64,000 nucleotides of DNA from Solirubrobacteraceae bacterium (GTDB lineage: Bacteria; Actinomycetota; Thermoleophilia; Solirubrobacterales; Solirubrobacteraceae). The notes under the pieces are model-generated. The model was not told the DNA's origin. It ran no database searches and saw only the letters and a program-made list of their open reading frames with translations. Below, in pieces: positions 1 through 64,000 of the stretch (its first letter is position 1; each line of letters begins with the position of its first letter). The position numbers were made by a program, and so were the translations under genes. The DNA lies in contig JAUMFO010000025.1 in assembly GCA_032119795.1 (NCBI GenBank), forward strand, positions 4,334-68,333, in the 5' to 3' direction.

Positions 1-308
1 GCCGGCGCGTCGCCGACGGCGGGTGCCTTGCCGGGACTGAGGGTGAGGATTGCGTCGCCGAGGTCGGAGCCGTAGAAGCAGCTGTCGGGGGTCGGGAGAG
101 AGGTATCGATCTCGGCGCCGGGCAGGAAGCTCTGCACGGTGGCGACGGGAAGCAGCTTGCAGACGCTCGAGGCCGCGTAGGCCCTGGCGGGGCCGGCGTT
201 CGTGACGCCCCGCATCTCGGCGGTGTCGCCGCCGCAGCCGGCGAGCGTGAGGGCGGTGACGGCGCCGCTGATCGCCGCGAGATGGAGACGCGAGGTCGGC
301 CGGGACAC
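1..308 (-). CDS. putative lipoprotein, N-terminal part only (gene runs off left edge)
   Basis: Not in the ORF track because there is no stop in the window. The reverse strand from GTG (308-306) reads VSRPTSRLHLAAISGAVTALTLAGCGGDTAEMRGV...SSVCKLLPVATVQSFL. It has a lipobox L-A-G-C after a hydrophobic stretch, and codon position 3 is almost all G/C. Confidence 0.5.
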   Translation of the reverse strand, partial: MSRPTSRLHLAAISGAVTALTLAGCGGDTAEMRGVTNAGPARAYAASSVCKLLPVATVQSFLPGAEIDTSLPTPDSCFYGSDLGDAILTLSPGKAPAVGDAP

Positions 309-334
309 GCCGGCGACCTTAACCAAATCTGGGC

Positions 335-697
335 CTAACTGGACGCCTCGATCTCGGCAAGCCGTGCGGCCACCAGGAGGTTGACCGCGTCGATCGGGAG
401 CGGCTCGCTGAGCGGAAACTGCACGGCACCGGTGGAGGTCTTGAACCTCTCGGTGATCTCGGGCAGGCCTGCGATGACGTTGCCGCTGCACGGGTAGTAC
501 CCGTCGTGGTGTTTGGCGGCGGCGTAGGCAGCGAGGTGCTTGCCGTGGATGTTGACGCCGGGCATCCGATACATCATCCCCTCGGTGGCGTCGTCGGGCG
601 CGGCGGCGAGGATCGCAGCGCGCAGCTCCTGCAGCCGGGCCCGGCGCTCGGGTTCGAGTGAGGCCAGGTACTCGTCGGGGTGTTCGAACGGCTCCAT
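335..697 (-). CDS. DUF1801 (YdhG-like) domain protein
   Basis: Only the C-terminal 120 aa of track ORF 335..937 look real (MEPFEHPDEYLASLEPERRARLQELRAAIL...YRMPGVNIHGKHLAAYAAAK). ATG at 697. The upstream 80 aa are an R/P/S-rich shadow overlapping the next gene. Confidence 0.75.
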   Translation of the reverse strand: MEPFEHPDEYLASLEPERRARLQELRAAILAAAPDDATEGMMYRMPGVNIHGKHLAAYAAAKHHDGYYPCSGNVIAGLPEITERFKTSTGAVQFPLSEPLPIDAVNLLVAARLAEIEASS

Positions 698-713
698 GGC
701 CTCAGCTTGCCGC

Positions 714-2627
714 TCAGCGGACGCGGATGCGAACGTGTTTGAGGCTCCCGCCGTCGGCAAACGGGTACGTCGTGGCGCTGTCGACTTTGGCCCGCACCGT
801 GTAGGTGCCAGGCTGGTTGGCGAACTTCGCGGTGGTCGTCCACTTGCCCGTCGCGTCGGTGCTGGCGGTGGCGAAGGTCCACCACCGGCTGCCGTCTTGG
901 ACCTGCAGCCGGACCGGCACCTTCTCCAGGAGTCCACCCAAGCCGAGCAGGGCGCCGCTGAACTTCACGCGGCTGCGGCGCGGCACCCGCTTGGGCGCCG
1001 TGAGCGCCGTCGCTGCTTTCACCGTCAGCGTGGCGCTCGTCGCCGCCCCCGGCTGGGCGTCTCCGAGGCGAGCGAGCCACTCCGCCCGGATCACCTGCGA
1101 GCCCTTCGCGCGAGCGACGGCCGTGGTGAACGCGCCGCTCGGGTCGGTCGTGACCGTCCCAAGCGCCTGCGGGCTGGCGCCCACCGCAGCGGGCAGCCCC
1201 GTGAGTTCGACGGCTGCGCCCGCGATCGGGTTCCCCAGCGGATCGGTGAGGCGCCCCGCCAGGTCGACCGTCTTGGTCGCGGACCAGCTGGTGACGTAGC
1301 TCGACTGCGCGACTCGGCCGCGGCACTCGATCACATGCTTGGCGGAGTACTTGGACTGCTTGCACCGCCGCAGCGACGCTTTGCTTGAGCGCGGCGTGCG
1401 AGCCGTCACCGGGAACGTGAGACTGAGACTGCCGGTGTCGGTCGCGCCCGGTGCGGGGCCACCGGTGGTGCCGGCGGTGACCTCGCCGTTCACGTCGCCG
1501 CGCACCACGGGCGTCGTGCCCGGCGTGGTTCCGGGCGTGATCCCCGGCGTGATCCCGGGGACGTTCGCCACCGCATTGCGGACGACGACCTGGCCCGACG
1601 TCACGAGACTCGTATTGCCTGACGCGTCTTCGAGGAGCACCCGCACGGCATGCGCACCGTCGGCGACTTTGGTGGTGTCCCAGGCCACGGTGGCACTGCC
1701 CGACAGCGGGCAGGGTTGACGCACGACGTAGGCGCGCAGACCATCGGCGGCCGAGGCCGGGTTGCAGCGGGACGCGTCGGCGGTGCCGTTGCGCGCGCTC
1801 GCGACCTCCTTGCCGTCGACCTCGACGATCGCGCGGTAGAGGCCCGAGCCCGTGTCGGAGCCGAGGACGATCACGTTGCGACTCCCCGACGCCGCGCCGG
1901 CGGCCGGGTCGATCTTGCCGGCCGCGTTCACGAGGCTGCCGGCGACCGCGCCGACGACCGGGGCGCTGTCGTCACGCAGGAGCACGTCATAGGCCGTCAG
2001 CAGATATCGGGCGTTGCAGCTGTAGTTGCTGCCGCTCCACGAGCCGCACACCACCTCGATCTTGAGTGGCGCTGCCGGCTTGTCCTGCGAGAGGGTGCCG
2101 AGATCAAGGCGGTTCGATGCGTCAAACGGGGGCGACGGCGTCCCTGCGTTTGAAGGGATCGTGGGGCCAGACAACGTGCCGTTGTTGTCGCCGTACCCGG
2201 TCTCGAGCGCGAGGTACCCGCCGTACTGGTCGAACGCGTTGTACGCGCTGCCGAGCTGGAAATACACGAGGTAGTACGGCGGCTGGTTGAAGAGCACGTT
2301 CTGCGAGGCATGCGCGGCACGCCAGATCGTGGCTGAGATTCCCGTGAGATTCGGGCCCGGGGAGTAGATCATCGACGCCGCGCCAACGCCGGTCGCGTCG
2401 CCCGCGATGACGCCGATCGAGCCTCCGGATGCGCACGTCGACTGGACCGCGGCGGCCGGCGTTGAGCCGGCGTCCCAGCCATCCGCCGGTGCCGCGGCGC
2501 CAGCCGGAGTCCGGCAACCCCACTGGTGGTAGGTGCCGGCGTCGGCGGCGGCCGGGGCCAGCGCGCCAAGCGCGAGCACGAGCGCAGCAGCGCGCCGGGC
2601 GACATGATTCAGCGTCCGGGCAAACAC
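714..2627 (-). CDS. large secreted hypothetical protein (signal peptide, Ig-like/carboxypeptidase-regulatory-like C-terminal region)
   Basis: GTG start. Signal peptide RRAAALVLALGALAPAAADA. PGITPGITPGTTPGTTP linker. The C-terminal part has TDPSGAF / TDATGKW beta-sandwich-type motifs. No family recognised for the N-terminal 350 aa. Confidence 0.7.
   Translation of the reverse strand: MFARTLNHVARRAAALVLALGALAPAAADAGTYHQWGCRTPAGAAAPADGWDAGSTPAAAVQSTCASGGSIGVIAGDATGVGAASMIYSPGPNLTGISATIWRAAHASQNVLFNQPPYYLVYFQLGSAYNAFDQYGGYLALETGYGDNNGTLSGPTIPSNAGTPSPPFDASNRLDLGTLSQDKPAAPLKIEVVCGSWSGSNYSCNARYLLTAYDVLLRDDSAPVVGAVAGSLVNAAGKIDPAAGAASGSRNVIVLGSDTGSGLYRAIVEVDGKEVASARNGTADASRCNPASAADGLRAYVVRQPCPLSGSATVAWDTTKVADGAHAVRVLLEDASGNTSLVTSGQVVVRNAVANVPGITPGITPGTTPGTTPVVRGDVNGEVTAGTTGGPAPGATDTGSLSLTFPVTARTPRSSKASLRRCKQSKYSAKHVIECRGRVAQSSYVTSWSATKTVDLAGRLTDPLGNPIAGAAVELTGLPAAVGASPQALGTVTTDPSGAFTTAVARAKGSQVIRAEWLARLGDAQPGAATSATLTVKAATALTAPKRVPRRSRVKFSGALLGLGGLLEKVPVRLQVQDGSRWWTFATASTDATGKWTTTAKFANQPGTYTVRAKVDSATTYPFADGGSLKHVRIRVR
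1508..1560. repeat. 12-bp tandem repeat (4 copies) inside CDS 714..2627
   Basis: cgggcgtcgtgc / ccggcgtggttc / cgggcgtgatcc / ccggcgtgatcc. It encodes the (PGxT)n linker on the minus strand. Confidence 0.8.
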
Positions 2628-2695
2628 GCCCGACAGCGTGTCACACCGTTCGCCGGTGAGCTAGAGCGCCACGGAGCGTGGCGCGTCGCCAGGGT

Positions 2696-4447
<1,752 letters not shown>

Positions 4448-4582
4448 GTGTTCCTGTCATCGGCACCGACGTCGGCGCCCTGAGTGCAGCTTGCAACACC
4501 GGGAGCGCCCGCCGCAAAAGATGGGGTCCGGACCTGGCATGGCACACGCCCCCGCGTGCCAACGAGGCCCCGGCCGGCGGCG

Positions 4583-5467
4583 TCAGCTGGCGCGTCGCTC
4601 GTAGCCGGCGGCCGGGGGCGCCGGGCGGCGACGGCGATCGATCAGCACCGGCGCCGGGTTGCGCGGTCGGCGCGATTCGTCCCGGGATGACTGGGCAAGC
4701 GCAGAAGCGAGCGCGAGGTAGACGGAGCTGCTCGTGGCCATACCGACGTGGCTCGCCGACACCTCCACCGCGTGGTAGCCGCTCGCGATGCATGCCTTGG
4801 CGCGGATCAGCCCGTCGGTGCGGGAGTAGACGGCAGTGCCAAGCGTTCCATCAGGCAACGGAGCTTGCAGATCGGGCCAGAACGCCTCACAGCAGGTGCG
4901 GGTTCGGACGGGATCGAGCACCTCGGGGTGGTCGTGCGCGGTGGTCGTGTCGGGCACGGGGCGCCCGGGGGCGCCAACCCAGCAGCTCGTCGCGATGTAG
5001 CCGCCGCGGGCGTCGCCAAGGCGAGAGAGCCAGGTGAGGTTGCGCTGGAGCAACGGGTGAAAGTCCTCGATCGTGCCGTTGATCGGGCTGCCGAGCGTGG
5101 TGACGGAGGCCACGAGATCGGGGCGACGGACGCCGAGCACATGGGCGAGCATGCCGCCGCGGGACTGGCCGATCACGTGGATGCGTCGACCATCGAGGCG
5201 GTAGGCCTGCTCCGCACGCGCCTCCAGCGACGCCATGACGCGCTCCGAGCACTGGATGTTGCTGCGGATCCCGCTGCTCTCGGCCTGGTAGCCGATTCGT
5301 GAGAGCCACCCGCGCATTGGCCTGAGCGTGTCGTCGCCGACGAGGAGGCCGGGGATGGCGAGGATCCGTTCGCCGTCGCCGCGGCGCACGCCACGGCCAC
5401 GCCAGACCTCGGATCGCATCAGCGAACCGAGCTCGAGGGGGATTCTGAGTTCACCGAGGATGTTCAT
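4583..5467 (-). CDS. alpha/beta hydrolase (lipase/esterase-like)
   Basis: Nucleophile elbow G-Q-S-R-G-G (HVIGQSRGGMLAHV). The ATG at 5467 (MNILGELRIPLE) is preferred over the track start at 5542. Confidence 0.75.
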   Translation of the reverse strand: MNILGELRIPLELGSLMRSEVWRGRGVRRGDGERILAIPGLLVGDDTLRPMRGWLSRIGYQAESSGIRSNIQCSERVMASLEARAEQAYRLDGRRIHVIGQSRGGMLAHVLGVRRPDLVASVTTLGSPINGTIEDFHPLLQRNLTWLSRLGDARGGYIATSCWVGAPGRPVPDTTTAHDHPEVLDPVRTRTCCEAFWPDLQAPLPDGTLGTAVYSRTDGLIRAKACIASGYHAVEVSASHVGMATSSSVYLALASALAQSSRDESRRPRNPAPVLIDRRRRPAPPAAGYERRAS

Positions 5468-5718
5468 CGCGTGTGGGGCGCTGGGCCGACCCGCAGAGTC
5501 CACCGTTCGGGAGGTCGCGGACAGGTCGCAGCGTGTTCTCATTCATCGACCCACCGCCGGAGGATCCACAGTCCCCTGGCCGGATGCATACGCCGAACCG
5601 CCTCGAGAACCGGGCGTTCTCCCGTAGTCTGGAAGAACGTCCCGCAATGTTGGCGCGGTCGAGCGCTCAGCAACCGTCTCAGCGCGCGAGTCGGCCCCTT
5701 GCTGTTCAATGAACCTCA

Positions 5719-6354
5719 GTGCAATCCGGCATGCCTGGCCCACACTCGTCGACCTCCCGCGGACGCGGACGCCCCCCGACCCTCGACCGCACCGCGGCCC
5801 TCGACGCCGCGTGGCAGGTCGTGGCCGAGCGCGGCCTCGAGCGCACGCGCTACGCCGACGTCGCCCGGGCTAGCGGCGCGCCCGTCAGCACCCTCCAGAA
5901 CGCCTTCGGAAGCCTCGAAGCACTCCTGAACGCCGCCATCGATCAGGCCGCGGGCCGCGACGCCGAGTACCTCACGGAGATCCCCGGCGAGCACGAGGCG
6001 ACGGCGCTCGAACGGCTCGAGCAGCTGATTGTCGGGTCCTTTGAGGAGCCCGATGCGTTTGAGTCCTGGCTCGTCTGGCTTGAACTCTGGCGTGCCGCCG
6101 CACGCAACACCGCGCTGGCGGCCCACACGCAGTCGGCCTACGACCCGTGGTGGGCATGCGCCGAGAAGATCATCCGGCACGGCCAGCGCAGCGGCGAGTT
6201 CACCGCCGAACTCGACGCGAAGGACATGGCGATCGCGGTGGTGGCCGTGCTCGACGGCTGCGCCTGCGCGCTCCTGCTGCGCGCCGGCAACCAAGACCCA
6301 GCCAACGCGGGCCGGATCGCGTTCGCCACGATCTCCCGCGCGCTCGCCGCCTGA
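5719..6354 (+). CDS. TetR-family transcriptional regulator (paralog 1)
   Basis: N-terminal HTH GRGRPPTLDRTAALDAAWQVVAERGLERTRYADVARASGAPVSTLQNAFGS. GTG at 5719, with an alternative ATG at 5731. Confidence 0.85.
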   Translation: MQSGMPGPHSSTSRGRGRPPTLDRTAALDAAWQVVAERGLERTRYADVARASGAPVSTLQNAFGSLEALLNAAIDQAAGRDAEYLTEIPGEHEATALERLEQLIVGSFEEPDAFESWLVWLELWRAAARNTALAAHTQSAYDPWWACAEKIIRHGQRSGEFTAELDAKDMAIAVVAVLDGCACALLLRAGNQDPANAGRIAFATISRALAA

Positions 6355-6551
6355 CGTCATCCCACCGCTTTTCGCTCCGTCGGGCCGACGCCTGGGCGCA
6401 TGCCGGAAACCAGGGCACCGGACGGTTGTCGTATGGCGATACGGACGATTGCTACGGTCCAACCAGGCATTGAGCACTACGCCCGAGCCTGATCGCTCGC
6501 GGTCGCCAGTCAGCGTTGGGGGACGCTTCTGGCCGGCCGCCCGAGCGCACC

Positions 6552-6592
6552 GAGGAGGCTGTCCCCGCTTGCAGGTTGGGGGTGGCCTCCTC
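6552..6592. terminator. GC-rich hairpin between convergent TetR and GGDEF-EAL genes
   Basis: gaggaggc ... gcctcctc 8-bp stem enclosing a cccc...gggg inner stem. No clear U-tract. Confidence 0.35.
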
Positions 6593-6606
6593 GTCGTGCG
6601 CTGAAG

Positions 6607-8838
6607 CTAGGCCGCTCGGCGCGGCACGCTCGGCGCGGCGCCGAGCGGGTCGCCATGGTCGAGCGCCGTGGCGATCTCTGCGGCGGGGAGCGGCCTGGCG
6701 AAGTGGTAGCCCTGGCCGGTCTCGCAGCCCCAGCGAGTCAGCAGCTCGACCTGCTCGCCGTACTCGACGCCCTCGGCGACGACGGTAAGCCCAAGCGAGT
6801 GGGCCAGCCCGATGACGCCCTCGACGATGGCCGCGTCCTCGGCACCATCGAGGAGGCCGTCGACGAACGATTTGTCGATCTTGAGCGTGTTGACGGGCAG
6901 CAGCTGGCGCAGGTGGCTGAGTGAGGCGTAGCCGACGCCGAAGTCGTCGACGGCGAGGCCGACGCCCAGTTCGATCAGAGCGGCCAGCGTGCGCGTGGTC
7001 GACTCGCTGTCTCCCAGGACCGCCGTCTCGGTGATCTCCAAGCAGAGCTGCTGGGGCCGAATCCCAGAGGACTCAATCACTCGGCGCACCGTGTCGACAA
7101 GGCCGGGGCCCGTGAGCTGCTGGCTGGCGACGTTGACGGACACCTTGAGCGTCTGGTCGCCCCATTCCGCGAGCTGCCGACATGCCTCTTCGACCACCCA
7201 GGTGCCGATCGCGACGATCGTGCCGTTCTGCTCGGCCAACGGAATGAAGTCCGCGGGGTTCACCAGTCCGATGGTCGGGTGTTGCCAGCGCAGCAGCGCC
7301 TCAACGCCGGTGATGTGGCCGCTGGGCAACTCCACGAGCGGCTGGTAGACCAGGAAGAGTTCGTCGCGCTCCAACACCGAATGCAGCGAGGATTCGAGTT
7401 CCAGTCGTTCCATCGCGCGGCGGCGCATCTCCTCATCGAAGATGTCGCAGCGGCCTTTGCCGAGCTGTTTGGCGCGGTACATGGCCGAGTCGGCGTCGCG
7501 GAGGGCAATGTCGGCGTCGACGGGCTCGTCGGCTGGGCACAGCCGAACGCCCATCGAGCTACTGACGTAGATCGGTTCGCCGTCGATGAAGACCGGCGTG
7601 CGGAGTTCGTGCACGATCCGCTCGGTCATCGCCACGGCGTCGGCCTGCTGCGCGCTGCCGCCAAGCAGGATCACGAACTCGTCGCCACCGAAGCGGGCAA
7701 CCACATCGTCCGGACCCAGTGCGGCCTGCAGTCGAGCAGAGAAGGCTTTGAGCAGCTCATCGCCAGCACCATGACCAAGCGAATCGTTGACGACCTTGAA
7801 GTCGTCGAGATCCAGGAACACGACGCTCGTGCCCGTCCCCTCGGCGATCGAGTCTTCCAGGCACCGCATAAACATCACGCGGTTCGGCAGGCCCGTCAGC
7901 GCGTCATGGTGGGCGCGCCAAAGGAGATCCGATTCAAGCGTGCGCCGGCGAGTGACGTCGATGCAGTGACTGATCCAGCCTTGGTGATTGCCGGACCCGT
8001 CATGAAGCGGCGCGTGGCGCCACTGGCCCCAGCCAGAGCCGTCGGCGTGGCGGAGCTCTAGGGAGTGGTGGCCGGGAAAGGTCTCGCCCGCCAGATCGGC
8101 GGTGTCGATGAGTTCACCGAGGTTGCGGCCGACGAGGTCGACGCCCTCGGTCGCGGCGTTCCAGCGGCGCAGCAGTGCGCCATTGACCTCATGAATCTCG
8201 CCTTGAAGGCCGACGAGCGCCATCCCGATCGGGGCGTCGTTGAAGGCGCTCCCAAACCGCTCTTGGCTGTGGGCCGCGGCTCGCCGCGACTCCTCGTTGA
8301 CCCTCCACCCGATCAGGCAGATGATTCCCTGCGCGCCGATGAACACGGCGTGGATGACCGACCATTTGAGCGGGTGCTCGATCGCGTCGGGGTGGTCGAA
8401 GACGGAGGAGGCCGACGCCAGGCTCATCGTGAGGTGGTGGACGAGCACGTAGGCAAACGCCAGCAGGTAGGGGAACCACTCCTCGTAGAGGGCGAGCAGC
8501 GCCACCATCACGAAGAAGTGGAAGTGGGCCTCGACGGCCCCTTCCATCAGGTGGACCAGGATCGCCGAGGCGCTCAGGAGCCCCAGGGCGACGGCAGCCT
8601 CACGCAGGCGGCGGCTCAGCCTCGACTGCATCGCGAACGCCGCCGGGACCGCGAGCGGCACCACATCCAAGATCGAATGCCCGACACCGAACCCCTTGAG
8701 CAGCCCCCAGAGCAGCATCACGGGGATGTGCGCGAGCAGGACGTACGTCATCGCGCGGTGGCGCGACTCCCATTGGTCGGGGGGCAGGCTGTGACCCTTG
8801 GGCAGCCACGCGCGGATCGATGAGAGCACTTCAGGCAT
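6607..8838 (-). CDS. membrane-anchored PAS/GGDEF/EAL protein (diguanylate cyclase/phosphodiesterase)
   Basis: N-terminal multi-TM region, RFGGDEFVILL (GGDEF), GVEALLRW (EAL), and DDFGVGYASLSHLR typical of EAL domains. ATG at 8838. Confidence 0.9.
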   Translation of the reverse strand: MPEVLSSIRAWLPKGHSLPPDQWESRHRAMTYVLLAHIPVMLLWGLLKGFGVGHSILDVVPLAVPAAFAMQSRLSRRLREAAVALGLLSASAILVHLMEGAVEAHFHFFVMVALLALYEEWFPYLLAFAYVLVHHLTMSLASASSVFDHPDAIEHPLKWSVIHAVFIGAQGIICLIGWRVNEESRRAAAHSQERFGSAFNDAPIGMALVGLQGEIHEVNGALLRRWNAATEGVDLVGRNLGELIDTADLAGETFPGHHSLELRHADGSGWGQWRHAPLHDGSGNHQGWISHCIDVTRRRTLESDLLWRAHHDALTGLPNRVMFMRCLEDSIAEGTGTSVVFLDLDDFKVVNDSLGHGAGDELLKAFSARLQAALGPDDVVARFGGDEFVILLGGSAQQADAVAMTERIVHELRTPVFIDGEPIYVSSSMGVRLCPADEPVDADIALRDADSAMYRAKQLGKGRCDIFDEEMRRRAMERLELESSLHSVLERDELFLVYQPLVELPSGHITGVEALLRWQHPTIGLVNPADFIPLAEQNGTIVAIGTWVVEEACRQLAEWGDQTLKVSVNVASQQLTGPGLVDTVRRVIESSGIRPQQLCLEITETAVLGDSESTTRTLAALIELGVGLAVDDFGVGYASLSHLRQLLPVNTLKIDKSFVDGLLDGAEDAAIVEGVIGLAHSLGLTVVAEGVEYGEQVELLTRWGCETGQGYHFARPLPAAEIATALDHGDPLGAAPSVPRRAA

Positions 8839-9061
8839 CAGGCACCACCTGGATCGACCGGTTCACGTTCTTGTTGATTGGTTCCTGGCATGAATCCGCT
8901 CCGGACACGGTGCGTTGTACGACGCCGAGATCGGCGTCCCGCCCTTGTGGGACAAGCGATTTCGGATGCCCGCGCGCCAACCCGGTACCCCGAAATCGAG
9001 CCGGTTGGCCGTGGCCGTTTGGCCCTTCCGCCGGACCGTGCAGGCTGCGATAGTCCCGGCC

Positions 9062-9706
9062 GTGACGATTCCTGAGGGCCCCGGATCTGGGGTCAAACGG
9101 CGCCTTGGACGGCCGCCGACCCTGAACCGCGACGCGGCGCTGAAGGCTGCTCGAGGCGTGATTGCGGAGCGTGGCTTCGACCGCACGCGGTACGCCGACG
9201 TGGCCGAGGCCTCCGGCATTCCAGTGACGACCCTTCAGCACGCCTTCGGCTCGCTGAAGGCGATGCTGCTGGAGTCGGTGCAGAAGTCGGCCGCGTCGGA
9301 GATCGCCGTGTTGCGTGATCTCTCGTACGACACGTCACTCACGCCGTGGGAGCGGCTGCAGGAGTTCATTGCCGGAGCCGTCCACCCACCTGACGAGCCC
9401 GACTCGTGGCTGCTGTGGCTGGAACTCTGGCGTCTGGCAGGCCGAGACCCCGAACTCGGCGCCGACGCCGGCGTGATCTACGCGCACTGGTACGACTACG
9501 TGGAGGAGCTGGTCGCACTTGGCGCCGAGGCCGGCGAGCTGTCCGGCCCGTTTGCCGAGTCGCCGCGCGACGGCGCCATCGCGCTCGTCTCGGTGATCGA
9601 CGGGCTCGCCGTCGCGTTCGTCATCCGCGCCGACGGGCCAGACTACGACCGCCTGCTTGAGCTGTCGATCAAGGCGGCGTCGGCGCTCCTGGGGCACCAC
9701 ACGTAA
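9062..9706 (+). CDS. TetR-family transcriptional regulator (paralog 2)
   Basis: KRRLGRPPTLNRDAALKAARGVIAERGFDRTRYADVAEASGIPVTTLQHAFGS is collinear with the TetR at 5719. The GTG at 9062 gives a length matching the paralog. The track start (TTG 8915) and ATG 8966 remain possible. Confidence 0.8.
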   Translation: MTIPEGPGSGVKRRLGRPPTLNRDAALKAARGVIAERGFDRTRYADVAEASGIPVTTLQHAFGSLKAMLLESVQKSAASEIAVLRDLSYDTSLTPWERLQEFIAGAVHPPDEPDSWLLWLELWRLAGRDPELGADAGVIYAHWYDYVEELVALGAEAGELSGPFAESPRDGAIALVSVIDGLAVAFVIRADGPDYDRLLELSIKAASALLGHHT

Positions 9707-9710
9707 GGCT

Positions 9711-11045
9711 CTACTTGACGGTGAGGCTTGCGCCTGCCGTGGTCGGCATCCCGGGCAGGGCGGCGTGGTCGAGCGACGGCGGCGCCGGGATCGCAGCGTC
9801 CTCCCACGGGAATGGCGGCAACGGACTCGCCGGCCCGGTGCCAGGCGCGCCCTCGGTGACGACGTTGCCGAGGAGGACGAGGTCGTCGTCGGAGAGGGCC
9901 GGCCGCGGGACGGTCGAGCCGTCCTGGGAGGCGTCGTCAAACGGATCGGCCGTGCTGATCGTCTCGGAGCCCGGCGCCTTCACGATCACGTTGTCGATGA
10001 ACCAGACGTGGCGGTTCGGGATGCGGACGGCATTGGTGCCGTCGTCGACGCGCGTCGTGCCCCACGCGCCCTCATCGATCAGCGCGCCGCAGCGCTCGCG
10101 GCCGTCATCGCCCGGCTGGCCGTCGCATGACCGCAGCCCAAAGACGGCTTCGAGCGCATGCGAGCGACTGCCGACGTTGATCAGCGTGTTGCGGGCAAAC
10201 AGTGCGTCGTAAGCGCCGTTGGCGCCAAGTCCCGCACCGGCCGTGTCGGTGATGCGGTTGTTCCAGACGCGCACGTCGTAGGCCTCGTACTTGAGCCACG
10301 GCGCCTGCATGAACTGCAGACCGGTCCCCTGGCCGGCGACGAATCCGCCCGTACCGCAGTCATGGATCCGGTTGCCGTAGACGCGGATGTAGGCGCTGCC
10401 GCCTTTGGCGTAGGCGCACCAGTCCTCGGCGTGGTGGATGTCGTTGTTTGCGATCGTCCCCTCCTGCACGGCGACCAAGTCGATGGCGTTGTCGGTCGCA
10501 CCGGAGATGTCGCTGCCCGTGATCGTCACGCGGCGTGACTGGTTGACCTTCACGCCCTCCTGCACTTGCCCGCGCCCGAGCACGCGGACCTTGCTGAGCG
10601 TGAAGCCGTCGCAGCGTTCGCAGTGCACGTCGCCCGCGACACTCGTGTTGGCGAGCGCGAAGTCCTTCACGCCGTAGATGTTGAGCGGCGGAATGGTGGT
10701 CTTCGTCATGCCGGCGCCGACGATCCTGATGCCGTTCTTCGTCTCGTAGTAGGTCGCACCGACCTTGACCTTGCCGGCCTTGATGCGGATCGTCGAGCCG
10801 TTCTTCGCCAGGCGCCACGCCTGATCGAGGCTCTTCACCGGAGCACGCTTGGTCCCCTTGCGTGCGTCGGAGCCCTTCTTGGGATCGACGTAGAGCGTCG
10901 TCCCGGCGGCAGCGCGCGCGTACTGCGCGTTGGCGGAGGCGGTCGCGGGGGTCGCAGCGATCGCGCTCGCGAGCGCGACCACCAACCCGGCAGCCCCGAC
11001 GGTGCCCCGTGCGGGAGGGGTAGAGCGGCGCAGCACGTCAAGCAT
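9711..11045 (-). CDS. secreted right-handed parallel beta-helix repeat protein (pectate-lyase-fold)
   Basis: ATG at 11045 gives a signal peptide (MLDVLRRS...ALASAIAATPATASA). Repeated N-x-I/V-x-D/G turns (NDIHHAEDW, NRIHDCGTGG, NNRITDTAGAG, RNTLINVG). The upstream 99 aa of the track ORF are R-rich shadow. Confidence 0.75.
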   Translation of the reverse strand: MLDVLRRSTPPARGTVGAAGLVVALASAIAATPATASANAQYARAAAGTTLYVDPKKGSDARKGTKRAPVKSLDQAWRLAKNGSTIRIKAGKVKVGATYYETKNGIRIVGAGMTKTTIPPLNIYGVKDFALANTSVAGDVHCERCDGFTLSKVRVLGRGQVQEGVKVNQSRRVTITGSDISGATDNAIDLVAVQEGTIANNDIHHAEDWCAYAKGGSAYIRVYGNRIHDCGTGGFVAGQGTGLQFMQAPWLKYEAYDVRVWNNRITDTAGAGLGANGAYDALFARNTLINVGSRSHALEAVFGLRSCDGQPGDDGRERCGALIDEGAWGTTRVDDGTNAVRIPNRHVWFIDNVIVKAPGSETISTADPFDDASQDGSTVPRPALSDDDLVLLGNVVTEGAPGTGPASPLPPFPWEDAAIPAPPSLDHAALPGMPTTAGASLTVK

Positions 11046-11197
11046 CCCGGCACCTATCGGCAGGCAGACGGCTGGGCTGGAGATCACCTCAGCCGGCCGC
11101 CGACGTCCTCGACGTCGCGCACGGACGGCGCCGAGCTTGCAGCGCCTGCGGTGCCACCACCCCCGCGATAGGGTGCATCGGGAGCGAGGACGGCACG

Positions 11198-12109
11198 ATG
11201 ATCGACACGGCAGTTGGGGTGGCGGTTCTCGGAGGCCGGGCAGTGGCGCGAGGCGCCACCGCTGCGCTGATGCCAACGCGCGTTGCGCTGCGCGTGACTC
11301 GGCTCGGCGGCCCGCTGCAGCGCGCCGCCGAGGCGGCCACAACGACCGGCCGCACGGCGCGTCGCGATCTCGTGCGCGCAGGAGAGCGCCAGGCCGAGAT
11401 CGTCTTGGCCGCCCCTGAGCTGGGGCGCCTCGTCGACCGCGTGTTCGCCGGGCCGCTCGCCGAATCGATCGTCGACTCGGTAGCGACCCACCGGTTCGCG
11501 CACCGTCTGGTCGACGCGATGCTCACCGATGAGCTGGTCGCCGATGTCATCGATCGATTGCTCAAGACCGGCGCGATCGCCACGGTGGTCGACGACCTCC
11601 TCGAGTCCGGCCAACTCACCAAAATCGTCGACCACATCATCGAGACCGGCACGATCACGAGCGTGATCGATCACCTGCTCTCCTCCGGCTCCGTGGCGCT
11701 CATCGTCAGCTACGCCGCCACCTCCCCGCAGATCGAAGAGGCCGTCCGCGAGGCCCTCACCGCGAGCCGCGTTGAGGCCATCGCCGCGGAGATCACGGCG
11801 AGCGGGCAGCTCGAACGCTGGCTCGATCAGATCCTCGAGAGCCCGGCACTGCAGCGCGCAGTGGTCTCGATTCTCGAATCGGATTTCGTCGTCACGACGA
11901 CCGATCACTTCACCGAGAGTGAGGAGATGCGCAAGGTCCTGACGGCCGTCGCCAGCAGCCCCGAGATTCGCTCGGCGTTGGCCGAGCAGAGCATGGGCAT
12001 GGCCGACGAGATCACCTCCGGCGTGCGCCGACGGACGGTCTCCCTCGACGACCGCGCCGAGCGCACCGCCCGAAAGCTCTTCCGTCGACCCGTCGAGAAG
12101 GACGCATGA
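11198..12109 (+). CDS. hypothetical helical-repeat protein ((V/I)D-x-LL-x-(S/T)G repeats)
   Basis: ATG with GAGGA 8 nt upstream. About 15-aa repeats VIDRLLKTGAIATVVDDLLESGQLTKIVDHIIETGTITSVIDHLLSSGS. ATGA overlap with the downstream RDD gene. Confidence 0.65.
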   Translation: MIDTAVGVAVLGGRAVARGATAALMPTRVALRVTRLGGPLQRAAEAATTTGRTARRDLVRAGERQAEIVLAAPELGRLVDRVFAGPLAESIVDSVATHRFAHRLVDAMLTDELVADVIDRLLKTGAIATVVDDLLESGQLTKIVDHIIETGTITSVIDHLLSSGSVALIVSYAATSPQIEEAVREALTASRVEAIAAEITASGQLERWLDQILESPALQRAVVSILESDFVVTTTDHFTESEEMRKVLTAVASSPEIRSALAEQSMGMADEITSGVRRRTVSLDDRAERTARKLFRRPVEKDA

Positions 12110-12687
12110 CGCAGCCGGCCGGCGGCGCCGCAGGCATGCCCGCTGCTCCGACCGAGCGCGACGTGACCCATCCGTTTGCGGGCATCGTGACGCGCGGCGT
12201 CGCCATCGCCATCGACGGCGGCGCAGCGGGGGCGCTCTTTGCGCTCTTCGCGATCGGTGTGTCCGGGGCGCTGGCCGCGCTTGGCTTCGCCGACGTCGGC
12301 ACGCTGCCGTCGGTCCTCGGCACGAGCGCCGTCTGGCTGGCCTTCGTCGTCGGGTACTTCGTGGTCTGCTGGTCGACGACCGGCCAGACGATCGGGATGC
12401 GGATGATGGGGATTCGGCTCGTCACGCGGACGGGCAGCCCGCCCAACGTGTGCCGATCGACGCTGCGCTACTTCGCACAGTTTCCGTCGATCCTGCTGCT
12501 CTTTGGGGGCGTGATCATGGTGATGTTCCACCGCCAGCGCCGCGCCCTGCATGACGTGATCGCCGGGACGTTCGTGATCTACGCCGACGCGCCAGTCGAC
12601 ATGGTCACGCGCGCGCTCCACGGCGCGTCGGCGGACGAGAGCTCCGCCGCGCTGCACGCTCCATCGACCGATCAGACGGCGACCTAG
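12106..12687 (+). CDS. RDD-family membrane protein
   Basis: TGQTIGMRMMGIRLV ... RRALHDVIAGTFVIY pattern of RDD domains, with 3 hydrophobic segments. Start overlaps the upstream stop. Confidence 0.8.
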   Translation: MTQPAGGAAGMPAAPTERDVTHPFAGIVTRGVAIAIDGGAAGALFALFAIGVSGALAALGFADVGTLPSVLGTSAVWLAFVVGYFVVCWSTTGQTIGMRMMGIRLVTRTGSPPNVCRSTLRYFAQFPSILLLFGGVIMVMFHRQRRALHDVIAGTFVIYADAPVDMVTRALHGASADESSAALHAPSTDQTAT

Positions 12688-12692
12688 CCCCG

Positions 12693-13817
12693 GTGCACAC
12701 CCCTCCCTCGAAGACCCCAAAAGTCGGCAAGGTCGGCGATCGCCTTGAAGGCGCGATCGGTCGCCACGTCGACATCGCCGCGGAGATCGAGCGCGAGGAG
12801 CAGGAGTCCGGTCGCCCCAAGCACCTCGTCCGCACCGTCGTCTGGCTGACGATCACCGTCGTCTCGCTCTACCTCGTCGCACCGTCGGTCCTGAGCCTGC
12901 TGGACTCGTGGGACGAGGTCCAGTCGATCGGGATCGGCTGGATCGGGGCGATGGTGATCCTTGAGGCCCTGGCGCTGCTGTGCCTGGCCGAGCTGCAGTA
13001 CCTGTCGATCAACGGCACCCGGTGGCGGTGGATCGTCACGTCGCAGCTGGCCGGCAACGCGATGGCCAAGATCGCTCCTGGCGGCGGAGCGATCGGCGCC
13101 GCACTGCAGTACCGCATGCTGGCCCGCTTCGGCGTGCCGAAGGCCACCACGGTCGCGGGACTGACGGCCGCCAACGTCCTCACCCTGGCCGTCGTGCTCG
13201 CCATGCCGATCGGCGCGATCCCAGCCATCCTTCGCGGCCTGGTTCCCAACGGCCTGCTGTCTGCGTCGATCGGCGGCGCAGTGCTGTTCGTCGTGCTCGC
13301 CGGCCTCGGCGCCGCGTGCATGGCCCGCGATCGCCCCCTGGAGGTGATCGGCCGCGGCTTTGAACGCGTCCGCAACCGGCTGCGCCCGAAGGCCACGCCG
13401 ATGCGTGGGCTCCCCCGCCGGCTGCTGACGCAGCGCGACGGACTGCTGACCACCCTCGGGCCGAAATGGAGAGCCGCCCTGGCCGCTGCGGTCGGCCGGT
13501 GGGCGTTTGAGTACGCCGTCCTGGTGGCCGCCCTGGCGTCGGTTGGGGCCCACCCGCGGCCCGCCCTGATCCTCTTGGCGTTCTGCGCCGCCCAGCTGCT
13601 CGCGCAGATCCCGATCACGCCGGGTGGCCTCGGGTTTGTGGAGGCCGGGCTGGCCACGACGCTCGTGCTGGCCGGCGTCTCCGGCGCCGATGCCGCCGTC
13701 GCGACGTTCGCCTACCGCTTGATCTCCTACTGGCTGCCGCTGCCCGTGGGGCTCTTCGCGTTCTTCATCGACCGGCGCTTCAAGGTGCCTCCCGCGGTGC
13801 CAACAGGTAGTGGCTAG
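12693..13817 (+). CDS. flippase-like / lysylphosphatidylglycerol-synthase TM-region family membrane protein (UPF0104)
   Basis: Multi-TM protein with ITPGGLGFVEAGLATTLVLAGV near the C-terminus. GTG start 5 nt after the RDD stop. Confidence 0.75.
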   Translation: MHTPPSKTPKVGKVGDRLEGAIGRHVDIAAEIEREEQESGRPKHLVRTVVWLTITVVSLYLVAPSVLSLLDSWDEVQSIGIGWIGAMVILEALALLCLAELQYLSINGTRWRWIVTSQLAGNAMAKIAPGGGAIGAALQYRMLARFGVPKATTVAGLTAANVLTLAVVLAMPIGAIPAILRGLVPNGLLSASIGGAVLFVVLAGLGAACMARDRPLEVIGRGFERVRNRLRPKATPMRGLPRRLLTQRDGLLTTLGPKWRAALAAAVGRWAFEYAVLVAALASVGAHPRPALILLAFCAAQLLAQIPITPGGLGFVEAGLATTLVLAGVSGADAAVATFAYRLISYWLPLPVGLFAFFIDRRFKVPPAVPTGSG

Positions 13818-13891
13818 CGCCCACCTGCGTCGACGCTGTCACGTCAGCTCAGTCGCACACCTGAGCTGATCGTTGACTTCTCCCGCGCAGG

Positions 13892-15091
13892 ATGGTCGGC
13901 CGTGCACGTCGAACGTGGCACCTGATGACCGATCATCCGCCGAGCGCCGACCTTCCCACCGTGCCGCCTGCACCGACAAAGCCGCCAGCTACGGCGATCG
14001 TGGTGCCGTTTCGCACGCTCCTGATGCTCGCCGTCTTCGGGGCTCTGGTCGTCCTCGTGATCTTGGCCGCCCCGACGCTGCTGTCGATTCTCGTCGCGGG
14101 CATCCTCGCGCTAGGACTCGATCCGATCGTCGGCAAGCTCACGCGTCGCGGCTGGTCGCGTGGCGTCGCGTCACTCACCACGATGGGCGCGCTCATTACG
14201 GCCGTCTTCCTGCTGATCCTGATCACGGCCGGGCCGCTGTGGGATCAGATCGTCCTGTTCATCAAGGAGGTCCCGACGTACTGGGAGGAGATCAGCTCCA
14301 AACCGGCGTTCCAAGACATCGTGAACGCGCTGGATGCCAACAATCAGATCGCCGAGGCCATGAAGGAACTCGCCGCCGGGCTGCCGGATGCGGCCAGCGC
14401 GATCGTCGGCGTGGCCAGTGGCGTCGTCGGATCTGGCCTGTTGATGGTCACCTTGGCATTCCTGGCGCTCTTCCTGCTGATGGAGCGCCCGACGATCACG
14501 ACCTGGCTCTTTGGGTTCACACCGCCACAGACGGAAGACCGCTGGTCGCCGGTCGTGGAGAACGCCATCAAGACCGTCTCCTCCTCGCTCATCGGAAACG
14601 TGGCGATCTCGATCGTCGCGGGCACCGTCACCTTCATCGCTGCCTCGCTGCTCGACCTGCCGTTCCCGATCGTGCTGGCGGTGATGACCGGTTTGCTCGA
14701 CCTCATCCCGCAGATCGGCGCGACCATCGCCGCGATCATTCTCGTGGCGATTGCCCTCACGGTCTCCACGCAGGCGGCGGTGATCATGCTGATCGTGCAG
14801 CTGGTCTACCAGCAGCTCGAGAACTACGTGATCTACCCGATCGTCTACAGCCAGGCCGTTGAGCTGTCGGGCTTTACGACGATCGTTGCGGTCCTGATTC
14901 TCGGGGCAATTCTCGGCGTCGTCGGGGCGATCCTCGCCGTGCCGCTTGCCGCGGTCGCCAAGGTCATCCTCCACGAAGGTACGCGCCCACGGCGCGAGCG
15001 AATGGCCGCGATGCGCGCCGCGCTGGCCTCCGCGCCGGGCGCCTCCATGCCGGGCGCCAGCCGCTCCGACGCCGCCGGCGACCCGGCATGA
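13892..15091 (+). CDS. AI-2E family transporter (PerM/UPF0118)
   Basis: Eight or so TM segments. LLDLIPQIGATIAAIILVAIAL signature region. Confidence 0.85.
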   Translation: MVGRARRTWHLMTDHPPSADLPTVPPAPTKPPATAIVVPFRTLLMLAVFGALVVLVILAAPTLLSILVAGILALGLDPIVGKLTRRGWSRGVASLTTMGALITAVFLLILITAGPLWDQIVLFIKEVPTYWEEISSKPAFQDIVNALDANNQIAEAMKELAAGLPDAASAIVGVASGVVGSGLLMVTLAFLALFLLMERPTITTWLFGFTPPQTEDRWSPVVENAIKTVSSSLIGNVAISIVAGTVTFIAASLLDLPFPIVLAVMTGLLDLIPQIGATIAAIILVAIALTVSTQAAVIMLIVQLVYQQLENYVIYPIVYSQAVELSGFTTIVAVLILGAILGVVGAILAVPLAAVAKVILHEGTRPRRERMAAMRAALASAPGASMPGASRSDAAGDPA

Positions 15092-16917
15092 CCCAGCCTC
15101 CGGCGATCCCGCCGCGCCCCCCGGCCGAGCCGCAAGCAAGCGACGACTACGTCGTCGACGTCTCGGCGCTCGACCTCGCCAAGCAGGAACTCCAGCGCTT
15201 CAAGGGCGGGCTCGGGAAGGCCGCACTGGGCTTCCTGGTGCTGGTTCCTACGCTGCTCGCCGCGGTGTATCTGTGGGCCAACTGGGATCCGCTCGGCAAC
15301 CTCAGTGAGTTGCCGGTGGCGCTCGTCAACGAGGACCAGCCGACGCAGGCCGGCGGGCAGTCCGTCGCCGGCGGCACCGCCATCGAAGAGAAGCTCACGA
15401 GCGCTCCGCTGCTTGGCTGGCAGAAGGCCTCCGGCGAGGAAGCTCGACAGGGCCTCCAAGACGGCGATTTCTACGCGGTTCTGACGATCCCGAAGGACTT
15501 CAGCGCCCGGCTCGGCAGCCCAGCCGGCGACACGCCGCAGCGTGCGAGCGTGGCGCTCCAGCTCGACGACGCCAACAACTACATGGTCGGCGTCGCGGCT
15601 CGGACGCTCGGCGTCGAGCTCCAGGACCAGATCGACGCCGCTGCGCAGGCGGCCTACGCCGACGCGGCGTTCGCCGGCTACGACGTGCTGACCAAAGGGT
15701 TCGGCGTGGCCGCAGACGAAGCCAAGACGCTTGCTGGCAATGCGAAGGCAACCTCCGCGGCCGCGGGCGAGCTGTCTGCCTCGCTCGGCAAGCTCGAAGG
15801 CGGCGCACGCGACCTGAAGGTCAGCACGGGCAACCTGAGCAAGGACATCGGCGGCCTGGCCACCGGACTCGACGACTCCGCCAAAGCCGTCGAAGCCGCC
15901 GGTGAGCAGCTCAAGACGGTCGTCGCGAACGCGACCGCCCCGACGGCGACGACCCCGGCCGGAACGACCCCGACGGCCACCACTCCAGGCGACGCCGCGG
16001 TGGCTGCAGCCGTCGCCGATCTCAAGGAGGCTGCGAGCAAGGCCGGCAACGACGTCGACGAGCTGCAGCAGGACGCCAAGCGCTCGGCCGGTGACGCCGC
16101 TACGCACCGCGACTCCGCGCGCACCGCCAACGACGACGGCGAGGCCGTCGCCAAACAGGCGTCCTCGGTCGCGGAGGAGGCGGGCGCGCTGTCAGACAGC
16201 CTGGAGGTGTCGACCGGCGAGTTGCCGGGCAGTGACCCCGAAGGCCGCGAGCAGCTGGCGAGCGTGCTGGTGCACCCGGTCGGCATCACCATCACGAACG
16301 CCAACCCTGCCGGGACGTACGGCCGGGGCATGGCCCCACTGTTCTTGTCGATCGGCTTGTGGACGTTCGCCCTGATCGTGTTCCTGCTGATGCGCCCCGT
16401 CTCACCCGACGACCTTGAGAGCGATGCCTCCTCGCTGACGCTCGCGCTCGGTGCCTGGCTACCGGCGGCGCTCGTCGGCACGGCCGGAGCGGTCGTGTTG
16501 CTCTTCTCCGGCGTCGTGATCGGGCTCTCGCCCGACTCACCGGGCGGCGTACTCGTATTGCTGCTCCTCGGGATCTGGGCGTTCACGGCGATCGTGCAGG
16601 CGCTGCGGCTCCTCTTCGGCCCAGCTGGGCTCGCCGCCGCGCTGTTCCTCCTCGTGATCCAGGTCGCCGCCAGCGGAGGCGTCTACCCCGTCGAGCTCTC
16701 GCCGGGCGTGCTGCGCGCACTCAGCCCGGTGGTGCCGTTCACGTGGCTCGTCGACGCGTTCCGCGTGGCCATCAGCGGCGGCGTGAGCAGCAACGTGGGC
16801 GTCGCGGCGGCCGGGCTCCTGGTCCTCGCCGTGATCGGGCTCGGCGTCAGCTCGCTCGTGATCGCCAACCGCCGCGGCGACCGTCTCGACGACGCTGCGC
16901 TGGAGCAGCCGTCCTGA
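15088..16917 (+). CDS. YhgE/Pip domain membrane protein
   Basis: ATGA overlap with the AI-2E gene. N-terminal TM followed by LVNEDQP motif, a long Ala-rich extracytoplasmic coiled region, and a C-terminal ABC-2-like multi-TM block. Confidence 0.8.
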   Translation: MTQPPAIPPRPPAEPQASDDYVVDVSALDLAKQELQRFKGGLGKAALGFLVLVPTLLAAVYLWANWDPLGNLSELPVALVNEDQPTQAGGQSVAGGTAIEEKLTSAPLLGWQKASGEEARQGLQDGDFYAVLTIPKDFSARLGSPAGDTPQRASVALQLDDANNYMVGVAARTLGVELQDQIDAAAQAAYADAAFAGYDVLTKGFGVAADEAKTLAGNAKATSAAAGELSASLGKLEGGARDLKVSTGNLSKDIGGLATGLDDSAKAVEAAGEQLKTVVANATAPTATTPAGTTPTATTPGDAAVAAAVADLKEAASKAGNDVDELQQDAKRSAGDAATHRDSARTANDDGEAVAKQASSVAEEAGALSDSLEVSTGELPGSDPEGREQLASVLVHPVGITITNANPAGTYGRGMAPLFLSIGLWTFALIVFLLMRPVSPDDLESDASSLTLALGAWLPAALVGTAGAVVLLFSGVVIGLSPDSPGGVLVLLLLGIWAFTAIVQALRLLFGPAGLAAALFLLVIQVAASGGVYPVELSPGVLRALSPVVPFTWLVDAFRVAISGGVSSNVGVAAAGLLVLAVIGLGVSSLVIANRRGDRLDDAALEQPS

Positions 16918-17066
16918 CCGAAGAGCCCGACCCGAGCGCTGGCGGCGAGCCGGGCGCCCCCGCACGCCCGGCGCTCCACAAGCGCTTGGAGACGTCGGTG
17001 ATCAACCGCGTCTCCCCAGACCGCACGCGCCGCGCAACGACGACGGAGCGCCTCTCCGTGAGCCTC

Positions 17067-17459
17067 ATGCCGTGGGACCGCCTCGTGCTCGTGAACCGCG
17101 TCCTGGAGATCGCCGGCAAGCTCGCCACGACGATCTGGTGCGGCACCCTGGCTGCGATCATCCTCGGCTTCGACCCCAAGGACGCGATCGAGGGTGCGCT
17201 GCACTCCGGGCGCCCGATCAGCGGCATCCTGGCGATCACGGTGCTGATCCCGACGGTGATCTTCCTGCTCCTGCGCTCTGGCATCGGGTACTGCCGGTGG
17301 CGGGTGCAGCGTGAGCTCTGGCGCCGCGACGTCAGGCGGCTCACCCGCATCGCCCGCGACGCCGGCGCCGAGGATCTGGGAGACGTGGCGGTCGCAGGCG
17401 GCAACCTCCCCACGCGAGTGCTTGAGCGGGTCGGGCTCCTGCCGGCGCAGCGCACCTGA
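17067..17459 (+). CDS. small membrane protein, hypothetical
   Basis: High G/C at codon position 3. Two hydrophobic segments (TIWCGTLAAIILGF, ISGILAITVLIPTVIFLLL). The start could also be TTG 16986 or GTG 16998. Confidence 0.55.
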   Translation: MPWDRLVLVNRVLEIAGKLATTIWCGTLAAIILGFDPKDAIEGALHSGRPISGILAITVLIPTVIFLLLRSGIGYCRWRVQRELWRRDVRRLTRIARDAGAEDLGDVAVAGGNLPTRVLERVGLLPAQRT

Positions 17460-17475
17460 GCGCCGAGCCCAGGAG

Positions 17476-18225
17476 TTAGGGCACGATCGCAAACGCTCGC
17501 GCCGGGAAGCCCGAGCCGCCAAGCGGCTTGGGCCATGTCGCGACGATCAGCCCACCGGCGGCGGGGAGCCCGCCGAGGTTCGCCATCAGCTCGATCTGCC
17601 AGCGGTCGGCACCGAGCAGGTAGGCCTCGGCCGGGTACTGCCCGGTCGATACCAGGGCACCCGGGTCGGTGTCGGTCATGTCGTGGCCGATCGCCGTGAT
17701 GCCCCGCTCTTCAACGAGGAACCTCAGCGCGCTCACGTCCCAGCCCGGGTAGTGCGCAACGCCTTCGGCGTCGCGGTTCTGCATCGCGTCGCCGCTCGGC
17801 CAGCGTGCACTCCAGCCGGTGTTGAGCGCGACGAACGCGCCCTCCGGGATCGGGCCATGTTCGGCTTCGTAGGTCTGCATCGTGGCGAGCCCCGCTGCGA
17901 AGTCGACGTTGCCGGCGACCTGCTCGCAAACGTCAAGCACCGCCAGCGGCAAGATCATCTCGGTGACGGGGACCTCGTCTTGCGTTCGCAGGCCTCGCAC
18001 GAAGTGCGCTGGCGGATCCATGTGCGTACCCCACTGCCCGATATGGCGGTACTCGTGCGCGAGGAACCCACTGCCCTGCGTTCCTACGCCCTCGTCGTAG
18101 TGAAACAGCGTGGTGCGCTCCTCATCGGGGAACTGGTGAAAGTGCGGGATCCCCGGCTCGAACGCATGCGTGAGATCAACCCAGCGGCAGGCGCGGAGCT
18201 GCGCAAGGACATCGGCAAGCGGCAT
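17476..18225 (-). CDS. putative cyclase / kynurenine-formamidase-like metal hydrolase
   Basis: GQWGTHMDPPAHF matches the HxGTHxDxPxH cyclase-family motif. The ATG at 18225 avoids the terminator hairpin. Confidence 0.8.
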   Translation of the reverse strand: MPLADVLAQLRACRWVDLTHAFEPGIPHFHQFPDEERTTLFHYDEGVGTQGSGFLAHEYRHIGQWGTHMDPPAHFVRGLRTQDEVPVTEMILPLAVLDVCEQVAGNVDFAAGLATMQTYEAEHGPIPEGAFVALNTGWSARWPSGDAMQNRDAEGVAHYPGWDVSALRFLVEERGITAIGHDMTDTDPGALVSTGQYPAEAYLLGADRWQIELMANLGGLPAAGGLIVATWPKPLGGSGFPARAFAIVP

Positions 18226-18242
18226 GCCCGCGAGTCTAGGAC

Positions 18243-18275
18243 GGCAAAACAAAGGGCCCCGCTCGCGCGGGGCCC
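18243..18275 (-). terminator. rho-independent terminator downstream of tRNA-Thr
   Basis: The minus strand reads GGGCCCCGC-GCGA-GCGGGGCCC followed by TTTGTTTTGCC. Confidence 0.75.
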
Positions 18276-18283
18276 TGATCTCA

Positions 18284-18355
18284 AGCCGACGGTGGGATTC
18301 GAACCCACGACCCCTTCATTACGAGTGAAGTGCTCTACCCCTGAGCTACGTCGGC
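18284..18355 (-). tRNA. tRNA-Thr (anticodon CGU)
   Basis: Hand-folded cloverleaf: acceptor GCCGACG/CGTCGGC, D stem GCTC/GAGC, anticodon stem CTTCA/TGAAG with loop CTCGTAA, T arm GTGGG-TTCGAAT-CCCAC. CCA is not encoded. Confidence 0.9.
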
Positions 18356-18612
18356 GAGGCTCCGGAATGGTAGCGAGGAACGGCGCGGGCCGACGGCTCG
18401 TCGTGTGCGCGCCCGCACGGCGGCCTCATAGCGGGCCTGCCAAAGGGTGGCGAGCGGAGAACAGAACAGCAGGTCGGCCCGCGCCGACCGAACATCTGGC
18501 CATTCGCTACGGCCCGTGTTTCTGGCGCATCGTTGGCGCGAAGTAGCTTGCGGCATCGTCGCTTTTTGGGAAGTGGCGTGTGCCGGGACGGGCAACATGA
18601 AGGGGACCTGCT

Positions 18613-19488
18613 GTGCCGCTGGTGGAACTGGCCGCTGGGCCGATCAGCTACGAGGACACGGGCGGAGATGGCCCGGTGCTCGTGCTGCTGCACGGCCTCC
18701 TGATGAACGGCAGTCTGTGGCGCAAGGTCGTCCCAGAGCTGCGCGGTGGCCACCGCTGCATCACGCCGACCCTGCCGCTTGGCAGCCACCGGATCCCCAT
18801 GCGCCGCGACGCCGACCTCTCGCTGACGGGCCTGGCGGCGCTCGTCGCGGAGTTCCTGGACGCACTTGATCTGCACGACGTCACGCTCGTGTTCAACGAC
18901 TGGTCGCCGGGCCAGGTGCTCGTCGCCTCCGGCCGGACGGAGCGCATCGCGCGGCTGGTGTTCGTCGCCTGCGAGGCCTTCGACAACTACCCACCTGGCC
19001 TGCCTGGCTCGCTCGCAGGGCTGGCCGCAAAGCTTCCCGGCGGCGTGAAGGGAGCCACGCAGCCACTGCGCGTGCGCTCGCTGCGGCGCAGCCCCGCGGC
19101 GTTCGGATGGATGTCGAAGCGGCCGGTGCCGGACGCCGTCCTCGACGACTGGCTCGAGCCCGTCCTCGACCAATCAGCGGTGCGGCGCGACCTCACCAAG
19201 TACGCCCGCAGCGGCCGCGAGGCGCGGCACGCAACGCTCGCCGCCGACGAGTCGCTCGCCCTCTTCACCAAACCGGTCCTCGTCGTCTGGGCCAGTGAGG
19301 ACCGCGTGATGCCCAGCGAACACGGCCCCCGCCTGGCGGAGCTCTTCCCAAGAGGCCGACTCGTCTGGATCGACGACAGCTACACGCTCATCCCCGAGGA
19401 CCAGCCTCACCGGCTGGCCCAAGAGCTCCGGCTGTTCGTCAACGAGACGGTCGAGCGCCGCCAGGCGCCGCGGGTCCAGATCGCCTAG
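18613..19488 (+). CDS. alpha/beta-fold hydrolase (haloalkane-dehalogenase-like)
   Basis: GTG start. ISYEDTGGDGPVLVLLHGLLMNGSLWRKVVPEL. The C-terminal part has WASEDRVMP typical of the fold. Confidence 0.8.
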   Translation: MPLVELAAGPISYEDTGGDGPVLVLLHGLLMNGSLWRKVVPELRGGHRCITPTLPLGSHRIPMRRDADLSLTGLAALVAEFLDALDLHDVTLVFNDWSPGQVLVASGRTERIARLVFVACEAFDNYPPGLPGSLAGLAAKLPGGVKGATQPLRVRSLRRSPAAFGWMSKRPVPDAVLDDWLEPVLDQSAVRRDLTKYARSGREARHATLAADESLALFTKPVLVVWASEDRVMPSEHGPRLAELFPRGRLVWIDDSYTLIPEDQPHRLAQELRLFVNETVERRQAPRVQIA

Positions 19489-19501
19489 GCGCGCGCGAAG
19501 C

Positions 19502-19834
19502 TCAGCGGCCGAAGCTCGGGTCGATCTGACGGCAGCGGTCCAGCGCCAGCGCCACCTTGTGCTCGACGCCGCTCTGCGTCGCCTGCGTGTGGCCGACTTG
19601 GCATGCGACCTTGGCGGCGTGCACGCGCTGCTTCTCGCGAACGTCGGCATAGGCGCTCCTCGCGGCCGACGGCACGACCCGTTCGACCGGCGCCCCGAAG
19701 TGATTGGCCGTCGCCACGACAAACGCCATGGCCACCAACCGTGACGGGCGCCGGAGCTCCCCGAGCACATCTCGTGCCGTCGACATGACCGGTCGCTCGC
19801 GACGGTAGTTGGCGTGGCGAAGCATGCGGAACAT
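19502..19834 (-). CDS. hypothetical protein
   Basis: Strong G/C bias at codon position 3 from about 19834 downward, and weaker upstream of it. No family recognised. The start is uncertain (19834, 19825 or 19786). Confidence 0.45.
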   Translation of the reverse strand: MFRMLRHANYRRERPVMSTARDVLGELRRPSRLVAMAFVVATANHFGAPVERVVPSAARSAYADVREKQRVHAAKVACQVGHTQATQSGVEHKVALALDRCRQIDPSFGR

Positions 19835-19837
19835 GTC

Positions 19838-19870
19838 GTCACACACCAGGAAATGGTTAATTGGTGTGAC
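19838..19870. promoter_or_regulatory. imperfect palindrome in AT-richer divergent intergenic region (candidate operator)
   Basis: gtcacacacca-ggaaatggttaa-ttggtgtgac lies between the divergent genes 19502..19834(-) and 19950..20939(+). Confidence 0.3.
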
Positions 19871-19949
19871 CAGTTCCTCCAACAAACGCCGAGACGCCCC
19901 GCCACGGGTGCTTGGCGCGCGCGAGCGTGCGCCCCGGCAGACTGATCAC

Positions 19950-20939
19950 ATGGCCCGCCAGTCCCAGACGCGCACGTTCCTGCCGCTTGTGGTCCTTGCG
20001 TTGGCCGGCATCGTGATCGGTGGCGTCTGGGCATGGGTCGCGCCGCGAGACCCACAATCGACCCCCGAGATCGAGGCCGAACTCCGCGCCCTGCGTGAGT
20101 CGGAAGCCAAGCGGAGCCCCGACCAGGCCACCGCCTCGAAACCCGCGCTCTGCCGCAAGCTCGACGTGACCAACCGCGGGGCGGTCACCAGCGACGACCT
20201 CAACGAGATCTCCGGACTCGTGGCCAGCCGTCGCCAGGCAGGACTCTTCTGGGCCAACGAAGACAGCGGCGCGGCTCCGCAGCTCTCCGCGCTGCGCGAG
20301 AACGGGTCACTCGCCGGGCAGTGGACGATCCCCGGCGCCGAGAACGTCGACTGGGAAGACATCGCCGCCGGGCCAAGTCCAAACGGACCGGTCCTGTACG
20401 CGGCAGACACGGGAGACAACGCCGAGGGCCGCGACTCGGTGGTGGTCTACCGCGTGCCGGAACCCTCACCGGCTACCGGCGGCGGCGCGACGACCCCCGC
20501 GGACCGCCTTGAGCTGACGTATCCAGACGGCGCGCATGACGCTGAGGCGGTGATCGTCGACCCTCGGCGCGGCACCCTGATGATCTTCACGAAGGGCACG
20601 CCTGGCAACGTCTACGCGCTGAGCCCACCGCTGCCGTTCGGCAGCTCCGCTCGGCTACGGCTCATCACCGCCGCCCCACTCTCGCTGGCCACCGGCGCCG
20701 ACGTGAGCGCCGACGGCACGACGGTCGCGCTGCGCGGGTACTTCGGCTTCGTGGTCTGGAGGCGCAAGGGCAACGAACCGCTCACGCAGACGGTACGGCG
20801 CAAGCCCTGCGCGACGCCGACGATCCTGACCGACGGCCAGGGCGAGGCCATCGCGCTCTCCAAGGGCGGCACGACGGCCTGGACGATCGCCGAGGGGTCT
20901 CGGCCTCCGGTCCTGCGCTACCGCGCTGCCGCCAAGTAG
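19950..20939 (+). CDS. membrane-anchored/secreted hypothetical protein (beta-propeller-like?)
   Basis: ATG at 19950 gives MARQSQTRTFLPLVVLALAGIVIGGVWAWV. NEISGLVASRRQAGLFWANEDSG and LYAADTGDN motifs. The family assignment is uncertain. Confidence 0.6.
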   Translation: MARQSQTRTFLPLVVLALAGIVIGGVWAWVAPRDPQSTPEIEAELRALRESEAKRSPDQATASKPALCRKLDVTNRGAVTSDDLNEISGLVASRRQAGLFWANEDSGAAPQLSALRENGSLAGQWTIPGAENVDWEDIAAGPSPNGPVLYAADTGDNAEGRDSVVVYRVPEPSPATGGGATTPADRLELTYPDGAHDAEAVIVDPRRGTLMIFTKGTPGNVYALSPPLPFGSSARLRLITAAPLSLATGADVSADGTTVALRGYFGFVVWRRKGNEPLTQTVRRKPCATPTILTDGQGEAIALSKGGTTAWTIAEGSRPPVLRYRAAAK

Positions 20940-21044
20940 CGCAGCCCGACCACAGCTCACCGATACGCTGCGTACTGCGATGCCCATTCTCAAGGCTGGA
21001 CATTTGTGCGATGAACGCCGGGATTCCCTTTACAGTGCTCCGCG

Positions 21045-21779
21045 ATGACCATGGCAGAGCACCCCGGATCTGAGCGGATTTCTGCCGGCCGCGGGCTCGA
21101 CTCGACCAAGCCGCGTCCGCTGGTGGTGGCCGTCGCGAGCCAGTCCTACCTCGTGCGTGTCGGGCTCCACGAGATCCTGCGCGCGATGGATGGCGTCTCC
21201 GTGGTGGCGGCGTTCGGAAGCGGCGAGGAGCTCCTGAAGGCCATCGACGCCACCGTCGACGTGGTCGTCACCGACCTCAACCTCCCTCGGACCGGCGCAG
21301 GTGAGGGAATCCGCTTGGCACGGGAACTCGCGCGGACGGCTCCGCGGGTGGGGGTGGTGGTGCTCAGTGAGCATGCCGGTGATCCAGCGGCCCTCGAGCT
21401 CGTGAGCGACGGCGCCGCTGGCCGGGCCTACCTCGTCAAGGACCGCCTCCGCACCGCCCCGGAGCTGGAGACCGCGGTGCGAGCGGTAGCTGCCGGTGAG
21501 TCGTGGTTTGACCCGACGACCGCCAGCCAGCTCATGCGCCGCGCCGAGCACGCCAGCCGCTCGCCGCTGCATGCGCTCTCCCCACGGGAGCGACAGGTCC
21601 TGGCGGCCATCGCCGACGGCAAGAGCAACGGGGCGATCGCCACGCAGCTGTTTCTCACCAAACGCGCCGTCGAGAAGCACGTCGGCGCGATCTTCAGCAA
21701 GCTCGGACTGCCCTCGGAGGACCAGGTCAGTCGTCGCGTCGCCGCCGTCTTGCTCTATCTGGGCCAGAGCCAGCGGTAG
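21045..21779 (+). CDS. LuxR/NarL-family response regulator, atypical receiver
   Basis: C-terminal LSPRERQVLAAIADGKSNGAIATQLFLTKRAVEKHVGAIFSKLGL. The receiver has VVVTDLNLP (acceptor Asp), but the position of the usual DD pair reads VAVASQSYL. Confidence 0.85.
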   Translation: MTMAEHPGSERISAGRGLDSTKPRPLVVAVASQSYLVRVGLHEILRAMDGVSVVAAFGSGEELLKAIDATVDVVVTDLNLPRTGAGEGIRLARELARTAPRVGVVVLSEHAGDPAALELVSDGAAGRAYLVKDRLRTAPELETAVRAVAAGESWFDPTTASQLMRRAEHASRSPLHALSPRERQVLAAIADGKSNGAIATQLFLTKRAVEKHVGAIFSKLGLPSEDQVSRRVAAVLLYLGQSQR

Positions 21780-21801
21780 CGCCGGCGGATAGGGTCGGCC
21801 C

Positions 21802-22221
21802 ATGCCGCTCGTCGCCCAGATCCTTGCCGTCCTCGCGGCCCTGATCCACGTGTTCTTCTTCTACCTCGAGAGCATCGCGTGGACGAAGCCGTCGACGTGG
21901 AAGACCTTCGGCCTGGGGAGCCAGGAGGAGGCGGAGATCACCAAGGGCCTCGCGCTTAACCAGGGCTACTACAACCTGTTCCTGGCGATCGGCGTGATCG
22001 TCGGGGTGGTGCTCCACACCGTGGGCGAAAACACGACCCTCGCGCTCATTGACAATGCCCACAGCTTCTACTGGGGCGAGGCCGCCATCGTCTTCGGCCT
22101 GGCCTGCATGGTCGGCGCGGCCCTGGTCCTGCTGATCAGCAGCAAGGGCAAAATGGCCCGCGGCGCAGCGATCCAGGGCTTGTTGCCGCTGGCCGCGCTC
22201 GCCATCATCGCCGTCGCCTAG
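21802..22221 (+). CDS. DUF1304 family membrane protein
   Basis: ILAVLAALIHVFFFYLESIAWTKP...ALNQGYYNLFLAIG. Four TM segments. Confidence 0.75.
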   Translation: MPLVAQILAVLAALIHVFFFYLESIAWTKPSTWKTFGLGSQEEAEITKGLALNQGYYNLFLAIGVIVGVVLHTVGENTTLALIDNAHSFYWGEAAIVFGLACMVGAALVLLISSKGKMARGAAIQGLLPLAALAIIAVA

Positions 22222-22269
22222 CGCCGGGCGGGAGCCCCGCCCGGCGCCCGCCGACGACGCAGCGCGCTC

Positions 22270-23016
22270 CTACTGGTGGGCCTGCTCCTGCGCCAGGCGC
22301 TGGTTGACCGTCATCTGGACCTGCTGCAGGCCCGCGACGCCGAGCACGGGGATCTGGGCCTGCATCTCGCGCAGGATGCCCGTGTCGTTGACGTCCTCTG
22401 AGGACTGCATCAGCACCGTGCCGGCGCCGGTGAAGTCGAGCTGGTGCTCCTCCCCGGAGCCGCCACGGCCAAACATGTTGCCGACCATCCCCATCACGCT
22501 CGCCATGTAGGTGTGGTCGTAGTGGTGGCACGGCGACGGGCAATCCGCCCAGCCGAGCAGCGCCTGCGGATCCACGCGCACCGGCGGCTCGACGAAGTGC
22601 ACGGCGCCGTTGGACGACGCCAGGAACTTGCCGCTGCCGATCAGCGTGAGGAACCCCGGGACGATCGACTGCTTGAGGATCAGCGTCGGATCGAACCCGA
22701 GCAGACTCGACGCGCGAACGGTGAGGTTGCCGTCCTCGAGATCGAACGAGTTGATGTCGAACCCGCGGTCGCCCAGGATCAGCTTGCCCTGGCCGGTCGC
22801 GACGATCCAGTCCTGGTGGTAGAGCGGCGAGGAGAAGTGCCCGGCAACGAGCTGCGAGAGGCCGCCCATCGAGAGCGCCTCGAACTTGATCTGCCCGTAG
22901 TAGGCGATCATCTTGCCCTTCTGCACGAAGTACTGGCCGTTGACGTCGACGCAGAAGGCATAGGGGTTGACGTTGTCGTTGACGGGCAGCGTCTGAGCGT
23001 TCAGTGCCTGGGTCAT
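22270..23016 (-). CDS. AIM24 (DUF124) family protein, paralog 3
   Basis: The ATG at 23016 overlaps the upstream stop (ATGA). MTQALNAQTLPVNDNVNPYAFCVDVNGQYFVQKGKMIAYYGQIKFEAL. The track ORF start at 23115 is a shadow extension. Confidence 0.8.
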   Translation of the reverse strand: MTQALNAQTLPVNDNVNPYAFCVDVNGQYFVQKGKMIAYYGQIKFEALSMGGLSQLVAGHFSSPLYHQDWIVATGQGKLILGDRGFDINSFDLEDGNLTVRASSLLGFDPTLILKQSIVPGFLTLIGSGKFLASSNGAVHFVEPPVRVDPQALLGWADCPSPCHHYDHTYMASVMGMVGNMFGRGGSGEEHQLDFTGAGTVLMQSSEDVNDTGILREMQAQIPVLGVAGLQQVQMTVNQRLAQEQAHQ

Positions 23017-23666
23017 TTGATCTTCCTCTCCGAGGCCTGGACGTAGACGGTGCCGTTGCCCGTCATCTTGAGCTGGAAGGCCTCGCCGGAGCCCTTGCCC
23101 ACGGCGTCGCGCCACGAGACGTTCATGTCGAGCTTCACATCGACGGCGCCGACGTGGCCGATGTAGGCCTGCGGATCGACCGCCACCTCGCCCCCACCGA
23201 TCGGGATCTCAAACACCGGCCCATGCGACATCACGACCGCATTGCCGACGCCGGAGAGCACCGTGGTGCAGAGCCCCTGGCCCGTCATCTGGCCCTGGGC
23301 GAGCGCGCGGACGCCGCCACCCTGCGCGAGGAACTGCGTGCCGGCCGTCAGCGACCCGTCATAGATCAAGAGCTTGTCGGCCTCGACGGTGAGCGAATTT
23401 GCGCCGTCGAGCTGGATGATCTTCACCTGGTAGCCGCCATGCCCGAAGAGCACGTTGCCCTGGCCCTGGGCGATCATCAGCGGCACGTTCTCGCCGGCGA
23501 CGATGCGCCCGACGAACCCGCCGATGCTGGCGCCGCCGGTCGTCGACGGGATGAAGTTCACCTCGCCGGTGTAGCTGAGCATCGCGCCCTTGCGCGCAAA
23601 GACCTGCTCGCCGTGGTTGATCTGGGCAGCAACCATCTTGCTGTTGAGCTTCTCAAGCGTCGCCAT
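23013..23666 (-). CDS. AIM24 (DUF124) family protein, paralog 2
   Basis: MATLEKLNSKMVAAQINHGEQVFARKGAMLSYTGEVNF...FQLKMTGNGTVYVQASE. The start shares one nt with the upstream stop (TAATG). Confidence 0.8.
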   Translation of the reverse strand: MATLEKLNSKMVAAQINHGEQVFARKGAMLSYTGEVNFIPSTTGGASIGGFVGRIVAGENVPLMIAQGQGNVLFGHGGYQVKIIQLDGANSLTVEADKLLIYDGSLTAGTQFLAQGGGVRALAQGQMTGQGLCTTVLSGVGNAVVMSHGPVFEIPIGGGEVAVDPQAYIGHVGAVDVKLDMNVSWRDAVGKGSGEAFQLKMTGNGTVYVQASERKIK

Positions 23667-24307
23667 TAGAGATCGATCCCTCCCTGGCGCTCGGCCGGCT
23701 GAATGTAGACGATGCCCTGCCCTTGAAAGCGCAGCTGGAACGACTCGCCGGAGCCCTGCCCGATCGCCGTCCGCCAGTTCACGTCCTGGATGAAGTCCTG
23801 CTGGAGCTGGCCCTTGTGCGCGACGTAGGCCTGGGGATCCACGCAGAGCGGCTGGCCCGGTGCAACCTCGAGCACGATGGCCGGCCCGTCGGTGGTGATC
23901 GCCAGCGTGCCGTTGCCGGAGGCGGCGGTGGTCGCCAGGCCCTGGCCGGTCGTCATGCCGCGAAGGCCGTTGAACTTCACCTCGGTCTGCACGCCCGAGG
24001 AGAGCGCCACGAGGTTGCTCGCCTCGACGAACAGCGTCTCGCCGGCCAACTCGATCAGGTTGATCTCCTGGGCCTCGTTGGCGATGTAGACGGTGCCCTG
24101 GCCGGTGCAGTCCATGAGCGAGACCGACTCGCCACTGAGCTTACGTTTGGCGGCACCGAACAGGCCGCCGCCGCCAGCGGTCGCGCCCTGCTTTTTGAAC
24201 TGGACCTGCCCGGTGTAGGCGACCATCGAGCCGTTGAGCGCTCGAAAGCTCTCACCGGCGATGTCGACTTCCAGGAGGCGAGTCCCGTTGAGTCTGAAGG
24301 TTGGCAT
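23666..24307 (-). CDS. AIM24 (DUF124) family protein, paralog 1
   Basis: MPTFRLNGTRLLEVDIAGESFRALNGSMVAYTGQVQF...FQLRFQGQGIVYIQPAE. ATG at 24307 with AGGG 6 nt upstream; the track GTG at 24316 is also possible. Confidence 0.8.
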   Translation of the reverse strand: MPTFRLNGTRLLEVDIAGESFRALNGSMVAYTGQVQFKKQGATAGGGGLFGAAKRKLSGESVSLMDCTGQGTVYIANEAQEINLIELAGETLFVEASNLVALSSGVQTEVKFNGLRGMTTGQGLATTAASGNGTLAITTDGPAIVLEVAPGQPLCVDPQAYVAHKGQLQQDFIQDVNWRTAIGQGSGESFQLRFQGQGIVYIQPAERQGGIDL

Positions 24308-24402
24308 GAGCGACACCCTAAACGCGCCAACGGGCAGTGCAATGGCGATTTTCCGCCAATCAACAAACCGGCGGCATTCGAGCCCGGAAGCGGGCGCCGG
24401 CG

Positions 24403-25347
24403 CTAGGGAATGCGAAGCTTCCGCGTCGGGCGCTGCCGGTACACGTCGCGAGCCGTCACGACGACCATCAGCATCACGTAGAGCAGCACGCCGAGGACGC
24501 TGGTGGCGCTGATCGCCAGGCCTGCGGTGAGCGCCACGCCGTCGGTCGTCAGCGCGGCTTCGCCTGAGGAGAGCGACGCAATCGTGGCGGCCGGCCCGGT
24601 GCCGAGGCCAACGGGCAGCACGCCGATGATCGTCACGGCGGCGACGACCTTCGCCACGCTCGAGATGCCGACGGGGAGATCAAACGCCAACAAGATGAGC
24701 CAGATCCGCAGCGCGCTGACGCCGACGACGAGCGCCATCAGCACGACGAGTCGCCGCAGCGCCGGCGGCTGCGTCGCGACGACCAGGCCACGCCACGGCG
24801 AATGCTCAGGCCGCGCTGCCGCCCGGCGAGCCAACGGCGGCAGCGCGGCCGCAATCACGACGGTGCCGAGGATCAGCCACGGCTGCCACAGCGCGCAGAA
24901 GGCGAAGAGGCAGGCGACCTCGACGAGTGCCAGTGGAGCGTCGACGACGGCCGTCTGCGCCGCCGTCGGAGCGCGCTCAGGATCGGCTTTGCGCAGCGCT
25001 GCGACGCGCGCCGGCAGGCTCAGCTCGCCCTGGATCGTTCCTACGGTGAACGCAATCGCGTTGGCGCGATGCACGGTCGTCGCCGGAAGGCCGTTCGCGC
25101 CGGTCGCGCGGAGGCCCACTCGCCAAGCCTCTGAGCGTAGGCCGAGCGTGACGGCGTGGAGGGCCGCCGCGCCGAGCACCGGCCAGAGGGAGACGTGGCG
25201 CAGCGTCTCCATCACCTCGTGGGCGTGGTGGTTGCCGACGACGACGAGCGCGATCGCCGCCGCGAACATCACCGCCCAGCTGAGCGCCGAGCGCAGGGTG
25301 AGCCGGCGTGCCCGCGGCGGAGCGACCTCCGCCTCGTGGGCCGTCAT
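24403..25347 (-). CDS. flippase-like / LPG-synthase TM-region family membrane protein (second copy in window)
   Basis: Multi-TM protein; the R-rich loop pattern and GVLPVGLGTGPAATIASL resemble UPF0104. The start overlaps the holB stop by 1 nt (TGATG). Confidence 0.65.
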   Translation of the reverse strand: MTAHEAEVAPPRARRLTLRSALSWAVMFAAAIALVVVGNHHAHEVMETLRHVSLWPVLGAAALHAVTLGLRSEAWRVGLRATGANGLPATTVHRANAIAFTVGTIQGELSLPARVAALRKADPERAPTAAQTAVVDAPLALVEVACLFAFCALWQPWLILGTVVIAAALPPLARRAAARPEHSPWRGLVVATQPPALRRLVVLMALVVGVSALRIWLILLAFDLPVGISSVAKVVAAVTIIGVLPVGLGTGPAATIASLSSGEAALTTDGVALTAGLAISATSVLGVLLYVMLMVVVTARDVYRQRPTRKLRIP

Positions 25348-26537
25348 CAGGCCCGGGCCGGTCGTCCGTGCGCGAGGCCGGCGATCTGGATGGCGAGGGC
25401 GTCGAGCAGCAAGCCCTCAGTGGCGTTGACGCGCAACGCCGCGCGTGAGCGCTGCACGAGGTCGACGACCTCCCCAAGACGCGGCGCCAGCTGGCGGCGT
25501 TCCTCAGCGGTCGCGGCAAGTTCAGCGAGGGTGTCGTGCAGCGCGGGCGTGGTGTCGATCCCGCGCACCACGTCGCCGGCGTCGAGCGCGAGGACCCACA
25601 GGTCGCGCAGCCACGTCGCCGTCAGCGCGAGGGCGGCGTCGAGCTCGGCGGTGCGGGCCTGGCGCGAGGCGCGCTTGGCGCGCTCATCGACGACCCGCTG
25701 GAAGCTCGTCTTGTCTCGCCCTTCCAGATGCTCCATCGCCGGTGCCCCGGAGGCCACCACCGTCTCGGCGGCGCGCTCGCCGGCCTCGCTGGCGCGGTCG
25801 AGCAACGGCTGCCAGGGTGCGGCCACGTTGCCGCTGAGCGCGCCCCGGGCAAAGCGCTCGGCGGCCTCGCGCAGCGGCCGGCCAAGCTTGGGGTCGGCGA
25901 GGAGCTCGGCGAGATCGCCGTCGGCGCCAGCGAGCCCGGCGGCGCTGCGCGCCAGCTCGCTCTCCACGCCCTGGGCCTGCAGCCGCGCAACCACAGCCTG
26001 CTCGGGCAGCCCGGCCATTCGGACCCGCTGGCAACGGCTGGCGATCGTCTCCATCACCTCGTTCGGGCGACTGGAGAGCATCAGGATGTGCACGTAGCCG
26101 GGCGGCTCTTCAATCGTCTTGAGGAGCCGGTTGGCGGCCGCGTCGTTCATGCGGTCGACCTGCTCGATCACGAACACGCGCCGCGAGGCCACGAGCGGTG
26201 TGGAGCCCGCCGCGGCGAGCACCTGCTGCTCGATGTCTTCGACGAGGATGCCGGCCCCGCTCGTCGGCACCACCCACGTGAGATCGGGGTGGACACGCCG
26301 CAGCACGCGGGTACGAAGGTCGTCGTCGACACCCTCCGGGTTGATCGGCCCGTCGGCCGAGGGCGCCGCAAGCGCCGCGGCGGCAAGCTCGACGGCGAGC
26401 GTCGCCTTGCCGCTCCCACCCGGACCGGTGATCAGGTAGGCATGGGAGAGATCCATGCGGCCGGTCGCCGCACCACCGAGCACCGCCTTGGCATGGGGCT
26501 GGCGATCCAGAAGCGCGAGGAGACCAGCGGCAGACAC
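25347..26537 (-). CDS. holB: DNA polymerase III delta-prime subunit
   Basis: HAYLITGPGGSGKATLA, HPDLTWV, KTIEEPPGYVHILML, TIASRCQ. The GTG at 26537 (VSAAGLLALLDRQPHAK) is preferred, because the track start at 26813 would overlap the upstream gene. Confidence 0.8.
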   Translation of the reverse strand: MSAAGLLALLDRQPHAKAVLGGAATGRMDLSHAYLITGPGGSGKATLAVELAAAALAAPSADGPINPEGVDDDLRTRVLRRVHPDLTWVVPTSGAGILVEDIEQQVLAAAGSTPLVASRRVFVIEQVDRMNDAAANRLLKTIEEPPGYVHILMLSSRPNEVMETIASRCQRVRMAGLPEQAVVARLQAQGVESELARSAAGLAGADGDLAELLADPKLGRPLREAAERFARGALSGNVAAPWQPLLDRASEAGERAAETVVASGAPAMEHLEGRDKTSFQRVVDERAKRASRQARTAELDAALALTATWLRDLWVLALDAGDVVRGIDTTPALHDTLAELAATAEERRQLAPRLGEVVDLVQRSRAALRVNATEGLLLDALAIQIAGLAHGRPARA

Positions 26538-26620
26538 CGCCCCATTCAAGCACCTCACCCACGCTGGGGCGGCCGCTCCAAGACGTGAGCCGTTCGGGCA
26601 AGCCTGCGCGCAGCCCCGCG

Positions 26621-28000
26621 CTACGAATCGAGCGCCGCCAACATCGAACGGGCCGCGCGCTGCCCGGAGCGCAGGGCCCCGTCCATCGTCGCCGGACGCT
26701 CGACACTGGTGTGTTCGCCGGCCAACACCAGGCGCCCCGCGGGCTGCCCGAGCGCCTGACGATCGCGGGAGCTCGCTCGCGGAGGGAGGAACGAGTAGGA
26801 GCCACGCGCCCACGGATCTGCGCCCCAGCGCGTCACGATGCTGCTCTCCGGCTGTCGCGCCTCAGCGCCAAAGCCGCGAGCCAGCTGGTCGGTCACGGCT
26901 GACACGACCTCACCGTCTTCCAGCCTTTCCAGTGCGCGGGCATGGCTCGCGCCAACGAACGCCGCCACGATCGGCGCTTCGGTGACCGCCTGATAGTCGA
27001 ACACCCCCACCGTTCGACCGATGGTGTCGCCGACGACGCCAAGCTGGGTGCCTGGTTCCCACATCGCTTCTGGGTACCGCAAGACGACTTTGTTGAGGAG
27101 GCCGACGGCGATGTGCTCAATCGCGCGGCGCATCGCAACCGGGAGCAGCGGAGTGAACTCGATCCCGCCCGCCTTGAGTACTCCGAGGGGGACCGTGAGG
27201 ACGCATCCATCGGCAGAGATCTGCTCTCCGCTAGCGAGCTCGACGGTGACCCCGTCGCCGCTGCGCGACACACGCGTCACCGGCGCCGACCGCCGCACGA
27301 CGGTCCCCGAGGCCACCGCCTCGACGAGTTGGGCCGCACCGCCGCGCAGCAGCCGATCGCCACCGCCACGGTAGGTCTCTCCTTCGTCGAATGCGACCAA
27401 CGAGAGTTCGCCAGCATCCGCACCGAGATCCAAAGGAATGTCATTCCCCAGGAGCCAGTCGAGCGTGGTGCGCCGAACTCCCGTCAGCCCCGTTCGGCGG
27501 CGCGCCTGCGCGAGCAGCGGCGCTAGGCGGTCTCCCGGGTCGGCGCTCGCCGCCGCCTCAGCGATCTCTTCCATCACGGCCTCTTGCGCCTCAAGTGCCG
27601 CCGCCAGATCGGCCGCGGCCACGGAGCTTCCACCCGGACGCCGCAACTCAAGCCGTTCGTAGTCGGTCGTCACGGTCGTGATGCCCGACTCGCGAGCGAC
27701 CGCCGACAGCGGATTACCGCGGTGATCATGGATCCAACCGGCGCCGAGATCAACCGGGACGCCGAGTGAGCGGTCGGTCACGACGCGACCTCCCAGGCGG
27801 TCTCGTGCCTCGAGCACGGTCACCGTGGCACCCGCCCTGCGAAGATCACCGGCTGCTGCCAGCCCAGCCAGCCCAGCTCCGACCACGACCACATGCCGAC
27901 CGGCTCCGCTGGCAGCAGCAGACCCACATGCCGGAAGCAGAGCGCACGCCGCCACGGCGCCGATCAGGAACTGACGACGATCGATGAGCGGCGCAGACAT
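26621..28000 (-). CDS. FAD-dependent (flavin) amine oxidase with Tat/lipoprotein signal
   Basis: MSAPLIDRRQFLIGAVAACALLPACGS (twin-Arg plus lipobox). Dinucleotide fold VVVVGAGLAGLAAAGDL...VLEARDRLGGRV. Confidence 0.85.
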   Translation of the reverse strand: MSAPLIDRRQFLIGAVAACALLPACGSAAASGAGRHVVVVGAGLAGLAAAGDLRRAGATVTVLEARDRLGGRVVTDRSLGVPVDLGAGWIHDHRGNPLSAVARESGITTVTTDYERLELRRPGGSSVAAADLAAALEAQEAVMEEIAEAAASADPGDRLAPLLAQARRRTGLTGVRRTTLDWLLGNDIPLDLGADAGELSLVAFDEGETYRGGGDRLLRGGAAQLVEAVASGTVVRRSAPVTRVSRSGDGVTVELASGEQISADGCVLTVPLGVLKAGGIEFTPLLPVAMRRAIEHIAVGLLNKVVLRYPEAMWEPGTQLGVVGDTIGRTVGVFDYQAVTEAPIVAAFVGASHARALERLEDGEVVSAVTDQLARGFGAEARQPESSIVTRWGADPWARGSYSFLPPRASSRDRQALGQPAGRLVLAGEHTSVERPATMDGALRSGQRAARSMLAALDS

Positions 28001-28080
28001 CCGGTGACGGTACTGCGTCTGACTCGGGTCACCGGGCGCCTCGAACCTGCACGTCGGGCAGCTCCGGCGCGGCCGGTGCG

Positions 28081-29511
28081 TCAGGCGTCGTCGCCGACCC
28101 GGTGCGGGCGCTCCGCCATCGGCCGGCCGCGGGCAGCCGCGATCTCCCGCAGCCGCGCCGCGAAGCGCTCCTCGCCCTCGCCCGGGTCGTAGAACCGCAG
28201 GTCCTCGAGGCCGCTGGGCATCACCGAGGTCGGAGACATCGCCGCCGGGTACTTGTAGGGGTCGTCGTAGCCCACGCCGCGGCCAAGCTTCCGAGCTCCT
28301 GCGTACGACGACCCCTTCAGTGCCGCGGGCGGCGACTGGGCGCCGAACCGCCGCACGTAGTCACGCGCGCCATTGATCGCGTGGTACGACGCCTTGGACT
28401 TGGGCGCGAGGGCCAGCCGAATCGTGGCCTGCGCGAGCGCGTACTGGCACTCCGGCATGCCGATGTGGTCGACCGCCGCTGCAGCAGCAGCCACCACCTG
28501 CAGGGCGCCCGGGTCGGCGTTGCCGACGTCTTCGCTGGCGTGGACGAGCAGTCGCCGCACGAGGTAGCGCGGGTCCTCCCCACCCTCGAGCATCACGGCG
28601 AGGTAGTAGAGCGCCGCGTCGGGATCGGACGCCCGAATCGACTTGATGAACGCCGAGATCGTGTCGTAGTGCTGGTCGCGGTCTTTGTCGTAGCGAACGG
28701 CCCGCCGCTGCAGCGCCTCCTCGGCGCCAGCGAGATCGACCTGCGGCGCAGACAGATCGGCCGCGTCGGCGCCCTCACCGCTGCGCAGCGCGATCGCAGC
28801 GCGCGCGGCCGACTCGATCGCCCCAAGCGCCGTGCGTGCGTCGCCGGCAGAGCGCACCGCGAGGAAGTCGATCGCCTCATCCGTCGCCTCGACCGGACTG
28901 AGCGGCCCCTCGACGGCGCGGCGCAGCAGCACGCGCAGGTCGTCCTCCGAGAGCGGTTGCAGCTCGTAGACGCGCATGCGCGAGAGCAACGCGCTGTTGA
29001 CCTCGAAGTAAGGGTTCTCGGTCGTGGCACCGATCAGCGTGATCGTTCCGTCTTCGACCGACGGCAACAGCGTGTCCTGCTGCGCTTTGTTGAAGCGGTG
29101 GATCTCGTCGAGGAACAGGACGGTGCGCGCGCCGCGCTGCTTGCGGTTCTGCGCTCGTGCCAGCACCTCACGGACCTGCGCCCGGCCGACCTCGACGGCG
29201 CTGAGCTCCTCGACCACGGCCCCCGCGTGGCCGGCGACGAGCCTCGCCAGCGTCGTCTTCCCCGTGCCCGGAGGGCCGAACAGCACCATCGATTCTGGAT
29301 CTCCAGCTGCGATGCGCGCGCGCAGGGCCGTCGGATCCTCGGGTGTGCCGAGCAGGTGCGTCTGCCCGACGACCTCGTTGATCGACGAGGGCCGCAGTCG
29401 CGCGGCGAGCGGTGCGCCCGGGCCGGGCGCCGCGGTGGCCTGCTCCGGCACCGCAGCGGCGTCGGCGACGCCGTCGGCTCCGAAGAGCCCGGGATCATCG
29501 CCAGCAGCCAT
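28081..29511 (-). CDS. rarA: replication-associated recombination protein A (AAA+ ATPase)
   Basis: [41 protein letters not shown], and the C-terminal MgsA-type HYD..SAFIKS.R.SDPDAALYYL. ATG at 29511. Confidence 0.9.
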   Translation of the reverse strand: MAAGDDPGLFGADGVADAAAVPEQATAAPGPGAPLAARLRPSSINEVVGQTHLLGTPEDPTALRARIAAGDPESMVLFGPPGTGKTTLARLVAGHAGAVVEELSAVEVGRAQVREVLARAQNRKQRGARTVLFLDEIHRFNKAQQDTLLPSVEDGTITLIGATTENPYFEVNSALLSRMRVYELQPLSEDDLRVLLRRAVEGPLSPVEATDEAIDFLAVRSAGDARTALGAIESAARAAIALRSGEGADAADLSAPQVDLAGAEEALQRRAVRYDKDRDQHYDTISAFIKSIRASDPDAALYYLAVMLEGGEDPRYLVRRLLVHASEDVGNADPGALQVVAAAAAAVDHIGMPECQYALAQATIRLALAPKSKASYHAINGARDYVRRFGAQSPPAALKGSSYAGARKLGRGVGYDDPYKYPAAMSPTSVMPSGLEDLRFYDPGEGEERFAARLREIAAARGRPMAERPHRVGDDA

Positions 29512-29714
29512 GGTTCGAGCGTACCGGGGACCCTCCAGAACAAGAGAGCGCCGCCTCGGCGTCACTCCGAGACGGCGCACTCTTTAGGCCTCGTGCTCAA
29601 ACGCGGGGGCTCCCCCGAGTCCCGCGCTTGAGACGTGGTCCTACCGGGCCACGAGGGCGACGGCAGGTGGGGTGGCCAGCCATCCGCAGGGCGGTGGCCA
29701 GCACAAGTTGGTCG

Positions 29715-29900
29715 TTAGAACGTCAGCAGGTTGACGTGGAACTCAGGGTCCCAGTCGCGACGCGGACGCCGCTGACTCGCGACCGCGCGAAGGCGCCCTG
29801 AGTGCGAGGAGACATCCACGATGGTGGCGACTGACCCTGGCGCGGCCGACTTGTCGGTCGGGCTTTGTGGACGGTCCTGAAATGGAATGAGGCGAGACAT
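29715..29900 (-). CDS. candidate small ORF (61 aa), hypothetical
   Basis: ATG preceded by AGGAG 10 nt upstream. MSRLIPFQDRPQSPTDKSAAPGS...RRPRRDWDPEFHVNLLTF. By eye, G/C at codon position 3 is clearly lower than in neighbouring genes, so coding status is uncertain. Confidence 0.3.
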   Translation of the reverse strand: MSRLIPFQDRPQSPTDKSAAPGSVATIVDVSSHSGRLRAVASQRRPRRDWDPEFHVNLLTF

Positions 29901-30090
29901 GGTGACGAGGCTCCTGCCTGTGAGGCGCCCCTCGGCGCGGTGAACAGGACGCCAGAAGCTACGGGCTCGCGCGCCGCGTTTCAGAATGACGTTCAGAAAC
30001 CGGCACCCTTTTCCACCCCCAAGTGACCATCACCGACCACGCACACAGGAAAGCCGGAATACCGTCTTGGCGCTGTTACGTTCATACCTC

Positions 30091-31278
30091 ATGTCTCGTT
30101 TGCGTCGTTTGCTGCTGGTAGTGGCCGTCGCGCACGCCGGCGCCCTGGGCGTCGCCTGCGCCGCGGCGGCCGCCGAGCCCTCCACCGTGTGGGGCTGTCT
30201 GCCGGGCGCCACACCGAACCCGTGCGACGGCTCCCTGGCGACGACCTACCTCTCGTCGACGACCATCCAGCCGCGCCGGGTCGATCGCATCGAGACGCCG
30301 ATGAAGCCGGCGAGCCATCCCGTCGACTGCTTCTACGTGTACCCGACGGTCGTCAGCGGGATGCGCCAGAGCGCGCCGCGGTACCGCACGGCCGAGGTCG
30401 ACGCGATCCTGAAGTACGAAGCCGCGAGGTTCTCGCAGGTCTGCGATGTCTATGCCCCGATCTACCGGCAGGTCACGGCCGCCGGGCTCGCCAACCCCGT
30501 CGATCTGCTCAACGCGATCGGTGGGAGCACCGAGCCGGCTCCCAGCGTGAAGATCGCTTACGCCGATGTCGTCGCCGCCTGGCGCGACTACCTCGCCCAC
30601 CACAACCGGGGCCGCGGCGTCGTATTGATCGGCCACTCTCAGGGCAGCGGCATGCTCGAGCGCCTGATCATCGACGAGATCGACGGGGATCCGGCCGTCC
30701 GCGCAAAGGTCGTGTCGGCGATCCTTCCCGGCGGCAACCTCGTCGTGGACCTCGGCCGACGCACCGGAGATTTCGCCAACATCCCGACGTGCGCCGCCAA
30801 AGAGGAGACGGGCTGCGTCGTGGCGTGGTCGACGTACGCAAGCAAGCCCAGCCCGACCGCCTACTTCGGTCGCGCCGACAGCTTTCTGCGGCGCGCCGGC
30901 GGCATCGCCGACCGGCCCGCGAGCGAGGCCGCGTGCGTGAACCCTGCCGAGCTCTCCGGCGACGCAGGCCGCCTGGAGGCGTACACCCGCACCGAGGCGT
31001 TCCCCGGACTGATCGGGGCCGTCCTGCGATCGATGTTCTACGGCTTCACGCCGCGCGCCTCGACGCCGTGGGTATCTCCCGGCGAGCGCTACCGAGGCGC
31101 CTGCGTGCGGCTCGGCGGCGCGCACGTGATGCGGGTCCGGGCGGCCACCCCCGCCACGGTGCTGCCCCTCGAGGCGCCCTGGGCGGACTGGGGTCTGCAC
31201 TTCTTCGACCTCAACCTCGCGCTCGGCAACGTGCTGCGAATCCTCGAGGCCCAGATCGCGGCTTACGCGCAGAATTAA
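30091..31278 (+). CDS. DUF3089-like secreted alpha/beta hydrolase (paralog 1)
   Basis: Signal peptide MSRLRRLLLVVAVAHAGALGVACAAAAA, VDCFYVYPTV, and nucleophile elbow GHSQGSGML. The track start at 29986 was trimmed to the ATG at 30091. Confidence 0.75.
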   Translation: MSRLRRLLLVVAVAHAGALGVACAAAAAEPSTVWGCLPGATPNPCDGSLATTYLSSTTIQPRRVDRIETPMKPASHPVDCFYVYPTVVSGMRQSAPRYRTAEVDAILKYEAARFSQVCDVYAPIYRQVTAAGLANPVDLLNAIGGSTEPAPSVKIAYADVVAAWRDYLAHHNRGRGVVLIGHSQGSGMLERLIIDEIDGDPAVRAKVVSAILPGGNLVVDLGRRTGDFANIPTCAAKEETGCVVAWSTYASKPSPTAYFGRADSFLRRAGGIADRPASEAACVNPAELSGDAGRLEAYTRTEAFPGLIGAVLRSMFYGFTPRASTPWVSPGERYRGACVRLGGAHVMRVRAATPATVLPLEAPWADWGLHFFDLNLALGNVLRILEAQIAAYAQN

Positions 31279-31334
31279 GGTCAGGTTCACCTCACGGGCG
31301 TGACGCAGCGCGGCGGCTTGGCTACGGTCGCGGG

Positions 31335-32537
31335 ATGTCTCGTCGTCTCGCCTCACTGATCGCGTCGGTTGCCCTGGCCGTCGCGGCACTCTCCACGGCG
31401 TCGGCTGCGCCAGCCGCGGGCGCGCCGTCGACCGTCTGGGCCTGTCTCCCCGGCGTGGTTCCTAACCCGTGCGAGGGGTCGCTCGAGACGACGCATCTGC
31501 GTTCGACCGTCCTGCAGGCACGCAACGTGGAGCGGGTCGAGACGCCTGCGGTCGACGCCAGCCGCCCCGTGGACTGCTTCTACGTCTACCCCACGGTCGT
31601 CAGCCTCCCGCGCGCCAACGCGCCGCAGTACGTCACGAGCGAGGTCAAAGCGATCCTGGAGTACCAGGCGTCGCGCTTCTCGCAGGTCTGCAAGGTCTTC
31701 GCGCCCGTCTACCGGCAGGCGACGTTGTTCGGGATCGTCGGTCCCGTCGCCGGTGGCGAAGGCAAGGCCACCGCCTCCGAGCCTTCTCCGACGTTCGCGC
31801 TGGCCTACGCCGACGTGAAGCGCGCGTGGAACGAGTACCTGGCGACCCGCAACGACGGCCGCGGAGTCGTCCTGATCGGCCACTCGCAGGGCAGCGGCAT
31901 GTTGATCCGGCTGCTCCGTGAAGAGATCGATCCAAGCCCCGAGCAGCGCGCCAAGATCGTCGCGGCGATCGTCCCCGGCGGCAACCTGACGGTGAAGCAG
32001 GGCCAGCGCACGGGCGGCGACCTGACGCACATCCCGACCTGCGCAACCGCGGCCGAGACGGGCTGCGCCATGGCCTGGTCGCTCTACGGCAGTGCACCCG
32101 CGAAATCCGCGCTGTTTGGCAGCATCAAGAGCAGCCTGCGCACGTCGACGGGTCTTCCGACGCCCGACGACACGGAGGTCGTCTGCACCAACCCGGCCGA
32201 GCTTTCCGGCGACGGTGGCCGCTTTGAGACGTACACCCGTCGCGAGGCCTTCCCCGGCCTGATCGGCGTCGCCCTTCGCGCCATGTACTTCGGGTTGCCG
32301 CCGCAGGCGTCGACCCCGTGGGTCGCGCCGGGCGAGCGCTACAAGGCGAGCTGTCGCCGGGTCCGCAACGGCCACGTGCTGATGGTCCGCCCCGCAAGCG
32401 CCACCACGATCCTGCCGATCGAGTCGCCCTGGCCAGACTGGGGCCTGCACCTGGCAGACGTCAATCTGCCGCTGGGCAACCTCGTGCGACTCGTACGGGA
32501 GAAGAGCGCGGCCTACGCGGCCGCGCACCCCTCCTAG
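31335..32537 (+). CDS. DUF3089-like secreted alpha/beta hydrolase (paralog 2)
   Basis: ATG at 31335 inside the fused track ORF 30189..32537. MSRRLASLIASVALAVAALSTASAAPAAGAPSTVWACLPG..., VDCFYVYPTV, GHSQGSGML. Collinear with paralog 1. Confidence 0.75.
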   Translation: MSRRLASLIASVALAVAALSTASAAPAAGAPSTVWACLPGVVPNPCEGSLETTHLRSTVLQARNVERVETPAVDASRPVDCFYVYPTVVSLPRANAPQYVTSEVKAILEYQASRFSQVCKVFAPVYRQATLFGIVGPVAGGEGKATASEPSPTFALAYADVKRAWNEYLATRNDGRGVVLIGHSQGSGMLIRLLREEIDPSPEQRAKIVAAIVPGGNLTVKQGQRTGGDLTHIPTCATAAETGCAMAWSLYGSAPAKSALFGSIKSSLRTSTGLPTPDDTEVVCTNPAELSGDGGRFETYTRREAFPGLIGVALRAMYFGLPPQASTPWVAPGERYKASCRRVRNGHVLMVRPASATTILPIESPWPDWGLHLADVNLPLGNLVRLVREKSAAYAAAHPS

Positions 32538-32550
32538 CCCGCACGCCGCC

Positions 32551-32688
32551 TCAGCTCGCCGCCCCGCGGCGCCGGTGGCGGCGTGCGCGCCACCAGGTGC
32601 CCAGGCCGGTGGCGAGCATGAGCGCCCCCGGCGACGCGCCGAGCATCTCCTCGACCGGGAAGCCGCCGACGTGCCCGAGCACGCTCAT
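32551..32688 (-). CDS. candidate micro-ORF (45 aa), single-TM with Arg-rich tail
   Basis: Below the track length cutoff. The ATG lies 12 nt after the amine oxidase stop. MSVLGHVGGFPVEEMLGASPGALMLATGLGTWWRARRHRRRGAAS. Codon position 3 is almost entirely G/C. Confidence 0.35.
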   Translation of the reverse strand: MSVLGHVGGFPVEEMLGASPGALMLATGLGTWWRARRHRRRGAAS

Positions 32689-32700
32689 GCTGCCCGTGAC

Positions 32701-34707
32701 CTAGTGCTCGTGGTGGGCGCAGTGGCTGGCGCCAGCGTGGCCGCTGGCGCTGCGCGGCATGTCGAGCGACGGGTTGCCGTCGAAGAACCCGGACGGCTTG
32801 AGCTTGAAGCCAATGTGGTGCACGGGCATCACGGGCCAATCCTCCGGACGCACCACGTGGTGGGCGCAGAACGTGTACCAAACGACGAGATCCGTATCGG
32901 CCGTTGGGCGGTCGGCTTTCGTCCACTCGGGGAGGCCCTGCCCGCCCGGGTGCTGGTAGGGGTAGTCGCCGGCGGGGTAGCGCTCGGACTCGTCGTAGGG
33001 CGTCACCCAGACCGTCTTCTGGCTGAACTGCCCGCGCTTAGCGAAGTTGCCCTCCATCGACTGCAGCGGCATCGCCGTCGCTCCCGGCTCGATCTTGTAG
33101 GCCGTCGGGTCGCCGACGAGGTTCTTCTTGTCTGAGCTCTGGATCTTCCAGAACCGCGCCTTGTAGGGGTCGACGACGCGCTCGCCGGCCGTCTCGGTGT
33201 CGATCACCGTCGCCTCGGTCTTCCAGACGTTGCCGAGCGGGTTGTCCGGGTGGTCGAGCGGCAGCGGCACGGAGTCGACCTCGACGACGCGGTTCGCCGG
33301 GCCGTCGATCTCCGGGTCGATCCGCACGTTGAAGAAGTGCTGGTGGTGGGCCCCGTAAAGGCCGGGCGCGAGCTTGGCGCCGTACTTCGGGTCGCCGTCG
33401 GCCGGATCGTAGGCGCCGGTGGAGAGCACGCCCGAGAGCTTGGCCTCGAACTCGATGGTGCCATCGGTGTAGAGGTGCCAGAAGAACCCGTACTCGTAGT
33501 TGCCGACCGTCGCGATCATCGACACCACGAGGCGCCGCAGCCGGCGCACCTCGACCTCGCCGTTGCGGAAGTCGGTGTGCTTCCAGCCGAAGCCGTAGTC
33601 CTCCTCATGCATGCAGATCGCGTTGGGGATCACGACGGGCTCGCCGTCCTGGTCGTGGCAGACGCCATCGAGGTAGGTGATGTCGCCCAAGCAGTCGCAG
33701 CCAAGCTCGAGCGGGTTGGCCAGCCAGCCGATGCCGACCTCGCCCATGTCGAACACGTTCTTGAAGTTCTGCGTCGGCGACGGATCGGCGTAGGGGATGA
33801 ACATCTCCGCCAGCGAGATCCGGTGGAAGATCGGGCGCAGCGTCGGGTTCTCCGGGTCGCCGTCCTTGTAGCCGATCCGGTGCAAGACGATGCCCTCGCG
33901 CATCGTGAAGCCGATCCGGAAGTCCCACTTCTGCCACTGGATGTGGTGGCCGTCGACCGTGAAGCTCGGGCCCTGCGGCTGCGTGATCTCGATCGGCTTG
34001 ACGTCTTTACGCTCCGACCACACGCGGGTGACGTTGTTGGCGTCGCCGAGCATCATCTCCGGCACGTAGTTGCCAGACATCGCCGGGATCGGGATCTCGG
34101 CGGTGTCCTCGACGGTGACCTCCTTCGTGTCGAGGTCGATCACGCAGACGACGCCGTCGACCGGGCGCGCGTAGCCGTGGGCGCCTTCCTTGTCCTTGAC
34201 CCACGTCAGCGGGCGAGAGATGCGGCGGTTGCTCGGGTGGTCGTCCGGGCCTTGATAGCTCGACGGCCAGGGGTCGAGCATGCAGAGGTCGAAGTCGGTG
34301 ATCCCGCGGCGGGTCATCGCGGCCTGCCAGTCGGGGTGGGCCTTGCAGGTCTCCTCGATGAGCTCGAAGTCCTCCATCGTCAGCGAGGCCTGCACCCCCT
34401 CCTTCACCTCATGGGAGAGCAGCGCGTCGTCGGTGAGGGAGACGATCGCTTCGTTGGTCGAGCGGTCCTCGATGTTGCGGAACACGGCGTGCGCCTCACG
34501 CGGAACCGCGACACCTGGTTCCCAAGAGCGGATGACGTCCTTGGCGGGCTCCTTGAGCGAGATGAACACGAAGCGCGCGGCGGGGCCGAGGCCAGTCTCG
34601 CGGCGGATGATCTCGGCCGTCTGCTTGAACTCCTCCGCGGTGAGCGGCTCGAGTGGGTGCAGCGTGAGCGTGGTGTCGTCGGTGAGGGTGGCGGGGGGCG
34701 GATTCAT
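32701..34707 (-). CDS. copper-containing primary amine oxidase (TPQ cofactor)
   Basis: TPQ consensus TVGNYEYGFFW, Cu ligand region GAHHQHFFNVRID, and a length typical of the family. Unusual C-terminal tail SGHAGASHCAHHEH. Confidence 0.9.
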   Translation of the reverse strand: MNPPPATLTDDTTLTLHPLEPLTAEEFKQTAEIIRRETGLGPAARFVFISLKEPAKDVIRSWEPGVAVPREAHAVFRNIEDRSTNEAIVSLTDDALLSHEVKEGVQASLTMEDFELIEETCKAHPDWQAAMTRRGITDFDLCMLDPWPSSYQGPDDHPSNRRISRPLTWVKDKEGAHGYARPVDGVVCVIDLDTKEVTVEDTAEIPIPAMSGNYVPEMMLGDANNVTRVWSERKDVKPIEITQPQGPSFTVDGHHIQWQKWDFRIGFTMREGIVLHRIGYKDGDPENPTLRPIFHRISLAEMFIPYADPSPTQNFKNVFDMGEVGIGWLANPLELGCDCLGDITYLDGVCHDQDGEPVVIPNAICMHEEDYGFGWKHTDFRNGEVEVRRLRRLVVSMIATVGNYEYGFFWHLYTDGTIEFEAKLSGVLSTGAYDPADGDPKYGAKLAPGLYGAHHQHFFNVRIDPEIDGPANRVVEVDSVPLPLDHPDNPLGNVWKTEATVIDTETAGERVVDPYKARFWKIQSSDKKNLVGDPTAYKIEPGATAMPLQSMEGNFAKRGQFSQKTVWVTPYDESERYPAGDYPYQHPGGQGLPEWTKADRPTADTDLVVWYTFCAHHVVRPEDWPVMPVHHIGFKLKPSGFFDGNPSLDMPRSASGHAGASHCAHHEH

Positions 34708-34821
34708 GGGAGAGCGACCTTGCAGGTGTCGTCAGTGAGGTGAACGGGGGAAGTCGACGCGCCGTCGCGCGCCGCCCTAGCTGGTGACCCGGGGCGGCGC
34801 GCGGCGACGATTGGTGTTGGA

Positions 34822-36396
34822 CTAGGCGGTAGCGACGTGGTGGCGCGTGCCGTGCAGCGCCTCTTCGACGCCCGGCTCGTCGGCCTCGAACGCGCCGATG
34901 CGGGCGTACGTCGTCGGCTTGGAGGCCTTCAGGTAGGCCGCGTAGCCCGCCGCGAGGGCGAACACGGCAAGTGCGGCCAACGGGAAGTACTTGATGAACG
35001 GAGCGTCGGCGGCGCCGCCGAGCGTGCCGCGCCCGTCGACCAGCAGGTACATCGCACCGAGCTGGAAGATGCCGCCGAGCAGCGGCGCGAGTCCGGTCTT
35101 CCACCAGTGGAAGCCGTCCTTGGCCTCGGTCATGAAGTACCGGATGATCGCGAAGGAGCAGATCGCCTGGACGGCGAGGATGCCGAGGACACCGAGGAGC
35201 GGGGTCCAGGTGGCGAGCTTCAGGAGCGAGTCGAGCGTCGACGGGTAGGAGATCGTGAACGCGAGGATCCAGACGGCGACGATCGCCGTCACGGCGAGCG
35301 CCGCGTTCACCGGGCTCTGGCGTACAGGGTGGGTCTTCGCGAAGGTGGCCGGCAGGATGCCTTCACGCGACAGCGAGAAGATGTAGCGGGCGCCGGTGTT
35401 GAAGAACGCCATGGCGCAGGCGAACGAACTCGTGATCATCAGGAACTCGAACATCGTCTTGAGCCACGGGCCGGCGAACGACTCCGCGATCGGGTACCAC
35501 GCCGAGACGGACTCGCCGGCGAACTGCCCGGCGACGCCCTCTGCCACGCCGGTCTTGCCCCAGGCAGTGACGAAGACGAGCGACATCAGGATGTAGAAGA
35601 GGCCGAGGCCAATGACCGAGCCGTAGGTGGCGATCTTCGCGATCTTCTTTGGATCACGCGACTCCTCGGCGTAGTTCGGAGCCATCTCGAACCCGACCCA
35701 CGACCAGAACGCTCCGAACAGCGCAATACCGACGGCCGCCGCGCCGAAGACCTTGACCGCAACCTCGTTGTTGAAGAGTTCGGCCGGGTTGAGAGCCTCG
35801 AGCACGATGCCGTCCGGGCCGCCGCCCTTGAGGAGGACCGCGATCGCCAGGATCGTCAGGACGCCGATCTCCGCGATGAGCGCCGTCCCGAGGACCTTGG
35901 CGGTGAGCTCGATGTCGAAGAACGCGAACGCAGCCATCGCCGCCAGGCCGAGGAACGAGTAGACGTAGCCCGGCATCGAGAAGCCGGTCCAGTCCTCGAT
36001 CGTCGACGAGGCGAAGTAACCCAGCGCGCCGAGGACTCCGGCGCAGAAGATGATGTAACAGAGGCTGATCAGGATGCCTGAGGCCAGACCAGTCGTTGGC
36101 CCCAGACCTCGCGTGATGAAGGTGTAGAAGCCACCGATCGAGCTGACGCGGCGGCTCATCTCGATGTAGCCGACGGAGAAGATCACGAGAACGATCGTCG
36201 CCACCAGGAACGCGGCTGGCGCCGCGAACCCGCTGCCGAGCACGGTGACCGGCACGTTGAACACCATCGCGGCGAGCGGCGCCGCGCCCGTCACGATCAG
36301 GAACAGCACCTGGACCGGACCGAGGGCTCCCTTCTGAAGGGCTCCGGCGGAGGACTTGCCCTCCGCTGGAGCCGGTGTACCGACAGCTGTGCTCAT
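34822..36396 (-). CDS. APC-superfamily amino acid/amine permease
   Basis: About 12 TM segments. N-terminal LQKGALGPVQVLFLIVTGAAPLAAM. ATG at 36396; the track start at 36528 is a shadow. Confidence 0.85.
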   Translation of the reverse strand: MSTAVGTPAPAEGKSSAGALQKGALGPVQVLFLIVTGAAPLAAMVFNVPVTVLGSGFAAPAAFLVATIVLVIFSVGYIEMSRRVSSIGGFYTFITRGLGPTTGLASGILISLCYIIFCAGVLGALGYFASSTIEDWTGFSMPGYVYSFLGLAAMAAFAFFDIELTAKVLGTALIAEIGVLTILAIAVLLKGGGPDGIVLEALNPAELFNNEVAVKVFGAAAVGIALFGAFWSWVGFEMAPNYAEESRDPKKIAKIATYGSVIGLGLFYILMSLVFVTAWGKTGVAEGVAGQFAGESVSAWYPIAESFAGPWLKTMFEFLMITSSFACAMAFFNTGARYIFSLSREGILPATFAKTHPVRQSPVNAALAVTAIVAVWILAFTISYPSTLDSLLKLATWTPLLGVLGILAVQAICSFAIIRYFMTEAKDGFHWWKTGLAPLLGGIFQLGAMYLLVDGRGTLGGAADAPFIKYFPLAALAVFALAAGYAAYLKASKPTTYARIGAFEADEPGVEEALHGTRHHVATA

Positions 36397-36572
36397 GAAC
36401 GTGCCTCTGGGGTCTTGGGGGGCGGGGCGGCTTAGGGGGGAAAGCCAGATTGACCCGGACGCTGCGGCCCACTTCTGAGCCACGACGCGTTGGCGGGCAT
36501 CTTGCGCCTCGCTGCAGCACCTCCACATGGCCCGGTGGCCAAAGCGGCGGCCCGCGATACGGCCCTTCGGCC

Positions 36573-36597
36573 TAATGGCCTTCGTTCAAGGCCATTA
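36573..36597. promoter_or_regulatory. perfect 10-bp inverted repeat, candidate operator upstream of permease
   Basis: taatggcctt-cgttc-aaggccatta in an AT-richer patch, about 180 bp upstream of the permease start. Confidence 0.4.
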
Positions 36598-36626
36598 TCG
36601 CGGAATGCCCCGATTTCTCGGGCGAT

Positions 36627-36648
36627 TTGTCGTACCGCGGTGCGACAA
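36627..36648. promoter_or_regulatory. 22-bp near-perfect palindrome, candidate GntR/FadR-type operator
   Basis: ttgtcg-ta-ccgcgg-tg-cgacaa (one mismatched pair), with a TGT..ACA-type outer half-site. Confidence 0.4.
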
Positions 36649-36722
36649 TGCTCGGCGCGTTTGGCCTCGGTGGCCAGCGCGGCGGCTCGGGGCGGGCGAC
36701 GGCGTCCCTCGCCCCGGACGGG

Positions 36723-37496
36723 CTAGAGGTCGGCGAGCAACTCGCGGACGTTGTCGGCCGTCCACGCCGCGTGGGTGCGCATCGCCGCTGCTGCCGCGTC
36801 CGGGTCGCGGGTGGCGATCGCCTGGAGAATGGCGTCGTGCTCGACGGCCGTGCGTTCCTGCCAGACCGGGCTCGCTGGCCGGGCGAGGAGGGCATCATTG
36901 AGGATCAGGCGCACCTGGACGACGGCCTCGTGCACGAAGGAGTTGTGCGACGCCGACGCGATGGCGAGGTGAAACGCGTTGTCGCGGGCCGTGAAGGTCG
37001 CGTCGTCCTCGGCCTCGGCGCTTGCGGCGCCTTCCGCGGCGACCGTGATGAGGTTGAGTTCGGCGTCCGTTCGCACCACTGCTGCGAGCGCCGCTGCATG
37101 CGGCTCGACGATCTCTCGGAAGGTGAGCGCCTGAACGATCGCGTCGCCGCTGCGGCGCAGCCGGGCGAGCAGGTAGTCGCGGGCCAGCTCGTCGTCGTGG
37201 AGCGACAACACGAACGTGCCGCCGTGGCGCCCCCGCTTGGTGACGACAAGCCGCTCGGCTTCCAGGAGCCGGATCGCCGCCTGCACGGTCGCGCGCCCGA
37301 CCCCGAGTTCCTCTGCGAGGTCGCGATCCGACGGCAGCGAGTCGCCCGCGCGCACCAATCGCAGCGTGATTCGCCGGCGGATCTCCTCCGCGACATGCTC
37401 GTGGGCGCGCAGCAGGCGAGCCCGCTCCAGCGAAGGCCCCGCCAACGCTGGCATCACAACCGGGGCGCCAGCCCCATCGGTGTCGACGGACGTCAT
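36723..37496 (-). CDS. GntR-family (FadR/FCD subfamily) transcriptional regulator
   Basis: Winged HTH GDSLPSDRDLAEELGVGRATVQAAIRLLEAERLVVTKRGRHGGTFV plus a helical FCD-like C-terminus. ATG at 37496 (alternative at 37547). Confidence 0.85.
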   Translation of the reverse strand: MTSVDTDGAGAPVVMPALAGPSLERARLLRAHEHVAEEIRRRITLRLVRAGDSLPSDRDLAEELGVGRATVQAAIRLLEAERLVVTKRGRHGGTFVLSLHDDELARDYLLARLRRSGDAIVQALTFREIVEPHAAALAAVVRTDAELNLITVAAEGAASAEAEDDATFTARDNAFHLAIASASHNSFVHEAVVQVRLILNDALLARPASPVWQERTAVEHDAILQAIATRDPDAAAAAMRTHAAWTADNVRELLADL

Positions 37497-37603
37497 CCCG
37501 GCCAAGCGTACGCGCGGCGGCGGGATGGCGCCAAGGCGGGAGTGCACGGCGGCGGCGGGGAAGCACCGTTGGGGGCGACTGGACTCGACGGCCGATGCGG
37601 TGA

Positions 37604-37770
37604 CTGGGCGGTTGGCGGCGTCGGGACTTCGCCGTCGCTACGGCATTTGAGCGAGTTGGCGGCGGCGGATTCTCTATCGCTTCGGGATCGGCGGGCGCCT
37701 TCGCACCGAGGGCGGTGCGGGTTGGCGGCGTTTGGGCTGGTTGGCGGCGGTGGGACTTCGATCGCCTGGC
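37604..37770. repeat. left arm of large degenerate palindrome (4x TTGGCGGCG core)
   Basis: Collinear with the reverse complement of 38170-38375. For example, 37604-37644 against the RC of 38335-38375 matches at 31/41 by hand alignment, and gcaccgagggcgg (37703-37715) has an exact RC at 38221-38233. Confidence 0.75.
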
Positions 37771-37790
37771 GGCCGGTGGGCGCCGGGCGG

Positions 37791-37814
37791 GCCGCAACCG
37801 CTGGCGGTTGCGGC
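37791..37814. repeat. palindrome GCAACC-N6-GGTTGC (copy 1, 10-bp stem)
   Basis: gccgcaaccg-ctgg-cggttgcggc. Confidence 0.8.
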
Positions 37815-37884
37815 GGCGAACTCCCGTCACGTAGGGGTGTTCAGCGACGGCAAGTGACCGGAGTTCGTTTCGATCGGGCGAAGT

Positions 37885-37902
37885 GCAACCCACAGCGGTT
37901 GC
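37885..37902. repeat. palindrome GCAACC-N6-GGTTGC (copy 2)
   Basis: gcaacc-cacagc-ggttgc. Confidence 0.8.
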
Positions 37903-38069
37903 GGCGTCGCGGAGGTCGCGCCCCGAGCGCCCTTTTTGGGCGTTCGGGACGCCAGCCCGGCTCGCACAACCCCTGAAGCTTGTATTGACCTGACATAACA
38001 GCGCCGCTAGGCGCCGTTCGCGCTCAAACCGCCGCACGCCCGGCGGTTTCAACGCGACAGCAAACCCCC

Positions 38070-38088
38070 GCAACCCCCAGGCGGTTGC
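38070..38088. repeat. palindrome GCAACC-N7-GGTTGC (copy 3)
   Basis: gcaacc-cccaggc-ggttgc. It is the mirror counterpart of copy 2 about the dyad axis. Confidence 0.8.
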
Positions 38089-38094
38089 ACCCCG

Positions 38095-38147
38095 CTGGTT
38101 GGACCCATCCTGGGCACGGCAGGCGTGCCTACTTTGGGTCCAACCAG
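38095..38147. other. perfect 13-bp-stem hairpin with nested 6-bp hairpin
   Basis: ctggttggaccca ... tgggtccaaccag. The 27-nt loop contains ggcacg-gcagg-cgtgcc. Confidence 0.8.
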
Positions 38148-38169
38148 TCCGCCCGGCGCCCCCAGACGC

Positions 38170-38375
38170 CGAAGCGATCTCAAATCCGCCGCCGCCAACC
38201 AGCGCAAACCACGACTCCGCCCGCCCTCGGTGCGGCGGCGCCCTCAGATCCCGCAGCGATCCCCATTCCACCGCCGCCAACGACCCAGACGCCGTACCGA
38301 GCCGCCAAGTCCCACCGCCGCTCACGACCTGGACGCCGCAACGGCCGCCAAGTCCCGCCACCGCCAGCGACCCAG
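38170..38375. repeat. right arm of large degenerate palindrome (4x CGCCGCCAA core)
   Basis: Reverse-complement counterpart of 37604-37770, with one extra unit of about 40 bp. It ends about 25 bp before the stop of the ABC-2 permease gene. Confidence 0.75.
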
Positions 38376-38400
38376 CCTCAACGCAGCCCGCCCCGCCCCG

Positions 38401-39273
38401 TTACAGGTCCAGCCGCCGCAGGCGCCAGGTCGCCAAACCGACGAGCACCGCCAGCTCAACGAGCGACACGAGCGCCAGCCCACTGGTGAGGTCACGCTGC
38501 TGGCCGAACGGGCCGAGCTGCAACGCGAGGCCGGCCAGGCCAGTGACGCCGTCCGTCAGCGATCCGAGCGCGCCTTCGTAGAGGGCGTTGAATCCGAGGA
38601 CGTCGGTGACACGCCCCGCCCACGTCGCGACCGCCTGGGAGCCCGTCGACTCGCCAATCTGCCGGACCAGGCTGGCGAAGAACCCGACCGAGATCAACAT
38701 GGTCGCGGCCAGACCGGTCGCCGCACTTCCCAAAAACGTCGACATCAACACCCCAAACGCCGCGACGATCGCCACGGCGCCCGTGAGCCCGAGGACGACC
38801 TGCGGCAGGTTGCCGGGCGCCGCGCCGCCCGCCGCCGTCGTCAGTGCACTGGCGGCCGTCACCACGATGGCGCAGTAGATTCCGCCAGCCACCGTCGCGG
38901 CCAGCACGCGCCCGCCGATCACGGCGCTCCGATCGACGGGCCGCACCAGGAGCGGCTGCAGGAGCCCCTGTTCGGCCTCGCCGCGGACGGTGTTCATCGT
39001 CGTAAACACCGCCAAGACCGATGCCAGCGAGAACGTGGCGAAGACGCCAATGCCGAGCAGGATGAAGCCGGCGCCGCGAGCCGTCTCCTCCGGCGGCACC
39101 CCTTGACTCACGCCGCGCTCATCGAGATCGCCGAGGATCTCAAACGCACCCCAGCCGTAGAGCGCCAGAAACCCGACGGTGATCACACTCACCACGAGCA
39201 GTGAACGCCGGTGGCGCAGCTCCGAGAGCGCAAGCATCATCACGAGGACAACGTCGCGTGGCCAGGCCGTCAT
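38401..39273 (-). CDS. ABC-2 type transporter permease
   Basis: Six hydrophobic segments. N-terminal SELRHRRSLLVVSVITVGFLALYG. ATGA overlap with the ATPase gene. Confidence 0.75.
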   Translation of the reverse strand: MTAWPRDVVLVMMLALSELRHRRSLLVVSVITVGFLALYGWGAFEILGDLDERGVSQGVPPEETARGAGFILLGIGVFATFSLASVLAVFTTMNTVRGEAEQGLLQPLLVRPVDRSAVIGGRVLAATVAGGIYCAIVVTAASALTTAAGGAAPGNLPQVVLGLTGAVAIVAAFGVLMSTFLGSAATGLAATMLISVGFFASLVRQIGESTGSQAVATWAGRVTDVLGFNALYEGALGSLTDGVTGLAGLALQLGPFGQQRDLTSGLALVSLVELAVLVGLATWRLRRLDL

Positions 39274-40205
39274 GCGCCGCGCTCCTCGCCGGTGGGGCGC
39301 GGCGGCACGGCCGCGGGACCACCGTCGCCGCCGTCGCCGTGAGCCTCCACGGCTCGTAGGTAGGCCTGTTCGAGGGTGCCGCGGAGCTCGCGGACACCGA
39401 AGATGCGCTCGCCCTGGCCGACCAGCCGGGCGATCTCCTCGGGGATCGCGTCGCGCGCGAGATCGGGCAGGCGCACCGTCCCGCTGGCCAGCTCGAACTC
39501 CACGCCGCCTGAGCCCCCGAGTTCGCGCGGCGCCCCCTCGGCGATCAGCTGGCCACGGGCGATGATCGCGACGCGGTCGGCGACCTGCTCCACCTCGCTG
39601 AGTAGGTGCGAGGAGAGCAACACCGACTGCCCGCGGGCCCGCAACTCTCCCAGGACGTCGCGCACGAGCGCACGGCCCACGGGATCCAGCGCGCTGGTCG
39701 GCTCGTCCAAGAGCACGAGCGCCGGGCGACCGATCAGCGCATGCGCCAAGCCCAGGCGCTGCTGCATCCCCTTCGACATCGCCCCGACCTTGACGGCCGC
39801 GGCGTCGCCGAGCCCGACGAGTTCCAGCAGCTCGCCGCGCTCACCCGCGCCGCCTGCGGAGCGCGCAAGACGCTGGTGGGTCAGGAGGAGCGCGTCGGCC
39901 GTCAGCCAGGGCGGGTAGCGAAACAGCTCCGCGAGGTAGCCAAGGCGCGCCGCCGCCGCGCGCGTTCCGGCCGGCTCACCAGCGATCGTGGCGCGCCCGC
40001 TCGTCGGCCGAACGAGCCCGCAGACGATCTTCGCGAGCGTTGACTTGCCGGCGCCGTTCGGCCCAAGCAATCCGACGACTTCGCCGGCCCCGACCGTCAG
40101 GTCAACGCCACCCAGGGCATCGCCTCGCCCCTTGCGCTGGGCGCCGCGGTAGCGCTTTCGCAGGTCGGTGGTCACCAGCGCAGCCGTCACGGTTGCCACT
40201 CTCAC
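39270..40205 (-). CDS. ABC transporter ATP-binding protein
   Basis: Walker A GLLGPNGAGKST, signature MSKGMQQRLGLA, Walker B LVLLDEPTSALD. GTG start. Confidence 0.9.
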   Translation of the reverse strand: MRVATVTAALVTTDLRKRYRGAQRKGRGDALGGVDLTVGAGEVVGLLGPNGAGKSTLAKIVCGLVRPTSGRATIAGEPAGTRAAAARLGYLAELFRYPPWLTADALLLTHQRLARSAGGAGERGELLELVGLGDAAAVKVGAMSKGMQQRLGLAHALIGRPALVLLDEPTSALDPVGRALVRDVLGELRARGQSVLLSSHLLSEVEQVADRVAIIARGQLIAEGAPRELGGSGGVEFELASGTVRLPDLARDAIPEEIARLVGQGERIFGVRELRGTLEQAYLRAVEAHGDGGDGGPAAVPPRPTGEERGA

Positions 40206-40242
40206 ACACCGAGGCGCGGCTCGCGCCGGCCGGAACCGGGCG

Positions 40243-41241
40243 CTACTTGGCCACGGAGGCAGCCACCGACGTCACGCCGGCCCCTCCGATCACTACGCGC
40301 GCTTTGGCCACCCGCTTCTTGAGCGGAACGACCGTAGACACGTGGCAGAACTTGCCCTTCTTGATCGTGCCAACGGTCTGCCTGCCGACCGACTTGCCCT
40401 TGAGCGTGACGGCGATCTTCACCGTCTTGGGGCAGGTCTCCGACGTGGCCGTCAGGAGACGGTCGATCACAACGCGCTTGGTGCCGAGCCGAATCGACTT
40501 GGCGAGGGGCGCCGTTTCGCAGCCGTTGGTGGCCGCGCCGGCCTGCTTCGGGCACACGTCAACGCCATCATGGACGCCGTCACCGTCGGCGTCGAGAATC
40601 GGTGCGGGTTTGCCGTTGCCTGGGTCGACGACCGCGTTCGGCGTCTCGACGACCTCTGGGGCGTAGCCCACCAGGCGGTCCTCCGGGTGCGCGAAGTCGG
40701 TCGATCCGGAGCCGATCAGTCGCTCCGTCGTCACGACGATGCAGCGGAAGCCGCCCCCGTCGAAGATTCCTGGACCGGCCGGCGTCACGAAACTCACCGT
40801 GTTGCCGGTTCGCTCAACGGCGACGTCCTTGCGAATGTCGGTCATGGTCGAGATGACGTAGTCGGCGACGTTCGTGCCCATGTCGTGGCGGATGTGTACC
40901 CAGCCAAACCCCTTTGACACGTTGCAGCCGCTGTACCCGTCGAGGAGTCCCAGGCCGATACGCAGCTCGTGCAGCCCGGCTTCGGCCACGGCGCCGTTGA
41001 AGGTCACGGTGCCGCGCACGACCTTCGCTTCGCGGTCCTGCAAGATCGAGAAGCCGGTGATGTCGACGCCTGCCTCGGCGAGCTGGCCGAGATAGGTGGC
41101 ATCGCCGGTGACGTCGACGGCGTCGATCTGCACCGGAGCGAGCGGTGCGGCGCCGGCCGGCGCCGCCGAGAGCGCGAACGCCGAGGCGAGCAGCGCCGCG
41201 AGGCGGAGCAAGAAGAAACGACCAGGCAATACCGCGGGCAC
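40243..41241 (-). CDS. secreted hypothetical protein with TSP3-like Ca-binding motif (paralog B)
   Basis: Signal peptide FFLLRLAALLASAFALSAAPAGA. DADGDGVHDGVDVCP...ATNGC, then a Lys-rich Cys-containing C-terminal module shared with 41339..42316. Confidence 0.65.
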   Translation of the reverse strand: MPAVLPGRFFLLRLAALLASAFALSAAPAGAAPLAPVQIDAVDVTGDATYLGQLAEAGVDITGFSILQDREAKVVRGTVTFNGAVAEAGLHELRIGLGLLDGYSGCNVSKGFGWVHIRHDMGTNVADYVISTMTDIRKDVAVERTGNTVSFVTPAGPGIFDGGGFRCIVVTTERLIGSGSTDFAHPEDRLVGYAPEVVETPNAVVDPGNGKPAPILDADGDGVHDGVDVCPKQAGAATNGCETAPLAKSIRLGTKRVVIDRLLTATSETCPKTVKIAVTLKGKSVGRQTVGTIKKGKFCHVSTVVPLKKRVAKARVVIGGAGVTSVAASVAK

Positions 41242-41338
41242 GTTCTCTCACTCGGCACCCCCACGCCGGGGCTTGAACTGGTGACGATCACCGTCCACCC
41301 GCGACGCCCGCGGGTGGACATGTGTCATGTGCGGTGCG

Positions 41339-42316
41339 TCAGCGCTTGCGCGTGGCGGCGATGGAGCCCATCCCCGCCGCGGTGACGGTGATTTTCACGC
41401 TCGTCTTCGCTTTGACCGTCTTCTTGAGCTTCACCACGCCGTAGGCGCGGCAGAAGCCACCGTGGGAGGAGACGCTCACCACTCCGGTGCCGAGCACCTT
41501 CTTCTTGAGCGTGACCTTCACCTTCGCCTTCAGCGGGCAGGCCGCTCCGGTGCGGGTGACCATCTTGTCGATCGCCACGCGCTTGGAACCAAGGCGGACG
41601 GACAGACGATCCGGGATGGTCAGGCAGCCGTTGGTGGCGCCGCCTGCCTCGGTCGGGCACTTGTCTTTGGCGTCGGCCACGCCGTCCTGGTCGCCGTCGG
41701 TGACCACCGGAATCTCGAACTTGACCGGGGCGACCAGGTTGGTGGCACCGCCAACGAAGAGGTTCATGGCGTCGGCGTCGACGTCTTCCAGAACGCCGTC
41801 GGCACCGACGACCGGGGCCTTGCTCTGCACCTGGGCGCAGTCGAAGCCCAGGCCTTGGAGGCCGGCGTCGGCAGCAATCGACGCCGTGATCGAGGTGCCG
41901 TCGCGCTGGACGGTGAGGTTGCCGTAGGCCAGCGGGTCGCTGAGGATCCACTGCAGACCCTCACCTTCGGGCGTCCAGATCATCAGGAACACGAGCACGC
42001 CGGCGCCCTCGCCGGTCGCCACGCACTGGCCACCTTCGGCCTTGCCGAGCAGGGCATAGAACGACGCGGGCATCACGCTGGCGCTGGCCGCGGCCGTCTG
42101 CACAGTGAGCGTCGAGGTGCCGGCGGCGGGGTCGAAGTCGAGTTTGGCGTTGACGAGGTCGAGCCCAGCCGTCGACGCGTCGACTGGGTCTGAGCCCGTC
42201 AGCGTGACGGCTGAAGCGGACTGCGCGAAGAGCGCGAGGGTGAGGAAACCGAGTGCGACGGAACAGAGCGCCTTGAGGGTGCGCAGCAGGTTCCGACCAG
42301 GGGCCGAATGGGACAT
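41339..42316 (-). CDS. secreted hypothetical protein with TSP3-like Ca-binding motif (paralog A)
   Basis: Signal peptide ALCSVALGFLTLALFAQSASA. TDGDQDGVADAKDKCP...ATNGC, then RLGSKRVAIDKMVT...CP...VTLKKK...FC...LKK. Confidence 0.65.
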   Translation of the reverse strand: MSHSAPGRNLLRTLKALCSVALGFLTLALFAQSASAVTLTGSDPVDASTAGLDLVNAKLDFDPAAGTSTLTVQTAAASASVMPASFYALLGKAEGGQCVATGEGAGVLVFLMIWTPEGEGLQWILSDPLAYGNLTVQRDGTSITASIAADAGLQGLGFDCAQVQSKAPVVGADGVLEDVDADAMNLFVGGATNLVAPVKFEIPVVTDGDQDGVADAKDKCPTEAGGATNGCLTIPDRLSVRLGSKRVAIDKMVTRTGAACPLKAKVKVTLKKKVLGTGVVSVSSHGGFCRAYGVVKLKKTVKAKTSVKITVTAAGMGSIAATRKR

Positions 42317-42437
42317 GCGTCACATTGTGGCCGTTTTTTCTCCAAAGCGCGACACCCTTTTCGCGTTGGCGCCCGAGCACCACCCGTGAGCCCACCAAAC
42401 ACGGCCCTTCAAACGGCGCCCCGCCTGCGCGATAGCG

Positions 42438-43802
42438 TTGGCCGCCGTGGCCAGCCTCCCGTCCAATCCCCAGAGCGACCAGGCCTTGGCCGCACAGGCC
42501 CAGGCCTTGCTGCAGCGACTGATCCAGTTCGACACGGTCAACCCGCCCGGCGACGAGCAGGCCGCCCAGGACTACCTCGCTGGACTGCTGAAGGGCGCCG
42601 GCTTCACCGTCAGTCTGCTCTCGGCGGTGCCGGGACGCCCCAACCTCATCGCCGAGCTGGCGCCCGAGGCTGGCCCCGGCGACGGCCCGATCCTCACGCT
42701 CCTCTCCCACGTCGACACCGTGTTGGCCGACGCGGCGAGCTGGCAGCACGACCCGTGGAGCGGCCACGTCGATGACGACCAGATCCTCTGGGGCCGCGGC
42801 GCGATCGACATGAAGTCGCAGACGGCCGCGGAAGTCGCCGCGGTGATCGCGCTGGCCGAGTCAGGGTGGCGGCCAACCTCAGGCCTGCTGCGGATCCTCG
42901 TTGCCGTCGACGAGGAGGTCGGCGGGACGCTCGGCGCTCGCTGGCTCTGCGAGGAACACCCCGATCGCGTGAGGACCGACGTCGTGATCAACGAGGGCGG
43001 CGGCGCGGCGCTGCTGGTCGGAGACCAGCGCTTCTACAGCCTTGGGGTCGGCGAGAAGGGCGTCTGCCGCTACGTCGTGCGGACCCGCGGCCGGGCCGCA
43101 CACGCCTCGACGCCCGGCGTCGGCGACAACGCGCTCTTGAAGATGGTGCCGGTGCTCGCCCACCTGGCGCAGGCCGAACTCCCGATCGACCTCACCGACG
43201 CACCCAAGGCGCTGCTCGAGGGGCTGGGACTCCTCACCGACGGGATCACGGCCGAGCAGGCCGTCGCCGCGTTGCGCGAGCAGGCACCCGATCTCGCTCC
43301 GCTCATCGAGCCGATGCTGCGGGTGACGGCCGTCCCAACGATGGCCGAGGCGTCGAGCAAAATCAACGTGATCCCAGCCCGTGCTGAGGTGCGCGTCGAC
43401 TGCCGAATCCCGCCCGGGATGGATGCTGAGACGGCCCGCGGACGCGTCCGCGACCTGATGGCGCCGCTCGGCGACGGCATCGAGCTGGAGTTCACCGAGA
43501 CGATCGTCGGCAACGGCTCGCCGCTCGAGAGCCCGGTCGTCGACGCGATCAAGCGCTGGCTCGCGGAAAACGACCCCGACGCCGACGGTGTCGTCCCCAC
43601 TGTGCTGCCGGGGTTCACCGATTCGCGGTGGTTCCGTGCGACGTTCCCCGACTGCGCCGCCTACGGATTCTTCCCGCACCGCCACATGCCGCTCACGCAG
43701 ACCTACCCCATGATGCACGCCGCCGACGAGCGCATCGATCTGCGCGACCTGGCCTTCGCCGCGCGGGCCTACCGCGATCTGGTCGTCGAACTGCTCGGCT
43801 AG
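42438..43802 (+). CDS. M20/M25/M40-family metallopeptidase (ArgE/DapE/ACY1-like)
   Basis: LIQFDTVNPPGDE, LLSHVDTV, GRGAIDMK, NEGGG motifs. TTG start at 42438 (alternative GTG at 42447). Confidence 0.85.
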   Translation: MAAVASLPSNPQSDQALAAQAQALLQRLIQFDTVNPPGDEQAAQDYLAGLLKGAGFTVSLLSAVPGRPNLIAELAPEAGPGDGPILTLLSHVDTVLADAASWQHDPWSGHVDDDQILWGRGAIDMKSQTAAEVAAVIALAESGWRPTSGLLRILVAVDEEVGGTLGARWLCEEHPDRVRTDVVINEGGGAALLVGDQRFYSLGVGEKGVCRYVVRTRGRAAHASTPGVGDNALLKMVPVLAHLAQAELPIDLTDAPKALLEGLGLLTDGITAEQAVAALREQAPDLAPLIEPMLRVTAVPTMAEASSKINVIPARAEVRVDCRIPPGMDAETARGRVRDLMAPLGDGIELEFTETIVGNGSPLESPVVDAIKRWLAENDPDADGVVPTVLPGFTDSRWFRATFPDCAAYGFFPHRHMPLTQTYPMMHAADERIDLRDLAFAARAYRDLVVELLG

Positions 43803-44566
43803 GTAAAGGCGACGAGTTTCACGATCGCGATCGAGCCGACGATCACGATCAGTCCGCGCAGCACCGCCGGCGGCAGGCGCCGCCCGAGGTGCGCGCCGGC
43901 GTAGCCGCCGAAGAACGCGCCGACGGCGATTGCCGCGACCACGGCCCAGTCGATCTTGTCCCAGGCGACGAAGAGAAACACGACCGCGGCGACGCCGTTG
44001 ACGGTGGTCCCCAGGACGTTCTTGAACGCGTTGAGGCGCTGCAGCGGCTCGGCGATCAGGACGCTCATCACGCCGATCAGCAGGACGCCCTGGGCGGCGC
44101 CGAAGTAGCCGCCGTAGATGCCGGCGAGAAAGACGCCGGCGAGCGTAAGCCGCATGCGGCCGGCTCCCGTCTCATCTGGGTGGTGCTCGGCCGCCCAGCG
44201 CTGAAGGCGCGGCCCCGTCAGCACGAGGACGAGCGCCACGGCGATGAGGACCGGCACGATCGTCACGAAGCCCGATGCCGGCAGGACCAGGAGCAGGAGC
44301 GCGCCGGTGATCGCACCCAGCGCCGAGGCCGGCATCAGCCGCTTGATGGTGTGCGTATGGCCGGCGAGTTCTTCGCGGTAGCCGCGCACGCCACCGATGC
44401 CACCCGCGACCAGGCCGATGTTGTTCGACACGTTGGCCACCAGCGGCGGGAAGCCGAGGAAGAGGAGCGTCGGGAACGTGATCAGGGTGCCGGAGCCGAC
44501 CATGGCGTTGATCGCGCCGGCCGCCATGCCGGCCATGAGCACGGCGACGACCTCGAGCACAGACAC
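43799..44566 (-). CDS. TauE/SafE-family sulfite/anion exporter
   Basis: AGAINAMVGSGTLITFPTLL, 7-8 TM segments. GTG at 44566 (the track start at 44614 is possible). The 3' end overlaps the M20 stop by 4 nt, convergently. Confidence 0.8.
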   Translation of the reverse strand: MSVLEVVAVLMAGMAAGAINAMVGSGTLITFPTLLFLGFPPLVANVSNNIGLVAGGIGGVRGYREELAGHTHTIKRLMPASALGAITGALLLLVLPASGFVTIVPVLIAVALVLVLTGPRLQRWAAEHHPDETGAGRMRLTLAGVFLAGIYGGYFGAAQGVLLIGVMSVLIAEPLQRLNAFKNVLGTTVNGVAAVVFLFVAWDKIDWAVVAAIAVGAFFGGYAGAHLGRRLPPAVLRGLIVIVGSIAIVKLVAFT

Positions 44567-44662
44567 CCCGCGCAGGCTAGTGGCGGCCCGTCGGCGAGGG
44601 CCAACTCCCACCAATGCGTCCGACCGGCCAACGCCGGGGGCTCACCCCGTAGACTCGCCCGC

Positions 44663-45076
44663 GTGTTCACCCGGATCGACCACATCGGTATCGCCGTCGA
44701 GGATCTCGACGCCTCCATCGCGCTCTACGACGAGATTTACGACCTCAAGCTCGTGCACCGCGAGACGGTCGAGGAGCAGGGCGTCGAAGCCGTCCTGCTC
44801 GACGTCGGCGAGAACCACGTGGAGCTGATCGCGCCCTTGGGGCCTGAGACGGGCGTGGCCAAGTTCCTCGCCAAAAAGGGCTCGGGGATGCACCACATCG
44901 CCTACCAGGTGGAAGACATCGAGGCCGAGATCGCCCGCCTCAAGGCCAGCGGCATCCGGATGATCGACAACGAGCCCCGCACCGGAATCCGCGGGTCGCG
45001 CGTCGCCTTCCTTCACCCGAAGAGCACCGGCGGCATCCTCACCGAGCTCACCGAACCCTCCAAGGAGCACCACTAA
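44663..45076 (+). CDS. mce: methylmalonyl-CoA epimerase (VOC/glyoxalase fold)
   Basis: VFTRIDHIGIAVEDLDASIALY...GSGMHHIAYQVEDIEAEIARLKASGIRMID...RVAFLHPKSTGGILTEL. GTG at 44663. The rest of track ORF 43628..45076 is antisense to the TauE gene. Confidence 0.85.
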   Translation: MFTRIDHIGIAVEDLDASIALYDEIYDLKLVHRETVEEQGVEAVLLDVGENHVELIAPLGPETGVAKFLAKKGSGMHHIAYQVEDIEAEIARLKASGIRMIDNEPRTGIRGSRVAFLHPKSTGGILTELTEPSKEHH

Positions 45077-45285
45077 TGGAACGCATCTCGATCGGCTTCG
45101 CCGCCGGCCAGGTCGTCAGCCTGCGCGTCGAAAAGACCGTCCTCGACGAGCTCACCGGCGCCCTCGGCGGCCAGAACCTCTGGCACCAGGTCACCACCGA
45201 CGACGGCTCGGTCAACATCCGCCTCGACACCGTCGTCTACCTGCGCACCGAGAATCCTGAGAGCAAAGTCGGCTTCGGGCTGTAG
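45076..45285 (+). CDS. DUF3107-like small protein
   Basis: MERISIGFAAGQVVSLRVEK...DGSVNIRLDTVVYLRTENPESKVGFGL resembles the DUF3107 pattern. The start overlaps the mce stop (TAATG). Confidence 0.6.
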   Translation: MERISIGFAAGQVVSLRVEKTVLDELTGALGGQNLWHQVTTDDGSVNIRLDTVVYLRTENPESKVGFGL

Positions 45286-45294
45286 CCCGAAGCG

Positions 45295-46392
45295 CTAGCC
45301 CTCGATATCGGGCAGCTCTGCTGCGGCGGCCGCGCGTTTGCGGCCGCCCGGGAGCCGTCCGGCCAGGCCGCTGATCGGCACAACGGCGCGACTGAGGTTC
45401 TCGGCGGCCTCGCGCATGCCGGTGACGGTCGACTCGATCCCCTCGATCGAGGACGCGAGCCCCGGCAGCGCCTTGGTCGTGTCTGCGAGCTGATCCAGCG
45501 AGGAGGCGACGGCCGCGATCGCGTCGAGCGATTCGCCGAGATCACCGAGGCTGCTGAGCGACGACTCGAGCGCTCCAAGTTTGTTGAGCGTCTCGTCGAG
45601 CGCGGCGATGCGGGCGACGGCGGTCGAGAGGTCGTCGAGGCTCTTGAGGGCGAGCGAGAGTTCGTCGAGGCTCTTGAGGGCTTCGGAGAGGTCGGCAAGC
45701 TGCGCGAGCGGGCCGTCTTCGGCGATGAGTCGCTCCAGGCTGCCGTTCTCGCCGAGGAGGCGCACGAGGCCGCCGTCTTCCTGGACGAGCTGGTTGAGGG
45801 CCGTCCCCGGGGTGAGGAGCAGCTCGATCGTGCCGCCCTCTTCGACGACGCGTTCGGCGAGGCCGCCTTCGGCGAAGAGCCGGTCGGCGATGCCGTCTTC
45901 GGCGAGCATCCGGTCGAGCGTGCCCCCGGGGACGGTGAGTCGGTCGAGCGGGCCGCCGGGTTCAAGGAGGCGTTCGAGCGGGCCGCTGTCGACGAGCAGC
46001 CGGTCGAGCACGCCGTCTTCGCCCACGAGCCGCTCGACGGCGCCCCCGTCGGCGAGGAGGCGATCAAGCGGACCACCTTCGGCGAGCGCGCCGCGGTCGG
46101 AGAGGAGTCGGTCGAGTGGGCCGCCGTCGGCAAGGGCGCGGCCCAGCGGGCGGTCGGCGCTGAGGAGTTCACCGAACTGCTCGAGGCGGGCGAGCGGGCC
46201 GTTTGGATCGCCAAGGAGCGCGAGCCGTTCGAGGGCGCCGTCCTCCTCGATGATCACCTCGAGGCGAGCGCCGAGCCCGTCGTCGCCGCGAATCGGGCCG
46301 TCGTGGGCGGCGAGGTCACGCGCGTAGAGCACGAGCTCGGCGGCCGCGATCGCCGTCCGCGCCGGCAGGGTGATCAGCGAGAAGAGGCCCAC
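45295..46392 (-). CDS. decapeptide tandem-repeat protein, hypothetical
   Basis: At least 23 consecutive 10-aa units in register: 13x GGxLxRLLxx-type (GGPLDRLLAD GGAVERLVGE DGVLDRLLVD ...), then about 10x xxxLxxLxxL (SEALKSLDEL SLALKSLDDL ...). The GTG at 46392 is preferred, because the track start at 46467 would add an R-rich segment and read through a perfect hairpin. Confidence 0.6.
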   Translation of the reverse strand: MGLFSLITLPARTAIAAAELVLYARDLAAHDGPIRGDDGLGARLEVIIEEDGALERLALLGDPNGPLARLEQFGELLSADRPLGRALADGGPLDRLLSDRGALAEGGPLDRLLADGGAVERLVGEDGVLDRLLVDSGPLERLLEPGGPLDRLTVPGGTLDRMLAEDGIADRLFAEGGLAERVVEEGGTIELLLTPGTALNQLVQEDGGLVRLLGENGSLERLIAEDGPLAQLADLSEALKSLDELSLALKSLDDLSTAVARIAALDETLNKLGALESSLSSLGDLGESLDAIAAVASSLDQLADTTKALPGLASSIEGIESTVTGMREAAENLSRAVVPISGLAGRLPGGRKRAAAAAELPDIEG

Positions 46393-46419
46393 GCCGCGGA
46401 GCCTACGCGGTCGGCCCGC

Positions 46420-46448
46420 CTGGTTTGCAGACCGTCGCTGCAAACCAG
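46420..46448. promoter_or_regulatory. perfect 11-bp inverted repeat (hairpin/operator) upstream of repeat-protein gene
   Basis: ctggtttgcag-accgtcg-ctgcaaaccag, 28 nt upstream of the GTG at 46392 and about 140 nt downstream of the HTH gene stop. No U-tract. Confidence 0.35.
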
Positions 46449-46589
46449 AACGAGGCTGACGCGCCAAACCCCGCCAACGCCCCCGGGCCCGCGGCGACTG
46501 AGCTGGCTGGCAGCAGCGGATCGACGACCGCTGCTTGGCCTGAGGGCGCTCCGCACCGAAGGCGGAGCGGGTTCAGACCAAGAAGGCGC

Positions 46590-46904
46590 TCAGTCGCCGC
46601 CGCCCGACGATCTCGGGGGTGGTGGCTCGACCGGTCCACCGCGCCGTCGCACCGGATCGACCTCGAGCAGCTCACCAGGCGTGCAATCCAGCGCGTCGCA
46701 GATCGCCGTCAGCGTCGAGAACCGGATCGCGCGTGCATGCCCGTTCTTGAGCACCGACAGATTCACCGGACTCACCCCGATCTCCCGCGAGAGCTGCGCG
46801 AGCGTCATCCCCCGTTGCTCCAACAGGACGTCGAGCCGCAGCCGGACCCGGTGGTCCGGCTCATCCGACGACTCCTCGCCCGGGGCTTTGCGGCGACCTA
46901 CCAT
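46590..46904 (-). CDS. XRE/Cro-family HTH regulator (YozG-like)
   Basis: RLRLDVLLEQRGMTLAQLSREIGVSPVNLSVLKNGHARAIRFSTLTAICDALDCTPGELLEV. ATGA overlap with the upstream DUF2975 gene. Confidence 0.85.
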   Translation of the reverse strand: MVGRRKAPGEESSDEPDHRVRLRLDVLLEQRGMTLAQLSREIGVSPVNLSVLKNGHARAIRFSTLTAICDALDCTPGELLEVDPVRRRGGPVEPPPPRSSGGGD

Positions 46905-47731
46905 CAGACGACGCCTTCGGCCTCCTTTTCAAGACGAATGCCGTAGCGCCACACCTCCGCGAGCGCCAGGAGCACTAGCGCCGCGACCAGCCAGGGCCAC
47001 GGAATCCCCCACCCCACCGCCTCGGTGCCGCCACCGGCCTCAACGGCGAGGGTGCCGGCGGTGTAGCGGCCGAGTTCAACCAGGAGGACTCCCGGCCCGA
47101 TCACGAGCGCCATCCGCCGAAGCGACCGGACACTGTGCGGGGAGAACGGCTGACCAACCTCAGCCCGAGCCAGCAAGGAGCGCAGGGCCAGCAGGAAGCC
47201 CAGGACCAGCGCCCAGGTGAGCAAGATCGTCCCGATGGTCACCAGCCAGAGACCAAAGGGTGCGTCATCGACGAGCACCTCGGCGTCGACGAGATCGTCT
47301 CCGATCGGCTTTGCTCCCGAACCAAACCACCGCTCGTACGTCTGGTCCCGCGTGACCGTGCGATCGCCAGGGTCAGTCCCAAACGACGCCGACTCAAACG
47401 GGGGCGCGACCGTGATCTGCACGTCGCCGTCGGCGATGGCCACCCGCCCCGCCTCGTAGGTCACGCCATCGGACGCAATGACGAAGGAGATCAAGACAGC
47501 GCAGATCCCGAGTGCCACCAGCAGCAGCGCGAGTTCAACCACTCCGCGGGTCAATTTGATCCACACAACGGATGCCGGACCCGCCGGGCCTACCGCCGAC
47601 GGCCTCCGGCGCCGCACCAACCCGAAGACCACCGCAGCGATCGCCGCCAGCAGGATCACCGACCACACAATCAGGGCGGGGCTGGGCCCGACCACGAAGC
47701 TGCCGCCTTCAGAAGTCTCCCCCACAACCAT
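46904..47731 (-). CDS. DUF2975-family membrane protein
   Basis: Four TM segments, and a C-terminal LLALAEVWRYGIRLEKEAEGVV typical of DUF2975 partners of YozG-like regulators. Confidence 0.7.
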   Translation of the reverse strand: MVVGETSEGGSFVVGPSPALIVWSVILLAAIAAVVFGLVRRRRPSAVGPAGPASVVWIKLTRGVVELALLLVALGICAVLISFVIASDGVTYEAGRVAIADGDVQITVAPPFESASFGTDPGDRTVTRDQTYERWFGSGAKPIGDDLVDAEVLVDDAPFGLWLVTIGTILLTWALVLGFLLALRSLLARAEVGQPFSPHSVRSLRRMALVIGPGVLLVELGRYTAGTLAVEAGGGTEAVGWGIPWPWLVAALVLLALAEVWRYGIRLEKEAEGVV

Positions 47732-47739
47732 CACGATTA

Positions 47740-47765
47740 TCGTTATAACGAATATCGTTATGCCT
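47740..47765. promoter_or_regulatory. AT-rich palindrome/direct-repeat cluster, candidate operator of DUF2975-HTH operon
   Basis: tcgttataacga (perfect 12-bp palindrome) followed by atatcgttat. It lies 9 bp upstream of the DUF2975 start, in the divergent gap with ychF. Confidence 0.4.
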
Positions 47766-47814
47766 GTCTAGGCACACGGCCCGCAGAGCCCCCTCCCCCG
47801 TACAGTCCTCGGCG

Positions 47815-48891
47815 ATGAAGATCGGGATTGTCGGAATGCCGAACGCGGGGAAGTCCTCGCTGTTCAACGCCCTCACCAAGGCTGGTGCGGAGGCTGCGAA
47901 CTACCCGTTTACGACCATCGAGCCAAACATTGCGATCGTGCCGGTGGAGGATGAGCGCCTCGACGCGCTCGTCGAGCTGCTGGGCGCGAGCGAGAAGGTC
48001 GCCGACACGATCGCCTTCCACGACATCGCGGGCCTCGTCGCCGGCGCGTCGAAGGGCGAGGGCCTCGGCAACCAGTTCCTCAGCAACATTCGCGAGACCG
48101 ACGCGATCATGCACGTCGTGCGCTGCCACGGCGACGACAACGTGATCCACAGCGAAGGCAGCGTCAACCCGCTCCGCGACATCGAGACGATCGAGACCGA
48201 GCTGATCTACGCCGACCTCGAGCAGGCCGAGAAGCGCCTGGAGCGCGTGATCCGCTCCGCCCGCGGCGGCGACAAAGCCGCCGTCGCCGAGAAGGCCTGG
48301 CTCGAAGAACTCATCGACGGCTACAACTCCGGCCGGCCCGCGCGCTTCACCCCGATGCCCGAAGACGTCGACAAAGGCCAGACCGTCCACCCGCTCACGG
48401 CCAAGCCCGTGCTGTTCGTCGCCAACGTCGACGAGGGCTCCGACGAGGTCCCCGAGGTCGTCGCCAAACACGCGGCAGACAACGCTGCCGAGGCCGTCGC
48501 CATCAGCTCGCGCATCGAGGCCGAACTCTCCGAACTCGACGACGACGAGGCCGCAATGATGCGCGAAGAGCTCGGCGTCTCGGAGTCCGGCCTGCAGCGC
48601 GTCGTCAAGGGCGCGTTCTCGCTCCTGAACCTCATCACGTTCTTCACGGTCGGCTCCGGCGTACGCGGCCAGTCCTGGCACCTCAAGAACGGCCTCACCG
48701 TCTGGGACGCCGCCGGGCAGATCCACGGCGACATCCAAAAGGGCTTCGTCCGCGCCGAGGTCGTCCCATGGGACCAGCTCATCGCGGCCGGCGGCTACTC
48801 CCAGTCGCGAGACAAGGGCACCCTGCGCATCGAAGGCCGCGACTACCTGATGACCGACGGTGACGTGATCACCGTCAAGCACACCGGCTAA
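47815..48891 (+). CDS. ychF: redox-regulated ribosome-binding ATPase YchF
   Basis: [21 protein letters not shown]...[12 protein letters not shown]-terminal TGS-like GFVRAEVV...DGDVI. Confidence 0.95.
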
Positions 48892-48946
48892 CACCCAGCC
48901 GGTCCGCCGCGAGGCCCGTAGGCCCCGCGGCTCCCAGCCTCGCGCC

Positions 48947-50746
48947 CTATGGCGCGGGCGTCAGGTTCAGGCTGATGGTGTTGCCGTCGCCGGCCGTCAG
49001 CGGCGAGACGAGCCCGTTGAGTACGCCGCAGCCGTTGAGATCGCTGATCTTGAACGTGCCCGCGATCGTGCCGCCAGCCGTCGGCGAGAAGTTGCCGACC
49101 GACGCCAGGTTGATGTCGGACAACTGCTTTGCCTGGCATGCGTTGCCACCGGCGAGCGGAATCGCCCCGAAAAGCTTCACCTCCTGGACCTTGATCCGCA
49201 CCTTCGAGTTCGAGGTCAGCTTGCCGTCCTTGAGCGTGCCCGTGGTCTTCCCCGAGGTCACGAAGCCGATCTTCGCCGTCACGGGCAAGAAGCCCAGCGA
49301 CACCAGCCGGCCCGACGTTTGGTTCAGCGTGAGGTCGGCGGTGAAGGCCCCGCTCCCGCGGTCGACCTCGGCCACGATCCCGCCCTTGAGCGGCAGGTTG
49401 CCCTTGGTCAGCGTCTTCAGCGACGCAGTGCCAGCCAGCGTGTAGCCATAGCGATCCGTCAACGGCGGATCGACCAGCGGCGTGCGGTAGGTGAGACGGT
49501 CGCTCTTCTCAGATTCTAGGTCCCTGGCATCGATGGCCGACACCGCAAACGTGTAGTCCGTGCCGCTCAGCAGGCCCGTGACCATGGTCGAGGTCCCGGT
49601 CACCGTCCGCACCAGCACGCCGTTCAGGTAGACGCGGTACCCCTTGACGGTGCTGTCCGGTGACGTCGCGGCATTCCAGCTCAACGTGATCCACGTACGC
49701 CCAGCCTCGGTGACCCGCAGGCCGGCCGGCCGAGTCGGGACGCCACAGCTCGCGACGACCTGGAAGATCGGCAGCGCCGAGGAGGCGTTGCCGGCATTGT
49801 CAACGGCCGAGACGTAGAGCGTGCCCGGCCCTTCCGGCCCAAGGCCCGTCAGCGTGAGCGTCTCGCCCGCGTCCGCCGCGACGAACGTCAGCGGGCCGCC
49901 GACGCCGCGTGCGACGGTGTAGCCCTTGAGGCCCGAGCCACCGGGCTCATCGACCGACGCACCCCACGTGACGACTGCGCTCGTCGGGGTCGACCCGCAA
50001 GCCGGCCAGTCCGTCGACCCCTCGGTCGGGACCGAGGGCGGAGTGACGTCGCGGGCGTCGTTGTGCGGCGTCAGCACCGTGAGTGCGGCACTCTTTGCTC
50101 CCGCCAAACCAACGTCGTCGATCGCTTCGACCGTGAAGCTGTAGGTCGTGTCCTCTTGGAGACCAGTCACCGTCACCGTCGTGCCCGAGGTCGTCATGAC
50201 CCGAGTCGATCCGGAGTAGACGTTGTAGCGGTCGATGGGTCGATCGGGGTCCACCGGTGCCGTCCAACTCAGCGTCACGGACGTGGGGGTGATCGCGACG
50301 ACCCGAAGGTTCCCCGGAACCTCAGGAACGCAGCTCGCGATCGCGCGGTAGATCTGGCGAGGCTCGGACCGGTTCCCGGCGTTGTCGACGGCGCGCACAA
50401 ACACACTGCGTCCCGATCCAGGAGCGATGCCCGTCACGAGCAACGTCTCGCCGGCATCGGCCGCGACGAAGATCTCCCGACCGTCGTAGTCGACGAAGTA
50501 CCCCTTCAGGCCCGACCCCTCCGGTTCGTCGACCGACGCCTTCCACTTGAGCGTGACCGACGAGCGCTCGGGCCCACAGATTGGCCAGTCGCCAGAGCCG
50601 GAGGCCGGCACCGACGGCGGGGTGACGTCTTGGATTGCTGCGGCAGCAGGTGAGGCGCCGCCGAGCGCCGCCGCTGCGGCGGCAGCAAGCAACGCCACTC
50701 TGGCGACCTGGGACTTGAAGGACACGTCAACTCCTGGGAGGGACAC
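48947..50746 (-). CDS. secreted fibronectin-type-III repeat protein
   Basis: Signal peptide VALLAAAAAAALGGASPAAAA. Internal duplication (DVTPPSVP...SGLKGY...AVDNAGN module plus an FN3 with LSWTAP/LSWNAA), then a C-terminal beta-rich domain of about 170 aa. Confidence 0.7.
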   Translation of the reverse strand: MSLPGVDVSFKSQVARVALLAAAAAAALGGASPAAAAIQDVTPPSVPASGSGDWPICGPERSSVTLKWKASVDEPEGSGLKGYFVDYDGREIFVAADAGETLLVTGIAPGSGRSVFVRAVDNAGNRSEPRQIYRAIASCVPEVPGNLRVVAITPTSVTLSWTAPVDPDRPIDRYNVYSGSTRVMTTSGTTVTVTGLQEDTTYSFTVEAIDDVGLAGAKSAALTVLTPHNDARDVTPPSVPTEGSTDWPACGSTPTSAVVTWGASVDEPGGSGLKGYTVARGVGGPLTFVAADAGETLTLTGLGPEGPGTLYVSAVDNAGNASSALPIFQVVASCGVPTRPAGLRVTEAGRTWITLSWNAATSPDSTVKGYRVYLNGVLVRTVTGTSTMVTGLLSGTDYTFAVSAIDARDLESEKSDRLTYRTPLVDPPLTDRYGYTLAGTASLKTLTKGNLPLKGGIVAEVDRGSGAFTADLTLNQTSGRLVSLGFLPVTAKIGFVTSGKTTGTLKDGKLTSNSKVRIKVQEVKLFGAIPLAGGNACQAKQLSDINLASVGNFSPTAGGTIAGTFKISDLNGCGVLNGLVSPLTAGDGNTISLNLTPAP

Positions 50747-50895
50747 CGGCAGGGGGACAGGCCAGCTAATGGACAGCGCGGTGACGCGCGCAACCCCATC
50801 TTGCCCTATCGGGGCGCGGTCGACACGAAACGTTGCTCACCGCCCTCCACTCGCAACCGGATCGTCCCGCCCGCCCGGGGGTTAGGCTCCCTCGA

Positions 50896-51615
50896 ATGGC
50901 CAGCAGCGAGGACCCCACCCGCATCCACCCGACGGCGCCTGCTCCGCCGAGCCCTCCGCCGGCCGGGCCCGGTCTGACGCCCCACGAGCCACTGCCCGGC
51001 GGCCCCGGCGGCCCGACCGATCCGCCCCTCCCGCCAACTGGCGGACCGGGCGGTGGCGGCGGCTGGGACGACGGCCCAGACGAGCCGCAGGACGACGAGA
51101 AGAAGCGCAACTGGGCGCTCTTCGTGATCGCCGGTGCCCTGGTCCTGATCGCGCTCTTCCTCGGCCTCAGCCTCCTGCAGAGTGACGACGACGAGCCCAC
51201 GGTGGCATCGACGCCGACGGAGGTCGTGGCGCCCGAGACCACACCCGTCCCGCCGACCACCCCAAGGGCCGAGCCCGTCACGCCGCCGCCCGCGCCGTCG
51301 ACGCCCGACACCTCCGGCAACGGCAACGGCGGATCCGGCGGCGGCAACACCAACCCCACCACGCCCGTCGACGAAGGCCCGCTGCTGGAGGCCGGGTCCG
51401 TCACGAAGATCAAGGTGGGCGAAGGCGACACCGTCGCGTTCCGAGTGAAGTCGGACACCGATGAAGAGGTCCACGTACACGGCTACGACCAGACGTTCGA
51501 CGTGCGCGCCGGCCAGACCAAAGCGATCTCCTTCACCGCCGACCTCACCGGCATCTTCGAGATCGAGTTCGAGGGCAGCGCCACCCAGATCGGCGAGCTG
51601 ACGGTCGAGCCGTAG
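50896..51615 (+). CDS. Pro-rich membrane-anchored protein with C-terminal cupredoxin-like domain
   Basis: ATG at 50896. TM segment WALFVIAGALVLIALFLGLSLL. C-terminus GDTVAFRVKSDTDEEVHVHGYDQTFDVRAGQTKAISFTADLTGIFEIEFEGS. Confidence 0.65.
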   Translation: MASSEDPTRIHPTAPAPPSPPPAGPGLTPHEPLPGGPGGPTDPPLPPTGGPGGGGGWDDGPDEPQDDEKKRNWALFVIAGALVLIALFLGLSLLQSDDDEPTVASTPTEVVAPETTPVPPTTPRAEPVTPPPAPSTPDTSGNGNGGSGGGNTNPTTPVDEGPLLEAGSVTKIKVGEGDTVAFRVKSDTDEEVHVHGYDQTFDVRAGQTKAISFTADLTGIFEIEFEGSATQIGELTVEP

Positions 51616-51689
51616 ATCGAGGGATCTCCCCCCGGCCACTTCGGGAAAACCCCGATGGCCGGGGCTGGCGCCAGGCGTACGGTCAGTCC

Positions 51690-51917
51690 ATGAGCACCGC
51701 CACCGTGTCCCATCAGCCCACTCCGGCGCGGAAGTCCGCGCAGAAGGCGTCTCAGGCGGCCGCCGCGCCCGCTCCGGCCACGCCCCGGGATCGCGCTGCC
51801 CAGGACGCCCACGAGACGCGCCTGCTCGCGACCATCACCGGGGTCGCGTCGCTTATCATCCTCGTCTTCTTCATCGCGATGATGTGGTGGCTCTCCGGCT
51901 ACGGCCCGACCGCCTAA
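51690..51917 (+). CDS. small membrane protein, hypothetical
   Basis: High G/C at codon position 3. One C-terminal TM (ITGVASLIILVFFIAMMWWL). Confidence 0.5.
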   Translation: MSTATVSHQPTPARKSAQKASQAAAAPAPATPRDRAAQDAHETRLLATITGVASLIILVFFIAMMWWLSGYGPTA

Positions 51918-51956
51918 CACCGACGGGCGCGCGCTCCCGCGACGCCCTCGAACCCC

Positions 51957-52568
51957 TTAGCCCGCGCGCGTCTTCGTCTTCTGGCGCTCGCGGTGGCGGC
52001 GTTGGCGATTGCGATCGCCACAGCGTGCGTCCTCGCACCACAGCCGGCGGCCGGGGCGCGACACGTCGACGAACGGCACCCCGCAGTCGTCGGCCGCGCA
52101 GGTGCGCAGGCGGCTCTGCAGAAACGGGTCTCGCAGCACCTCGATCGCGTCGCGCGCGACGGTCGAGAGGGCCTGGCCAATCGTCGGGTCGACCCACGAC
52201 GGACCGGTGAGCTGAGGGACCAGCGGCGGGCGGGCGGCGATCTCATCGATCACCGCGCGGTCGCGCTCGAACGGCTCGGTCTCCGTCAGCACCGCCTGGA
52301 CGGCATGCCAGATCGCCCACCGCAGGCGACGCGCGTCGAGGTGCTCAGCCTCCGTCGCCTCAGCCTCCACGGCGAGCTGCGACCAGGCAAACCAGACACT
52401 CAGCTCGGCGGGCGTGGCGATGCGCTCAAACGGCTCGAACTCCTCGCCCTCGCCGCCCGTCAACGAAAGGTCGAGGCTCAGGCGGCCGGTCTGGCGGAAG
52501 TCACGGTCGGCGCCGAGCCCGCCCAGGGTGGCGACCTCACCGTTGGTCGAGGCAAAGTGTGCGGTCAT
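51957..52568 (-). CDS. CGNR zinc-finger (ABATE domain) protein
   Basis: C-terminal CAADDCGVPFVDVSRPGRRLWCEDARCGDRNRQRRHRER matches the zf-CGNR pattern. ATG at 52568. Confidence 0.8.
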   Translation of the reverse strand: MTAHFASTNGEVATLGGLGADRDFRQTGRLSLDLSLTGGEGEEFEPFERIATPAELSVWFAWSQLAVEAEATEAEHLDARRLRWAIWHAVQAVLTETEPFERDRAVIDEIAARPPLVPQLTGPSWVDPTIGQALSTVARDAIEVLRDPFLQSRLRTCAADDCGVPFVDVSRPGRRLWCEDARCGDRNRQRRHRERQKTKTRAG

Positions 52569-52647
52569 GGCTTGATCGCATGGTAGCGCCGGCCGGCGGG
52601 GATCCCGCCAGCTGGCTTGCGGGCGCCAGCGGCCTACCGACCCGGCC

Positions 52648-53559
52648 CTAGATCCGCCGCTCAAGCGCCTCGGCGAGGCGTCGCATGCCCCGCTCTTCGG
52701 CGGCCTTCGCGCCGCCTGCCCAGTCGGTCTCGTGGTCGGCCGGGCGATCGACGGCGACCGGCTGCAGCTGCGCAACCTTCAGGTAGGTGCGGAGGTCGTC
52801 GGCGGAGCCCGCGATCGACTCTGCCCGCTTTTGACTGAGCGGACTGAATGGCTTGTCCTTGCCGGAAGCGACGGCCTCGGCCTTCGCGATGACGTGCTCA
52901 AGCGTGCCCCACTCCTCGAGCAACGCCGCCGCGGTCTTCGCACCGATGCCTGCGGCGCCCGGGATGCCGTCGGAGGTGTCGCCGCGCAGCGCAATCAGCT
53001 CGGGGACCTGACTCGGCGCGCACCCCACCCAGTCCCGCACGCCGGCCGGGTCGACGGTCGCCACGCCTTTGGCTGCGCCCTGCGGGAAACGAACGCTCAC
53101 GTTCGCGGTGACGCACTGGAAGATGTCGCGATCGCCGGTGACGAGCCTCGCGGGACTGCGCGCCGCATGCTCGAGCTTGGCGTAGGCACCGAGAAGATCG
53201 TCGGCCTCCAGCGTGGAGTGCTGGGCCACCCGCCAGCCCAGCAGCGCGCAGACCTCGGCAGCCTGCTCAAACTGCGGGCGCAGGTCGTCGGGCATCGGGT
53301 CGCGGTGGGCGTGGTAGGCCGGCAGCAGCTCCACGCGGTAGCTCGCCTCCTCCGCACCGAAGCAGATCACCACGCCACGCGGACCGGGAATGCCAGCGGC
53401 AGCGTCGACGCAGGCGTCGATCTCCGTCATCACAAAGCGGATGAACCCCAGCACCGCGCCGACCGGCTGACCGTCGGTGCCGACGATGTCGGACGGCATC
53501 GCGAAGTACGAGCGGTAGAGGATCGACGGGGCGTCGACGACGAGCAGCGGACCGGTCAC
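52648..53559 (-). CDS. 5'-3' exonuclease (FEN/Pol I N-terminal-like)
   Basis: LLVVDAPSILYRSYFA, LEADDLLG, TGDRDIFQ, LRGDTSDGIPGAAGIGAKTAAALL. GTG at 53559. The rest of track ORF 52648..54558 is antisense to the kinase gene. Confidence 0.85.
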   Translation of the reverse strand: MTGPLLVVDAPSILYRSYFAMPSDIVGTDGQPVGAVLGFIRFVMTEIDACVDAAAGIPGPRGVVICFGAEEASYRVELLPAYHAHRDPMPDDLRPQFEQAAEVCALLGWRVAQHSTLEADDLLGAYAKLEHAARSPARLVTGDRDIFQCVTANVSVRFPQGAAKGVATVDPAGVRDWVGCAPSQVPELIALRGDTSDGIPGAAGIGAKTAAALLEEWGTLEHVIAKAEAVASGKDKPFSPLSQKRAESIAGSADDLRTYLKVAQLQPVAVDRPADHETDWAGGAKAAEERGMRRLAEALERRI

Positions 53560-53667
53560 CCCCAAGACCCTACGGGGCGCGATCTGCGCGCGCCCTAGCC
53601 GCGACCCGGCTAACGCGCCGCCCCGACCTGCAACGATCCCTCGGTAAGCAACGTCCGTAGATTCTCC

Positions 53668-55056
53668 GTGCCCATCCCCCGCTCCCGTATCTCCCGCACC
53701 GCCAAGTTCGGCGGCATGGTCGCGGGCCAGTCCGCCAAGTGGGCGGGCACCCGAGTGGCCAACCAGTTCCGCGGCGAGGAAGCCGCCAGTGAGAAGTCGC
53801 AAGCGCGCGCCCTCTCTGCCGCCGAGCAGATCGTCGAGCAGCTTGGCCAGATGAAGGGCGCCGCGATGAAGATCGGGCAGGTCCTCTCGACCGTCGACTT
53901 CGACCTCGTCCCGGAAGAGGCCCGGCCGGAGTTCAAAGAGAAGCTCGCCGAACTCCGCGACCAGTCCTCGCGCGTCCCCTTCAAGGACCTGCGCAAGATG
54001 ATGGAGGAGGACTTCGACGGCCCCCTCAGCGACTACTTCGAGCACATCGATCCCGAAGCGATCGCGGCAGCGTCGATCGGGCAGGTCCACAAAGCGGTCA
54101 CGACCGACGGCCAGACCGTCGCCGTGAAGATCCAGTACCCCGGCATCGCCGAGGCCGTCTCCACCGACCTGCGCAACGCACAGCTGCTCACGCCGCTGAT
54201 CCGCTCGATGGCCCCCGGCCTCGACGTCAAAGCCCTGATGGCCGAGATGACGGAGCGCATCGAGGAAGAGGTCGACTACGAGATGGAGGCGCAGAACCAC
54301 CGCCTCATCGAGCGCGCGATGCGCGGCCACCCGCTGATTCGCATCCCCGCCGTCGACACCCGCCGATCGACCCGCCGCGTGCTCACCACCGAGTTCGTAG
54401 AAGCCCGCACGTTCGACGACGTCAAACGCGGTGGCGACCTCGAAGAGCGCAGCCGCTTCGGCGAGCTGATCTTCCGCTTCTTCTACGGCGTCCTCGTGAA
54501 CGAGCATGTCGCCCTCGGTGATCCTCACCCGGGCAACCTGCTCTATGACGGCGAGCACCGCCTCGTTGCCCTCGACTTCGGCCTACTGCGCCACATGTCG
54601 CCCGAGTATCTGCAAGGCGAACGCGACCTCGGCGTCGCCATCATGGCCGGCGACGCCGGCGCCGTCCACGAGGGCATGTCGACCCTCGGCTACCTCCCCA
54701 AGCCCGACGAGTTCGACCCGGTCCTCCTGCTCGCCCAGATGCGCGCCGCGACCGACTGGTACATGGAACACCACGGCCAGCGGACGATCGACGCCGAGCT
54801 CGTCCGCAAGACGCTCGAGCAGTCCGGATCGCCACGCTCGGAGTTCTTCTCGCTGATGCGCCGGCAGACCGTCCCGCCGGAGGCGCTGCTGCTGCGCCGC
54901 ATGGAAGGCCTGATCTTCTCCGTCCTCGGCGAACTCGGTGCTCGCGCCGACTGGGGCCGCATGGCCGCCGAGTACCTGCAAGACAAACCGCCGAGTTCAC
55001 CGCTTGGCGAGATCGATCAGGCGCACTGGGCCGCTCGCCCAGCGAAGAAGCGCTAA
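53668..55056 (+). CDS. ABC1/UbiB/AarF-family atypical kinase
   Basis: AAMKIGQVLS, AASIGQVHKA, VAVKIQYPG, GDPHPGNLL. GTG start. Confidence 0.85.
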   Translation: MPIPRSRISRTAKFGGMVAGQSAKWAGTRVANQFRGEEAASEKSQARALSAAEQIVEQLGQMKGAAMKIGQVLSTVDFDLVPEEARPEFKEKLAELRDQSSRVPFKDLRKMMEEDFDGPLSDYFEHIDPEAIAAASIGQVHKAVTTDGQTVAVKIQYPGIAEAVSTDLRNAQLLTPLIRSMAPGLDVKALMAEMTERIEEEVDYEMEAQNHRLIERAMRGHPLIRIPAVDTRRSTRRVLTTEFVEARTFDDVKRGGDLEERSRFGELIFRFFYGVLVNEHVALGDPHPGNLLYDGEHRLVALDFGLLRHMSPEYLQGERDLGVAIMAGDAGAVHEGMSTLGYLPKPDEFDPVLLLAQMRAATDWYMEHHGQRTIDAELVRKTLEQSGSPRSEFFSLMRRQTVPPEALLLRRMEGLIFSVLGELGARADWGRMAAEYLQDKPPSSPLGEIDQAHWAARPAKKR

Positions 55057-55165
55057 CGACTCCCAGCAGATCCTGAGGCTCCTCGGGGCAGGCTCCGAGG
55101 GAGCCGAGCCATCGTGAGTTCCATCAAGCCGGCGCACCAGCCGACCGACGAAGGACTCGCACCAC

Positions 55166-55687
55166 ATGAGCTTTACCCTCCAACCAACCCGCACGGCCAT
55201 GGCGATCGCGGCGGTCGCGTTTGCCGCGGGAATGGCCGGCTGCGGAGATTCCAGCAACACCACCGCGGCCGGCACAGCCTCCGCTGCGGCGGCATCTCAG
55301 GCGCCGCAGGGCACCACGCCCGGCGCGCCCCAAGGCACGACCCCCGGCACGCGACCGCAGGGCACCACGCCGGGCGCCGGCGGGCCAGGCGGCATGGACA
55401 CGGCGGCGCTCGCCACGGCACTCGGCGTCTCCGAAGACAAGCTCACGGCTGCGATGGCGAAGGCCCGTCCGGCACAGGGCCAGCAGCCCGGTGCCGGCGG
55501 TGAGGCAGACATGTTTGCGACGCTGGCCTCCGAGCTCGATCTCTCCGCCGAGAAGGTTGAGGCAGCGTTCCAGAGCGTGATGCCAGCCGGGGGCCGCGGC
55601 CCAGGCGGCCAGGCGCCGCCGAGCGGGGAGGCGCCTCAGGGTGCCACGGCGCCCGGCAGCACGACCGACTCCGGCTCGACCACCTGA
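55166..55687 (+). CDS. lipoprotein with PQGTTPG repeats, hypothetical
   Basis: Lipobox AAGMAGC. Three PQGTTPG units (DNA repeat about 55304-55378). Two short helical segments ALATALGVSEDKLTAAMAKA / LASELDLSAEKVEAAFQSV. Confidence 0.65.
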   Translation: MSFTLQPTRTAMAIAAVAFAAGMAGCGDSSNTTAAGTASAAAASQAPQGTTPGAPQGTTPGTRPQGTTPGAGGPGGMDTAALATALGVSEDKLTAAMAKARPAQGQQPGAGGEADMFATLASELDLSAEKVEAAFQSVMPAGGRGPGGQAPPSGEAPQGATAPGSTTDSGSTT

Positions 55688-55973
55688 TGAGTTGACCGCC
55701 GCAGCGCAAGCGACTCTGAACCACAAAGCGATGTATCAAGCAGTTCCGGCCACGCCCGCCGTTGACCGCCCGGCCGCAACTTTTGGAACCTAGGTTGAAA
55801 ACACCGCGTCAACGTCACTCCGGACTGCGACGCGAGACAGGAACGAAGTCGAACCGTGCCCTCAGGGAGGGCACGCGAGACCAAGTCTGAGGGCCACCAA
55901 GCCGCGCGGGACACGCGGCAGGCCCCCGTCCCAGTTGCCAGCGACTCAAGCGCACAGCACGCGGGACCAGTTC

Positions 55974-56008
55974 GAACGGCGGCCTTCGGGTCGCCGTTCG
56001 TCGTTTGG
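55974..56008 (+). terminator. hairpin with short U-tract between convergent genes
   Basis: gaacggcg-gccttcgggt-cgccgttc followed by gtcgtttgg. It could also serve the minus-strand SpoIID gene. Confidence 0.45.
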
Positions 56009-56023
56009 CTCCGGGTCTCGGAG

Positions 56024-57515
56024 CTACTCGGCGCGGATGACCGGTCCGGCGACGCCAAGCGCCACCACCCGGTAACGAGTGCCGATCGGGACCAGCGACG
56101 TCCAGCGGCCGGTCTCGTCGGCACGGACGCGAATCGACGTCCGCCAGCGCTTCCCCTCGCGCACCTGGAGGCGAACGACGCGCCCGCCACCCTCAGGCCA
56201 CACGCGCCCGCGAGCTGTGCCGTAGCCGGGCGGCTGCGCAATCACCTGGGCAAGGATCCCGGCGCCGATGCTCGGGAACCCGAGCGCCGACCTCGGCGCG
56301 ACCACGCCGCCGCTCGGCGGGCCGGCTGGTGTGGGCGCCTCGGCGGGCGGATCAGGCAGCGGCTTCGTGCTGGCACCGGAGAAGACGAACTGCACCCAGG
56401 TGTCGTTCAGGCCCAGGCGGGCGCGCAGCTGCGGCCCCGTGACGCTGGTGCGGCCCTTGCTGCCGATGATGTCGGCGCGAACCACCCGCGGAGACACCCC
56501 GCGCTTGATCACGTCGATCGATTTCAGCGTGCCTTTGACCCAGCCACCGAGCTTCTTCTGCAACCCAGCCCGGGTGTACTTGATCTGCCAGCGGTGGCGA
56601 GGCGAGGCCTTGTCCCACGGGTCATCGACGCTCTTGAGGTACGGCTGGGGCGTCGCGCCGATGAACGAGTTCTCGACGTTCTCCGTGCGCCCGCCGCTGG
56701 TCGAGAAGAAGAACGCGGTGATCGGCTTGCCGTTGTAGGTCACGTACTGGCCGGCGGTCGCGGTGACGGCGGCGTTCGTGGTGGTCGTCTCGCCTGTCAC
56801 GCCGCTGTAGACCTGGCTGCGGGTGTCCGGGTACAGGTCGAAGTCGCCGGTGCGAGTCGACGTGACGCCGTACGTGCGGGCGGCCACGGCCTGCGCCTGG
56901 AGTGCCGCAGCCGGCCAGGACGAGGGGCTCTCGCCCGCGACGACGCCGCGCACGTAGTCGTCGACGGAGAGCTGGTTGATGACCTGGCCGCTGCGCAGCT
57001 CAATCGCCCCGCGATAGCGACCACTCGTGACGCCGTTGATCGCCGATCCGGCGACCAGGATCGAGCCACCGGCCGGCGCGGCGACGCGCATCGCGCCAGC
57101 GACCGAAGCGATCTTCTTGCCGCGAGAAGACGTGAGCACGGTCGAGCCGCCCGAGGACTTCATCACGTAGGTCGCGCTCGACGAGAGCCCGCGCGAGCTG
57201 CCGACCAAGGCCGACGCGCCGCTGATGCGCACCGACGTGGAGTTCCTGAGCAGCACCCGCACCGTCTTGTTCACGTCGCCTTTGGCAACGACGGTGCCGC
57301 GGTAGTAGTGGGTGAGGATCTGGTTGGCTGTACGGCCCGCCTTGGCTTGGCCGTAGGCGCCGTACTGACTCATCCCGACGCCGTGACCGAAGCCCGCGCC
57401 TTTGGCGGTCACCGTGGTGGCGGCCTGGGCGGCCGTGGGGAGGCTGACGGTCGCCGCCAGGATGGCGGCGGCAGTGCGCGCAAGGAGCTGAGAGGCGGAG
57501 GGCAAGAGGAGCGTG
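56024..57515 (-). CDS. SpoIID/LytB-domain protein (peptidoglycan-associated)
   Basis: GFGHGVGMSQYGAYGQAKAGRTANQILTHYYRGT, and later VVAGESPSSWPAAALQAQAVAARTY. The signal peptide ends AAQA. The start is uncertain (TTG at 57515 proposed). The track N-terminal extension to 58072 is shadow. Confidence 0.8.
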
Positions 57516-57784
57516 GTGGTTGGCGGCGCGGTCAGGTGGGGGAAACTCAGAGCACGGGGCGCTTGACCGAAAGAAACCCCTGAGAAGAAGATCGGTTGCG
57601 GTGCGCGTTGACTGGAGCGCCCGGTCGGGCGCGGACACGCCACATCTGGGCTTCGGGGCACTCGCGACACGCCCTGCCGGGGAACGCCGATGAACGAAAC
57701 CCTGCCGGATCGCAGACTGCGGCGCGCCACTGCCCCCGTTCTGTCAGGCGCACATCCGGCACCACGCGGGGTAGCGTGAGCGCC

Positions 57785-59266
57785 ATGACCGCGTCCACTT
57801 CCAGCCTCACCGCCCACGAGCGCGACGTGCTCGCCGGCGTCCCTACCGATCTGCTCATCGGCGGGACGTGGCGAGCGGCGACCGGCGGCGGCACCGTCGG
57901 CGTGGAAGATCCCGCGACCGGCCTCGAGATTGCCCGCGTCGCCGACGCCACGCCGCAGGACGCCATGGCCGCCCTGGACGCCGCCGCTGCGGGGCAGGAG
58001 GCGATGGCCGCACTGTCTCCTCGGCAGCGCAGCACGATCCTGCAGAAGGCCGCCGACCTGATCACCGAGCACACCGAGGAGCTGGCCCTGCTCATGACGC
58101 TCGAGCTCGGCAAGCCGCTGGCGGAGTCACGCGGCGAAGTGGCCTATGGCGCGAGCTTCTTCTGGTGGTTCTCCGGGGAGGCCGTGCGCTTCAAGGGCGA
58201 GTTCAAGACCAGTTCCGACGGCACCGCCCGCACGCTGGTCTCGCGCCAGCCCGTCGGCCCGTCGCTGTTCATCACCCCGTGGAACTTCCCGCTTGCCATG
58301 GGCGCCCGCAAGCTCGCTCCGGCGATCGCTGCCGGATGCACGAGCATCGTGAAGCCCGCCAAGCTCACGCCCCTGACGATGCTCAAGCTCGGCCAACTCC
58401 TCCAGGAAGCCGGCCTCCCCGACGGCGCCGTGAACATCATCACCGCATCATCCGCCGGCAAGACCACCGGGCCGCTGATCGAGGACCGTCGACTCAAGAA
58501 GCTCAGCTTCACCGGGTCGACGGAGGTCGGCCAGAAGCTCGTCGAGGCGGCCGCCGGCAACCTGCTGCGCGTCTCCATGGAACTTGGCGGTAACGCCCCG
58601 CTCATCGTGTTTGACGACGCCGACCTCGACGTTGCCGTCGAGGGCGCCTACCTCGCCAAGATGCGCAACGGCGGCGAGGCATGCACCTCAGCGAACCGCA
58701 TCCTCGTGCAGGCCGGGATCGCGGACGCATTCACGAAAGCGTTCACCGCCAAGATGGCGGCCGTCAAGGTCGGTCGCGGTACCGAGGACGGCGTCACCCT
58801 GGGCTCGATGGTCGATCAGGATCAGGTCGACAAGATCGGCGAGCTCGTCGACGACGCCACGAGCAAAGGCGCGAAGATCGCCTGCGGCGGCGAGCGAGTC
58901 GGCACCACCGGCTACTTCTACGCCGCAACGGTCCTCACGGACGTCCCCGACGACGCCCGCCTGCTCAAGGAGGAGATCTTCGGCCCGGTCGCTCCGATCC
59001 GCGTGTTCGAGCATGAGGCCGACGCCGTCGCCGAGGCCAACGCCACCGAGTACGGCCTGATCTCGTACCTCTTTACCCAAGATCTCGCGCGCGGCCACCG
59101 CGTCGCCGCCGCCCTGGAGAGCGGCATGGTCGGCCTCAACCGTGGGGTGATCTCGTCGGCCGACGCGCCGTTTGGCGGCATCAAGCACTCCGGCTACGGC
59201 CGCGAAGGTGGTGCCGAGGGGATCGAGGAGTACCTCGAGACGAAGTACCTGTCGATGCCGGCGTAG
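57785..59266 (+). CDS. gabD: NAD(P)+-dependent succinate-semialdehyde dehydrogenase
   Basis: ATG at 57785. ITPWNFP, FTGST.VG, MELGGNAP, GEACTSANR (catalytic Cys), EEIFGPV. Confidence 0.9.
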   Translation: MTASTSSLTAHERDVLAGVPTDLLIGGTWRAATGGGTVGVEDPATGLEIARVADATPQDAMAALDAAAAGQEAMAALSPRQRSTILQKAADLITEHTEELALLMTLELGKPLAESRGEVAYGASFFWWFSGEAVRFKGEFKTSSDGTARTLVSRQPVGPSLFITPWNFPLAMGARKLAPAIAAGCTSIVKPAKLTPLTMLKLGQLLQEAGLPDGAVNIITASSAGKTTGPLIEDRRLKKLSFTGSTEVGQKLVEAAAGNLLRVSMELGGNAPLIVFDDADLDVAVEGAYLAKMRNGGEACTSANRILVQAGIADAFTKAFTAKMAAVKVGRGTEDGVTLGSMVDQDQVDKIGELVDDATSKGAKIACGGERVGTTGYFYAATVLTDVPDDARLLKEEIFGPVAPIRVFEHEADAVAEANATEYGLISYLFTQDLARGHRVAAALESGMVGLNRGVISSADAPFGGIKHSGYGREGGAEGIEEYLETKYLSMPA

Positions 59267-59402
59267 CCGGGGTCGAACTGGCTTCGGCTCGAGGTACTTG
59301 GGGTCGTCTTCTGTGAACGGCGCTGGAGCTGGTCGGCGGCGGTGGAACCCGACCGGACCCTCCGGGCGCTTCAGCGCTTGCGGCCGGAGCGGATCCAGGG
59401 CA

Positions 59403-59585
59403 TTAGGCGCCCTGGCGACCGGCGCGCCGGTCGACCACGGAAATCTGCGGCGCGGAGGCCGTGAGCCACGGGTAGCCGCCGCGCTCGAAGGGCACGATCC
59501 AGGCCTCGCCACCGAGCACCGGCGCCGGAGCGGCCTCGCGGCGGCGCGAGGCGGTCGAAGCGGCGGGGGTGGCAGTCACGGTCAT
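59403..59585 (-). CDS. candidate small ORF (60 aa), hypothetical
   Basis: MTVTATPAASTASRRREAAPAPVLGGEAWIVPFERGGYPWLTASAPQISVVDRRAGRQGA. Codon position 3 is nearly all G/C. No Shine-Dalgarno and no family recognised. Confidence 0.35.
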   Translation of the reverse strand: MTVTATPAASTASRRREAAPAPVLGGEAWIVPFERGGYPWLTASAPQISVVDRRAGRQGA

Positions 59586-59700
59586 AGCAAAGACAGATTC
59601 GCGCCGGCCTCGGCGTTCCCTCCAAGGCTGCGGACCGACGGGGGACGGAGCCAGGGGCGCCTGCACCCGAACGTCGAATTGAATGCGACTCAAAAAAGTA

Positions 59701-59730
59701 GTTGACGGACGTCACACAGGCTTGGTTTAC
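59701..59730 (+). promoter_or_regulatory. candidate sigma-70-type promoter for lipase 1
   Basis: TTGACG - 18 nt - TTTACT, preceded by an A-tract (ctcaaaaaagtag). Weak -10. Confidence 0.3.
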
Positions 59731-59803
59731 TGCAGCAACCACCGCAACCAGCAAGTTTCTGGAGCGGTGCACTGTCCCCATACTTTCCGAAGGACCTGTC
59801 CCC

Positions 59804-60721
59804 GTGTTCCTGAAGTCCATGCGAGCCCGTGCGCTCGCCGTCACCGCGCTGGGCGCCTCCGCCCTTGCCATGGCTCCGGCCGCGAACGCGGCCAGCGGCC
59901 CATCCCAGCAGAGCTTCATCGGTGCATTCACCTACTCGATCGCCAACGGCGCACAGGATGCCCCAGGCGCCAACGACTGGTCCTGCAAGCCCCGCACCGG
60001 CCAGCTGCCGGTCGTTCTCGTCCACGGCACATGGGAGAACGCCTACGCAAACTGGGCATACATGGCACCGCAGCTCAAAACCGCTGGCCTCTGCGTCTAC
60101 GCGCTGAACTACGGCGGCAACACCGGGCTCAACGGCACCGGCTCCGTGAAGGCAGCCGGCGGCGAGCTCAACACGTTCGTCGACAAGGTGCTCGCCTCCA
60201 CCGGCGCCGCCGAGGTCGACATCGTCGGCCACTCGCAGGGCGGCATGATGCCCCGCTCCTACCTCAAGGACTACGGCGCTGCCGGCAAGGTCCGCAACCT
60301 CGTGAGCCTCGGCGCCACCCACAAGGGCACCACCCTCCTGGGCATCGGCACCCTCGGCCGCGAGCTACAGGTCCTCGGCGCCGTCGGCGCCGTCGCCGGG
60401 CAGGCCGCAGCCGACCAAGTCGAGGGCTCGGCGTTCATGAAGAGCCTCAACGCCAACGGCATGACGGTCGCCGGCGTGCGCTACACCGCCATCGCCACGA
60501 AGTACGACGAGGTCACGACGCCCTACCAGAACGGCTACATCTCAGACAACCGTGCCCGGGCCGAGGTCTACAACATCCAGCTCCAGGGCAACTGCGGCAC
60601 CAACTACGCCGACCACCTGTCGATGAGCTACAGCGCTCGGGCCTTCTGGTACGTGCGCCAGGCCCTGAACTTGGCGCGCCCCAAGACGCCCATCTGCGAC
60701 GTGCAGCTCCCGGTCTTCTAA
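59804..60721 (+). CDS. secreted lipase/esterase, alpha/beta hydrolase (paralog 1)
   Basis: [29 protein letters not shown] signal. [24 protein letters not shown]. The GTG at 59804 aligns with the ATG of paralog 2. Confidence 0.8.
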
Positions 60722-60818
60722 GGACGAGCCCAACCAATCTCGCCGCTGCCGCCGCACTCCGGCTGCGGCAGCGGCGTTCACGCTCAGCGGCTGAGAGACC
60801 CGCTGTGGGACACGCGAA

Positions 60819-60846
60819 GGGCGGCCGAAAGGCCGCCCTTTTTGTG
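60819..60846 (+). terminator. rho-independent terminator after lipase 1
   Basis: gggcggcc-gaaa-ggccgccc followed by tttttgtgt. Confidence 0.8.
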
Positions 60847-61004
60847 TACCTCCAGTTACCGCGCACAAAATTGAACCCGCCTCGAAAAACATCATTGGAG
60901 CGTCGTCACACAAGCGCTACGGTCATGGCGCGCCGCGTCTTGTCCATGACGCTTCGGCGCCTGTCCGATCCACCCCCTCCGCTCCCTCGAGAGGTCCTGT
61001 CCCG

Positions 61005-61931
61005 ATGTTCTTCAAGTCCATGCGAGCCCGCGCGCTCGCCGTCACCGCAGTCGGCGCCAGCGCCCTGGCGATGGCCCCCGCCGCCCAAGCCGCCACCGGC
61101 CCGTACCAAGCGTCGTTCATGGGTGCCTTCACGCACCAGCTGATCAGCGACAAGAACCTCGACCCGCAAGGCGTCAACAACTGGAGCTGCAATGTCGCCG
61201 GCCGCCCGCCGGTCGTGCTGGTGCACGGCACCTGGGAGAGCAAGTACTCCAACTTCGCCTACATGGCCCCGAAGCTGAAGGGCAGCGGCGCCTGCGTCTT
61301 CACCTTCAACTACGGCGCCACGAACCCCATCCTGCCGCTCTACGGCACCGAAGAGATCAAGGACTCCGGCCGTGAACTCGGCGTGTTCGTAGACCAGGTG
61401 CTTGCCGCCACCGGCGCGGCCAAGGTCGACATCGTCGGCCACTCCCAGGGCGGCATGATGCCCCGCGCCTACGTCAAGTACTGGGGCGGCGCCAGCAAGG
61501 TCAAGAACATCGTCAGCATGGGCGGCACGCAGAACGGCACCACGCTGCTCGGCATCGGCACCCTCGGCCGCCAGCTCGGCGTCCTCGCCGGCGTCGGCCT
61601 CGTGCTCGGCCAGGCTGCAGCCGACCAGGTCCAGGGCTCGGCGTTCATGACCGCGCTCAACCAGGGCGGCCAGACCGTCGCCGGCATCCGCTACACGAAC
61701 ATCACGACCCGGTACGACGAGGTCACGACGCCGTACCAGAACGGCTACATCACGAACAACCCCGCCGGGGCGTACGTCGCGAACATCAACCTGCAGAACA
61801 ACTGCGGGACGAACTTCGCCGACCACCTCTCGATGACCTACAGCGCTCGCACGCTCTGGTACGTCAAGAACGCCCTTGGCCTCCCGAACCCGGTCAACGC
61901 CACCTGCGACGTGCAGCTGCCCGTCTTCTAG
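61005..61931 (+). CDS. secreted lipase/esterase, alpha/beta hydrolase (paralog 2)
   Basis: [53 protein letters not shown], and C-terminal CDVQLPVF identical to paralog 1. Confidence 0.8.
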
Positions 61932-61962
61932 ACCACAGCCACGCGTAGACGCACTTGCGTAT

Positions 61963-61990
61963 GAAGGGGCGGCCTCCGGGTCGCCCCTTC
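61963..61990. terminator. hairpin between convergent lipase 2 and ligase genes
   Basis: gaaggggcg-gcctccgggt-cgccccttc, 9-bp stem. Confidence 0.5.
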
Positions 61991-61996
61991 GGCGTT

Positions 61997-63016
61997 CTAC
62001 TGGTCGAGCTGGTCGACGGTGCACTCCGCCGGCGGTTTGTCGTCGCGCCAGCGCAGGAGCTTGGCCCCGTGGCGGATCCGCCCGGCGCTCACCTGATCGA
62101 AGCTCACCTCGATGACCAGCTCCGGCCGCAGCGCGACCCAGGCCAGCTCCTCGTCGGGACGCCAGCGACTCGGGTCGGCGCTCCCGGACTGGCCGGTCTC
62201 GTAGGGGCGCAGCGTCTCAACGAGTTCGCGCTTCTCCTTCGCCTTGAGGCCGCTGGTGTGGCCGACGACCCGCAGCTCGCCGCCCTCCCCGTAGAGCCCG
62301 AGCATCAGCGACCCGACGGTGCCCTCCTCCTTGCCCGTGCGGTAGCCAGCGATCACGGCGTCGATCGTGCGCTGGCGCTTGATCTTCAGCATCGCCTTGC
62401 GTTCACCCGGCAGGTACGGCGAGGAAAGGTCCTTGGCGACGACGCCCTCGCCGCGACCCGTCAGCCACTGCTTCGCCGCCTCGGGTTCGAAGACGGTTGG
62501 CGTCAGCGAGAGCGTCGTGCCGGCAGAGAATGTCCCCGTGACCGGTCCATCGTCGGCATGGGTGACCGACCCCGGCTCGACACCAAACAGCACCTCGAGC
62601 GCGCCGCGCCGATCGGCAAACGGCCGCGACATGAGGTCCGCGTCGTCGAGCGCCAGCAGATCAAATGCGACGTACCGCGCCGGCGTCTCCATGGAGAGCC
62701 GCTCGATCCGCGACGCGGCCGGGTGAATCCGCTGGCTGAGCGCGTCGAAGTCCTCCGACTCGGCGGCGCCCGAGGCGGCGTCGATGATGATCTCGCCGTC
62801 GAGGACGTAGCGGCCCTCGGGGAACGTCAGCTCCGGGAAGTACCGCTCCAAAGGCTTGCCGCCGCGCGAGAGCAGGTGCACCGCGCCGCCATCGACGAAC
62901 GCAATCGCGCGGAAGCCGTCGAGCTTGGGCTCAAAGCTCCACCCACCGTCGGTCGGGAGTGACGCGCGACCCCGCGCAAGTTGCGGCGCCAGCGGCGGCT
63001 GGACGGGGAGCGTCAT
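61997..63016 (-). CDS. ATP-dependent DNA ligase (LigC-like, stand-alone ligase domain)
   Basis: Motif I EPKLDGFR. ATG at 63016 (MTLPVQPPLAPQLARG). C-terminal OB-like region GRIRHGAKLLRWRDDKP. Confidence 0.85.
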   Translation of the reverse strand: MTLPVQPPLAPQLARGRASLPTDGGWSFEPKLDGFRAIAFVDGGAVHLLSRGGKPLERYFPELTFPEGRYVLDGEIIIDAASGAAESEDFDALSQRIHPAASRIERLSMETPARYVAFDLLALDDADLMSRPFADRRGALEVLFGVEPGSVTHADDGPVTGTFSAGTTLSLTPTVFEPEAAKQWLTGRGEGVVAKDLSSPYLPGERKAMLKIKRQRTIDAVIAGYRTGKEEGTVGSLMLGLYGEGGELRVVGHTSGLKAKEKRELVETLRPYETGQSGSADPSRWRPDEELAWVALRPELVIEVSFDQVSAGRIRHGAKLLRWRDDKPPAECTVDQLDQ

Positions 63017-63249
63017 GCGTGCGGCCTTCCAAACGAGCGCGACATGGCCTGAGCGTATCCAGACCGCATTCCACCTCGACGCCGAGCGCCCACCGGAGTA
63101 CGGTGCGTCAACGCGAGTCGTCCCGCTGGCGTGAACCATGGCACCACACTCGTTCATACGCGCCTCCTGCTGGAATCGCGCTTACCGGACTTCCTAATGT
63201 CTGTGCTTTGCGTCACAATGGAGCGGTCCCAACGTTTCCAAGGAGTTCG

Positions 63250-64000
63250 GTGCGCCTGTCCCTGCCCCGACTGCTGACGGTGCTGCTCATCGGTAGCGCT
63301 GCCATCCTCTCGATCCCATCGAGCGCTTCGGCGCGACAGAACGCCCCGCTGACCAACAGCGCGTGGGCGGCCCTCTGGGCAACGGTGTTGCAGCCTGCTG
63401 CGTCGCCAGTTGGCGCCAACAATTGGCAGTGCAAGCCGTCGGCGGCCCACCCACGCCCCGTGATCCTGCTGCACGGCACCTACGCCAACATGTCGGCGAA
63501 CTTCTCCAACTTCGCCCTGCCGCTCAAACGCGAGGGGTACTGCGTCTTCGCGCGCAACTACGGCTCCTACCCGTACGGGCTTGGCGTGTTTCCGGCGATC
63601 AAGGGCCTGGCCGCGATCCGCTCGTCCTCGCGTGAGCTGCGTGATTACGTCGATCGGGTCCTGCGGGAGACGGGCGCCAAGCAGGTCGATCTCGTCGGCT
63701 ATTCCCAAGGCGGCCTTGTGGCCCGCGCCTACCTGAAGTGGGACGGCGGCACGAACCCCGCCGACCCCTCGCAGAACAAGGTCCACTCGCTCATCGGCCT
63801 TGCGTCGGCCAACCAGGGCGGCACCGCCTTCGGCCTCACGCAGATGGTCCGCTGGTTCCAGAAGTGGAAGCAGGTGCGAGACATCTGGGGGCCGTCCTCG
63901 GTTGACCTCACGGAGGGCTCACCCTTCCTCCATGCGATCAACGACACCAGCCAGACCGAGCCTGGCGTGCAGTACACGATGATCAGCACCGCGCTCGACC
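63250..64000 (+). CDS. secreted lipase/esterase, alpha/beta hydrolase (paralog 3, 3' end beyond window)
   Basis: Not in the track because there is no stop in the window. GTG at 63250 with AGGAG 4 nt upstream. VRLSLPRLLTVLLIGSAAILSIPSSASA, VILLHGTYAN, VDLVGYSQGGLVAR. Confidence 0.75.
   Translation, partial: MRLSLPRLLTVLLIGSAAILSIPSSASARQNAPLTNSAWAALWATVLQPAASPVGANNWQCKPSAAHPRPVILLHGTYANMSANFSNFALPLKREGYCVFARNYGSYPYGLGVFPAIKGLAAIRSSSRELRDYVDRVLRETGAKQVDLVGYSQGGLVARAYLKWDGGTNPADPSQNKVHSLIGLASANQGGTAFGLTQMVRWFQKWKQVRDIWGPSSVDLTEGSPFLHAINDTSQTEPGVQYTMISTALD

Follow-up and report, generated by a model that had tools for sequence, protein, structure and literature searches.

What fills the gap between the GntR and ABC-2 genes in this genome of the Solirubrobacteraceae? 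We analysed it within the window, i.e., the whole 64-kb stretch of DNA under study, to which all positions refer. The gap is free of genes from 37497 to 38400, and its length is ~904 nt because the ATG at 37496-37494, most likely the start codon of the GntR gene, aligns with the starts of the orthologues. An earlier note on this DNA placed the left bound at 37548 and found no credible gene. The bound has moved, and the absence of a gene was borne out. GC content by codon position is flat between ~37540 and 38320 (maximum minus minimum of 0.04-0.14, versus 0.3-0.5 in the flanking genes), and the three long ORFs that span the gap have no Pfam match. The DNA of the gap is thus non-coding. A crude GC3-based gene call leaves larger uncalled stretches in the window, e.g., 26814-28080 and 31279-32700, some of which hold missed genes.

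Architecture of the gap

The gap contains a 0.8-kb imperfect palindrome. In a gapped local alignment, the left arm (37590-37790) is collinear with the reverse complement of the right one (38149-38400) over 203 columns, with 152 matches and 7 gaps, which amounts to 75% identity over ~200 nt. The score of 89 compares with 18.4 ± 2.9 in 500 dinucleotide shuffles (maximum 30, z = 24). The inverted-repeat search returned the pairs 37655-37715/38221-38281 (61 nt, 82%), 37730-37790/38149-38209 (61 nt, 77%), 37646-37699/38155-38208 (54 nt, 80%), and 37604-37644/38335-38375 (41 nt, 76%), the last of which recovers a match of 31 out of 41 positions already noticed. The right arm has ~54 surplus outer bases relative to the left one, and TRF finds in it a 44-nt period repeated 2.5 times (38268-38375). 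The minimum free energy (MFE) of the whole-region foldback has a z-score of -18.5 on the minus strand and of -17.1 on the plus strand. Nearly all the items listed in the note lie where it had put them (Table 1), including the three GCAACC palindromes, the hairpin with a 13-bp stem, and the dyad axis, which the midpoints of the arm pairs place in the least GC-rich patch. What it called a degenerate palindrome does have genuine inverted arms, but is better described as mirrored arrays of a ~85-nt unit.

Table 1. Features of the repeat element and solo units, in window coordinates.
Feature	Position	Strand	Evidence or remarks
Left (GntR-proximal) arm, G-rich on + strand, unit array read 5' to 3' toward the centre	37593..37790	+	nhmmer E 1e-17, 1e-5
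Left arm, short unit	~37598-37631	+	core 37610-37621, GGGACTTCG 37623-37631
Left arm, long ~85-nt unit	37640-37722	+	
Unit hairpin GCACCG-AGGG-CGGTGC within long unit	37703..37718	+	covariation across 13 units; mirror copy ~38218-38233 in right arm
Left arm, 19-nt micro-unit	37720-37738	+	
Left arm, short unit, then GGGCGCCGGGCGG	37726-37760	+	
GCAACC-N6-GGTTGC hairpin 1	37791..37814		10-bp stem GCCGCAACCG/CGGTTGCGGC; module also in L008 896-913, L015 4887-4904
Long hairpin CGAACTCCCGTCAC...GTGACCGGAGTTCG	37817..37867		14-bp stem, 1 mismatch
GCAACC-N6-GGTTGC hairpin 2	37885..37902		motif search
Hairpin GCGCCCCGAGCGCCC-TTTTT-GGGCGTTCGGGACGC	37918..37952		15-bp stem, T5 loop; in both MFE folds
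Dyad centre, least GC-rich patch of the gap, aagcttgtattgacctgacataaca	37968..37995		arm-pair midpoints 37968-37990
Hairpin TCGCGCTCAAACCGCCG-N6-CGGCGGTTTCAACGCGA	38018..38057		17-nt arms, 88% complementary
GCAACC-N7-GGTTGC hairpin 3	38070..38088		motif search
Long hairpin CTGGTTGGACCCA...TGGGTCCAACCAG with nested GGCACG-GCAGG-CGTGCC hairpin	38095..38147		perfect 13-bp outer stem
Right (ABC-2-proximal) arm, C-rich on + strand, mirrored array	38149..38386	-	nhmmer E 1.5e-13, 4e-7
Right arm, truncated long unit	38156-38208	-	
Right arm, long unit	38220-38295	-	
Right arm, ~2.5 short units of 43-44 nt each	38268-38375	-	fading out 15 nt from ABC-2 stop codon
Solo degenerate long unit in another intergenic spacer	46492..46573	+	nhmmer E 3e-14; adjoins perfect hairpin 46420-46448
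Weak degenerate solo unit directly 3' of the aldehyde dehydrogenase stop codon	59318..59385	+	nhmmer E 4e-3

The long unit of ~85 nt reads CGGCGTYTGGGCT-GGTTGGCGGCGG-YGGA-N8-GCGCTTCGSGG-N6-GGGCG-N3-(GCACCG-AGGG-CGGTGC hairpin)-GGG, and the two truncated forms (44 and 19 nt) have GGTTGGCGGCGGYGGGACTTCG at their end. Its 12-nt core, GGTTGGCGGCGG, is G-rich with four GG runs and near-invariant, although part of this apparent invariance is ascertainment because the copies of a related metagenome-assembled genome (MAG) were retrieved with a pattern that contained the core. Allowing for up to one mismatch, the core has 13 matches in the window, where 1.4 are expected, and 6 of them are in the gap; TTGGCGGCG has 11 matches versus 2.0 expected, again with 6 in the gap. 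The earlier note counted four cores per arm. The right arm has only two exact copies of TTGGCGGCG (38190 and 38272), its remaining two being degenerate (TTGGCGGCT/C). The spacing between cores is irregular (19, 44, 66, and 82-85 nt). An alignment of 13 units has a mean column identity of 65%, with the invariant columns TTGGC-GC, GG, GGGC, and CG...CG. This uneven conservation, i.e., an invariant core and hairpin loop versus variable linkers, suggests that a protein, which could be sought, recognises the core. We rejected a CRISPR-like reading of the arrays, since the stretches between cores hold conserved blocks rather than unique spacers.

The unit hairpin covaries across the 13 units: 82% of the cells are paired, compared with 34-45% once the partner is slid, and four pairs changed on both sides. 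Its U-G pairs are found only on the G-rich strand, at outer stem positions, and it is flanked by YTC/TCC on one side and by GGG on the opposite one. For the GCAACC hairpins and the central ones, we saw conservation of sequence but no covariation. The motif GCAACC-N4-8-GGTTGC occurs three times in the window, always in the gap (37794, 37885, and 38070), against 0.02 occurrences expected. The 64 kb have only 11 perfect hairpins whose stems reach 11 bp or more, and the one at 38095-38147 is among them; its first 8 nt match the start of the unit core (CTGGTTGG). The base of the hairpin at 37817-37867 resembles the GGGAACTCGACCCC central hairpin of the elements of the related MAG.

The arms are palindromic by architecture, and it is not pairing that maintains this. 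The differences between arms are mostly transversions, and wobble-compatible changes in the window number 8 versus 7, with no strand bias. Arms of the same element are 68-74% identical, while identities between loci or genomes reach 79-82%, and we found no concerted evolution between the two arms when testing for it.

Copies at other loci and in relatives

The 20-base pattern GGTTGGCGGCGNNGGGACTTCG matched 15 stretches among 185,579 species genomes. Four of them are on different contigs of one related MAG (GCA_016463515.1), and the other 11 are single matches in unrelated phyla that lack a match to the unit profile. This profile matches five related loci: L008, L010 (both arms), L015 (both arms, with three units on one side), L019, and L024. 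Copies are carried by at least four contigs of GCA_016463515.1 and by one Logan contig, and the window has them at three loci in 64 kb; all copies are extragenic. In ~113 kb of relatives' DNA retrieved through protein look-ups, the array of L024 was the only copy, so the family may number tens of copies per genome rather than hundreds. The repeat is dispersed and its layout recurrent, and the units do appear in other intergenic regions, as the earlier note had wondered, both at unrelated loci and as solo units.

The array loci of the related MAG are unrelated to each other: they lie between purN and purH, between ispD and tetR, after a GNAT gene, and upstream of icd. They share a common layout, made of a G-rich array, a GCAACC-N6-GGTTGC hairpin, one or more long central hairpins, and a C-rich array. 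Every core is on the plus strand left of the centre and on the minus strand right of it in the window, L010 (whose left arm contains a scaffold gap, a run of N), and L015. The cores of L008 are on the right arm only (minus strand) because its left arm is degenerate. In the elements compared, GCAACC-type hairpins adjoin the centre. Arms vary in how many units they have, degeneracy is greatest in the outermost units, and the centres are not the same from copy to copy. Long units, short units, and GCAACC, AACTCGACCCC-type, and GGTGCAGTTCTTCAG hairpins are combined differently in the window, L008, L010, L015, and L019. The copies are only 65-82% alike and thus give no sign of recent transposition. 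According to Pfam, the neighbours of the copies in the window and at the related loci are housekeeping genes, and we saw no transposase among the neighbours of the copies examined.

Copies found at a locus in one genome are absent from relatives. The spacer between the ABC-2 and GntR genes has 62 nt in L002, compared with ~904 nt in the window; L002 is the closest empty site and is too diverged for a base-by-base alignment. The spacer between purN and purH has ~880 nt in L010 and 72-164 nt in four relatives (L147, L149, L150, and L152), and in L010 the ancestral spacer survives intact on the side of purH. The junction downstream of the ABC-2 gene differs in every relative examined. None of these relatives has a gene at the position of the gap, whereas the earlier note had envisaged that an intact one might be found there. 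Two of the three GntR orthologues examined have an upstream array, those of the window and of L024 (89.5% identical, array 100-150 nt upstream), and the one of L002 has none. The two arrays could reflect shared ancestry, and they leave some room for a role linked to GntR.

The ends of the elements are not sharp, and flank-to-flank alignments do not clearly beat shuffles in the window, L008, L010, and L015, i.e., they reveal no target-site duplication. Across these four elements, the observed score is reached in 53, 334, 15, and 195 of 500 shuffles, and none of the alignments is at matching element ends. In L010, the purN stop region looks duplicated, but this was discarded as not significant (53/500).

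Outside these genomes, a scan of metagenomes for GCACCGAGGGCGGTGC-N15-30-TTGGCGGCGG gave no match. The pattern GTTGGCGGCGG-N60-90-GTTGGCGGCGG gave at least 120, none of which fits the unit profile. Two loci with multiple matches were inspected and rejected, one being a Pseudomonas-type 88-nt repeat (L061) and the other a coding repeat (L037). There were no matches in the scan of viral contigs, nor between the whole element and plasmids or phages (blastn). A search of the full text of 7.70 million PubMed Central papers and 0.34 million bioRxiv preprints returned nothing on the core motif or on such Solirubrobacter repeats. As judged from the genomes matched, the family is known from a few uncultured Solirubrobacteraceae.

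Competing explanations

We think it likely that what fills the gap is a copy of a dispersed mosaic repeat of the Solirubrobacteraceae, non-coding and lineage-restricted, which on our best reading is closest in kind to REP/BIME clusters and MITEs. Among the alternatives of the earlier note, this is the one (a foldback element or MITE, or a REP/BIME cluster) that gains support from the recurrence at unrelated loci, the solo units, and the 62-nt syntenic spacer. It is unlikely that the element is instead a single foldback transposon of the non-autonomous type, i.e., a MITE whose long terminal inverted repeats are composite. Such a transposon would have been mobilised in trans by a transposase encoded elsewhere, inserted in one piece between the ABC-2 and GntR genes, and since decayed. 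The long inverted arms, the lack of an internal ORF, the presence/absence polymorphism at two sites in synteny (in L010, an intact ancestral purH spacer lies beside the element), and the recurrence of the whole layout and not of units alone would all fit such an insertion. However, four elements lack significant flanking direct repeats, the arrays fade outward instead of having sharp termini, sizes of 0.5-0.9 kb go with variable numbers of units, centres differ between copies, units occur solo, arms are no closer within than between elements, and the copies have diverged to the identities given above. The notion of a decayed gene, a pseudogene duplication, or an assembly artefact is effectively refuted, even if spurious ORFs cross the gap and short-read contigs break inside the arrays (L001, L019, and L024). 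Its coding part is ruled out by the frame plot and Pfam, the unit periods (43-44 and 82-85 nt) are not multiples of 3, and relatives lack a gene at this place. Moreover, an independent Logan contig reproduces exactly the first 142 nt of the right arm, and the same layout is found across independent assemblies.

A local function in protein binding, with the arrays serving as operators for the adjacent GntR/FCD regulator (acting on GntR and perhaps on ABC-transporter read-through) or as an iteron- or centromere-like site, strikes us as highly improbable. The repetition of the near-invariant GGTTGGCGGCGG on both sides of a less GC-rich centre and the array upstream of the GntR orthologue of L024 speak for it. 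Yet there are arrays at four loci without a GntR gene (purN-purH, ispD-tetR, GNAT, and icd), the orthologue of L002 does without one, cores are irregularly spaced, and the neighbourhood of the gap has housekeeping genes and none for replication or partition. In addition, a distinct conserved palindrome, GCGTACGC, lies beside the ATG of the GntR gene. GntR-type operators are expected to have the form GT-Nx-AC, and GCGTACGC, which fits it better, would be a better candidate operator than the arrays. The iterons, centromere, or GntR operators of the earlier note thus lose ground on account of the four loci, of L002, and of this palindrome. We also regard as very unlikely a long structured RNA or a pair of small RNAs, whether a read-through or divergent transcript with pairing arms or C-/G-rich repeat sponge RNAs. 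The predicted foldback is very stable (z about -18), the unit hairpin covaries, with U-G pairs confined to one strand, and transcription as 3' UTR elements is frequent among repeats of the REP type (PMC3733652). Against this, Rfam (E ≤ 1) matches neither 36500-39500 nor L008, L010, L019, and L024 (its only match in the whole window is a tRNA-Thr), a scan of 37300-38600 for sigma-70 promoters and intrinsic terminators found no site and thus no such consensus, and relatives lack the element in the orthologous spacers. The long structured or antisense RNA proposed earlier fails at the level of the arms, given their transversions, the lack of wobble bias, and their being no closer within an element; covariation is restricted to the small unit hairpin and does not extend to the GCAACC and central hairpins.

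In this mosaic repeat, the units are stacked as direct repeats, with two stacks facing each other across a centre of short palindromic modules, so that each strand reads G-rich array, hairpins, C-rich array. We infer that it behaves like a REP/BIME cluster or a foldback MITE. A trans-acting activity would place a seed copy in an intergenic spacer, usually just 3' of a stop codon, and the likeliest candidate is a recombinase or transposase encoded elsewhere that recognises the hairpin or the core; neither a mobilising enzyme nor defined termini were found around the copies examined. The arrays would then grow and shrink by slippage or by unequal exchange between units. Effects on the host would be secondary: the GC-rich hairpins and the foldback might act as a 3'-end barrier or insulator between the ABC-2 and GntR genes, and also as a hot spot for recombination and assembly breaks. 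Rather improbable, in our opinion, is that the arrays are more than selfish repeats and constitute a new kind of bacterial cis-element, in which the core and the loop-conserved hairpin form a multivalent protein platform or two-quartet G-quadruplex arrays, and in which the fixed polarity, 5'-G-rich on both strands, sets transcript ends or blocks two-way read-through between adjacent genes. Such a platform could serve a dedicated recombinase specific for the hairpin or the core, or else an insulator or nucleoid protein. If true, this would be a bacterial foldback element with a host function.

Comparison with known repeat systems

REPs are described as short GC-rich imperfect palindromes of 20-40 bp that form a stem-loop (PMC3184786 and PMC3733652), one end of the palindrome bearing a GTAG or CGTC tag that stays unpaired (PMC3733652). 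They are extragenic, number tens to hundreds of copies per genome, and are associated with a RAYT gene (for an IS200/IS605-like tyrosine transposase) that they flank. Like the REPs, BIMEs, and REPINs (REP doublets) of Enterobacteria and Pseudomonas, the modules described here are extragenic, GC-rich, hairpin-forming, and dispersed. They resemble BIMEs in forming mosaic clusters of several motif types combined differently from locus to locus. Further likenesses to REP/BIME are the frequent position just 3' of stop codons, between convergent or co-directional genes, the inverted arrangements that can fold into larger structures, and the quality of rearrangement hot spots. The sub-modules have the size of REPs (16-22 nt with outer pairs for GCACCG-N4-CGGTGC, 18-24 nt for GCAACC-N6-GGTTGC), but the repeat unit itself has ~85 nt (44 and 19 nt in the short forms) versus 20-40 nt. 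Whereas BIMEs are clusters of REPs that alternate in orientation, with a small set of linker motifs between them, each arm here is made of direct repeats, with one switch at the centre in all full elements. The tag of REPs does not adjoin the hairpins in the 13-unit alignment, where GTAG is seen once only, as a loop in L019. The host also differs from Enterobacteria and Pseudomonas, being an actinobacterial lineage (Thermoleophilia).

The resemblance to bacterial MITEs (Correia, ERIC, RUP) and foldback elements lies in the non-coding, intergenic DNA with inverted arms around a core, in the presence or absence at orthologous sites, and in the stable foldback predicted for RNA or DNA. The arms do correspond to terminal inverted repeats, although as composite arrays and not in the simple form. 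In contrast to MITEs, the elements have neither a target-site duplication nor defined termini that we could find, their arms are arrays of sub-repeats in variable number, units occur solo, and copies have diverged to 65-82% identity. They are also larger, at 0.5-0.9 kb, than the usual bacterial MITE (<200-400 bp).

The MIRUs (mycobacterial interspersed repetitive units) and other intergenic VNTRs of Actinobacteria come close in that their units, 40-100 bp long and variable in number, are arrayed as direct tandem repeats in the intergenic spacers of operons of a high-GC actinobacterial genome, and in that relatives lack arrays in orthologous spacers. MIRU arrays reportedly run in one orientation only, which is fixed with respect to the operon, and contain short ORFs overlapping the genes on either side. 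By this description, rather than by sequence, the elements studied here are set apart from MIRUs, since they have mirrored arrays, periods that are not multiples of 3, a hairpin-filled centre, and no coding signal. The NIMEs of Neisseria consist of RS units flanked by dRS3 repeats in mosaic intergenic arrays. They are similar in alternating a short conserved repeat, here the 12-nt core, with variable segments of 50-150 bp, but their sequences are unrelated, the arrangement here is mirrored, and nothing seen here marks the core as the target of a phage or an integrase. The layout, i.e., direct arrays of 85-nt hairpin units, mirrored around hairpin modules and with a fixed G-to-C polarity, differs from those of classical REPs, BIMEs, MITEs, and MIRUs.

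If our reading is right, this is the first REP/BIME/MITE-like repeat family described in the Solirubrobacteraceae (Thermoleophilia). Nothing here points to a new mechanism, and no long-standing question is opened. The arrays would be of use as VNTR-like markers for strain typing and as marks of rearrangement-prone sites, and annotators should be cautious in calling long R/P/A-rich ORFs across them. They would also explain the breaks of short-read contigs and MAG scaffolds at certain intergenic spacers in these soil bacteria: L001 stops after 142 nt of the right arm, and both L019 and L024 have an array at their end.

The mirrored gap and its flanking genes

The earlier note had described a gene-free gap holding a degenerate palindrome with mirrored repeat arrays, and this observation as a whole was confirmed, with minor corrections. 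A repeat search recovered the described pairs of arm segments (61 nt, 82% identical; 61 nt, 77%; 54 nt, 80%; 41 nt, 76%). When 37590-37790 is aligned, with gaps, to the reverse complement of 38149-38400, the two stay collinear along 203 columns, of which 152 match; the score is 89 vs 18.4 ± 2.9 for 500 dinucleotide shuffles. Both strands of the region form a foldback, with z values near -17 to -18.5. The right arm is indeed longer, by ~54 outer bases arranged as 43-44-nt repeats. The unit core (a near-invariant 12-nt stretch of the repeat unit) and GCAACC-N-GGTTGC hairpins occur far more often than expected and cluster in the gap. In this window of ~70% GC, codon-position GC is flat over 37540-38320 and strongly periodic in both neighbouring genes; the long ORFs spanning the gap, already regarded as spurious, have no Pfam match.

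Comparison with orthologues places the GntR start at ATG 37496-37494 and not at the upstream GTG 37547, so the spacer between the ABC-2 and GntR genes measures ~904 nt. The longest GntR ORF opens at this GTG, 17 codons before the ATG that aligns with the orthologue N-termini MTSV/MASV; the annotated N-terminus is probably overextended. The GntR/FCD start codon is preceded, at a distance of 10-17 nt, by the perfect palindrome GCGTACGC (AGCGTACGCT in L024, a relative's locus with a GntR orthologue and an array). The palindrome is kept in 3/3 orthologous loci, amid unalignable upstream DNA, and is a candidate operator for autoregulation, separate from the repeat arrays. The window's ABC-2 permease has an identical counterpart on an NCBI contig; its closest named relatives are MAGs of Solirubrobacteraceae and Patulibacter. 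The ABC transporter is preceded in all relatives by genes for two conserved proteins of ~325-332 aa, one with a sub-threshold match to thrombospondin type 3 repeats.

Features of the window and of related loci (L002, L008, L010, L015, and L019 belong to the related MAG GCA_016463515.1; the other loci are from further relatives)
Feature	Location	Strand	Observation
ABC-2 permease	38401-39273	-	stop codon bounds gap
GntR/FCD regulator		-	start codon bounds gap; Pfam
GntR-upstream palindrome	window 37506-37513; L002 ~6915-6924; L024 ~2797-2806	genes: - in window	sequence
Conserved ~325-332-aa proteins	40243-41241; 41339-42316	-	no Pfam family
Other long hairpins of window centre	37817-37867; 37918-37952; 38018-38057; 38095-38147
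Degenerate solo unit	46492-46573		unit profile, E 3e-14
Degenerate solo unit	59318-59385		unit profile, E 4e-3; directly 3' of aldehyde dehydrogenase stop codon
L010 copy	purN|purH spacer
L015 copy	ispD|tetR-family gene
L008 copy	GNAT|convergent gene
L019 copy	upstream of isocitrate-dehydrogenase-like gene
L024 copy	upstream of GntR orthologue
ABC-2 downstream neighbour	L002		GntR, same strand
ABC-2 downstream neighbour	L024		GntR, convergent
ABC-2 downstream neighbour	L003, L023		DUF3089, convergent
ABC-2 downstream neighbour	L005		isochorismatase
ABC-2 downstream neighbour	L007		amino-acid permease

Repeat unit and layout of the copies

We scanned 185,579 genomes, one per species, for GGTTGGCGGCGNNGGGACTTCG. 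Four of the 15 matches lie on separate contigs of GCA_016463515.1, the MAG that also holds the syntenic locus L002; the other 11 are singletons in unrelated phyla, and the unit profile matches none of them. Aligning the loci of this MAG with the window arms revealed a shared unit of ~85 nt with the consensus CGGCGTYTGGGCT-GGTTGGCGGCGG-YGGA-N8-GCGCTTCGSGG-N6-GGGCG-N3-GCACCG-AGGG-CGGTGC-GGG, of which truncated forms (44 and 19 nt) terminate in GGTTGGCGGCGGYGGGACTTCG. The profile built from this alignment matches both arms in the window and in L010, one unit on one side and three opposite in L015, and units in L008, L019, and L024. Counting the two degenerate solo units (see table), which are relics, the window carries three loci in 64 kb. 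At 46420-46448, 45 nt from the first solo unit, lies the perfect hairpin CTGGTTTGCAG-N7-CTGCAAACCAG (11-bp stem), whose initial CTGGTT also begins the 38095 hairpin and the unit core.

The 13 aligned units have a mean column identity of 65% but share without exception the core TTGGC-GC, a GGGC block, and, in the hairpin, the loop and the pairs that close it. In the unit hairpin, 82% of cells are paired; shifting the partner by 1-3 columns lowers this to 34-45%. Four pairs changed on both sides. In the core, the GCAACC stems, and the central stems, it is the sequence itself that is conserved. Covariation and motif conservation of this kind suggest that short motifs or hairpins are recognised, by a protein or a DNA-processing mechanism, and do not suggest a large RNA fold. 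Within one element, arm identity is 68-74%, no higher than the 79-82% reached between different loci or genomes. Transversions make up 29 of the 44 arm-to-arm substitutions in the window, where wobble-compatible changes are unbiased between strands (8 vs 7); the same holds for L010 and L015. These three observations indicate that long-range arm pairing is not maintained; judged from these comparisons, arm palindromy is a property of the array layout.

In the window, L010, and L015, cores to the left of the centre are all on the + strand and those to its right all on the - strand, so that each strand reads G-rich array, hairpin modules, C-rich array. L008 has a degenerate left arm and hence carries cores only on the right one (- strand). 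Three elements (window, L008, L015) have a GCAACC-N6-GGTTGC hairpin between the array and the centre, and the conserved hairpin AACTCGACCCC...GGGGTCGAGTT is common to the centres of the related MAG. The window centre is longer than these, has different long hairpins (see table) plus three GCAACC hairpins, and looks composite. Another hairpin module, GGTGCAGTTCTTCAG..., is common to L015 and L019 (92% identity) but placed differently relative to the array. Since modules are shared in differing arrangements, the elements are mosaics of a few module types.

Filled and empty sites, and the nature of the element

The copies neighbour unrelated housekeeping genes in all orientations, after stop codons or in promoter-side spacers, and no transposase or recombinase gene was seen adjoining any examined copy. 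In L002, genes 86% (ABC-2) and 83% (GntR) identical to those of the window are separated by 62 nt without any unit. The purN|purH spacer measures 72-164 nt in four relatives (L147, L149, L150, L152) vs ~880 nt in L010, where the ancestral purH-side spacer is intact beside the element. Gain or loss of elements has therefore proceeded one locus at a time in genomes with 84-90% identical orthologues, which rules out both a conserved regulatory structure of these operons and a decayed gene. The junction downstream of ABC-2 (window 36723-40205) differs in every relative compared (L002, L003, L005, L007, L023, L024), and the ABC-ATPase/ABC-2/GntR block of L002 is inverted relative to the window; from these arrangements, the junction looks like a rearrangement hot spot.

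Among the explanations put forward in the earlier note, a protein-binding array or GntR control region is unsupported, given the copies at unrelated loci and the short, unit-free spacer of L002. A long structured or antisense RNA fares no better: arm pairing is not maintained and no Rfam match was found, nor was any promoter or terminator consensus. The remaining one, a foldback element or MITE or a REP/BIME-like cluster, is supported by dispersed copies, solo units, and the short L002 spacer. We consider a mosaic REP/BIME-like cluster the probable form: variable unit number, differing centres, and solo units resemble BIME-type clusters and VNTRs, in which a seed copy would arrive and the cluster would then grow in place. 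A single foldback MITE would fit the inverted arms and the presence/absence polymorphism, but we find it unlikely, because no significant flanking direct repeats or target-site duplication were found, termini are not sharply defined (degeneration is simply greatest in the outermost units), copies lack high mutual identity, and the cluster-like features just listed speak against it. These missing and present features rank the mosaic cluster higher; the two readings overlap. Less likely still is a bidirectional insulator based on a protein or G-quadruplexes, or a bacterial foldback element with a host function.

According to the definitions in PMC3184786 and PMC3733652, the element resembles REP/BIME in being extragenic, GC-rich, hairpin-forming, mosaic, clustered, and placed after stop codons, but departs from their 20-40-bp unit size, alternating orientation, and GTAG/CGTC tag. 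Compared by description, it is like MIRU in unit size and in having tandem arrays but is mirrored and frame-less. We place it among dispersed intergenic mosaic repeats and not within any named family; the repeat family is real and apparently undescribed, its general type familiar.

Distribution and copy number

Only one species representative among the 185,579 gave exact GGTTGGCGGCGNNGGGACTTCG matches in a related lineage. Searches of viral contigs, plasmids, and phages found nothing, two metagenome pattern scans gave no match fitting the unit profile, and ~113 kb of relatives' DNA reached via protein look-ups held only the L024 array. The distribution of the family, on these searches, looks narrow, with perhaps tens to a couple of hundred copies per genome. 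Arrays interrupt assemblies of short reads: L001 (a contig matching the start of the window's right arm; ends 4559), L019 (ends 1949), and L024 (ends 3073) terminate inside them, and the L010 scaffold has a run of N at 1115-1214 inside its array. As the family breaks assemblies, its copy number would be under-counted in MAGs. The loose metagenome pattern also matched two unrelated repeats by chance: an 88-nt tandem repeat with a Pseudomonas-REP-like GCGCTCCTAC motif (L061, 1280-1700) and a coding repeat with a period of ~78-80 nt (L037, 7400-7950).
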